Virus record (IMG/VR): IMGVR_UViG_3300035109_000099 | Coordinates: 1-38,787 of that record | Length of the DNA: 38,787 bases | Source of the DNA: a virus | Lineage: Duplodnaviria > Caudoviricetes | Strand: one strand, 5' to 3' | In this document: positions 1 to 38,787 of the stretch, piece after piece | Numbering within the stretch: position 1 is the first letter of the stretch | How the letters are laid out: each line of letters starts with the position of its first letter | The notes under the pieces: generated by a model | Told to the model about the DNA's origin: nothing | What the model saw: only the letters and a program-made list of their open reading frames with translations | Databases searched by the model: none | Made by a program: the position numbers and the translations under genes

Positions 1-183
1 ATGAAAAATTTAAACAAAACGTTAAAAGCTTTTTGGCAGGAAGAAACAGGCCTGACTATGGTCGAATACGCGGTAGCGGGATCGCTCGTAACCCTCGCCT
101 GTGCAGCGTCTTTTACAAGTCTTGGAGGTGCGATAAGCACTGCAATTACTGGCATGATTGGACGGATGACACCCGCAACTTAA
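1..183 (+). CDS. flp: Flp/Fap family type IVb pilin (host gene)
   Basis: 60 aa with the prepilin cleavage motif EETG|LTMVEY followed by a hydrophobic helix, the Flp signature. Confidence 0.9.
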   Translation: MKNLNKTLKAFWQEETGLTMVEYAVAGSLVTLACAASFTSLGGAISTAITGMIGRMTPAT

Positions 184-349
184 TAGGCTATCTGTTTGCT
201 CATCACAGACTGAGAAATTCAAGGTGGTGGGTCGGTTTAGTTGTACCTGTTATTTGCAAGCAGAACAGGAGCGGGTTCTTGTAAGGCTCGAACTAATTTA
301 ATCCATCACCAAGCAGATCCTACTGTGAGCGTTGTTGTCTCTATTGATT

Positions 350-384
350 TTCAGGGCGAATGATATGTATCCATTCGCCCTGAA
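350..384. repeat. Perfect 13-bp inverted repeat (REP-like or terminator-like hairpin) downstream of flp
   Basis: TTCAGGGCGAATG (350-362) pairs with CATTCGCCCTGAA (372-384). Confidence 0.6.
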
Positions 385-519
385 CCAGTCGGAGATGAAT
401 GCATTTCAACACCACGCCCAAACCACAGCGAGCATCTCCTGAAGATATTCGTTTTGGTTTTACTCTCAAGCTTTATCGTAAACCCGACTGTAACTGGTGG
501 CGTGGCCCCTGAGGATTAC

Positions 520-910
520 TGTAATACAGCATTATAAGAGTTACTTCGCTTTAACAGCGAATTATGCTTGTAATGAAAATGGCCAATGAACGCCATGTAC
601 GGCGGTACAGCTTATCTAAAACACTATCATCTACGCTCAAGACATCTTCTTTAAGTTTAAGAAGAGCTTATGTCGGGCGACTTATCTTTACTTATCACGA
701 TTTAACCTTCTGTTGGAGAAGTGTTTTTATTTGCTCTTTTCTCTACTGCTATTGCCCGACAACGCGGCAATTCGTAAGTATTGGTACGTATTTTGTGGAT
801 GTACTTTCTCTGTTAGTTTATGAAGCCGCGCGAGATATTTGACGATAGTTTAGTGCGATAATTGCATTAATTATATATTTCACAACTCGATAGATAATTG
901 CGCATTATGC
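520..910. other. Candidate prophage end: terminal TG plus putative transposase-binding repeats
   Basis: TG at 520-521, then related 16-mers TAATACAGCATTATAA (522-537), TAACAGCGAATTATGC (552-567) and TAATTGCGCATTATGC (895-910), just beyond the last tail gene. Confidence 0.45.
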
Positions 911-928
911 AAACACCAAGCAGAAGTA

Positions 929-1486
929 TCACTGCTTATTAGCTAAAACAAATAAATCGTCCATCTGGGCATCGGTCATGCTTAGCATGCTCTGCATAGC
1001 AATCACTAATGAGTTGTCGCGACGAACCACTGTTTCATATTCCCATTCAATTTGAGCCGCCCTAGGCATTGTAGCGACCTTGGAATTAACATCGTCCAAC
1101 AAATCTCTCTGTAAAAGCGCGAGGCGCGCCTGAGCCATCTTGACAGACTCGGGGACAGAATTAAGTTCGCGATGTTTGGCAGCCGCCTCTTCCGGCGTTA
1201 ATGTCAAAATAGGATAAGAAACCACAACAACCTTACGGGCGAGATCCGGAATAAATGTTGCCGATCCAGCCTTCTGAGTCATTTCGTCTATTACCGGCTC
1301 AAGGATTTCTTGCGACCACCACGCACAACCTTCCAAATGCTGCTCGGCGTTGACCTCGGCTGGCAACCAGCTCAAGTCGGCTAACAACTCTGCAGGCAGT
1401 CCTATTAAACATTGAGGTACTGGCTCGCCAGGAAGCGCCACACCACCTTTTACTTTTATATAATCTTTATAATCGCTATTAATCAT
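929..1486 (-). CDS. Phage tail-associated protein (possible fibre assembly chaperone)
   Basis: 185 aa, last gene of the tail operon; C-terminal VKMAQARLALL...WEYETVVRRD...MDDLF block is typical of genes that follow tail-fibre genes. Confidence 0.6.
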   Translation of the reverse strand: MINSDYKDYIKVKGGVALPGEPVPQCLIGLPAELLADLSWLPAEVNAEQHLEGCAWWSQEILEPVIDEMTQKAGSATFIPDLARKVVVVSYPILTLTPEEAAAKHRELNSVPESVKMAQARLALLQRDLLDDVNSKVATMPRAAQIEWEYETVVRRDNSLVIAMQSMLSMTDAQMDDLFVLANKQ

Positions 1487-1491
1487 GATCT

Positions 1492-2265
1492 TTAATAATC
1501 CGAAAACTTAGTCTTACAAATCGGGAACAACGGACGAGCGACGCCTTTAGTAACCCTGTACTCTTTCCATTTCCCCCCAGAAGGGTTGGACGATAGATCG
1601 AATCCATCTATGCCTGCAACCGGACGAGCCGTTCCGTTTATATAGTTAGTGGTATCTGATGGCCATTGACCATCAATAACTTCGTTCACATACATGCTTG
1701 TAACCCCACTCTCTCGCTCAAGCCGTAATCTACATCCATCAGTAAACTGCCTGATATCAATGGTACCGGCGGCCCTAAGAGCAGAATTAACATATAAATT
1801 CAACAATCCGCTACCTGTCACATGCCAATATATATAATTACCCTGAGTTCCTGTAGGCCTTCCGTCATAAATAGTTCCAGTGACAGTTGTAATGGTTTCA
1901 ACTTCTATAGTTAAGTCAGCAGTACCGAACTGGAAATCGGCGTGGTCAGCCAGTCGGAAATACCCACCTGCCCCATCAGTTAGTAGCGAGCCCGTTCCAT
2001 ATTTGGCCCATGTTTTTGTAATCCGCGCATTACCGACCACAGTAACAATCTTGGGTCTCGGTGATAGGTCTATAACTGAAGCAGAGCCTTCATCACCATC
2101 AAAATGGAGCAGAAGACTGACGTTTTGAAAGAATGGGTCTGCTTTAATAATATCCGCCGTCCTTGCTGTCAATGCAGGCAGCCTAGGTAATCCTCCGCCA
2201 ATACGAGATAGCTGAGGCAATCCGCCGCCTTTACGAGCAGTTAGCTGGGGCAAACGCGGCAGCAT
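1492..2265 (-). CDS. LamG/concanavalin A-like jelly-roll protein, putative receptor-binding tail protein
   Basis: DPFFQNVSLLLHFDG...FQFGTADLTIE...EYRVTKGVAR pattern of phage LamG-like domains; distal tail position. Confidence 0.7.
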   Translation of the reverse strand: MLPRLPQLTARKGGGLPQLSRIGGGLPRLPALTARTADIIKADPFFQNVSLLLHFDGDEGSASVIDLSPRPKIVTVVGNARITKTWAKYGTGSLLTDGAGGYFRLADHADFQFGTADLTIEVETITTVTGTIYDGRPTGTQGNYIYWHVTGSGLLNLYVNSALRAAGTIDIRQFTDGCRLRLERESGVTSMYVNEVIDGQWPSDTTNYINGTARPVAGIDGFDLSSNPSGGKWKEYRVTKGVARPLFPICKTKFSDY

Positions 2266-2736
2266 TTATAGATCAACCATATCCAAATTAAAAACAACAC
2301 CTCCTGCCACCCAGCTCACCCCTATACCACCAGCCAATCGTTCCTCCGCGGCCAACCGTAAGGGATTTGATTCGTTAATCGGGGTCCCATCTGGATTTTT
2401 TAAAATAGTTCTTGTTGTCTCCGCTGTCGCACTTACCGCTGTGGCCAGCATCGTCGCTGATGCTCTAAGTCTCCAGTTTGTGCCATCTACAGAACCAAAT
2501 ATCCAAAGAGTCGTTGCGGTTACTGTTTGCCGCGGGATAGCGGAAATAGAAGTACAAATGGCCCCATTCAGCCCCGCCCTGTTCGGATAGTTAGCGTCAT
2601 TATCAGTAAACGCCACAACATTAGCTGGCGTATCCGTGGCAAGCGAATTCGCCCCCGTCAGCGCCACTGCTGTTGTTGCAATAGCGCTTAAATTTCTGTG
2701 TTTTTGCCCGAATGGGCATTCAGTTGTTACCGCCAT
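2266..2736 (-). CDS. Hypothetical virion/tail protein
   Basis: 156-aa Ala/Thr-rich ORF abutting its neighbours in the tail operon. Confidence 0.65.
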   Translation of the reverse strand: MAVTTECPFGQKHRNLSAIATTAVALTGANSLATDTPANVVAFTDNDANYPNRAGLNGAICTSISAIPRQTVTATTLWIFGSVDGTNWRLRASATMLATAVSATAETTRTILKNPDGTPINESNPLRLAAEERLAGGIGVSWVAGGVVFNLDMVDL

Positions 2737-2749
2737 ATATAAGTTCCTA

Positions 2750-3184
2750 TTAAAAATAAAGAGCTATCGCATGCAATTTGCCGCGAGAAAAAGAAATTGG
2801 AGTCCAATTTGTTTTATCGTTTTTCGGATCGATAGCACCCGCCCCGGGAATCTTCCTACGATACGTTTGAGAGTCCAACGGGCTAATTACGCAGACATCA
2901 ATTAGATAGTTTGTGCCCGATACCCATCTTTCCGCATTAGCACTAGTTGCTGCTGCCGTTGCGCTGGCCGCTGCATTCTGCTCGCTGACCAACGCCGAAG
3001 TCGCCGCGTCATGCGCGATAACGGAATTGTCGTAGTTAACGTCTGAAATGGCATTCGTTTCCGATCGAAACAGAGGAAGCGCAGCAACAAACGCGTCGGC
3101 CTCCGGCTCAAAATTTATCGGGTCATTAGGAGTAGGCGCATCGGGCATTGTTGATATTGGCGTTGGCACTATTGGCGTTGGCAT
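2750..3184 (-). CDS. Tail-tip structural protein (hypothetical)
   Basis: 144 aa; start overlaps the upstream stop; WVSGTNY motif resembles small carbohydrate-binding modules. Confidence 0.65.
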   Translation of the reverse strand: MPTPIVPTPISTMPDAPTPNDPINFEPEADAFVAALPLFRSETNAISDVNYDNSVIAHDAATSALVSEQNAAASATAAATSANAERWVSGTNYLIDVCVISPLDSQTYRRKIPGAGAIDPKNDKTNWTPISFSRGKLHAIALYF

Positions 3185-4104
3185 TAAATTTCCTCCAGAT
3201 CCAAACTGGCGAGCGCTATCAGCGGGTCGCGCACATTAATAGTAAATTTTGTGTAAAACCCTAAGATCAACAGCGCGGCAAAATACCCGTCACTAGTCGA
3301 ATCATCTAACGCAGACCAAACCCCCGGCCGGCCGGCCATAATATTGCGTAAATCGTATATTGAATCGACCCTACTCTTATCGCACTCGATGCGCTGAATA
3401 GTCTGAGGCACGTTTCGACGCGGAGTCATCGTATTTACATTGCCGGCGAAATCGCGGGTCACTGTCGAAAAATTAAGAGCAGTACTTTCCGCGTCATACT
3501 GCACTGCACCGATATACACCTGACGCCCAATAACACACGCGCCGCACTCAACATTACCACTCGATATCGTTAACGTAATAGTAATGGTGGCGTCAGAATA
3601 CGGTGGTAAATCAAAAAATATCGCGCTTGGCTGTCTGATAAATGGCGCGTAAAGAAAATCACGCCAGCCGAAAACTCTTCGGCGGCGTAAATTAATCATG
3701 CCGCTGTCGTATACGATTCCGCCACCCGCCGCACTGGTCATCGTAAACGATGCGGAGTCCGCCACCATACCCAGTAACGCAATTGAATCGACTCGCTCAC
3801 CTGGCGTCAGTACAGTGGTCAATGTAAGCGGTGCAACCGTCGCGCTGGAGCGCAGCATATCAAACATTGCATATCGATTAGTTGGACCGACATCAAGCCA
3901 TCGCGTCGTAGCCAGCTCGGGCAGCGTCGCATCGACGCCGGCTATTTGGCACTCATATTTACGATGAGTTGTTGTCCTGATAACCGTAGTGCCAACAGCA
4001 TAGTTAGCCGTTGCAACCCACACTACCTCGCCAGTATCGGGCTCAGCGATCGAGCTACTCGTCAGCCGCGCATCGGTGATTGTCAATGGCGGAATAACTC
4101 TCAC
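3184..4104 (-). CDS. Tail-tip/distal tail structural protein
   Basis: 306 aa directly after the tape measure gene with overlapping start/stop; N-terminal WVATANYAVG module. Confidence 0.7.
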   Translation of the reverse strand: MRVIPPLTITDARLTSSSIAEPDTGEVVWVATANYAVGTTVIRTTTHRKYECQIAGVDATLPELATTRWLDVGPTNRYAMFDMLRSSATVAPLTLTTVLTPGERVDSIALLGMVADSASFTMTSAAGGGIVYDSGMINLRRRRVFGWRDFLYAPFIRQPSAIFFDLPPYSDATITITLTISSGNVECGACVIGRQVYIGAVQYDAESTALNFSTVTRDFAGNVNTMTPRRNVPQTIQRIECDKSRVDSIYDLRNIMAGRPGVWSALDDSTSDGYFAALLILGFYTKFTINVRDPLIALASLDLEEI

Positions 4105-7100
4105 GAAAACGCCTCCGTCACCATCGCTCGCCCGCCGCGAGTAACCGTCCTTAAGGTGCTCGCCATTTCGCCGGTATTTTTTGCCGTATCTGCCATAGGG
4201 GCCTTGAGATTTTCAACCTCGCGACGAAGCGCCACCAACTCGGCAACTATTTCGCGGTTATCAGACTGAGACTGCCTAGGCTCAGACAGGCGCATCATCA
4301 ATTCCTTATTATCCGCAGCAGGCATAATACGTTCGTTTTCGTGAATGAGCGCCACCATATCCCTGGTTACTCGATTTGTACCAATGTCAAACGCGGGCAA
4401 TTTCCACTTAGCGGCTTTTCCGGCTGACGTCCCCGCCGTCCAGTCCATAAATAGATCCAAGCCCCTAGAATCCAAACCTACCTTCTTGGCCCAGCTATAC
4501 ATATCTGGAAATGTTCCGGGGGGGAAAGCAGCTATTACAGAAGCCCTTTTGGCACTTAAACTAAGCGTATTGCCCGTGGCATTGTTATAAAACGTATCCG
4601 CTATTGGATTTACAATAGCTCCGCCCGATGATACATATTGAATAGAGTCTCTAGCCGAAGAAGCCGCTGAAGACGCATCCGAATAGTTTGCATTAGCGGC
4701 AGACGCAACTGCCTTATCTGTAGCCGCCGCCGCTTGATATACCGGGATAGCGTCCCGCGCTGCCTGTGCCGCCGCAGCCAGCGCATTAGCAGACGCCAGC
4801 GCCGCGTTGGCCGCGGCAGCAGACATAGAATTATATTGTGCAACCAGTCTTCCGTAAGCGGCTTGCGCGTCCCCGTCGGCATTCCAGGGTCGGTTCATAG
4901 CTATACCATACTTCGCTGTATGGAAAGCGTTGAATTGCGACAAAACCTGCTCCCACACCGCATTGTTTGTTTGTCCGTTTTGCCACGTAGTCGGAGCTGG
5001 TGCCCATGCCGATAATTTCCCAGCATTGTCTTGCGCAGAGCGCGCATCCTGAGAGGCTTTATTTGCCAATGCTATCTGAGCAGCCAGCGCTGACGCCGAC
5101 TTTTCGGCCACCTGAGCGGCATTATCTGCAATCGCTTTCGCAGCATCCTCAGCCTTTGTAGCCGTTTGCGCCTTAGTCACAGCTTTAAGCGTATCGTCTT
5201 TAATCTGTAGCGCCTTAGCTAAAGCATTAATAGCGTCGCTCACCGACTTAACAGCGCTTGTTGTGCCATTAATAGCATCAATCTGCATTTGCGCCGAGTC
5301 AACCTGCTTATCCGCATAATCGGCAAGCTGGGCGATATCGCCGCTCGCGCGCATTTGATCGCGAGCATAATCCAGAAATGTGGAATAGAGCTGACTGCTC
5401 GGCTTAGCCAAGTCGGTTAGCGCCTTATCCAGCCCCGTATAATTATCGATTGATCCGCCCCCCCGGGCTGTTGCTAATGCCGCTTTGAGCACATTGGCTG
5501 CACCGATACGATCTTGCCGCAATAACGCATCCGTCTGCACAGATGTTGATGCAACAGCGGCGTGCAGTTTTGCGGCCAGCGCCGTTAAATTGCTAATGGC
5601 TTTTGAAACATCATTAACAGCATTTGAGACAGCCGTTTGAGCAGATGTAACCGCCCAAACTGATTGCTGCGAGAAGCGCAAGGAGGCATCCATCGCCGCC
5701 AGCTCGTCCTTACGTTTTTCTGTTAGTGCTCCAATCGCATTACCGGATGCTTCGATTAGCTGTATATCTAACGCGCGGCGCTGGGTAGTCAATTGCTGGG
5801 CTGCCGTGGCCGCTGCTTCAAGTGCAGTATAATAAGTGTTTGCAGCATCGCTAAGCTTCAGCAGCAGCGAATAGCGCTGCTGATCGCCCGCGTTATTAAT
5901 GTTCAAAGATTCGATTAATATCCGATATCCATCCCGCGACTCCGGCAATACGGTATTTAGATCGCCCAGCTGAGTGGTCAGGTTTTTTTGTAAAAACACC
6001 TGGCGTTCAGCATCGGTGTAAAACTTCTGATAGTAGGTATCGAATTGCTTTTGAAATTCTTTAATGCCGCCGGCTGCTTGCGACAGAGAGTCACTGATTG
6101 CAATCGCGTCGCCCGATATAGTTATACTGGATTTTTTCAGCGCATCTTCAACAACCGCAATTTCTGATACAACGCGAACGGCTGTTTCCAGCATCCCTTC
6201 GCCGAGCTGTTGATATTGGCCGAGCACATCACCGAAAACGGCAGATGACATAGTATCCAGCGCGGCCGACAGAACACCGTTCAGTTTTTTTGCAGCATCT
6301 TCACCATTGAGCCCCTTTAGATCGACTGATAGCGCAGGGATGATGTAATTTTTAACTCTATCAGATAAGCCTAAGCCAAGATTATCGGCGAGGCCAAGCA
6401 TGGTAGAGCCCATACTTTTAAATACATCGTTCAGCGCTTTTTGCGTTGCAGAATCTAATGCTGCATACTGTGTCCGGGTGCTGTATTTATCCGAGCTAAA
6501 CCACCCGCCAGAAGTCTTAGTTTCAATCTGCGCAAATTGCTGGGCGCTTAGATTTTTACCGGCCAGAATATCCGCAAGTGCCGTTGCATTTGTCGAAATG
6601 CCTTGAGCAGTGACTGTACTTGTTTGCTTTCCGCCAAAAATGCCGCCTAATAAAAATTGGCCGATCGGATCAAGCCCCATGCTACCAATGGGATCAATTG
6701 AATTTAACATTCCATGAATCCCCGTTATTTGCGAGGAAGGCGCTTTTACGGTGGTTAATCCGCCTGCTTGGAAAAGCCTTGTAATTACATCCGTTATCCC
6801 AGAATGCAGATCCGCAATGCCTTTATCGATGCTTTTTAAAACAGGATAGTTCTGGGACTGAATATCTTCCAGCAGCTGATAAGTTTTATCAATCGACTGT
6901 GATTTTGCAGTTGAATCACCCAGCACAGTACCTGTATCGGATGACATGCCTTGCGGGCCTGGAGACGACGCATTACCGCCGAAGTTAAATGTCCCCGCAT
7001 TGGCAGCCGATAAAATACTGGCTACAATCGCCCCCATTGCTGCGATACGTGCGAATGCTGTATACGGATCACCTTGCCCCTGGGTCAATACTGCCAGGGC

Positions 7101-9467
7101 TGCCTTAACCTCAAGCTGTGCTATATCAGCCATCCTTTCAGAAACACTCGCCGCCAATGACACAATATTAAAAGCTTTACGAGCTGCTGTGTTTTCAGCA
7201 AACATGCTGCCCATGGCGGAAGCACTCTGCCTGATACCTGTTAAGGAGTCTTTTAGATTTTCAAGATTAAGATATTTCTCCTCAAGCGCATATGTTTTTT
7301 TATTATCCGCAATCTCCTTTAATCTTATTAAATAATCACCGTTATTTTTCTTAATTTGGTCCTGGGTTAAATTATTTGTATCCCTTTCCAATGCATCATT
7401 AGCCATTTTCGCTTTATGTAAATCGTTAAGCGCCTTTGTATTGGCGGATATTGATTTAATCATGTTGTCAAATGCACCGGATAAGGTATTAATTCCGCCT
7501 AGCGAGCTATCGAATATCGCTGAATTTGTAGCGCCTAAATCAGTTGTCTTAGCAATAGTATCAGCAAGCGATTTATTGTAATTTTCTAGCGACGCACGAG
7601 TATCGTTTATCTTTTGCTGCTGCTTTTCAATACCGTCGTTTACGCTGGATTTAGCGACAATCTCAATAGCATTCCCCGGACTCACGCCAGCTAATAACAA
7701 CTGAGAGTATTTATACTCGTTAGCCGATTGAGTTAATTTATTGTACCGATCTATTTCGGCGTCCATAGCAGAGTCACCCGCGTCAATGCCTTTTTTCTGC
7801 TTCTCCAACGCCTTAGTCGAATCCCAAACCGCCATTGCCGATTTCAGCACAGCGCCTTCCATCCCCATGGCCGCTAACTTTGCTTGCTCATAAGCGCGTT
7901 CCGACAACGTCAGTTTTTGGTGCTGGTCGTTTAAGCTGGCAATTTCTTTATCAATAGCTTCTGCATGTTTTTTGGCCTCTGCCGCAGCTTTTTTAGCTGC
8001 CTCAGCAGACTGACCGGATGCGTTTCCAGAAACCCCATGCGCTGCGGCCAATTGCAATGTCTTTGCCTTGGCTTGTTCGGCCGATTCGGCCACTTTTTTC
8101 TGTTCATCGGTAAGCTTTTGATTAGCTAAGGCCGCACCTTCTACCGCTTTAGTAAAAGTTCCGACATAATCGGTGCTCAAATCGGTTTTTAACTGAGAAA
8201 CAACATCCGCAAATCCATTAACCATAGGTTTATCGACTACAGCCTTTGAGGAGGAAAAACTAAAATCGCCCACGCCCATCCGCGCGACGTCGCCGGCCGC
8301 AGCACTTGCTTTAGCTATAGCGTTATCAATGGTATTGCTGACATTGGTGGTCAAAGCACCGAAAATAATCCCAGTCGCATGACCCAGGCCGACAAACAGC
8401 CCGATCATGTCGTTGACCAAAAATTTAACATTACTTTGCATTTGGTCGCCGGAAACAACCCAGCTGGATGCAGTATCAGCAGCCGCACCCAATCCCGCTG
8501 CCTTTAATATGTCAAACCCGGCACCGATCTCATTAGTAGTAACTACCCACGCACCCTGAGCCAATGAGCTGGCCGAGACATTGGTTTCCCCGACGGTGAT
8601 GGCGGCTTCGTTAAACGCCCTGACGCTATCTAGCGCATCTTTTGCGCCATCCTGTATCGGAGTCCACAGCGCCGATGTCGTCGGTTCGACGGACTTAACC
8701 AGACGTGTCCAGGAATTGCTGATATCGGTCGATTTGGCATTGACGTTTCGCGCAGTCGAAGCTGCGGCACCGTCAAAATCATGCAAGGCCTTGACCAGGG
8801 TTTCGGCGAACATTTGCGAGGTAACTTTGCCATCATTGGTTAAACGTCTGAAGCCGCCAGCGCCGACGCCAGCCGCTTTGTCCAAGCTTTGCATCAAGCC
8901 CGGTAACGGTTCCGTGACTTGATTGAGCTCTTCGGCATGCAATACCCCTGACGCCAAACCTTGAGCAAGGCCGAAAAAGGTTTGCTTCAATTGTTCGTTA
9001 TTGGCTCCCAAAGCGCTAGCCGCATTATCCAGTCCTTCCAGCATCCCTTTAGTTTGTTGGCCGGTGATAATGCCGGAGTTTTGCAGATTACGTAATCGCG
9101 CATAACCATCCGACAGATCGTTAATCTTTTTATGATGCTCCTCAGCAACAGCCGTGACGTAGTCTACCGTTTGTCCATAGTTGCCGGCCGTTTTAGTTAG
9201 AGAGTGCAAGCGCGTATCCAGATCCTGGACCGCCGCCGTGTCATCGACTACTTTATGACCAAAACTGATGAGCTGATAAATACCGACCAGTGGTGCAATG
9301 GTCCGCATTAATCCTGACGCGGCCGATTCCATGCCTCGCAAAGCATTGCTGGCATTACCGGACTCAGTCGATACGCGGCGGATACCGTCACTCGTCTGGC
9401 CCAGCACTTGAGCAGTGCCATCGGCATTAGCGCGGATGCGTAGATTTAGTACGAGATCGTTACTCAC
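4101..9467 (-). CDS. Tail tape measure protein
   Basis: 1788 aa, Ala-rich and helical; N-terminal tape-measure motif LAQGLASGVLHAEELNQVTE; C-terminal PAFDIGTN...IHENERI motif; follows the tail chaperones. Confidence 0.93.
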   Translation of the reverse strand: MSNDLVLNLRIRANADGTAQVLGQTSDGIRRVSTESGNASNALRGMESAASGLMRTIAPLVGIYQLISFGHKVVDDTAAVQDLDTRLHSLTKTAGNYGQTVDYVTAVAEEHHKKINDLSDGYARLRNLQNSGIITGQQTKGMLEGLDNAASALGANNEQLKQTFFGLAQGLASGVLHAEELNQVTEPLPGLMQSLDKAAGVGAGGFRRLTNDGKVTSQMFAETLVKALHDFDGAAASTARNVNAKSTDISNSWTRLVKSVEPTTSALWTPIQDGAKDALDSVRAFNEAAITVGETNVSASSLAQGAWVVTTNEIGAGFDILKAAGLGAAADTASSWVVSGDQMQSNVKFLVNDMIGLFVGLGHATGIIFGALTTNVSNTIDNAIAKASAAAGDVARMGVGDFSFSSSKAVVDKPMVNGFADVVSQLKTDLSTDYVGTFTKAVEGAALANQKLTDEQKKVAESAEQAKAKTLQLAAAHGVSGNASGQSAEAAKKAAAEAKKHAEAIDKEIASLNDQHQKLTLSERAYEQAKLAAMGMEGAVLKSAMAVWDSTKALEKQKKGIDAGDSAMDAEIDRYNKLTQSANEYKYSQLLLAGVSPGNAIEIVAKSSVNDGIEKQQQKINDTRASLENYNKSLADTIAKTTDLGATNSAIFDSSLGGINTLSGAFDNMIKSISANTKALNDLHKAKMANDALERDTNNLTQDQIKKNNGDYLIRLKEIADNKKTYALEEKYLNLENLKDSLTGIRQSASAMGSMFAENTAARKAFNIVSLAASVSERMADIAQLEVKAALAVLTQGQGDPYTAFARIAAMGAIVASILSAANAGTFNFGGNASSPGPQGMSSDTGTVLGDSTAKSQSIDKTYQLLEDIQSQNYPVLKSIDKGIADLHSGITDVITRLFQAGGLTTVKAPSSQITGIHGMLNSIDPIGSMGLDPIGQFLLGGIFGGKQTSTVTAQGISTNATALADILAGKNLSAQQFAQIETKTSGGWFSSDKYSTRTQYAALDSATQKALNDVFKSMGSTMLGLADNLGLGLSDRVKNYIIPALSVDLKGLNGEDAAKKLNGVLSAALDTMSSAVFGDVLGQYQQLGEGMLETAVRVVSEIAVVEDALKKSSITISGDAIAISDSLSQAAGGIKEFQKQFDTYYQKFYTDAERQVFLQKNLTTQLGDLNTVLPESRDGYRILIESLNINNAGDQQRYSLLLKLSDAANTYYTALEAAATAAQQLTTQRRALDIQLIEASGNAIGALTEKRKDELAAMDASLRFSQQSVWAVTSAQTAVSNAVNDVSKAISNLTALAAKLHAAVASTSVQTDALLRQDRIGAANVLKAALATARGGGSIDNYTGLDKALTDLAKPSSQLYSTFLDYARDQMRASGDIAQLADYADKQVDSAQMQIDAINGTTSAVKSVSDAINALAKALQIKDDTLKAVTKAQTATKAEDAAKAIADNAAQVAEKSASALAAQIALANKASQDARSAQDNAGKLSAWAPAPTTWQNGQTNNAVWEQVLSQFNAFHTAKYGIAMNRPWNADGDAQAAYGRLVAQYNSMSAAAANAALASANALAAAAQAARDAIPVYQAAAATDKAVASAANANYSDASSAASSARDSIQYVSSGGAIVNPIADTFYNNATGNTLSLSAKRASVIAAFPPGTFPDMYSWAKKVGLDSRGLDLFMDWTAGTSAGKAAKWKLPAFDIGTNRVTRDMVALIHENERIMPAADNKELMMRLSEPRQSQSDNREIVAELVALRREVENLKAPMADTAKNTGEMASTLRTVTRGGRAMVTEAFS

Positions 9468-9470
9468 AAA

Positions 9471-9845
9471 TCAGCTCTTCTTTTGTTGCTCATAAATATG
9501 TTTTAGTACGCCATTCGCGAACGCTTTGACTTCTTCCAGCAGTCGCAATTGCTTGGCCGGCTTCCGGTGCATCCGTTCGATAATACTTAACGCCTTACTA
9601 ACATCTAAAGCAGCCGGGCCACTGAAGCTGTAAATCCACTGATCGCATAGATAGTGCCTAAAACACTGTATGGCTTCATGAGCGTCTTCCCAGTATTCAA
9701 AAGGTTCATTGCTATCCGCTGGGGCTGGCGAGTCGGGCATGATGACTTCAACTTGCAGCCCTTCCGCGTTTTTTTCTAAAGCTTCGGCATCATCCTGGCG
9801 ACCACTGTACTTAGCCCAGTGTTCGCCAGCGTCGGTTAGTTTTTT
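9471..9845 (-). CDS. Tail assembly chaperone, frameshift extension (lambda gpT-like part)
   Basis: Open -1 frame overlapping the end of the upstream chaperone; entered at the A AAA AAC slippery site (9845-9839). Confidence 0.75.
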   Translation of the reverse strand, partial: KKLTDAGEHWAKYSGRQDDAEALEKNAEGLQVEVIMPDSPAPADSNEPFEYWEDAHEAIQCFRHYLCDQWIYSFSGPAALDVSKALSIIERMHRKPAKQLRLLEEVKAFANGVLKHIYEQQKKS

Positions 9846-10243
9846 AGCAATTGCCCGCGATAAGCATCGGAGCGTTTGCCGCCATTGATGGCTAGTAATG
9901 CCGCCCAAAGCTCATCGATAATCCATTGATGTTTCAACACCAGATCCATTGCCGAGGCGTCAAATTCAGCAGCGATTCCGTTACGTTCCAGCGGTAGGCC
10001 TTTAATGTTTTTGATTTTTTGTCGCAATAAAATATGGATACCTTTTTCTTCTAAGGATGCATCGGCATCTTGCGCCTCGAGATCCCAGTCTTCACGGCTA
10101 GTCTTTTCAAAGGTGACCTTCAGGGGCAATTTGGTGATGACCTTATCTTCATCGCCAAATTGCTGGCAGGTGATCTTTACAGTGACCGTGTTCGGATTAG
10201 CTATTTTTAATACTAATGGTGCTGCGTTTTCGATGTTGTCCAT
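9836..10243 (-). CDS. Tail assembly chaperone (lambda gpG-like)
   Basis: 135 aa between tail tube and tape measure genes, ending CTA AAA AAC TAA (LKN*). Confidence 0.8.
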   Translation of the reverse strand: MDNIENAAPLVLKIANPNTVTVKITCQQFGDEDKVITKLPLKVTFEKTSREDWDLEAQDADASLEEKGIHILLRQKIKNIKGLPLERNGIAAEFDASAMDLVLKHQWIIDELWAALLAINGGKRSDAYRGQLLKN

Positions 10244-10261
10244 GTGGGTTCCTAAAGTTAA

Positions 10262-11446
10262 TTACTCAAAAATGTACATAATTTCGTTATTGCCGGTGTC
10301 GGTCGGCTTAACGTCAAAGGTGATTTGATGATCGGCAATGCCGTCATCCTTACTAAATTTAATGCCGGTCGGCTGGAGTTTTGGACAAAATACCCCGACG
10401 GTATTGCCGGCCACGGTGCCATGCGTCATCGTCAAAATGCCTTCGCCGTTGGCTTGGATTTTGTCGTACCAATTCATGGTCGCTATTTTTTGCGCCCGGG
10501 TGGTCACGCTCAGCGTGGTATTACGATTCAGGATGTGTATCGCTTGCTCATTGATCGGGTTTTTAAATTTGACCTCGTTGCCATGGTCAAACGCAAACTC
10601 AGTAAATACCGGGTTGCGCAACGAGAACAGCGTCACATCGCTGGTAATGGTTGTGCCGACCGGAACCGGCGTTTGCCAACCGGAAAAATCGGCCGTTGGC
10701 AGTGAGATGTCTGAAATGATGCCGAGTAGACCCTGGAACTCAAACTGTAGCACCGGAATGCCGTTGGCTTTGATGCCCGGCTTAAACGTACCGCGCGCTC
10801 CCAATAGAATATGCCGTGTGCCGTCCAGGTAAAAATACAACGAACCGGAAGTGCTGGCAGCCAACGCCGAATTCGAGTTCGGCAGATAAATAGCGTTCGC
10901 ATCGATCGAATATTCGCTAGTCCCGTCCGGCGTCGTCGAGAATGTGCCAGTTACAGTAGCGATCTTCGTTGTGCCGTTGTATGCAGTGATGCGCCCTTTA
11001 TAACCGTCGGCAGAGCCTGCCGTGACTCGCAGAGGCATACCCACGTAATAACCGTCTACCGCTGATGCCCCGGCCGCTAATTTGATGCTGGTTGCCGAGC
11101 CACCGGCTTGCGCCGTACCCGTCACCGCCGCCGCTAACAACTGCTCGGTGATATTGCACATTTTCATGAGTGCGGCCAGCTTCGGCGCAGTACCCGCCGT
11201 GCCAGGCCCCGCCCACTCAACAGGGAAACTGATTTTCACGTAGTTTGATACGCGAATACTGCCATTATTGCCCATGTAAGGCCTGATAATATCGCGCTTG
11301 ACCGATTCGCCCTCTAGCGGGTCAATCGTAATTTCACCGCACAGGATACTACCGGCGCTGGTCGGCACGGCGTCGACGCCATAGCCGACCGCTTCCGGCG
11401 CAGCAAAAAGGACTTGTTTGCGTAAATTTAAAGTGTCTGATGCCAT
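10262..11446 (-). CDS. Major tail tube protein (non-contractile type)
   Basis: 394 aa; YGVDAVPT...PLEGESVKRDIIRPYMG N-terminus; lies before the chaperone/tape measure genes; no sheath gene seen. Confidence 0.8.
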   Translation of the reverse strand: MASDTLNLRKQVLFAAPEAVGYGVDAVPTSAGSILCGEITIDPLEGESVKRDIIRPYMGNNGSIRVSNYVKISFPVEWAGPGTAGTAPKLAALMKMCNITEQLLAAAVTGTAQAGGSATSIKLAAGASAVDGYYVGMPLRVTAGSADGYKGRITAYNGTTKIATVTGTFSTTPDGTSEYSIDANAIYLPNSNSALAASTSGSLYFYLDGTRHILLGARGTFKPGIKANGIPVLQFEFQGLLGIISDISLPTADFSGWQTPVPVGTTITSDVTLFSLRNPVFTEFAFDHGNEVKFKNPINEQAIHILNRNTTLSVTTRAQKIATMNWYDKIQANGEGILTMTHGTVAGNTVGVFCPKLQPTGIKFSKDDGIADHQITFDVKPTDTGNNEIMYIFE

Positions 11447-11451
11447 GGCAA

Positions 11452-11703
11452 TTACTCAGGTTTATTAGCATCAACAACCGCTTTTTCGGCCGGCTTTGAT
11501 GCGGGTTTGGGTTTTTCTGCAACCGGTTCAGGCGCTGGAAGCGGGGCTTTTTCCGGAGCGGGTTCTTCCGCCGCTTTGGTTATCGGCAGCGGCTCTAAAG
11601 TGACCGGATCAACCGCAACCCGTTCGCCGTCTTTTAAAAGGTAAGTGCCCGGCTCACCGGCATAGCCGTCATGATGACCGGGGTTTTGATCTTGATCTGG
11701 CAT
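11452..11703 (-). CDS. Small Pro/Ala/Glu/Lys-rich hypothetical protein
   Basis: ATG at 11703 preceded by a GAGGTGG RBS and the promoter at 11739-11783; preferred over the TTG at 11724. Confidence 0.7.
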   Translation of the reverse strand: MPDQDQNPGHHDGYAGEPGTYLLKDGERVAVDPVTLEPLPITKAAEEPAPEKAPLPAPEPVAEKPKPASKPAEKAVVDANKPE

Positions 11704-11738
11704 AAGCCACCTCGTGTGCAGCAATTGATGTTGAGCAC

Positions 11739-11783
11739 AGTATAAAAAGTGGGCTTAGCGGGCGGTATGCGAAGAGCTTCGCA
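11739..11783 (-). promoter_or_regulatory. Activator-dependent late promoter for tail genes (putative Mor box plus -10)
   Basis: Perfect palindrome TGCGAAG-AG-CTTCGCA (11768-11783), 23 bp, then TATACT (11744-11739 on the - strand). Confidence 0.75.
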
Positions 11784-11821
11784 GGACTGGAAATATTACG
11801 AGGCGTTGAACGCAAAGGTTA

Positions 11822-12250
11822 TTACTGAACCGTAAGTGCTCTAACACGATGACGAGTGATAAAATGATCGGCCCACAGCAAGAGCCCATCTTTGCAATAC
11901 AGCATCTGATGGCCAGCGTAGGTGATCGCTTCGTAATCCGTTGCCGGCGACCAGTTTAATAACGCGGCGATTAATTTTGGGCGCAGCACATCCATATCTT
12001 TAGACGCGGCAAGACCGTGCATATCGGCGACATTGCGCACTGCGAGTATCACGCCAAACAGGTCATCAACGCTCTGGTCAATGGCATTGACCAAGGTATT
12101 CTCGCCAGCCTTGCCGCGCGGCATTAAAATACAAGCAGAAGGATAGGTTTTCAGTGCGGCAATCGCCAGCTCCAGCGTTGGGGCGGCAGTGACTTGTTTG
12201 AGTTCCGACAGTTGGGTATCAATGCGGGATAAAGTGGGGGCTAACTGCAT
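11822..12250 (-). CDS. Tail terminator/neck protein (Mu gp37-like position)
   Basis: 142 aa directly after the gp36-like gene; FGVILAVRN...LLNWSP...LLWADHF pattern. Confidence 0.7.
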   Translation of the reverse strand: MQLAPTLSRIDTQLSELKQVTAAPTLELAIAALKTYPSACILMPRGKAGENTLVNAIDQSVDDLFGVILAVRNVADMHGLAASKDMDVLRPKLIAALLNWSPATDYEAITYAGHQMLYCKDGLLLWADHFITRHRVRALTVQ

Positions 12251-12661
12251 TTACCAACGCCCACTGTCTCGGCTAAATACGCTGGTTGATGAGGACATTT
12301 CCGCAACGGTTCCGGTGTCTGTTGCCGCCGATCCGGTTGCATCGACGACAGCAAGATCCTTTTTAGCCATTTTTTCCAGTGTCTTTATCGCATTGTCATA
12401 GCGGTTTTTGACATGATCGGGGGCGCTATTCTTATATAAATGGTAGCGGGCAATATCGCAGGCCAAATCGACTACATCATCAGCGGCTAACGGTAAATCC
12501 TCCCGGCCGGATAAATGGCGGTTGATCTCCCTATCTGCACGCGCAATAGCCCGATCGACAATGACCTGATCGACAACACCCAAACCGGCCTCATCAGTCA
12601 GCTGGATCAGCTCGGCCTCGGTAAATTCGTCGATCAGGTTTTGTTGCGTGCAGTAGGGCAT
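12251..12661 (-). CDS. Head-tail connector, Mu gp36 / DUF1320 family
   Basis: MPYCTQQNLIDEF...ELIQLTD...LACDIARYHLY...RYDNAIKTLE signature. Confidence 0.88.
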   Translation of the reverse strand: MPYCTQQNLIDEFTEAELIQLTDEAGLGVVDQVIVDRAIARADREINRHLSGREDLPLAADDVVDLACDIARYHLYKNSAPDHVKNRYDNAIKTLEKMAKKDLAVVDATGSAATDTGTVAEMSSSTSVFSRDSGRW

Positions 12662-12663
12662 TA

Positions 12664-12897
12664 TTACTCGTTACCAGGTTTATCGCCTGATTCAGGCTGT
12701 TCGATCTCAATGTCATCGATAACCAGAAGTTTTTCCTCGCGGATTTGTTTCAGCTGCTCTTTGGTTAGATCACTAACTGGCACTTCCGTAGTGCCCGACC
12801 ATTCTCGCCCGCCGCGTCTAAACCCTGCCTGGGTAGTTCTGACTCGGATACCCGGCACTGTTTTCACGCCATCTTCTTTTTTAGTAACTGCTGCCAT
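12664..12897 (-). CDS. HI1506-like Mu prophage protein
   Basis: 77 aa with the GFRRGGREWS...LTKEQLKQIREEKLLVI motif; follows the capsid gene. Confidence 0.7.
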   Translation of the reverse strand: MAAVTKKEDGVKTVPGIRVRTTQAGFRRGGREWSGTTEVPVSDLTKEQLKQIREEKLLVIDDIEIEQPESGDKPGNE

Positions 12898-12944
12898 AAT
12901 TAATTCCTACATTCTAATAGTCGGGTTTCCCCGCCTAACTATAC

Positions 12945-12976
12945 AAAAGTTGGGGCACGACCAATGCCGCCCCCAA
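12945..12976 (-). terminator. Probable intrinsic terminator after the major capsid gene
   Basis: On the - strand GTTGGGGC-12 nt-GCCCCAAC followed by TTTTGT, 12 bp after the capsid stop. Confidence 0.6.
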
Positions 12977-12988
12977 CCATCAGAACCA

Positions 12989-13894
12989 TTAGCTCGCGCC
13001 GGTGCTGCCGTAGCTGAGCTGCCAAAAACCATACAACCCAGTCGCGCGCGCTTCAGCGCCGAACTTGTATTCAGCCTTGTTAAACACGTCGTCATTTTCC
13101 TCGCTGGTTTGCGAGACAAACACTGGACTTTTGCGCATTTGTACGATAAATGGCTTAACTGACTGCTTACTAGTCACGTGCAACATCCAGCGGTTATCTG
13201 TAAACGTTGGGTTAACCAGGACTTTGGCGGTGCCTTTATATGGGTTGGGGCTGTTATCCCCTAATTTATCGGCAGTCATCAGGATGTTGGCGACTGCCTC
13301 TTGCGTGGGACCGACCTCCAAAGTATCCGGAATCAACCGTAGCGGCATGCCTTCATCATCGGTAAACAACATAATTGCGGCCCTACCGTCACCGTAACTG
13401 GCTTTAGCAGCAGCGAGCGTGGCAGAGGAAAGCGCCGCCGTACCCTTATTACTAACGCTAGCGCCTTTAACGACATGATCAGTGTCGTAAAAAAACTGCC
13501 CATCGATACCGTGCTCAGTAAACGCATTAACCTTTAGATCATCAACGATTATGTCATGCAGCTCGCCGGCCGCCTCTCCCGCCATTTTTGATTGAGTGTT
13601 GTAAATACCGAGCTGGTCGTCTTCGATATCGTTGCGCTTGACTGATATCGTAGTTTCCCAGTCTTCGTTCTTTTTATAATACTTGCCGGCTTCCAAGCTT
13701 TTAATATGTTTTTCGCCGATCCACTTGCGCATCTTCGGAAAACGCGACAACCAGGCGTAATCCTCGCCGGCACCTGTAGACGTAACTTCCATCGCCGTCG
13801 CTTGCCAATTGCCCGGCTGTGCGGTCAGCGCATTATTAAAAATAGTTTTAAGCCCGGTAAAGATCGCACTCAAACTTTGTTTATTGACTAACAT
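12989..13894 (-). CDS. Mu-like major capsid protein gpT
   Basis: 301 aa; YAWLSRFPKMRKWIGE, DIEDDQLGIY, DGQFFYDTDH and GFWQLSYGS motifs. Confidence 0.93.
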   Translation of the reverse strand: MLVNKQSLSAIFTGLKTIFNNALTAQPGNWQATAMEVTSTGAGEDYAWLSRFPKMRKWIGEKHIKSLEAGKYYKKNEDWETTISVKRNDIEDDQLGIYNTQSKMAGEAAGELHDIIVDDLKVNAFTEHGIDGQFFYDTDHVVKGASVSNKGTAALSSATLAAAKASYGDGRAAIMLFTDDEGMPLRLIPDTLEVGPTQEAVANILMTADKLGDNSPNPYKGTAKVLVNPTFTDNRWMLHVTSKQSVKPFIVQMRKSPVFVSQTSEENDDVFNKAEYKFGAEARATGLYGFWQLSYGSTGAS

Positions 13895-13907
13895 ATCACT
13901 CTCCTAA

Positions 13908-14759
13908 TTAGGCGCTGGGGGTAATCAAAAAGACTACGTGTCCAAGTTTCGCGGCGTCGTTTGTGCCGCCCACGGTAATCGAAAGCACGTCGCCGACCGC
14001 CACGGTTTTTGCTGCCGAAGGGGTAACGCTATCCACATCGCCAGCGGCGCTGCCGGCTTGTGTCACGGTAATCGAACCGCCCGTCACAGCGGCTGCGCCG
14101 ATCTTAGCGGTCAGCGTGGCGTCGCCCGTAGTCAAGGCCCCGTCGATGACACTGTAAATTTTGGCAATATCGCCCGCTATAGGCGATACCACGCGTTTGA
14201 TCTCGGTATTAGCCCCGACCAGATCAATATCGCGAATTTCCAGCATCATCTTATTAGCGCCACCTCCCAAATTTCCGCGCGCCGTAGCGGCCGATGCAAG
14301 GTCGGATAGATTGCTGGCAGCCAATAGGGCACCAGCTGGAGCAACTAAGGCGTCCTGGCCCATACGCACCCACACCCCATCCGAGTCGACATCTTCAATA
14401 ATGCCGGCTGGCGAGCGAGTACTTGATCCAGAGGTTTTAGCCACCGTCTGATCATCGACGATGTAGCAGACATTACCCACATCGGCCAATGTAATCGCGT
14501 CGCCAGCGGCAGAGTTAGCCCAACGAAAAACGCCATTTTCAACAGTGCCGTTCATATCCCCGGCACTGCCCGCGCTGTTGTCCACTTGTTCATTGATTAG
14601 GCCGACGCACTTCAATCCGGTGGCCGTGCTGCCCTTGGTGAGATAGCCGCTGGAATTGATGACGCCGATGCTGCCGGCGTACACCTTGACCACAGCCAAC
14701 GGATAACTAAATTGTTGCCCGGATCGTGTTGGGGTATTCCGGTCTTTTGTGAGTGCCAT
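13908..14759 (-). CDS. Capsid cement/decoration protein with C-terminal extension
   Basis: MALTKDRNTP...CYIVDDQTV...DGVWV N-terminal domain between protease and capsid genes, plus about 150 extra residues. Confidence 0.7.
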   Translation of the reverse strand: MALTKDRNTPTRSGQQFSYPLAVVKVYAGSIGVINSSGYLTKGSTATGLKCVGLINEQVDNSAGSAGDMNGTVENGVFRWANSAAGDAITLADVGNVCYIVDDQTVAKTSGSSTRSPAGIIEDVDSDGVWVRMGQDALVAPAGALLAASNLSDLASAATARGNLGGGANKMMLEIRDIDLVGANTEIKRVVSPIAGDIAKIYSVIDGALTTGDATLTAKIGAAAVTGGSITVTQAGSAAGDVDSVTPSAAKTVAVGDVLSITVGGTNDAAKLGHVVFLITPSA

Positions 14760-14781
14760 GTCTGTTCCTTATAGTTACGGG

Positions 14782-15366
14782 TTAATTTTTGAGCGATTGC
14801 TTGTACGCTTCCGGGTCAATTTGCATCTGTCGGCAGACGGCTAATTCCTCATCGCTTAACTGGTCGTCAGCAGCTGGAGGCTTCTTGCCGGTGGTCTGCA
14901 TGCCGGATAGCGCGGCAATCGGTTGGGCGACATCGAGATAGCCTTGTAAAGCCGCAATGTCTTTTTTGCCCATATCGGTAAGCCACTGTTTAGATGCAGC
15001 GCCGATAATGCGACCGGTTTTAACGCCGTCCTCGATCAGCTTTTCGATCTGCATATCTACGGTATCGCCGGATAAGGCTGCCAGTTTGCCGTTTAGTTCA
15101 TTGACGACTTCAATCGGCACGTATTTAGCGGGATCGGGTGTTAAGCTGATATGCGCCGTTGCGGTGCTGACTTGCGTAGTCAAGGCGGCGATTTCAGCAT
15201 TTTTGGCGGTCAAGTGATCGATCAAGCTGGTTGCGGCGGCATCGGCTGCATTGCTGCTGAGTAATGCCTTGGCTTTATCAAGCTCGGCTTTAATTTCATC
15301 CAACGTTGCTAACGTCGGCAAATTAAACATCCAGCGCAATTGCTCTAAAAGTTCTTCAATATCCAT
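14782..15366 (-). CDS. Internal in-frame scaffold protein (Mu gpZ-like)
   Basis: In-frame ATG at 15366 (MDIEELLEQLRW) preceded by GGAG; matches the nested I/Z arrangement of Mu. Confidence 0.65.
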   Translation of the reverse strand: MDIEELLEQLRWMFNLPTLATLDEIKAELDKAKALLSSNAADAAATSLIDHLTAKNAEIAALTTQVSTATAHISLTPDPAKYVPIEVVNELNGKLAALSGDTVDMQIEKLIEDGVKTGRIIGAASKQWLTDMGKKDIAALQGYLDVAQPIAALSGMQTTGKKPPAADDQLSDEELAVCRQMQIDPEAYKQSLKN

Positions 15367-15942
15367 AATGGACTCCGTGGGGTTGAGTAATGTATTAGCC
15401 GCCAAAAGGTTGGCAGCCGCGACTGTAACGGCTTGCATGCCGTCAATCGCGGGGTTGTTGGTCAGCGCGACGTTGATAATGTCCAGCACTTCGCCGGTTT
15501 TGGCATCGTAAGAAAACACAGGTGATACATAGCGGATTTCATCGGCGGCAATATGGCCCGATGCAGCCGCCGTAAATTTTGGATTTAGCGCAAACAGACC
15601 GGGATGAGCGGCGGGAGGTTCTCGCCACTCCAGCGTTTGCGGACCGATCCAGCCCGCAGCAACGACCGGCTTGCCGTTTTGCGCCGTCAACAGCGATTGG
15701 TGTTCGTAGTCGATGACAATGTCGTTTGAACGCCGGGCTACTGTTGCGATTAAGCGCTGTGCGGCGGCGGCATCCAAACGCCAAGGGCCTTTGCCGCGTA
15801 AAGCGCCGCGCGGTGCATCGAAAGTGCCGGCCGGGAATAATTGCATGGCAGCATCACCGCTGCCGCTCAGCTCAAAAGAGCAGACGGCAATCGCGGCTTT
15901 AGCGGGCAATGGTACGGATTGAGATGAGTGTTTTTTTGTCAT
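14782..15942 (-). CDS. Mu-like prohead protease gpI with C-terminal scaffold
   Basis: IVIDYEHQ, AAGW, RYVSPVF and ALTNNPAIDGM motifs; start set at 15942 because the 15951 ATG overlaps the -10 hexamer. Confidence 0.92.
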   Translation of the reverse strand: MTKKHSSQSVPLPAKAAIAVCSFELSGSGDAAMQLFPAGTFDAPRGALRGKGPWRLDAAAAQRLIATVARRSNDIVIDYEHQSLLTAQNGKPVVAAGWIGPQTLEWREPPAAHPGLFALNPKFTAAASGHIAADEIRYVSPVFSYDAKTGEVLDIINVALTNNPAIDGMQAVTVAAANLLAANTLLNPTESIMDIEELLEQLRWMFNLPTLATLDEIKAELDKAKALLSSNAADAAATSLIDHLTAKNAEIAALTTQVSTATAHISLTPDPAKYVPIEVVNELNGKLAALSGDTVDMQIEKLIEDGVKTGRIIGAASKQWLTDMGKKDIAALQGYLDVAQPIAALSGMQTTGKKPPAADDQLSDEELAVCRQMQIDPEAYKQSLKN

Positions 15943-15949
15943 GGACTGC

Positions 15950-15994
15950 ATCTTAGGCAGTCATGAGCGAGGGGGGTATGAGAAGAACTTCTCA
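15950..15994 (-). promoter_or_regulatory. Activator-dependent late promoter for protease/capsid genes
   Basis: Perfect palindrome TGAGAAG-AA-CTTCTCA (15979-15994), 23 bp, then TAAGAT (15955-15950 on the - strand). Confidence 0.75.
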
Positions 15995-16024
15995 GTGGGT
16001 GGTTTTGGTTTATTATGTGGTTTT

Positions 16025-16051
16025 GTTGGGTTACAGCTAGCGCCTAACCCA
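16025..16051. repeat. REP-like palindrome remnant
   Basis: TGGGTTA (16027-16033) pairs with TAACCCA (16045-16051). Confidence 0.45.
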
Positions 16052-16191
16052 CGGCTGTTGCTTTGCGCTTAGCGTTTATTTGGCCAGGGCAGATGGTGTA
16101 AGAGAGTAATATAGTTCTATACTCGAATCGGCTGGAGGCCGCATTCTGCCGTTAAAATTTTCATGTTTAAAAATATAAAGTCATATACTGG

Positions 16192-16401
16192 CTACTGATC
16201 ATTGCGCCACCATGTCACCCGCTCCCAGTAGGCAGAACGTTCACGAAGGCCAGATCTAAAATGCTCTTCTTGTTGCATTTGACTTTCTGTAAGCCCACAT
16301 TCAATCGCCATAAAACTCAGTTCACTAAGGGCTTCTGCGGCCTTATCCATTGCAGCTATGGCATTTTTTACTATTTTTTCACGCTGTTTAATCGTGCTCA
16401 T
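16192..16401 (-). CDS. Hypothetical protein
   Basis: 69-aa helical ORF with an AGGTGA RBS. Confidence 0.6.
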   Translation of the reverse strand: MSTIKQREKIVKNAIAAMDKAAEALSELSFMAIECGLTESQMQQEEHFRSGLRERSAYWERVTWWRNDQ

Positions 16402-16580
16402 CTAGTCACCTACTTACTCGACTTAATTACCTGGGTATAGGACTCTATTACTCAGTTTCCAACTTTATTACTTACCCACAGATGGCTGAATTCGTCAACC
16501 AGAACTGGGTGCTGCCAGGCTAACCTGCAACGCTGATAGGTGCATTTATTGATATATGCACCTATTTGTGTGTCTATTTC

Positions 16581-16736
16581 GCGTTAGCAGCCCTCTACTC
16601 GCTTGAATAGATGACAGCTCCATGACATCGACAGCACGTCGAATCTAGTCATCGCCATTTTATGATCTGTAAAAAACTCCGACTGCCTGTCTTTATCATC
16701 AAAAATAATTGCCCAGTCAACCTGGGCTTCTAACTG
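16581..16736. repeat. Copy 1 of an exact 156-bp direct repeat
   Basis: Base-for-base identical to 17088-17243 (offset 507). Confidence 0.95.
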
Positions 16737-17012
16737 CTCTAATCCACTCCATTGCCAATCGCTAATTCCATAAGGCCGTCGATGGCTTTTGTAGTGCTCT
16801 GGGCGGCGTTCAATGTCGCGGTACAAAGCCATTTTATTTCTGCTGTACTGCAACGGCTCTCTTGGGGCCGCGCTTTCCTTCGCATGCAGCCGCCACCAGA
16901 CAGCGGTCCAGTAGTAACAGCGCGGCCAGCCTTCCTTGCGCTCCATCTCTCCAGCGTGGCACATAGCTTCTTGCAGAGTCATTGGTTTGGCTATTCTTTG
17001 TGTCATCAGCAT
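16584..17012 (-). CDS. Hypothetical cassette-borne protein (fusion of two cassette ORFs)
   Basis: ATG at 17012 lies within the attC R'' core (alternatives 17006 or TTG 17066); the last 50 aa are identical to those of the neighbouring ORF; the stop TAA overlaps a GTTAGCA core. Confidence 0.55.
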   Translation of the reverse strand: MLMTQRIAKPMTLQEAMCHAGEMERKEGWPRCYYWTAVWWRLHAKESAAPREPLQYSRNKMALYRDIERRPEHYKSHRRPYGISDWQWSGLEQLEAQVDWAIIFDDKDRQSEFFTDHKMAMTRFDVLSMSWSCHLFKRVEGC

Positions 17013-17096
17013 AACTCTCTGGTCAAATGGGACGCGCCTAAGGTTCAGCGCGTTACTAAAATTCAATCGTGCGCGCCCTTTACCAGGGCGTTAGCA
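17009..17096 (+). other. Integron-type attC recombination site (88 bp)
   Basis: R'' GCATAAC, 5-nt spacer, then GGT[C]AAA[T]GGG[A]CGCGC, which pairs perfectly with GCGCGCCCTTTACC (17071-17084) once three extrahelical bases are looped out; 5-nt spacer, R' GTTAGCA. Confidence 0.85.
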
Positions 17097-17243
17097 GCCC
17101 TCTACTCGCTTGAATAGATGACAGCTCCATGACATCGACAGCACGTCGAATCTAGTCATCGCCATTTTATGATCTGTAAAAAACTCCGACTGCCTGTCTT
17201 TATCATCAAAAATAATTGCCCAGTCAACCTGGGCTTCTAACTG
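17088..17243. repeat. Copy 2 of the exact 156-bp direct repeat (mini gene cassette body)
   Basis: Begins at core GTTAGCA and ends at inverse core TTCTAAC; the two cores are 6/7 complementary. Confidence 0.95.
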
Positions 17244-17375
17244 TACATTTAACTCAGACCCGCCGACCTGTGGCGGTTGTGTAGCCATGTAGGGTGCGCA
17301 TCGCGCACCATTTACGAATGCTCTTATTATGGGGCGTTGAAAAAGGGGCGCAATGCGCACCCTACATGGCTTCAT
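17091..17375 (-). CDS. Hypothetical ORF reading through REP and attC remnant into the cassette body
   Basis: Start overlaps the upstream stop (TAATG); the N-terminus is encoded by repeat DNA, so it may be a chimera or non-functional. Confidence 0.4.
   Translation of the reverse strand: MKPCRVRIAPLFQRPIIRAFVNGARCAPYMATQPPQVGGSELNVQLEAQVDWAIIFDDKDRQSEFFTDHKMAMTRFDVLSMSWSCHLFKRVEGC
17235..17276 (+). other. Truncated attC (left arm only)
   Basis: TTCTAAC-TGTAC-ATTTAACT-CAGAC, then a CCGCC/GGCGG hairpin; no L'/R' arm, a REP pair follows instead. Confidence 0.6.
17283..17371. repeat. Inverted REP doublet (GTAG family)
   Basis: 19-bp inverted repeat AGCCATGTAGGGTGCGCAT / ATGCGCACCCTACATGGCT; same REP as at 28733-28843. 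Confidence 0.8.
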
Positions 17376-17614
17376 TACTCATGCCCATCCTCATTCACAA
17401 AAAAACTTAATAATGCTTTGCGATGGATAAGAGCAGCATCACGCGATGCATGTGCGATACGGTTTAACACCCACCCCATTTGGCTGCTTCTTTCTTCAAA
17501 TATCCTTGCACCAATTTCACTCTCATCACATGTGATATCCGCGATGTAAAAAGTATCGCCGTATGCAGGATAATCAGTAATTGGTTCTGGTACTTCTATG
17601 CCGTTTATATTCAT
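17375..17614 (-). CDS. Hypothetical phage protein
   Basis: 79 aa, GAGGA RBS, starts MNINGIEVPEP. Confidence 0.7.
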   Translation of the reverse strand: MNINGIEVPEPITDYPAYGDTFYIADITCDESEIGARIFEERSSQMGWVLNRIAHASRDAALIHRKALLSFFVNEDGHE

Positions 17615-17656
17615 TTAAATTCCTCAGTATTGTAGAGTGCGCGGCGCGCTGTGTAC

Positions 17657-17685
17657 TGCATTCCCACGGAGCCCGTGGGAACGAG
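17657..17685. repeat. REP-like palindrome
   Basis: TTCCCACGG-AGC-CCGTGGGAA (17661-17681) in an intergenic position. Confidence 0.6.
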
Positions 17686-17723
17686 AGATTGTCCGTCATT
17701 TTTTTATACCTACCAATTGGCTT

Positions 17724-17909
17724 TTATTCATCATCAAGATATGCTCTCAAGGCGTCCTTGAAATGCTGTGTCGGGTCTCCATATCCCCAACCAATAAAAT
17801 GTGCGACAGATTCATTTAATTGCTGCCAATTAGCCGCCCTAGCGTCAAGATTGTCTAACAATTTTTTAAGCTTTTCTCTTTCGCCCGCTTGTTTCTTTGC
17901 TAAAGACAT
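17724..17909 (-). CDS. Hypothetical protein
   Basis: 61 aa with a GGGAG RBS. Confidence 0.6.
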   Translation of the reverse strand: MSLAKKQAGEREKLKKLLDNLDARAANWQQLNESVAHFIGWGYGDPTQHFKDALRAYLDDE

Positions 17910-18032
17910 TTTTATATAGCTCCCACATTATGAGATAACGTTTATAAACGATTTATGAGCCAGTTTAAGCCGCACTAAGTAGTTTTACTACCCCGTTACA
18001 GCGGCCACTATCGTTTTCGCGCCTCAAATCGC

Positions 18033-18428
18033 CTATATCTCAAATAAATCCATATTGAGCATTAAGGGCTCGACGGCATTAATAATCGTGCTGAGCTGCC
18101 GCTCGGTTAATCCGTATTTGCGCACCAGGTTATGCATGCTCATATGCTCGCGATGATCCTGCCTGATCATCTCATTCCTGACCGCTCGCCGCGCCGCTTC
18201 CGCTTTAACTATCGTCAACGGCTCGGCCCCGCCAAACACCTCGCTCAACTGACACGCCGCCGGATAGCCCAACAACTGGCTCAGGGGATGCTCCGGGATC
18301 ATGTGGACCGGCACTGATACACGCATTCCGCCGTAGGCGCTCCACAGCTTCCACATGACCTCATCGCCGCAGTATTCGGCGATTTCCAACAAGCTGGCAG
18401 GCAGCAAATGGCGGGGCAGATCGCTCAT
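18033..18428 (-). CDS. mor: Mor/C family transcription activator
   Basis: LPASLLEIAE...YGGMRVSVP...RNEMIR...LVRKYGLTERQLSTII (C-terminal HTH); directly after gemA. Confidence 0.85.
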   Translation of the reverse strand: MSDLPRHLLPASLLEIAEYCGDEVMWKLWSAYGGMRVSVPVHMIPEHPLSQLLGYPAACQLSEVFGGAEPLTIVKAEAARRAVRNEMIRQDHREHMSMHNLVRKYGLTERQLSTIINAVEPLMLNMDLFEI

Positions 18429-18931
18429 TACTCAGCACTGCTCGCGGCTGGTTGTGTGCAACGGGCTTGCCATTTTTTCAACGCCTCGATCACGCCGGAC
18501 GCTTGTTCGCTGCTGAGCCATTGCAGCGCATCAACGCCTTTTAAGCGTTTGACATACGCAGCCAGACTGGCTTCGGATGGATTGCGGACAATGCCCTGGT
18601 TATGCATTTCCAGCCACAAGGCCCGTATTTTGCGGGACTGCGCATCGTCGGCCAGTTTGCGCCGTGAGGTTTTTCTTGGGCCCTTAACTTTATTGCCGGA
18701 TTTGTATTTGACCTTGAAGCCCTTGGTTTTCATGGCTTCCACGGCTTTAAACAACTGGGTATTGCTCAGCGTGGTTGCGGAATAACGACCGTCTTTCAGC
18801 GTTGCGCCCTGCTGAGGCAGCCAGATGCCGTAATAAAACGCGTCGTCGTAGCCTAATTCTGCCTGGCCGACACGCAGCAGCTTGTAATAGCGATTGCGGT
18901 CGAACTCGGCTTGTCTGTTGGGATGTTGCAT
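18428..18931 (-). CDS. gemA: GemA / DUF1018 family regulatory protein
   Basis: KIRALWLEM...SEASLAAYVKR...VIEALKKW signature; gemA-mor pair. Confidence 0.85.
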   Translation of the reverse strand: MQHPNRQAEFDRNRYYKLLRVGQAELGYDDAFYYGIWLPQQGATLKDGRYSATTLSNTQLFKAVEAMKTKGFKVKYKSGNKVKGPRKTSRRKLADDAQSRKIRALWLEMHNQGIVRNPSEASLAAYVKRLKGVDALQWLSSEQASGVIEALKKWQARCTQPAASSAE

Positions 18932-18969
18932 GATGTGTCCCTCGGTTATGATGATTGGGTAGGCCGGTG

Positions 18970-19185
18970 TTATTCCATGTCCTCTTCACCCAGCACTTGA
19001 TCGCGCCCCTCGTTCAGCAGATATTTCGCTATCTCGTCGCTCATCAACAAGTCGGTCGTAGCGCCGGTTACTGAGCAAGGTGCTAAAGCGGTTTTGATTT
19101 CTTGGGCTTTTTTGGGTTTAGGTTGTGCATAGGCTACTTGCGCCGCAGCGGCGATTAATACGATTGTGATTAAGAGTTTTTGCAT
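18970..19185 (-). CDS. Small protein with signal-peptide-like N-terminus
   Basis: MQKLLITIVLIAAAAQVAYA leader. Confidence 0.6.
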   Translation of the reverse strand: MQKLLITIVLIAAAAQVAYAQPKPKKAQEIKTALAPCSVTGATTDLLMSDEIAKYLLNEGRDQVLGEEDME

Positions 19186-19742
19186 GATTGTTTCTCTTTT
19201 ATTTTCGTTTTTAATTTAGTGATTTGTGTCAGCAACTCAGGTGTTTGGCTGGCCTGGTATAAGCTTTCAAGCCCAGCCAAGTCGTTGCGCAGCCGGTTTA
19301 ACTCCATCACGTGGCGCTTGCCGTCATCAATCGGCGCTTTGCTGTAATCCAGCCAGCGCATTTCGAAAAGCCAGCCTTGCGCCATCTTGCGCGATTGCCC
19401 AGGCGGAACCGGTTTACCGGCCTCTTGCCGGGCGGCCGTGATAATCTCCTGGTACTGCTCGCGCGATAACTCGCCCAACTGGTGCCAGCGCATCGCGGCA
19501 TTATTGCGATCGCGTTTGTAATCAAACGCGGTCCAAAAGGCATCAAAGGCTTTGCGCTGGTGCTGGCTGAGCAAGGCAATCCAGTCTTTAGACTCGCGCG
19601 GCTGGCCGGCTTGATCGGGGCCGTAGCCGTTTTGGCAAAGCCACGCCCACAAGCTTTCGGCGTATTCAAGACACGCTTGCCGCTTTTCAGGTTTCGGCAA
19701 GCTGCGGCTAAAAACGTTTTGGATAAAACGCTTCTTGCTCAT
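19170..19742 (-). CDS. Hypothetical early protein
   Basis: 190 aa, coupled to neighbours; FDAFWTAF...AQGWLFEMRW motif resembles phage replication-protein domains. Confidence 0.65.
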   Translation of the reverse strand: MSKKRFIQNVFSRSLPKPEKRQACLEYAESLWAWLCQNGYGPDQAGQPRESKDWIALLSQHQRKAFDAFWTAFDYKRDRNNAAMRWHQLGELSREQYQEIITAARQEAGKPVPPGQSRKMAQGWLFEMRWLDYSKAPIDDGKRHVMELNRLRNDLAGLESLYQASQTPELLTQITKLKTKIKEKQSCKNS

Positions 19743-20095
19743 CAGATTTCATCACCATCACATGTCACAGTCATATCGGATTCGTCTATCACCAGGCTAT
19801 CGCAACTGATCAAATGTATACCCCAACTGCCGTCTAATTTAGGCCAGCCTTCTGGCGGATAATTGGTAAATACTGGCAATGCGTTACCGTTTGATAATTC
19901 AATAGCCAATACGCTACCGGCCAGATTCAACAATACAGCCTTTAATAAACTTCCTCCTGCATGGTCTATACGGTCTTCTGCCCCAAACCAGAAATTATTA
20001 ATTTCGTGTAATACTTCAGGTGTTAAAACGTCATGATCAATTTCAACTACGACATCCGCCTTATTGTCGTAGCTGATTACGTATGTTTTTTTCAT
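19742..20095 (-). CDS. DUF2528-like protein
   Basis: VVEIDHDV...LHEINNFW...EGWPKLDGSWGI motif. Confidence 0.7.
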   Translation of the reverse strand: MKKTYVISYDNKADVVVEIDHDVLTPEVLHEINNFWFGAEDRIDHAGGSLLKAVLLNLAGSVLAIELSNGNALPVFTNYPPEGWPKLDGSWGIHLISCDSLVIDESDMTVTCDGDEI

Positions 20096-20784
20096 GATTC
20101 TTCACCCCCTTCGTCTGCTAAAAAATCAAACTCGAACCCAAGAGGAAAATCAACCGATGACATGGACAATGGGATCGATACCTTTTCGTTCGCCAAGTTC
20201 ATAAAATACGCCTCGATAAACCAACAGGTACGCGTCGGCTTGTAGGCTTGCAGGATGGTATTGACCCCGTCGGTAAAATTAACGTCATGAAAATCGTCGG
20301 TCATTTTTTGCAGCTCCAAGACGCGGCTAGCGCGCAGATTGCCCTTGGCGTCTTTTTTCAATAGCCTGAAAATCGTCTTGACCAGCTTGGCCGATGATGG
20401 ATCGGTCGCCAACGAGTCGATGTAAGCGGTTACTTTTTGAATCCCCGCCGATACTGTATCGTCCCAGTTATCATTGACCCTATAGCCGATGGTGATGCCA
20501 TATTGGTCGGTGCTAAAGGTATGGCTTTGCTGGTTGTCAGTGACACCGTACACCTCGGCTTTCATCGCCAATAAATCCTTGAAATAGGCAAACGTATCCG
20601 CTTTGATGCGGCCTAAATTGTCCGATACCTCGATTAATTTAACGACGGCATCCGGCACGGTAGTTGTTACCAGTTCTTTGTAGGCTTTGCGGTTCTGTTC
20701 AGCTTTTTGGCGTTTCTTCCGCAATAAATCTTCGAGCTGCTGCTCAGTTAATTCTGTAGGGTTAATCAAGGTTTCAGTGGTCAT
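20092..20784 (-). CDS. DUF3164-like Mu early protein
   Basis: 230 aa; QQSHTFS...LLKKDAKGNLRASRVLEL motif; early operon position. Confidence 0.7.
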   Translation of the reverse strand: MTTETLINPTELTEQQLEDLLRKKRQKAEQNRKAYKELVTTTVPDAVVKLIEVSDNLGRIKADTFAYFKDLLAMKAEVYGVTDNQQSHTFSTDQYGITIGYRVNDNWDDTVSAGIQKVTAYIDSLATDPSSAKLVKTIFRLLKKDAKGNLRASRVLELQKMTDDFHDVNFTDGVNTILQAYKPTRTCWFIEAYFMNLANEKVSIPLSMSSVDFPLGFEFDFLADEGGEES

Positions 20785-20811
20785 TTGCTTATACCGGTTG
20801 TTTAAAATTAT

Positions 20812-20877
20812 TTACCAAAAGTGGATCATTGCCGGCAGCACAGCCAGCACTACCAGCAACATCACAATGCCGTCCAT
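20812..20877 (-). CDS. 21-aa hydrophobic peptide (not in ORF track)
   Basis: MDGIVMLLVVLAVLPAMIHFW; start overlaps the upstream stop (TAATG). Confidence 0.45.
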   Translation of the reverse strand: MDGIVMLLVVLAVLPAMIHFW

Positions 20878-21200
20878 TACTGCGCGGCCCGTTGTTGCCC
20901 AGGCCACGGGATGACGTTATCGGCCCGAACCGCACGGACCGGCTTGTGCCAGACGATGGTTACATCATCAATAACGGCCGCGTAGGATTTGTAAAAATGA
21001 CCGTCTGCCCAGCCTTGGCCGGTGTATACCGATTTCAGATTCTGCGTGGATCGGGTTGGGTAAACTATCATCGTCAGGCCACGGCCTATCTGTATGCGCA
21101 GCAGTATTAGCTCCAAATATTCTAATTTTGCGATGGCCTGGATGATGCGCCGGCGTAGCTCGTCTGGGCATGGTGCATCGAGTAATTTATAGCTGCTCAT
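20877..21200 (-). CDS. Hypothetical early protein
   Basis: ATG at 21200 (MSSYKLL) with GAGGTG RBS, overlapping the upstream stop. Confidence 0.6.
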   Translation of the reverse strand: MSSYKLLDAPCPDELRRRIIQAIAKLEYLELILLRIQIGRGLTMIVYPTRSTQNLKSVYTGQGWADGHFYKSYAAVIDDVTIVWHKPVRAVRADNVIPWPGQQRAAQ

Positions 21201-21388
21201 AGTTTCACCTCTAACGTATCGATAAACCGAGTAATCTCTTCTGTACTCCAGTACCATTGCGAAACGCCGTGACATATACCGGCGGTTGCCTGTTGCACAG
21301 GGCTAGGTAATTTGTCCCGTGCGATGTATTGACCGGTGTGAGCTTTGATCATGGACTGTATTTCAGGTAGGGTTAGATGCATGCTCAT
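21197..21388 (-). CDS. Small possible DNA-binding protein
   Basis: 63 aa with a GGAGG RBS, directly after the ATPase. Confidence 0.55.
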   Translation of the reverse strand: MSMHLTLPEIQSMIKAHTGQYIARDKLPSPVQQATAGICHGVSQWYWSTEEITRFIDTLEVKL

Positions 21389-21389
21389 C

Positions 21390-22553
21390 TCATACCTCCC
21401 GTATTAAATCGCCGCTGACTTTGGTAAAACCAAGCTGGGCGGCTTGGTTCAGCGCGGCGGTGACTAAGTTGTTGACCATCAATGGGTACATCAGGCTGAT
21501 GGTTTCACGGTTCTTTGCGTTCGATTTGGTAAAGATCAGCTGCGCTCTGATTCCATCAATCGCATCGGCTTCAAAAACATTGGCGATATCTGCACCGACG
21601 CGCCCGAACTTAAAGCGCAAGTAGTCATCAATCGAGGCATCCAGCGGCCCCAGCTCGACCAACTCGCAGCGCTGCACCACTTCGCGCACTTCGGGCGAGC
21701 GTTCGTCCAGTTTCTTTTTCAGCTCGGTTTGGCCGATCAGGATGATCGACAGCAGTTTTTTAAAGCCGTCTTCCAGTTCCAGGAAGCGTTTTAGGTGCTT
21801 GAGTGTTTGCGTGCTCAACGCATGCGCTTCTTCAATGATCAGGCAATGGGCAAAGCCTGCACGGCGGCTGTCTTTGAGGATGCGGTGCAGCTGGCGGCTT
21901 TTGGCTTCCATGGTGCGCTTGGGGTTCTCGTTGGGCGCTACGGTGTTGATGATTGCATCGATAATGGACGCAGATTTCAGCGTTTTGCCTTTGATGTCGT
22001 TGTCTTCCATGCCCAGCACATACGGTTGGATCAGGATGATCGGCGCTTGCTCGCGGGCTACGCGCTCTTCCAGGTCTTTACGCAAGGTGGACTTGCCCGC
22101 GCCGGATTCCCCAATGACAGCCATAAAGCCGCCGAATTTAGCGGTGCTCCACAGGTATTCACGGACGTAGCGCGTGGTTGGGCTGTTAAAGACGTCATCC
22201 GCTTCGTTGACGTCCTCGCTAAATGGATCGCGGAATAAACCAAAATGTTTTCTGGCTGCTGGTGACAGCGTTTGTTTTCGTAGTAACATATCTAAGACCT
22301 CCGAGGTCATTGTTATTTCCGTGTCGGCTGTTACAGCAGTCGATACGGGTTCAAATAGATGGGATTCAACCGCAATGCCATTAGCCGATAGCACCAAGGA
22401 AATACGGGCTTGTAATGCCGTTCTATCCGGGTTTGTGGGCCAAATCTCTTTATTCAGCAGTTGCGCAATCGTTGCAGGGCTCAGTTCGACCGTTCTGGCG
22501 AGATCGGCTTGACTGATACCGTGTTGTTGCAGCAAGGGTTTTAGCGCCAGCAT
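21390..22553 (-). CDS. Transposition AAA+ ATPase (MuB-like/ExeA family) with N-terminal HTH
   Basis: N-terminal HTH (ISQADLAR...SPATIAQLLN), Walker A GESGAGKS, Walker B LIIEEAH, IILIGQTEL. Confidence 0.9.
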   Translation of the reverse strand: MLALKPLLQQHGISQADLARTVELSPATIAQLLNKEIWPTNPDRTALQARISLVLSANGIAVESHLFEPVSTAVTADTEITMTSEVLDMLLRKQTLSPAARKHFGLFRDPFSEDVNEADDVFNSPTTRYVREYLWSTAKFGGFMAVIGESGAGKSTLRKDLEERVAREQAPIILIQPYVLGMEDNDIKGKTLKSASIIDAIINTVAPNENPKRTMEAKSRQLHRILKDSRRAGFAHCLIIEEAHALSTQTLKHLKRFLELEDGFKKLLSIILIGQTELKKKLDERSPEVREVVQRCELVELGPLDASIDDYLRFKFGRVGADIANVFEADAIDGIRAQLIFTKSNAKNRETISLMYPLMVNNLVTAALNQAAQLGFTKVSGDLIREV

Positions 22554-22554
22554 G

Positions 22555-22776
22555 TTAGTGGTGTGAGGCCGATTGCATGGGGATCAACGTATTTGATCGC
22601 ATTCGCTGTATTTTCTGGACGCTATGGGCCAGTGCTTCAGCGAGCTGGTCGCCGACTGCTATAGCCGTCGTATCAGCAACAGCCAACTCTTCCGGCGTCT
22701 GAAATTTGAGCACCTTGACTTCAAAGCTCTCAGTCTTTGTATCGGTGTCTTCGATGATGATTATTGTTTTAGCCAT
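22555..22776 (-). CDS. Hypothetical protein
   Basis: 73 aa abutting the ATPase start. Confidence 0.6.
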   Translation of the reverse strand: MAKTIIIIEDTDTKTESFEVKVLKFQTPEELAVADTTAIAVGDQLAEALAHSVQKIQRMRSNTLIPMQSASHH

Positions 22777-22808
22777 TGGCTTATCTCTCTTGGTTGGGTA
22801 TTAATGGA

Positions 22809-22973
22809 TCAGTCCAAATAGCCCGACTCTTTTAAGTCGTCTATTGGATTGCCGATTATCTTCACTGCTTTCAGCAAGGCCCTATTCATCCTGATGAGGT
22901 AATCCACGGATGAAATGCCTTCTTCCAGCATGTATTTCTTAAGTTTTTCTTGGTCGTTTATGTCAAAAATCAC
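22809..22973 (-). CDS. 54-aa hypothetical protein (not in ORF track)
   Basis: GTG start with GAGGA RBS; MIFDINDQEKLKKYMLEEG... Confidence 0.5.
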   Translation of the reverse strand: MIFDINDQEKLKKYMLEEGISSVDYLIRMNRALLKAVKIIGNPIDDLKESGYLD

Positions 22974-23121
22974 GGTTTGTCCTCTGCTCCTTTACCTTGG
23001 CTTTTTTTAGCTCGCCCCAGCATGTTCGTACTATTCGCCATGCTCGCTTTCTGCCTATCCCGAGACGCATGCTCGTTCTCACATGATCTGATCGACTGAA
23101 TGATTCACCTCGTATTCTCAT
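22963..23121 (-). CDS. 52-aa basic hypothetical protein (not in ORF track)
   Basis: GGAGGAG RBS then ATG; MRIRGESFSRSDHVRTSMRLGIGRKRAW... Confidence 0.5.
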   Translation of the reverse strand: MRIRGESFSRSDHVRTSMRLGIGRKRAWRIVRTCWGELKKAKVKEQRTNRDF

Positions 23122-23139
23122 TGCTCCTCCACTATTGGG

Positions 23140-24978
23140 TTAAACCGCCTGCAATCTAGCCTTGCCGCCCACGGATCGCCCCGCGCGCAGATCGGCTAAA
23201 ACTTGTTCCAATTCCGGGTCGGTCGCCCCGTTCGGGAATCGTTCCCTCAAATCCGCCAGCATCGTCGCGTTCCAGTCATCGCCTAAGGCGCGCTGCAATA
23301 AAATGGCTGTTTTCGTAAAGCTATTGCGTTCAAATTCCAGCTTGGTATCCATCGCCGCCGCAATGTCCGGCGTATCCAACTCTTTCGCAGCCGGCAGCAA
23401 GCGTTGCGGCAATTCGCCTTGGCCTAAATGGCTATGCGCCACCACGCCTTTGCCATCGTTAAACTGCTGGAACGGCCTGACGTTTTTCCTCAACATCTCT
23501 TCGGCCTCTGCCAAGTTGACGTCGCCATAAGCGGCCTTGGCAATGTCCTTGGCGGCTTGCTCGGCCACGGTATGTTTGGCGCTCTTGTATTCATCGCCGA
23601 TCACCGTGCCGCTCATCATCCGGCCGAAAGCGTCAAAGTCTTTTACCGGACCGATTTGCACCACCAAGGGCTCTTTGCCCAGTTGCTCGATCTCGACCCG
23701 GATTTCGCCGTCCGCCAGCAACAGCGGCGAGACTTTGACCTTGTCTTTCTGGCTGTAAAACTCGGCCCACTGCGATAGGTCATAGGTGCGACTACCTCCT
23801 AACTCCGGATGTACATAGGTAATTAAGCCATTGCGCACTGTCCGGGTGGTCTCTGTACCTGTTAAAAACCACGAGCACACTTTACGTTCCGGTAGCTTGA
23901 TCAGGGCATCCGGGGTGCGCAGGATCATCTGCCACAACTCATCCCGCACCAGCTTTTCGCCGCTATCGCGCTGCACCCGGCTATCGACATGCTTGATCGC
24001 ATTGGCGTTGTAGTCCCGCACCCAGAGTTCAGCCGAGGTGTTTAACTCTTCAATGCAATTTACCGGTTGGTCTCGCAAGCGGCTTTCAAAATGCATTTCG
24101 ACGATACGGTTGCCGTTTTCAACGCCGCCCTTAACCCAGGCATGGTGCGTGGCGTGGGTTTCGTGGCGTACCCCCAACGCATCCAGCAGGCGCTTGATAC
24201 CGGCGCTGGTGTTGGCGCTGCCTTTGTCCCATAACAGCAACTCGGGAATGCCGAACGACACGCGCTGTAGTTGCTCTCCCCAGGTCCATAACAAAAACTC
24301 AAACAAGCTGCGCTGGTTTTCGCCGGCCGCCTCGAAGTAGCGCACGTCCAGGCTTCCGCTGGCATGGTCGTAACGCACATAGCGCCAGACTTTCAGCTTG
24401 ACCTTTTCAATCGCGGCTGGCTTGTTCTTGTTAAACTCCGCCTCGGTCATCATCATTTGCCGCTTTCCGACGTAGTAAATCAGGCATAACGACGGGTCGA
24501 TCTGGTGCACATGGTTCGGGTACAGGCTGCGCAGCTGGGTATGGTTGCGCGCATTGGCTTGCGATTTAGTATCCATCCTACGGCTCCTTAAAATCCGGTT
24601 AATCTGGCTCGCGCCGACATTGATCTCCAGGCCGTTAGCGTCGGCAATGTTCATCGCGACGCCGGTCGGCTTGGTGGCTTTGCCGTTGGCGCGGACCGAT
24701 AGGTTCTTGCTGGCGGCGATAAACACCAAGCTAGGCTCGGGCAATTTCGTGGTGCCGGCATCGGTGCGTTTCTTGCGCCCGGTTTGGTAGCCGGCAAACG
24801 TGCCCAGCCAGCGCCAGACCGTTTGTTTACTACGGCCGTACAGTTCGGCAAAGGCGTCAATCAACGGACCGCCTTGACCGTGCGCGGCGGTTTCCAGCTG
24901 ACGGCGCAAAATCAACAAGAGTTCCATCATCTCCGCATTGGGCTTGTTCATAGTCATCCACTCCGCAATGGCGCTCAT
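23140..24978 (-). CDS. DDE transposase (MuA analogue, B3-type)
   Basis: 612 aa; catalytic triad candidates HQIDPS, LLWDKGS and KGGVENG; upstream of the ATPase. Confidence 0.9.
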   Translation of the reverse strand: MSAIAEWMTMNKPNAEMMELLLILRRQLETAAHGQGGPLIDAFAELYGRSKQTVWRWLGTFAGYQTGRKKRTDAGTTKLPEPSLVFIAASKNLSVRANGKATKPTGVAMNIADANGLEINVGASQINRILRSRRMDTKSQANARNHTQLRSLYPNHVHQIDPSLCLIYYVGKRQMMMTEAEFNKNKPAAIEKVKLKVWRYVRYDHASGSLDVRYFEAAGENQRSLFEFLLWTWGEQLQRVSFGIPELLLWDKGSANTSAGIKRLLDALGVRHETHATHHAWVKGGVENGNRIVEMHFESRLRDQPVNCIEELNTSAELWVRDYNANAIKHVDSRVQRDSGEKLVRDELWQMILRTPDALIKLPERKVCSWFLTGTETTRTVRNGLITYVHPELGGSRTYDLSQWAEFYSQKDKVKVSPLLLADGEIRVEIEQLGKEPLVVQIGPVKDFDAFGRMMSGTVIGDEYKSAKHTVAEQAAKDIAKAAYGDVNLAEAEEMLRKNVRPFQQFNDGKGVVAHSHLGQGELPQRLLPAAKELDTPDIAAAMDTKLEFERNSFTKTAILLQRALGDDWNATMLADLRERFPNGATDPELEQVLADLRAGRSVGGKARLQAV

Positions 24979-25916
24979 ACTTGCAACAGGTTGATCCGTG
25001 CATCCGAATAAGCGCCCAAGGAGCGGTCGAAACTCATGCCTAGCGCGGCGAGCAGCTCGGCGCTCTCGTTGTGGATGCCGACCAGTTCCGTGGCCAATAT
25101 CTCCCGTGCCTGAGTGAGTGCGGCTTCTTCGTCTTCCGATTGCGGCTCGATCTTCATGGCTGCTTCGCGGATCACATCCAAGGAGCCGAGCGCGTGTTTC
25201 AGGTTTTTGCGTGTGATCGCCAGTTGATCGAGATAGCCTTTAAACGCGGACGGCCAATCGATATGAGCAAAGACCGGCCTATCCAGCTTTAGGCGCTCCA
25301 GCTCATGATCCAATTCGTTCAGCTTTTGGTCTTTCTTTTGGATGACGGCGTCTTTGGACTTAAGATTATCGCTGGCTTCTCGCAGGGCTTTTTTTAGCTC
25401 TGAAACACTCATTGACTCAATGTCGTTCAATGTTACGCCACGTACTGAACCACCGTTTTCAAGTGCTTCGATTTCGCCGTCATCCAGTACTAAAAGCTCT
25501 AACAGTTTTGATTGCGTGCCTGCGGATTTCAAAAGCGAATTCGAATTCGTTTTTGAAATTTTTAATGTTGCTGACATGAACTTTTGAGCCATGCGTCTAC
25601 TAATACCAAGCAGTTCTGCCCGTGACTCAAATTCCCCGTGCGGCGTCAACTCCTTCAGAATCAGCAAGCGCTTGCCCAGTTCTAGGCAAGCTTCCACGGT
25701 GCGGCGCTGGTAAAAGCGTATCTCATCCTCCAGCGCTCCGACGGTTAACGCTCCGTCGTATCCAAGCTGCTGCGCCACTGCCAATACATTGTCTGATGCC
25801 TGCCTTTCAATTGCTGCCAACTCGTTAACTGCTTGTACTGCCTCAGCAACGCGACCATGTGGATCATCCGGAATGATCGTCGATGTGTCTTCCACGCTAA
25901 TTTCTTTTCTAGCCAT
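24975..25916 (-). CDS. DUF3102-like protein with coiled coil
   Basis: ELGKRLLILKELTPHGEF...RMAQKFM motif; immediately upstream of the transposase. Confidence 0.75.
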   Translation of the reverse strand: MARKEISVEDTSTIIPDDPHGRVAEAVQAVNELAAIERQASDNVLAVAQQLGYDGALTVGALEDEIRFYQRRTVEACLELGKRLLILKELTPHGEFESRAELLGISRRMAQKFMSATLKISKTNSNSLLKSAGTQSKLLELLVLDDGEIEALENGGSVRGVTLNDIESMSVSELKKALREASDNLKSKDAVIQKKDQKLNELDHELERLKLDRPVFAHIDWPSAFKGYLDQLAITRKNLKHALGSLDVIREAAMKIEPQSEDEEAALTQAREILATELVGIHNESAELLAALGMSFDRSLGAYSDARINLLQV

Positions 25917-26262
25917 TAGTAATGCTCCTAATCCGTTCTATTGCGTTGTCAATTTGAGTCTCGGGGCCGCCATACAGTCGATTTCTGGCTTCTATAAGGC
26001 GGTTTTGTGCAGCTTCCAGGGATTGCAGAATTTGTACGGCCTGCCGTGCCAGTCGGTGACTGGGCCTGATGCGTCCCGTCTCCGGTATGCGTTCGGCAAA
26101 GCCTGAACTTTCCAACGTATTGACATAGCGGGTAATGTCGCTGGCCGAATACCCCGTTTCTTTAGCAAGCTCGCTGTTGCTAAAACCGTGAGCGAAATTC
26201 CGCAGCAAAACATCTAACACTTTAAGCACCTTGCCTGCGCTTTTGTTATCTTGTGCAGCCAT
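25909..26262 (-). CDS. IclR-type HTH DNA-binding protein
   Basis: KVLKVLDVL...GFSNSELAKETGYSASDITRYVNTLESSGFAE winged-HTH pattern. Confidence 0.8.
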   Translation of the reverse strand: MAAQDNKSAGKVLKVLDVLLRNFAHGFSNSELAKETGYSASDITRYVNTLESSGFAERIPETGRIRPSHRLARQAVQILQSLEAAQNRLIEARNRLYGGPETQIDNAIERIRSITNG

Positions 26263-26264
26263 TG

Positions 26265-26738
26265 TTATTCCTCATCAAATGGCAGCTCAGGCTGCCGGTA
26301 TTTTTCTACATTGCCCTTGTGCCAACTGGTTTGCTCCAAAGCGGTTTGCAATGCGGCCAAAGTTTCGTCTATGCCGGTAAGCTCCTCGCAAAACTTCATT
26401 AGCTCACCAACCGCAGCGTGATACGTGCCTTGCAATTGTTGGATATCCCCAGTACCGCATTTTTTGCCGCGTGGCACGTCGATGACCAACTTACCGTTAC
26501 TCTCACATGACCAACGACTTACGTAATCGATGCCGCAAGCATTCTCGAACGATTTAAGCAGCCGTAACGGCAAGTCCGCTTCGCCTATCCATTTGTAAAG
26601 CGTCCAGTAGTTGACCCCCATAATGTCAGCGATACCTTCCACTGACCGGTTGTGATGCGCCTTGGCATAACGCACACACCAATCCATTGCGTCTTTTAAA
26701 TTCAACGGCCTAACGGCCTTCCAATTTCTTTTTTTCAT
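26265..26738 (-). CDS. Conserved phage regulatory-type protein (HTH-like)
   Basis: Start MKKRNWK at 26738 with GAGGGTG RBS; SVEGIADIMGVNYWTLYKW HTH-like segment. Confidence 0.7.
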   Translation of the reverse strand: MKKRNWKAVRPLNLKDAMDWCVRYAKAHHNRSVEGIADIMGVNYWTLYKWIGEADLPLRLLKSFENACGIDYVSRWSCESNGKLVIDVPRGKKCGTGDIQQLQGTYHAAVGELMKFCEELTGIDETLAALQTALEQTSWHKGNVEKYRQPELPFDEE

Positions 26739-26848
26739 TGGATCACCCTCGTTGGAGCAATGGCCAAACAAAAAACCGTTTTGCATATGTGCAAGCCTGT
26801 TTCATAATGCAAAAATAACCCCGTCTTAAATCAACACGGGGAAACGCC

Positions 26849-27100
26849 ATGAACGAAGAACAATACAATGAACTCAACGGCAGCATCCAAGGGCTCAGCG
26901 ACATTTTATTAACCTTGGTCGTAACGCTGGATAACCAACGCATTATTAATGCCGAGGACTTTGCCGCCGATTTAAGCAAGTTGTCGGTCATTAGGAGCCT
27001 TGAGCCTCATCTGGATTCGGCCCGTTATCAGCTGGCTTTCCTGGCTGATCGGATTGAGGACTACAAGCACCACAAGGTAGCGTCGGAGACTGGGCAATAA
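26849..27100 (+). CDS. Hypothetical protein antisense to the early operon
   Basis: 83 aa helical, GGGGA RBS, candidate promoter at 26780-26808; its 3' end overlaps a - strand ORF. Confidence 0.6.
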   Translation: MNEEQYNELNGSIQGLSDILLTLVVTLDNQRIINAEDFAADLSKLSVIRSLEPHLDSARYQLAFLADRIEDYKHHKVASETGQ

Positions 27101-27398
27101 AGCGAAGCGCCGATTCAGGTAGGCGGCTGACCTGCTTGTATCGCGTACGGTGCAATCGACGATGAAAACCTGGGTGTTTAAGCTTGATCGACATCGGCCC
27201 GACGTAAGCACCTAAGATATTTTCGGCTTTGCGGGAATAAAGCTCGCCGATAATGGCCGCCTCTTTTGAGCGGCCGAATTCGTCGAATTGAGCACCAGCA
27301 TTAGCAAGCAATTGAACACCTTGACGCACTTTTTCGGCGGTTTGTTCATGTAATAGATTCATCGCTGTGAATTGGTTTGGGTCTGGTTGTTGATTCAT
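26991..27398 (-). CDS. Hypothetical protein
   Basis: 135 aa, AGGAG RBS directly after ner; low-complexity tail overlaps the + strand ORF. Confidence 0.55.
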   Translation of the reverse strand: MNQQPDPNQFTAMNLLHEQTAEKVRQGVQLLANAGAQFDEFGRSKEAAIIGELYSRKAENILGAYVGPMSIKLKHPGFHRRLHRTRYKQVSRLPESALRFIAQSPTLPCGACSPQSDQPGKPADNGPNPDEAQGS

Positions 27399-27406
27399 AT
27401 CGGCTC

Positions 27407-27664
27407 CTAAGCGGCTGATTGCTTGCTAAGGTCGTAACGGCCAGGCCACAGTTCCGATAACGGCTTGCCGGTTTTTTTGGCAATGGCATCGGCGATACGG
27501 CGTGAGGTCGAGCGACCATAGATAACATGATTAACAGCAGTATCTGAAACCTCGCAAATACGGGCAATTTCAATTTGACTACTGTTCGCTTTCTCTAAAG
27601 CGGCCTTAATGTCGGCTGGGTGCATATCGATCACCTGAGGGGTTGTTTGTGTCTGCATGGTCAA
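27407..27664 (-). CDS. ner: Ner-like/Cro-like DNA-binding protein (start uncertain)
   Basis: MHPADIKAAL...IADAIA...LSELWPGRY signature; divergent from the repressor. Confidence 0.85.
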   Translation of the reverse strand: MTMQTQTTPQVIDMHPADIKAALEKANSSQIEIARICEVSDTAVNHVIYGRSTSRRIADAIAKKTGKPLSELWPGRYDLSKQSAA

Positions 27665-27691
27665 GTTTTAAAAGTTGTTAGTTAAGTTAGG

Positions 27692-27722
27692 ATTATTATT
27701 GCACGATTGTGCAACTTGTCAA
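27692..27722 (-). promoter_or_regulatory. Early promoter with overlapping palindromic operator
   Basis: TTGACA (27722-27717) and AATAAT (27700-27695) on the - strand; palindrome TTGCAC-GATT-GTGCAA (27699-27714) covers the spacer. Confidence 0.65.
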
Positions 27723-27740
27723 CATGCGAAAGATGAATAT

Positions 27741-28169
27741 ATGTGCAATATTTCGAAGCGATTATTAGATGAGCGATTGAGGCTTGATAAAAATCAGGCT
27801 GAAATGGCTGAAATTGGTGGAGTTGCGAAGCGAACCTATTGCAATTATGAGTCGGGGGAGCGAGAGCCGATGGCAAGTTTTTTTGCAGGGTTAGCCGCAG
27901 CCGGTGCCGATGTGCAATACATCCTGACGGGCATACGTTCGGTTAATTTGCCGTCAAATCCTTACCCGTCATTACAATCAGAGCCTGCCATGGCGGCCCA
28001 GGATAGTGCAGGCTATACCGTGACGCTTAGACCCGATCAAGCAGCGCTGTTGGATAACGTCGAGCACTGCGCCAAGGAGGATCAGGAGGCCATCAAACGC
28101 ATGGCCTTTATAGCCGCTAAAGCGGACAACAAGGATGAGACGCAACAGGGGAAGAAAAAGAGGGCTTAA
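27741..28169 (+). CDS. Prophage repressor (XRE HTH)
   Basis: RLLDERLRLDKNQAEMAEIGGVAKRTYCNYESGER...DVQYILTG; no S24 peptidase domain; ATG at 27741 preferred. Confidence 0.88.
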   Translation: MCNISKRLLDERLRLDKNQAEMAEIGGVAKRTYCNYESGEREPMASFFAGLAAAGADVQYILTGIRSVNLPSNPYPSLQSEPAMAAQDSAGYTVTLRPDQAALLDNVEHCAKEDQEAIKRMAFIAAKADNKDETQQGKKKRA

Positions 28170-28240
28170 AACGCCCCATTAAGCAACTTAACTTAGGCGC
28201 ATACCTAGCGCTTTTGTTAATTCAATATTCCAAGGAAACC

Positions 28241-28729
28241 ATGAAAAAACCAATCATTATTGCAACAATTATTCTCATATTCCCATTCTATCTAGTTAGT
28301 TGTGCAGAAGCTCCGCCAACTACTTCATACGTACAGCGGTATTGGGATAATAGAGCCAAGGAAGAAGCGTACCAACTGGCTCACCCTAAGCCTATTTCAG
28401 TATCCATGATCGTTAATACTATGCATCCTGATGTAACTCAGGCAAGTTATGATCAGGCAAATTTAGAATGTGACTATCAAGTTGCATCAACTACCGCTGA
28501 TTTATCATGGATTCCTCCAAATAGCCGTTTAAGCCGTTCCACAGAAGAAGCAAGCCATCAAGTGCAAGTCAGAATAAAACAAACTGAATTGAAGGATCTT
28601 TGTATTGCATCGAAGGGTTATAAATTTATTTCATCAACAGATAAAAAAGATATTGAAATAGTTAAAAAACAATGCCCTGGCTATGAGATGTCCGGTAAAT
28701 TTTGCGTTATACCAAACATAATAAAATAG
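28241..28729 (+). CDS. AT-rich lipoprotein (moron)
   Basis: AAGGA RBS, MKK plus hydrophobic stretch and lipobox LVS|C. Confidence 0.75.
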   Translation: MKKPIIIATIILIFPFYLVSCAEAPPTTSYVQRYWDNRAKEEAYQLAHPKPISVSMIVNTMHPDVTQASYDQANLECDYQVASTTADLSWIPPNSRLSRSTEEASHQVQVRIKQTELKDLCIASKGYKFISSTDKKDIEIVKKQCPGYEMSGKFCVIPNIIK

Positions 28730-28732
28730 CCC

Positions 28733-28843
28733 TGTAGGGTGCGCATTGCGCACCTGATTGGATTACGTATTTCGCACTAAGTAAAACCGCTTACGTAAAA
28801 ATGCCTATTATTGCCGTAAATGGTGCGCGGTGCGCACCCTACA
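28733..28843. repeat. Inverted REP doublet (GTAG family)
   Basis: TGTAGGGTGCGCATTGCGCACC ... GGTGCGCGGTGCGCACCCTACA. Confidence 0.8.
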
Positions 28844-28875
28844 AGCTTATCAATAACAATTACACAGGATAGTTA

Positions 28876-29352
28876 ATGGATTATTCACTGATCAGCACCG
28901 CCATGGCTTCCTTGCGCCTGGCTAAGGATTTGAGCAATGCTGCCGTCGAGTTGCGCGACTGGAACCATATGGTGGGTGAGATTACGAAGATCAACGGCGA
29001 GCTGCTCAAGGCATACGATGCGCTGTTCACTCATCGTTCCAGTTTGTTCGAGCTGCAAGAAAAGTATACCCAGGTAGTTAATGAGTTGCGCAAGGCTCAA
29101 GAGGTTATTGCTGAACGCGAACGTTACGCGCTGTTCGAGATCGGTCTCGGCAAGATGGTTTACCGCCTCAATGTTATCCAGACCAAAGGCGATATGGCCG
29201 AAGCCATCCACCGCGAGCCTGTCCACTATCTGTGTCAGCCGTGCTTTGACCTCGGGCGAAAAATGGTGTTGTTGCTCTACCCCGCCGCCGCCGATGGCCC
29301 GGTCGCTTGTTGTCCGTCTTGTAGGCAGTTCTTTAATGCGGAACGGGCTTGA
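28876..29352 (+). CDS. Coiled-coil protein with C-terminal zinc ribbon (moron)
   Basis: 158 aa; HYLCQPCF...CPSC; AGGA RBS. Confidence 0.75.
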   Translation: MDYSLISTAMASLRLAKDLSNAAVELRDWNHMVGEITKINGELLKAYDALFTHRSSLFELQEKYTQVVNELRKAQEVIAERERYALFEIGLGKMVYRLNVIQTKGDMAEAIHREPVHYLCQPCFDLGRKMVLLLYPAAADGPVACCPSCRQFFNAERA

Positions 29353-29487
29353 TGAATTAAGCATATCCGTTCCCTTTCTGCTGAGGGGATTAGGTTTCGG
29401 GCGGCCAATAAAACAGCGGCAGGGTACTTTTTTGCACATTGAACACATCACCATAATTATTTCCTCATCTTTTTATTAAGTCATCTT

Positions 29488-29604
29488 GTAGGCCGGAATA
29501 AGTCTACCCAAGCGTAGCGCGTGGTAGCGTTTCCGGCGAATCTGGGCGGTGTTGCCGGAAACACCGATTCTCGCTACCGCTCAAACCGGCTTATTCCGGC
29601 CTAC
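29488..29604. repeat. REP/MITE-like element with 15-bp terminal inverted repeats
   Basis: GTAGGCCGGAATAAG (29488-29502) pairs with CTTATTCCGGCCTAC (29590-29604); internal TTTCCGGC/GCCGGAAA pair. Confidence 0.75.
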
Positions 29605-29645
29605 GTACTGAATAAGCCATAGCTAACTAAATAAGATACTTAGCT

Positions 29646-29858
29646 TTATCTCCTAAACGCCTCCGGCGGCGGCATGTCGCCGGGCGGTAGTTGCAGCATC
29701 TCTCGCCAGACGCGGTTGAATTTTCGCGGATCGGCGCACACTTCCTGCCAATCCGCTTCTGTTTTGCCTTTCTTCAGGTAATAGCTCTTGATCGCGGCAT
29801 GGTGCATGCTGGCCCGTTGCAGCCGTGCTTGGGTTGCATACGGGCTGTTATGCATCAT
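29646..29858 (-). CDS. Hypothetical protein
   Basis: 70 aa overlapping the upstream gene in the endolysin unit. Confidence 0.55.
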   Translation of the reverse strand: MMHNSPYATQARLQRASMHHAAIKSYYLKKGKTEADWQEVCADPRKFNRVWREMLQLPPGDMPPPEAFRR

Positions 29859-30087
29859 CGTCAGGTAACGGGTTTACAAGGTTCAAGACAAAAGCCAGCA
29901 CAGGCCAAAACGCCATCACTGCCACAACAAACCATATCGGCGTATTGCCCGTGCGTTTTACTAGTGCTATCCCATTTACACAGGTAAACATCAGGACAGC
30001 CATTATCTGAGACTCATTTGTTCTTAATGCTAACCGTATCCGCATAACAAGGCGCTTAACAGAAGCGAGGTTATAAGCTTTGTCCAT
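29848..30087 (-). CDS. Small membrane protein
   Basis: 79 aa, AGGA RBS, two hydrophobic segments; follows the endolysin. Confidence 0.55.
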   Translation of the reverse strand: MDKAYNLASVKRLVMRIRLALRTNESQIMAVLMFTCVNGIALVKRTGNTPIWFVVAVMAFWPVLAFVLNLVNPLPDDDA

Positions 30088-30109
30088 TTCCTAATCTCCT
30101 GGCGCTGGC

Positions 30110-30526
30110 TCAGACAAGGCGTCTACCCGCTTGCAGGTCAGCCAGCGTCAGCCCGCCGGTGTATTGGCAATGCGCCAGTTCTTTAAAGCTCTTCCAATTT
30201 CCGGCCCACTCCAAGCCGATATCTTCCGCTATCTTCCCGCACTCTTTAAACAGTGCGGCATTGCTCCAAGCCGCTTTGCCGTTGACGATCGGGCAAAAAT
30301 CAAACGCTAAACGATAGTTATGAAACGACTGCCCGGCAGCGGCGTTGGTCACTTTTGGCCCTGACTTGGTGCGGCCTTGGGCATACAGCGCCGCTTGCGA
30401 TTCGTTATCGCGGTAGGTGCTGGTGATGATGACATCGATACCCCGCTGCGCGCAGGCGGTAATAAAGGCATGGCATAGGGCGGCAACGTGTGGGTGCAGG
30501 TCGTTGGGGTTTCGGCTGTTAATCAT
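30110..30526 (-). CDS. Endolysin, M15 family (L-Ala-D-Glu peptidase-like)
   Basis: TSTYRD...QAALYAQGR, SFHNYRLAFD (SxHxxxxAxD) and ELAH zinc-ligand motifs; GGAGG RBS. Confidence 0.9.
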   Translation of the reverse strand: MINSRNPNDLHPHVAALCHAFITACAQRGIDVIITSTYRDNESQAALYAQGRTKSGPKVTNAAAGQSFHNYRLAFDFCPIVNGKAAWSNAALFKECGKIAEDIGLEWAGNWKSFKELAHCQYTGGLTLADLQAGRRLV

Positions 30527-30562
30527 GTTTGTGCCTCCGTTGGGCGTAGTTATCCGTCCTGA

Positions 30563-30636
30563 AGTCTACGCATCTGGCACTAAGTAGGGCATGAGCAGTG
30601 CTTCGCATACCTGCTATTTGCGCTAACGCCTATCAT
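30563..30636. promoter_or_regulatory. Bidirectional late promoter sharing one putative Mor box
   Basis: TGAGCAG-TG-CTTCGCA (30592-30607); TAGACT on - (30568-30563) and TATCAT on + (30631-30636), each exactly 23 bp from the box. Confidence 0.75.
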
Positions 30637-30675
30637 CTCCTCGCACTGTTAATTATCACCAACGGGAGAGAAACA

Positions 30676-31011
30676 ATGCACAAACTAACCTGGGCTTTTT
30701 GCCTTTTTCTATCGCTGCTGTTTGCGCCGGCCTTGCAGGCGGAACCGGTTCGTTATCAGACCTCGACGCTAACTATCGGTGACTCGGCAGCGGAAGCAGT
30801 CACGCCGTCCGATGTTCATGCGTGGGAGGTGCCGGATACGCCGTTTATATTGGTGGCGCATGATGCTGGCTGGCCTTGCTTGTCTTTGCATAATGGCAGC
30901 AGGCATCCTCGATCTCATCAATCCGCGAAGGCGCACGATCCTGACGGCGACGGTTATGCCAGTCCTGCCGTGTCCAGGTTGAGCCATGCTGTTGATTACG
31001 GGGGCGTGTAG
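30676..31011 (+). CDS. Hypothetical exported protein
   Basis: GGGAG RBS; signal peptide MHKLTWAFCLFLSLLFAPALQA. Confidence 0.6.
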   Translation: MHKLTWAFCLFLSLLFAPALQAEPVRYQTSTLTIGDSAAEAVTPSDVHAWEVPDTPFILVAHDAGWPCLSLHNGSRHPRSHQSAKAHDPDGDGYASPAVSRLSHAVDYGGV

Positions 31012-31080
31012 CTTTCGGCATGCGGGGCGCTATATGCGCCTCGCTGTTTTTATCAATTAAATAGTTGCGGAGCATAAATA

Positions 31081-31266
31081 ATGAAAAGTTGGGTAACTAA
31101 AACAGCCGGTTGGTTGGCGATTGCGATGGGTGTCGTCGGCTTTGCAGTGGGAATGATGGAGGCAGGTGATGCGGGGATGCTGATCACGAATGGCATGGGC
31201 TACGTGGGGCTAGATCGTAAGTTTAAGCGCATGGAAGCCTCTGCTGCCAATGGGGTAAGCCAATGA
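31081..31266 (+). CDS. Putative holin
   Basis: 61 aa, hydrophobic with a basic C-terminus, directly before the spanin pair. Confidence 0.55.
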   Translation: MKSWVTKTAGWLAIAMGVVGFAVGMMEAGDAGMLITNGMGYVGLDRKFKRMEASAANGVSQ

Positions 31267-31628
31267 TCATGCTGATTACTTTTTTTGTCGGCGCCTTGGT
31301 TGTTATGGGGCTGGTTATTGCGACGTTGGTTTACCGCAATCGCGCGGATCGTAAGTCCCATGAATTGGCAACCCAGCAAACTATCAACGCCGCGGTCACA
31401 CGAAGGGATCAACACAGGGAAGATCTGGATAAACGGCTGCATGCACTGCACGAGGCACAACGCTATGAAACGATTGAAGACAATGCACATTTGGCTGATC
31501 GCTCTGATTTTGACAATGACTGGGGTGGCTTGCCAAGGTCCGGCGACGGTGCTGGTGCCGCAGATAGTGGCGCTGAGTCGTCCGTCGCGACCGGTGCTGC
31601 CGGCGATAACGGCAGCAGAACTGACTAG
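31263..31628 (+). CDS. Putative inner-membrane spanin (Rz-like)
   Basis: N-terminal transmembrane helix plus coiled coil; overlaps a lipoprotein ORF in another frame. Confidence 0.6.
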   Translation: MIMLITFFVGALVVMGLVIATLVYRNRADRKSHELATQQTINAAVTRRDQHREDLDKRLHALHEAQRYETIEDNAHLADRSDFDNDWGGLPRSGDGAGAADSGAESSVATGAAGDNGSRTD

Positions 31629-31737
31629 TCTGAGTGATGATGTGTATCGCCGCTTAGCAGAGCGTAACCGGCTGCTTTGGCAGTATACCGAGGAGCTGGA
31701 AGTGATTATTGATTCAACCAAGGAACCGGATAGATGA
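31465..31737 (+). CDS. Putative outer-membrane spanin (Rz1-like lipoprotein)
   Basis: GAGG RBS, MKRLK...LIALILTMTGVA|C lipobox, Pro-rich segment. Confidence 0.65.
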   Translation: MKRLKTMHIWLIALILTMTGVACQGPATVLVPQIVALSRPSRPVLPAITAAELTSLSDDVYRRLAERNRLLWQYTEELEVIIDSTKEPDR

Positions 31738-31997
31738 AGGGATTGGAAACACTGCTTAATCCTCCTGAGCACATGAATGAGGATGAGCGCATCGAGCAAG
31801 CCGAGCAGTTTTATCAGGATTTATCGTTGCTGCAACATCAGCAGGCTACAGCGGTGAATCCTAATGCGGTGTCGGCTGAGTTTTGCGAGGAGTGCGGCAA
31901 TGTGATTCCTGACGATAGGCGCGAAGCCGTTCCGGGCGTGGAATTGTGTGTGGACTGCAAGCGGGCTGAAGAACTTAAAGAAAGGAATTTGCGATGA
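31734..31997 (+). CDS. TraR/DksA C4-type zinc finger protein
   Basis: CEECGNVIPDDRREAVPGVELCVDC. Confidence 0.88.
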   Translation: MKGLETLLNPPEHMNEDERIEQAEQFYQDLSLLQHQQATAVNPNAVSAEFCEECGNVIPDDRREAVPGVELCVDCKRAEELKERNLR

Positions 31998-32386
31998 GTA
32001 TTAATGTCGTTGGTGAATGGCTGGACGTTATCTATAAGGTCTTAACAGGGATATTCGTGATTTGGTTGTATTTTGATCGGCGCAATGACAAGACGCTGGC
32101 GCGTGTCACCAAGCTCGAAGGTCACATAGATGACAAGCTGGATACCATGGAGAAACGCCTGGATGAACAGTTGGACGATCATTCTGAACGATTGGTAAAG
32201 GTAGAGTCGGATTTGCGTAATCAGCCAAAGCATGAGGACTTGGGCAAGATTTACGATGAAATGCGTAAGGTATCTGAGTCTATTGCTGGGATGGCATCCA
32301 ATTTATCGGGTCAAAAAGCTATGCTCGAAGGCCTGGAAAAACAGGTATCGCGCATGGATACCTTTTGGCGCACTCACAGCAATTAA
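31994..32386 (+). CDS. Membrane-anchored coiled-coil protein (DUF2730-like)
   Basis: N-terminal TM helix plus coiled coil; typical position before Mu gp26/gp27-like genes. Confidence 0.65.
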   Translation: MSINVVGEWLDVIYKVLTGIFVIWLYFDRRNDKTLARVTKLEGHIDDKLDTMEKRLDEQLDDHSERLVKVESDLRNQPKHEDLGKIYDEMRKVSESIAGMASNLSGQKAMLEGLEKQVSRMDTFWRTHSN

Positions 32387-32395
32387 GGATTTAAC

Positions 32396-32689
32396 ATGGC
32401 TTATAGCGATTTTATGACCGCTAACCGGCGGTTAACTATTTTATCCCTGCTTGCGGCTGCCACTGCTTATACGCTGCACGAAGGCAATATCAAAACCGCT
32501 TTAAAAGAGCGCGCGGAACCCGTCGGAACAGATGTGCTGCGCGCGGATCTTCAATGGTTGCATGAGCAAGGTTTGGTTCTGGCTAAACAGCCTGACGGGG
32601 TTTGGTTTGCCACATTGACTGCCCGAGGCGGTGATGTGGAACAAGGTTTATCGAGCGTGCCGGGCGTCGCAAGGCCGGAGCCTAAGTAA
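32396..32689 (+). CDS. Mu gp26-like winged-helix protein
   Basis: RRLTILSLL...LQWLHEQGLV...ATLTARGGDV...VPGVARP signature. Confidence 0.8.
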   Translation: MAYSDFMTANRRLTILSLLAAATAYTLHEGNIKTALKERAEPVGTDVLRADLQWLHEQGLVLAKQPDGVWFATLTARGGDVEQGLSSVPGVARPEPK

Positions 32690-33243
32690 TGCCGCCACGT
32701 TCCGCAGTTTCTCAGCTTCCGGAAGCGGTATTGACCGCCCTGAATGCCCGTCTGATTGATCAAGCGTTTAGCGACTATGAAGGCTTGGCTGCATGGCTTA
32801 AGGAACAAGGCTTTCAGATTAGCAAAACGGCTGTGTTTCGTCACGGTTCCGATCTGCAAGCCAAGATGGAAAAGTCTTTATCTCGGGCTCGTGAACGGAT
32901 GGAAATCGCCAAAGCCTTACGCGGTGCATCCGACGATGAGAAAGCCGCATTGATGGAAGCGAATGAAATGGTGGCGATGGATCAGATTATGGATATGTTT
33001 GAGGAAGTCAGCGGGCTGGAGATCGGTGATCGTATGGCTGCAATTCCTAAGCTGGTACGGGCTATTGCGGATTTAAACCGATCGGCGATCGGATCGGCTA
33101 AATGGAAGCGGGAGTTTGAAGCGCAAATCAAGCGTGAAGCCTTGGAAGCCGCCGCAGAGCGTGTCGGTGAGGCAGCCAAAGCCCAAGGCCTGGATGTTGA
33201 TCAAGCCAGGTTTTGGCGTGAAAAAGTCTTGATGGGCGTGTAA
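32689..33243 (+). CDS. Terminase small subunit (Mu gp27 / DUF3486)
   Basis: MPPRSAVSQLP...WLKEQGFQISKTAVFRHG signature; precedes the large subunit. Confidence 0.85.
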   Translation: MPPRSAVSQLPEAVLTALNARLIDQAFSDYEGLAAWLKEQGFQISKTAVFRHGSDLQAKMEKSLSRARERMEIAKALRGASDDEKAALMEANEMVAMDQIMDMFEEVSGLEIGDRMAAIPKLVRAIADLNRSAIGSAKWKREFEAQIKREALEAAAERVGEAAKAQGLDVDQARFWREKVLMGV

Positions 33244-34877
33244 TGAGCCAGATAGCGCCGTTAAACGATACCCAGCGGATCATCGAATGGGATGAATTGC
33301 CGGAATCGGTAAGATCAATTCCTGATAACTTCAATCCCCTTGATGAGGGGGTATTCATGAAGCATCAAGTCGAATGGATCAAGTTGATCCACTCGGTCGA
33401 TTTGGCTGCCTCAGAAAAATGCCGCCGATCTGGGATTACTTTAGCCACGGCTTTCGATGACACGATTACGGCGGCATCGCGTAAGTCTGCGGGCGGCTCT
33501 AATGTGTTTTACATTGGAGACACAAAAGACAAAGGCCTTGAGTTTATTGGCTATGTCGCTAAGTTTGCGCGGATTATTGTTGCTGCGCAAGGCGAAGGCG
33601 TTTCGCAGATCGAGCAGTTTATCTTTGAAGATCAGGATACAAAAGGCGAGACGACGAAGCAAATCACGGCCTTTCGGGTGCGCTTCGCTTCCGGTTACCG
33701 GATTACGGCCTTATCAAGCCGACCAGAGAATATACACGGCTTACAAGGCATCGTCGATATTGATGAGGCGGCGCTGCATAAAGATGTACGCAGTGTTATT
33801 GAATCGTGTACGGCATTGCTGATTTGGGGCGGAAAAATCCGCATTATCAGTACACATCGCGGCTTAAAGAATCCGTTTAATGAGCTGATTCGCGATATAC
33901 GCCAAGGCCTGTACGGTTCGGCTGCGGCCGTATTTAAAATTACTTTTGACGAATGTGTTGCCAATGGCCTGTATGAGCGAGTCTGCTTTATGCAAGGGAT
34001 TGAGCCGACCGAGGAAGGAAAAAAGGATTGGTATTTGCGTATCCGTAAGGGTTATGGACCGCGCAAAGCAGCGATGCTAGAAGAGTTGGATGTTATCCCG
34101 CGCGACGGCGAAGGCTCGGCGATTCCAGGACTATGGATTGAGCGGGCGATGAGAGAAGTGCGGCAAGTATTGCGGCTGACGTTTGACGATGATTTTAAAA
34201 ACTGGCCACTGGAGACTCGGATAAAAGAAATTGATGCATGGATCAAGCGAGACCTTGACCCCTGCATTTATGCATTATCGAAAACAGATTGGCATTATTT
34301 TGGGATGGACTTTGCCCGCACCGGGCATTTATCGGTCATCGTGCCGTTGATAAAGAAAATGGATTTAAGCCGCAAGGTGCCTTTTGTTATTGAGCTGCAC
34401 AATTGCCCGATTAAGCAACAGCAGCAAATTCTTTGGTATTTGATCCCTTTGCTGCCCCGGTTCAGCGGCGGCGCTATGGATGCTACTGGCCCAGGGCAGA
34501 ACTTAGCTGAACTTACTTGGGAAAAACATAAATCCGTAGAGCAGGTTATGTTTAGTCAAGCGTGGTACCGGGACAATATGGGCGCATTTGTACAGTTGTT
34601 TGAAGACGACATGATAGATATTCCGCGTGATGCTGAGCATGAGTCGGATTTACGCGATCTTGAACGAATAGACGGCATTATCAAGCTACCCAAAGAAGCC
34701 ACTGAAAACGAAGAAGGTATTGCACGGCACGGCGATTATGCAATCGGATTAGCGCTGGCTGATTTTGCGGTGCGCAACTGTAAGTCTAATGTCATAGAAC
34801 ATAACCCCATGCCCAGCAAAGACGACCGCTACTGGGAAAAAGACGATTTTAATATTGAACGCGACGGAGCTTGGTAA
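33243..34877 (+). CDS. Terminase large subunit (Mu gp28-like)
   Basis: EKCRRSGIT, IDEAA, IISTH, GMDFAR and RHGD motifs. Confidence 0.92.
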   Translation: MSQIAPLNDTQRIIEWDELPESVRSIPDNFNPLDEGVFMKHQVEWIKLIHSVDLAASEKCRRSGITLATAFDDTITAASRKSAGGSNVFYIGDTKDKGLEFIGYVAKFARIIVAAQGEGVSQIEQFIFEDQDTKGETTKQITAFRVRFASGYRITALSSRPENIHGLQGIVDIDEAALHKDVRSVIESCTALLIWGGKIRIISTHRGLKNPFNELIRDIRQGLYGSAAAVFKITFDECVANGLYERVCFMQGIEPTEEGKKDWYLRIRKGYGPRKAAMLEELDVIPRDGEGSAIPGLWIERAMREVRQVLRLTFDDDFKNWPLETRIKEIDAWIKRDLDPCIYALSKTDWHYFGMDFARTGHLSVIVPLIKKMDLSRKVPFVIELHNCPIKQQQQILWYLIPLLPRFSGGAMDATGPGQNLAELTWEKHKSVEQVMFSQAWYRDNMGAFVQLFEDDMIDIPRDAEHESDLRDLERIDGIIKLPKEATENEEGIARHGDYAIGLALADFAVRNCKSNVIEHNPMPSKDDRYWEKDDFNIERDGAW

Positions 34878-36527
34878 ATGATTTTGGACCGTTTTGGAAA
34901 ACCGATTACACCGGCCGACGTGAAGGAGAAGCAAACCGATTCCCCACAATCGGCACAGTTGCACAGGGAGTTTGCCGAGCATCCATCAAAAGGCCTGACG
35001 CCGGCTAGATTGGCCGAGATATTGCTGGCCGCCGAGCGCGGCGACATGATTGCTCAGGCCGAGCTTTTCATGGATATGGAAGAAAAGGATACGCATATCG
35101 GCTCGGAACTGGGCAAGCGGAAAATGTCGGTCAAAAAGCTGGACTGGGCATTGAAACCGCCGCGCGATGCCACAGCCACGGAAAAAAAGAACACTAAGAT
35201 GCTAGAAGCGCTGATCAGCGATGAGCTGGATATTGGCGCAATCCGCTTTGATGCACTGGATGCGATCGGGCATGGCTATTCGTGTATTGAGTTGGGCTGG
35301 GGCCGTAATGTGCAGGATAAGTGGTTTCCGAATCAGGTAGTGCATCGGCCGCCGACGTGGTTTACCACGCCTCAGGATGATCGTAATACGCTGCATTTGC
35401 GAGATTCCAGCACGCTGTACGGTGTGCCGTTGCAGCCGTTTGGTTGGATTGCGCATATCCATAAATCGCGTTCGGGTTATCTGGCCAGGGCGGGTTTGCA
35501 TCGATCATTAGTATGGCCATACCTGTACAAAAACTACTCGGTGCGTGATTTGGCTGAGTTTTTGGAGATTTACGGTTTGCCGATCCGCATCGGTAAATAT
35601 CCGGACGGCGCTGATGATAAAGCTAAACGTGATCTGCTGAGGGCAGTGTTGAGTATCGGCCACCATGCAGCGGGCATTATTCCGGAGACGATGCAGGTTG
35701 AGTTGCAGCAGGTTTTAGCATCGGGCAACGCCGAATCTTTTAAGGTGATGATCGATTGGTGCGAGGCCAGTGTATCCAAGGCGATTTTGGGGGGCACGCT
35801 GACCAGTTCGACGGCGGCCAACGGCAACCGCTCACTGGGCGATGTGCATAATGAGGTGCGGCTGGATATTCGCGATGATGATGCTACGCAGCTGGATAAT
35901 ACGCTGAGCACGCACTTGGTGTATCCGATGGCCATGCTGAACGGGCTGTTTGCTGATAACCGTTGCCCGTCGTTTGTGTCCGATACGCAGGAGCCGGATG
36001 ATCTGGAGCTTTATTCGAATGCGCTGCCTAAGTTGACGGGTATCGGCCTGAGAATTCCGACCCGTTACGCTTATTCAAAGCTAAAGATTCCGGAACCGGA
36101 AGGCGATGAGGAAGTTTTGACGGCGGCTGCGCCTGCGGCTCAACCGGTTCCGCCTGCTAATAGCTCAAAGCAAGCGGCGGCGTTGGCTGCATTGGCCGGT
36201 GATATGAATACTACCGTGAGCGGGATGAACGGCCCCGCAAAAGTACAGCCTGGGCAGGGGGATAATCCTGCCCAGCAGGCCGATATTGATACGTCGCCGA
36301 TATCGTCAATGACGGATCAGATGGCTGTTGAAGCGGGGCCGGCGATTAAGTCGATGGTGGATCAAATTGCGGCGTTGGCCGGTGAGGCTGAGTCGCTGGA
36401 AGCATTGCGCGATCAGCTGCTCAATGGTTATGGGGATCTGGATAGTAAGGCTTTGGAAAGTGTTATGGCGCTGGGGTTCTCGGTGGCTGAATTGTCGGGG
36501 CGGTTTGATGTGAGCGAAAACGGCTAA
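34878..36527 (+). CDS. Portal protein (Mu gp29 / DUF935)
   Basis: GLTPARLA, FLEIYGLPIRIGKY, SKAILGGTLT and LGDVHNEVR motifs. Confidence 0.93.
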   Translation: MILDRFGKPITPADVKEKQTDSPQSAQLHREFAEHPSKGLTPARLAEILLAAERGDMIAQAELFMDMEEKDTHIGSELGKRKMSVKKLDWALKPPRDATATEKKNTKMLEALISDELDIGAIRFDALDAIGHGYSCIELGWGRNVQDKWFPNQVVHRPPTWFTTPQDDRNTLHLRDSSTLYGVPLQPFGWIAHIHKSRSGYLARAGLHRSLVWPYLYKNYSVRDLAEFLEIYGLPIRIGKYPDGADDKAKRDLLRAVLSIGHHAAGIIPETMQVELQQVLASGNAESFKVMIDWCEASVSKAILGGTLTSSTAANGNRSLGDVHNEVRLDIRDDDATQLDNTLSTHLVYPMAMLNGLFADNRCPSFVSDTQEPDDLELYSNALPKLTGIGLRIPTRYAYSKLKIPEPEGDEEVLTAAAPAAQPVPPANSSKQAAALAALAGDMNTTVSGMNGPAKVQPGQGDNPAQQADIDTSPISSMTDQMAVEAGPAIKSMVDQIAALAGEAESLEALRDQLLNGYGDLDSKALESVMALGFSVAELSGRFDVSENG

Positions 36528-36760
36528 TGCTCATTTTTGCTGAAAACAATTGCGTCGTATTCGAGTGCGAGCACTGTGGAGCTAACGAGCGTTTGGAGAG
36601 TAAGCGCAGAAACAAACGCCAATTTCAAACCGTGTTAAATAAATTTATGAGGACGCACGATTGGAATTGTCGGTGGAAAGTTGAGCGTCAACGTAAGATC
36701 GATGATGCGATTGCAACTACTGATTCGATTATCAAACAATTGGTGAAGGAATGCCGTTAA
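36527..36760 (+). CDS. Small CxxC zinc-finger-like protein
   Basis: 77 aa; FECEHCG...THDWNC; overlaps both neighbours. Confidence 0.6.
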   Translation: MLIFAENNCVVFECEHCGANERLESKRRNKRQFQTVLNKFMRTHDWNCRWKVERQRKIDDAIATTDSIIKQLVKECR

Positions 36761-38142
36761 TTCTCTCCCCAACTCAGGTTGCGTTTAACGCCCGTGGCGA
36801 CGGCAAGTTTAACAAGCCGTTCCAGGATCAACTAGATTTTTTTCGCAAGAAAATTAATCTGCCGTCCGAGCATTACGATGACATCATCAAAAGCGCTCAT
36901 GACCACGCTTTTATTGTAGCGGGTGCTACTAAGGCCGATCTGCTTAACGATCTTCGCGGCGCAGTCGATAAGGCGATAGCGGATGGTAAAAGTATCGAAT
37001 GGTTCCGCAAGGAGTTCGCGGGCATCGTGCAAAAACACGGCTGGGAAGGTTGGACAGGCAGCGATACGGCGGCGGGACGTGATTGGCGGGCTCGCGTCAT
37101 TTATAACACTAACTTGTCGGCCAGTTATGCTGCTGGTCGCTATGCGCAATTAACCGATCCTGATCTGTTGCAAAATCGGCCTTACTGGAAATATGTTCAT
37201 AATGATACGGTCAGGCATCCACGGCCATTGCATCAAAGCTGGTCAGGTATGGTTTTGCGTTATGATGATCCGTTCTGGCAGACGCATTTTCCGCCCAATG
37301 GCTGGGGTTGCCGCTGTCGCATCACAGCGGTTACGGCTGATGAATATCACGGCGAAATTGGCCCTACCGGCGATACCTATTCTTATATAGATAAGGACGG
37401 CATTAAACGCACCGTCCCCAGTACTAAAATATATAAGGATCGGTACGGCAATGAACATGTGCTGCCAGCTGGCGTCGATTACGGTTGGGATTATCCGCCC
37501 GGAGCGAGTGTATCTAAAACGTTGCAGCCGTTTATCGATAATAAGGCTGCAAGCTTACCTGCTCCATTAGCATCGGCGTTCAAAGCAGAGGTTTCCGGTA
37601 CTTTAGAGGCCGCTCGTGACTATGTGCTGACTAATGGTTTGCAAAATGCCGATAATAAAATCGAGTTTGCTTATGTTTATGATGATGCTGGCAATATTTT
37701 AGTTAAGAAAAGGGGCGGAAACAGTTATGTCGGTTTTACCGAGGCTGAGATGCAAAAGATGCGGGATGCGCCAGGCGTCGTGTTGGTGCATAATCATCCC
37801 GGTGGGCGATCGCTGTCAAAAGAAGATTGGGTATTAGCGAATGTGATTGATGCTGAAATCTATGCAATGGGTCATAATGAGGTTGAATATTCTGGCAGCA
37901 TGCTCAATATTAAGCGTTTTCAGGACCTTTATTCACATGTTGATGGTGTTTTGAAGCATTACTTTATGCCGCTAATTCGAGCAAATAAGTTGACTATAGC
38001 TGATGCCGATCTTTTTCATGCTCATTTGGTAAATACGGTATTAAAGGCATCCGGCGTTATTACTTATGATGTCAATGGTACGCTTGACTTACCGTCTGAG
38101 GTTGAGCAAACGCTTGTTAAGTTATTGGAGCATTTTAAATAG
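36751..38142 (+). CDS. Mu gpF head morphogenesis protein with C-terminal JAB/MPN-like extension
   Basis: MuF motifs RPYWKY, RPLHQSW and PPNGWGCRC; extension has E...VLVHNHPGGRSLSKED. Confidence 0.88.
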   Translation: MPLILSPTQVAFNARGDGKFNKPFQDQLDFFRKKINLPSEHYDDIIKSAHDHAFIVAGATKADLLNDLRGAVDKAIADGKSIEWFRKEFAGIVQKHGWEGWTGSDTAAGRDWRARVIYNTNLSASYAAGRYAQLTDPDLLQNRPYWKYVHNDTVRHPRPLHQSWSGMVLRYDDPFWQTHFPPNGWGCRCRITAVTADEYHGEIGPTGDTYSYIDKDGIKRTVPSTKIYKDRYGNEHVLPAGVDYGWDYPPGASVSKTLQPFIDNKAASLPAPLASAFKAEVSGTLEAARDYVLTNGLQNADNKIEFAYVYDDAGNILVKKRGGNSYVGFTEAEMQKMRDAPGVVLVHNHPGGRSLSKEDWVLANVIDAEIYAMGHNEVEYSGSMLNIKRFQDLYSHVDGVLKHYFMPLIRANKLTIADADLFHAHLVNTVLKASGVITYDVNGTLDLPSEVEQTLVKLLEHFK

Positions 38143-38143
38143 T

Positions 38144-38308
38144 ATGAGCTATGTATTAATAGACCCACCTGTCGGCCATTATTCGGCACCTGATGAGATT
38201 CAAGCGTGGATTGATAAGTTGATTAGTATGCCTCAGTCCGATCAAAGAGATTCGGCGCTGGAATATGCAAAGCAATTGTTGGCTGAAGCGTTGGCTGATC
38301 CGCTGTGA
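38144..38308 (+). CDS. 54-aa acidic protein, candidate immunity protein
   Basis: ATG 1 bp after the gpF stop; MSYVLIDPPVGHYSAPDEIQAWIDKL; overlaps the gpG start. Confidence 0.6.
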   Translation: MSYVLIDPPVGHYSAPDEIQAWIDKLISMPQSDQRDSALEYAKQLLAEALADPL

Positions 38309-38787
38309 GTTCAATTGAATTTAACGATGACGAAATTCAAAGAGCTTTGCAGGCTTTGCAACAAGCTACAGGTAATTTGCGGCCAGCGTTAGATGATATC
38401 GGCGATGTACTGATTGAATCGACTAAGCAGCGTTTTCTCACTAAAACAGGTCCTGATGGGCAGCAGTGGAAAGAAAATTCTGATGTCACTATCAATTTTG
38501 TTCATAAATTTGATGGTTTCGAATGGATGAAAGGGCGCGATGATCCCTTAATTGGTCGAAGTGGTAAGCTACAGGATCAGATTAATTACAATTTGATCGG
38601 TACTGATGCATTAGAAGTTGGCAGTCCAATGGAGTATGCGGCTATGCAACAATTTGGCGGTGCAAAAAGTGAATTTCATCATCTTTTTGGTGATATTCCA
38701 GCGAGACCTTTTTTAGGTGTTTCTAATGATGATAAAAATAAGATTATGGCAATTCTTAATCGTCATTTTGCTAGTGCCGTTATGTAA
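38305..38787 (+). CDS. Mu gpG-like virion morphogenesis protein
   Basis: GPDGQQW, VGSPMEYAAMQQFGG and IPARPFLG motifs. Confidence 0.9.
   Translation: MSSIEFNDDEIQRALQALQQATGNLRPALDDIGDVLIESTKQRFLTKTGPDGQQWKENSDVTINFVHKFDGFEWMKGRDDPLIGRSGKLQDQINYNLIGTDALEVGSPMEYAAMQQFGGAKSEFHHLFGDIPARPFLGVSNDDKNKIMAILNRHFASAVM

Follow-up and report, generated by a model that had tools for sequence, protein, structure and literature searches.

An integron-like array without integrase in a Mu-like prophage, with small phage genes antisense to attC

Results and discussion

The prophage and its accessory block

The window (the whole stretch of 38,787 nucleotides that was analysed) is a Mu-like (transposable) prophage: in the gene scan a DDE transposase, transposition protein B, Mor, a Mu-type protease and a portal are present, together with capsid, tail and packaging genes. 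Its edges coincide with gene boundaries, namely the ATG of a Flp-pilin-like gene at the start (a weak Pfam match, below cut-off) and a stop codon at the end. The same prophage occurs at 100% identity in G193, a draft genome from the family of a Methylobacter genome. Over positions 1-38787 the gene order is tail, capsid, protease, mor and early genes leftward, then repressor, lysis region, terminase and portal rightward, which departs from the order in Mu. The features between and including protease and mor are listed below (positions in the window).

14782..15951, - strand: Mu-type head protease (phrog_328), flank
15996..17937: accessory block, from the protease promoter region to the end of the early operon, in place of ~100 bp of empty-site relatives
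16192..16401, - strand: 69-aa ORF, lying downstream of attI between the arms of a 19-bp inverted repeat
16536..16589, + strand: attI-type site, crossover G16583/T16584 (weight matrix from 10 host sites; alignment)
16581..16736: repeat copy 1, body of cassette X with its attC missing (R' GTTAGCA 16583-16589 to R'' TTCTAAC 16728-16734)
16584..17012, - strand: 142-aa ORF, an in-frame fusion in which ~91 aa of phage family Y are followed by the C-terminal 51 aa of X; start ATG within R'' (17010-17012), stop TAA within the core of attI
16735..16736: TG microhomology at the X/Y junction, probable deletion point of an attC hairpin (six Y loci and a residual TGCT)
16735..17015, + strand: body of cassette Y (homologs in other loci), ending in R'' GCATAAC (17009-17015)
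17009..17096, + strand: complete attC, 88 bp, crossover G17090/T17091 (structural scan, covariance model, fold probability)
17088..17243: repeat copy 2, cassette X (R'' 17235-17241)
17091..17288, - strand: 65-aa ORF X, N-terminus PPQVGGSELNVQL from an attC arm, native start replaced (its homologs P0022 and P0023 share the motif and begin farther upstream)
17235..17280, + strand: left arm of a 123-nt attC family (TTCTAAC), right arm lost (full versions in L094-L097)
17280..17374: inverted pair of host REP-like repeats (34-nt), with many copies in genomes G001 and G193
17375..17614, - strand: 79-aa phage ORF of the block, without attC (phrog_18768, E 1e-4)
17724..17909, - strand: 61-aa ORF, no attC detected here; a 50% identical homolog is a first-position reversed cassette of a chromosomal integron
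18033..18428, - strand: Mor-type late activator (PF08765 over cut-off), flank

We regard 15996-17937 as an accessory insert because two relatives, L128 and L129, match both flanks (window 15914-15995 and 17938-18497) with a mor-to-protease gap of only 239 bp. The interval is empty (~200-240 bp) in L128, L129 and L007 and holds a different gene in L004/L005; L130 and L131, which carry another head module after mor, were left out of this comparison. An earlier note on this DNA had proposed to look here, in related prophages, for variable content breaking at G|TT. Among the Mu-like relatives there is none: their mor-protease intervals contain no integron cores, and the covariance model described below finds no attC in L129, L005, L007, L130, L131 or L002. 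Moreover, the 1.9-kb insert extends ~590 bp beyond attI on the left and ~660 bp beyond the last attC arm on the right; since its ends are far from the cores, the block did not enter at them. At 17933-17939, the right end of the insert, AGATAAC resembles an R'' but was dismissed as too weak.

The same comparison bears on a very different explanation, according to which the genome is permuted in the manner of B3 and the interval is either host integron DNA enclosed by the phage ends or a chimera of the assembly. If the ends of a B3-type genome were joined, mor and protease would come to lie side by side, as they do here, and the 156-bp repeat in the block exceeds short-read length. The mor-protease junction nonetheless recurs in L004/L005, L007, L128 and L129 and is thus native, with homology on both sides of the insert, which rules out phage ends joined around host DNA. 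In addition, the window has no terminal repeat, host cassettes are mostly sense-oriented, and depths are even, with the Y loop equal to the flanks (in one run, possibly the source). Taken as a whole, this explanation is extremely improbable.

For the 69-aa ORF no family was found. For its inverted repeat (16104-16122 / 16435-16453, 89%) a search of G193 turned up no further copy.

An attI-type site and a complete attC

The earlier note had seen a third integron core at 16583. The core is present, but not as part of an attC: the candidate 16519-16590 folds well (z -4.6) but lacks paired L boxes and a covariance-model match. Instead it is of attI type, matching sites beside Methylobacter-type intI genes; in particular, the stretch that precedes G16583 corresponds to the one located upstream of intI in Methylobacter integrons. 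A weight matrix of 10 host attI sites (103-157 bp from the intI start) has its top match in the window at 16583 with 22.3 bits, against 9.6 bits for the next match and 15.6 bits for the best of 25 shuffles. These sites come from a pattern applied to 31 intI loci (14 within 3 mismatches, 10 within 2), and this pattern was partly drawn from the window, so that the selection of the 10 sites is not fully independent. For this reason prophage L111, which was fetched via its attC, is the stronger check: here the best matrix match (26.0 bits) lies at the end that heads the L111 array. Sites of attI type head the arrays in L096, L097, L099 and L204 too. The attI core of the phage departs from the host type at several bases, and its neighbours in the window are the 69-aa ORF and the protease rather than intI or Pc. 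Near attI there is one weak promoter-like match on the + strand (15989-16016), a count below chance.

Searching 301 genomes of the family with the attI pattern at 1 mismatch gave 8 matches, fewer than the reversed control, and only the 2 exact matches were therefore used. The pattern also retrieved 7 viral loci; the match in L098 was rejected as a chance match inside an ORF, and L101 and L102 have an attI-type site with no attC by the structural scanner. Elsewhere in G193, locus L169:1440-1520 (contig C10) holds an attI-like sequence (26.2 bits) followed by sense ORFs; neither attC nor intI was detected in this 3-kb locus. The loop of the attI-proximal palindrome (window 16556-16569) has the sequence CACCTATTTGTGTG, of which L096 has the reverse complement; a micro-inversion may account for the difference.

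The 88-bp site at 17009-17096 has all hallmarks of an attC, as the earlier note had claimed: R'' GCATAAC, 5-nt spacers, R' GTTAGCA and a 14-bp stem once C, T and A of the top strand (G, A, T on the bottom strand) are looped out. It is the sole match of the structural scan in the window, and 20 shuffled windows gave 4 matches, none with a stem longer than 6 bp. The attC covariance model, a check that the note had suggested, gives a clear answer as well: 32.7 bits (E ~1e-5, + strand) for this site and 10.3 bits for the runner-up in the window. The model was built from 19 attC sites beside bacterial intI genes (19 of 32 candidates, with the 13 from pattern-found loci omitted). An Rfam scan returned only chance hairpin matches, under the gathering scores.

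With 3 pairs of the R and 6 pairs of the L box enforced, the recombinogenic fold of the bottom strand has a probability of 0.19; it lies 1.2 kcal/mol above the minimum-energy fold, which, when left unconstrained, is a different one. Values above 0.1 are counted as high under a slightly different constraint (PMC5371416, in part), and the median is 0.45 among host sites (27 sites) and 0.2 among those of phage and Y-cassette loci (28 sites). Internally, the attC is identical at 73 of 74 bases to one in the Methylobacter prophage L111, where a different gene is attached. All in all, the sites in the window are almost certainly real integron-type sites. With one complete attC, one half and one deleted, the window stands beside the CALIN definition of at least two attC and no integrase.

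All three sites of this attC type (window 17002-17021, L111:7178 and L111:8690) have AGAGAG in the bottom-strand spacer, 8-10 nt before the ATG. It is possible, judging from the sequence, that the attC spacer thus has a built-in ribosome-binding site.

A duplicated cassette and a fused gene

The order of the array is attI, X, (attC lost), Y, attC, X again, half attC and REP pair. Both copies of X lie in an exact repeat of 156 bp (16581-16736 and 17088-17243). In one run containing this DNA, possibly its source, the depth is 85.5 for the 156-bp contig, 48.9 for the loop between the copies and 46-54 for the flanks, which fits a real duplication; the G193 contigs end inside each copy. No joint that skips the 507-bp unit from attI to attC is present among the contigs of this run, although contigs are unable to reveal such a joint across a repeat of this kind.

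The earlier note had described two ORFs on the - strand, with TAA stops formed by GTTA cores, one ATG within R'', and an orientation shared with phage transcription. All of this stands, mor and protease being co-oriented with both ORFs, but the ORFs are not independent: they share the 156-bp repeat, and since its copies are identical, both TAA stops are one stop duplicated. A single fixed frame through the cores was also rejected, as X stops at the TAA in the core and Y homologs read through it as AAC. The conserved proteins X and Y lie on the - strand; in 8 of 15 distinct Y homologs the corresponding frame of the other strand is interrupted by stops. A 121-aa ORF on the + strand (16752-17117) was discarded as a real gene, having no PHROG match and no conserved frame.

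Homologs of the 142-aa ORF span only its N-terminal ~60%, that is the Y part, and in none of 70 Y homologs is X attached to Y (the X-like protein P0016 lies outside that set). What stands in its place is informative: 12 of the 70 end in GHN or GPN, which is the bottom strand of an attC translated, and in 6 of 22 Y loci the very base at which the window switches from Y to X is the first of an antisense attC, the other 16 having no attC at that place. The R'' of Y, AGCATAAC, is complementary to GTTATGCT, of which TGCT alone remains at the X/Y junction, where the TG of 16735-16736 is also present. Because six Y loci have an attC here and TGCT survives at the junction, we conclude that an attC was likely lost between X and Y, at the TG microhomology, fusing Y to X in frame.

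The search for a function of Y gave no Pfam match for the fusion ORF and no PHROG (best Atlas score 0.83, unnamed), and a single-protein scan of viral contigs gave no match with the fusion. For Y the structure prediction is a confident four-helix model (pLDDT 91.8), to which Foldseek finds no match in PDB or BFVD at E <= 0.001 (best Z 6.7).

The second attC and the REP pair

A second attC at 17235, which the earlier note had recognised by its left arm, is there only by half: the left arm is present, the right arm is absent, and the REP-like pair stands where it would be. In relatives of this arm the extrahelical base is C, which is T in the window. The loop of the complete 123-nt sites in L094, L096 and L097 carries a ribosome-binding site and the ATG of an antisense gene, and these sites code for the N-terminus PPQVGGSELNV; the N-terminus of X and of its homologs matches this attC-coded one.

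Within the REP pair, upstream of the array genes, lies a terminator-like hairpin on the - strand (17362-17346). Such hairpins are near chance in number (4 against 2.0 +/- 1.6 expected). No - strand promoter for the array genes was found in the window. A second host REP-like repeat of the insert (17639-17686) has several copies in G193.

Polarity and mobility of cassettes in other loci

With the orientation assigned by the longest-ORF rule, 17 of 20 closed cassettes in seven phage loci (window included) are antisense to their attC, 2 are sense and 1 is empty; the 24 cassettes of the 31 intI loci comprise 21 sense and 3 antisense ones. Cassette Y indicates that such units move. Its six attC-flanked copies share 72-100% identity in the final 40 nt of Y and 20-47% beyond the core, and the neighbours change exactly at the core (in three loci, L179, L181 and L189, these neighbours are sense-oriented). 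If a mobile unit is one that recurs in other arrays and whose homology stops at the core, Y is a mobile cassette in 6 of 22 loci; in the other 16 it is no cassette, which speaks against an active system.

Contig G097:C60 (L209:9877-13600, also L158) is the best genomic sign, at the level of sequence, that a host IntI handles reversed cassettes. It encodes an IntI of 330 aa (over cut-off), followed by two reversed cassettes and then three sense ones, in a context of housekeeping genes (recognised from sequence). The reversed cassettes are phage-type, with perfectly complementary cores. The first reversed gene, whose attC belongs to the same type as that of the window, is 50% identical to the window ORF at 17724-17909. 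Very probably IntI shuffles such cassettes in this host family.

In the Methylobacter prophage L111:5125-10330 (G001:C212) an attI and 9 to 11 attC sites, all opposite to the genes, lie between SSB and terminase. In L185:330-1715 two attC recur at a 983-bp period, as a duplicated multi-cassette unit.

The integrase

The window contains no intI, and the DDE transposase is the sole recombinase named among the 56 proteins scanned. In the draft G193 no IntI over cut-off was detected either, a protein search returning only distant tyrosine recombinases. On its contig C64 (L211:4830-5871) a host attI, one sense cassette and an attC are present, with intI cut down to its first few codons. IntI over cut-off occurs in 40 of 61 genomes around G193. 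As the phage has no integrase, the likely traffic of phage genes between phages and bacterial integrons would depend on the host enzyme. That the array is active in this host now is unlikely.

A phage-encoded tyrosine recombinase might run these arrays in place of host IntI, and an ORF that looks from its sequence like a tyrosine integrase does end beside the attI-type site in both L097 and L204. In temperate phages, however, the prophage integrase is usually located at the end of the early operon. Furthermore, the window phage encodes no such recombinase, the site resembles attI beside true intI genes, and a host integron holds such cassettes. We rate this alternative as very unlikely and regard the host IntI as the more probable enzyme.

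The earlier note had gone further and proposed a phage system for shuffling accessory genes with a borrowed host integrase. Reversed cassettes and an integrase acting in trans are borne out by the phage attI, by the breaks of Y at the core and by G097:C60. A system at work in the Mu-like lineage is not supported: relatives are without the array, the insert ends are not cores, two of three attC are broken and no IntI was detected in the draft G193.

Origin of the array

We interpret the locus as an integrase-less integron array in a Mu-like prophage, with small phage genes antisense to attC, likely built by host IntI in trans and likely since decayed (probability roughly 0.7). The window is a real but decayed example; being small and decayed, it serves better as an illustration of the process than as proof of activity. 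The array genes are all co-oriented with the phage early operon, and their starts and stops sit in recombination sites.

The proposed course of events would be as follows. The 1.9-kb block would have entered the slot between mor and protease as one piece through recombination outside the cores, the donor probably being another temperate phage of this host family. IntI would then have cut out cassette X and placed a copy of it at attI (copy and paste). In the resulting X-Y-X the attC between the first X and Y would have been deleted at the 2-nt TG microhomology, which produced the in-frame Y-X fusion. Finally, the REP pair would have displaced the right arm of the last attC. One excisable unit would be left, attI x attC, of 507 bp. 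The genes would be read by a phage transcript from the far end of the array, with the newest cassette last, and the bottom strand of attC would provide start signals; whether they are in fact expressed from the early promoter we consider a matter of even odds.

For the step ascribed to IntI the odds are even as well: IntI may have made the X duplication, and an integrase-free route (a 507-bp tandem duplication at TG plus a deletion between shared GCGTTA hexamers) gives the same X-Y-X sequence. This route leads to the main competing explanation, a pasted piece of another phage's array in which duplication, fusion and REP insertion are due to slippage or illegitimate recombination, IntI never having acted here. 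It agrees with insert ends that are not cores, relatives without the array, two of three attC broken and an IntI not found in G193. On the other hand, the duplicate begins two bases before G/TT at attI, is 100% identical and occupies the first position, just as copy and paste predicts; attI and one attC are intact; and IntI-type shuffling would still be needed in the donor arrays. We therefore find this explanation rather improbable and prefer an array built by host IntI and since decayed.

Relation to known systems

The closest known systems are the sedentary chromosomal integrons of Methylobacter and relatives (intI TIGR02249; L113, L114, L142-L151). The attI sequence, the G/TT point and the anatomy and length of attC are alike, and the fold probability (host median 0.45, window 0.19) and the duplicate in first position also count as likenesses. 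Unlike these integrons, the window has no intI, no evident Pc, antisense genes co-oriented with phage transcription, gene starts inside attC and a cargo of phage families. A complete integron has an intI and genes sense to attC, and the window has neither; it is at best a degraded CALIN with an attI, although it works like an integron array.

Integrons are mostly viewed as bacterial tools, including against phages, and it is an open question how genes become integron cassettes. Here a phage has the attI of the host family, phage genes are found in plain form as well as in reversed cassettes, and such cassettes have been taken up into the newest positions of a chromosomal integron. A tentative wider picture, for which the odds are somewhat below even, is that temperate phages keep their own attI and reversed cassettes of ordinary phage genes, exchange these via host IntI among themselves and with chromosomal integrons, and gain fusion proteins when an attC hairpin drops out. 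If so, phages would not only use integron cassettes but also supply them, and the occurrence of gene Y both with attC ends and without would show cassettes being born. The phage attI, the 88-bp attC and the Methylobacter IntI would be named substrates on which such two-way traffic could be tested.

The earlier note had also ranked this as a candidate for an undescribed system, which holds in part. Clusters of attC without integrase have been published for phage genomes, with IntI1 recombining 5 of 6 tested sites (PMC9892861, Qi et al. 2023, in part); the main-text parts of that paper describe a typical structure, with no systematic antisense polarity and no integrase-less attI. In the literature on phage attC and attI, cassette polarity and cassette origin (mostly open-access and in part, figures and annotation file of PMC9892861 aside) we met no report of reversed phage arrays. 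Copying of the last cassette to the first position at attI, giving A-B-A, is described for aadB in class 1 integrons (PMC8024014, in part); there an active integrase and selection are involved, whereas here the event is deduced from one sequence in which the copied attC was subsequently lost.

Cassette genes are as a rule sense-oriented; most cassettes are promoterless, and inversion blocks their expression from Pc (PMC5027507, in part). The present array was compared with the Vibrio superintegrons too. Inverted cassettes with promoters of their own exist in the latter, for example toxin-antitoxin cassettes. In both the gene faces against the array; no cassette promoter was detected here, and what is the exception in Vibrio is the rule in the phage loci (17 of 20 closed cassettes).
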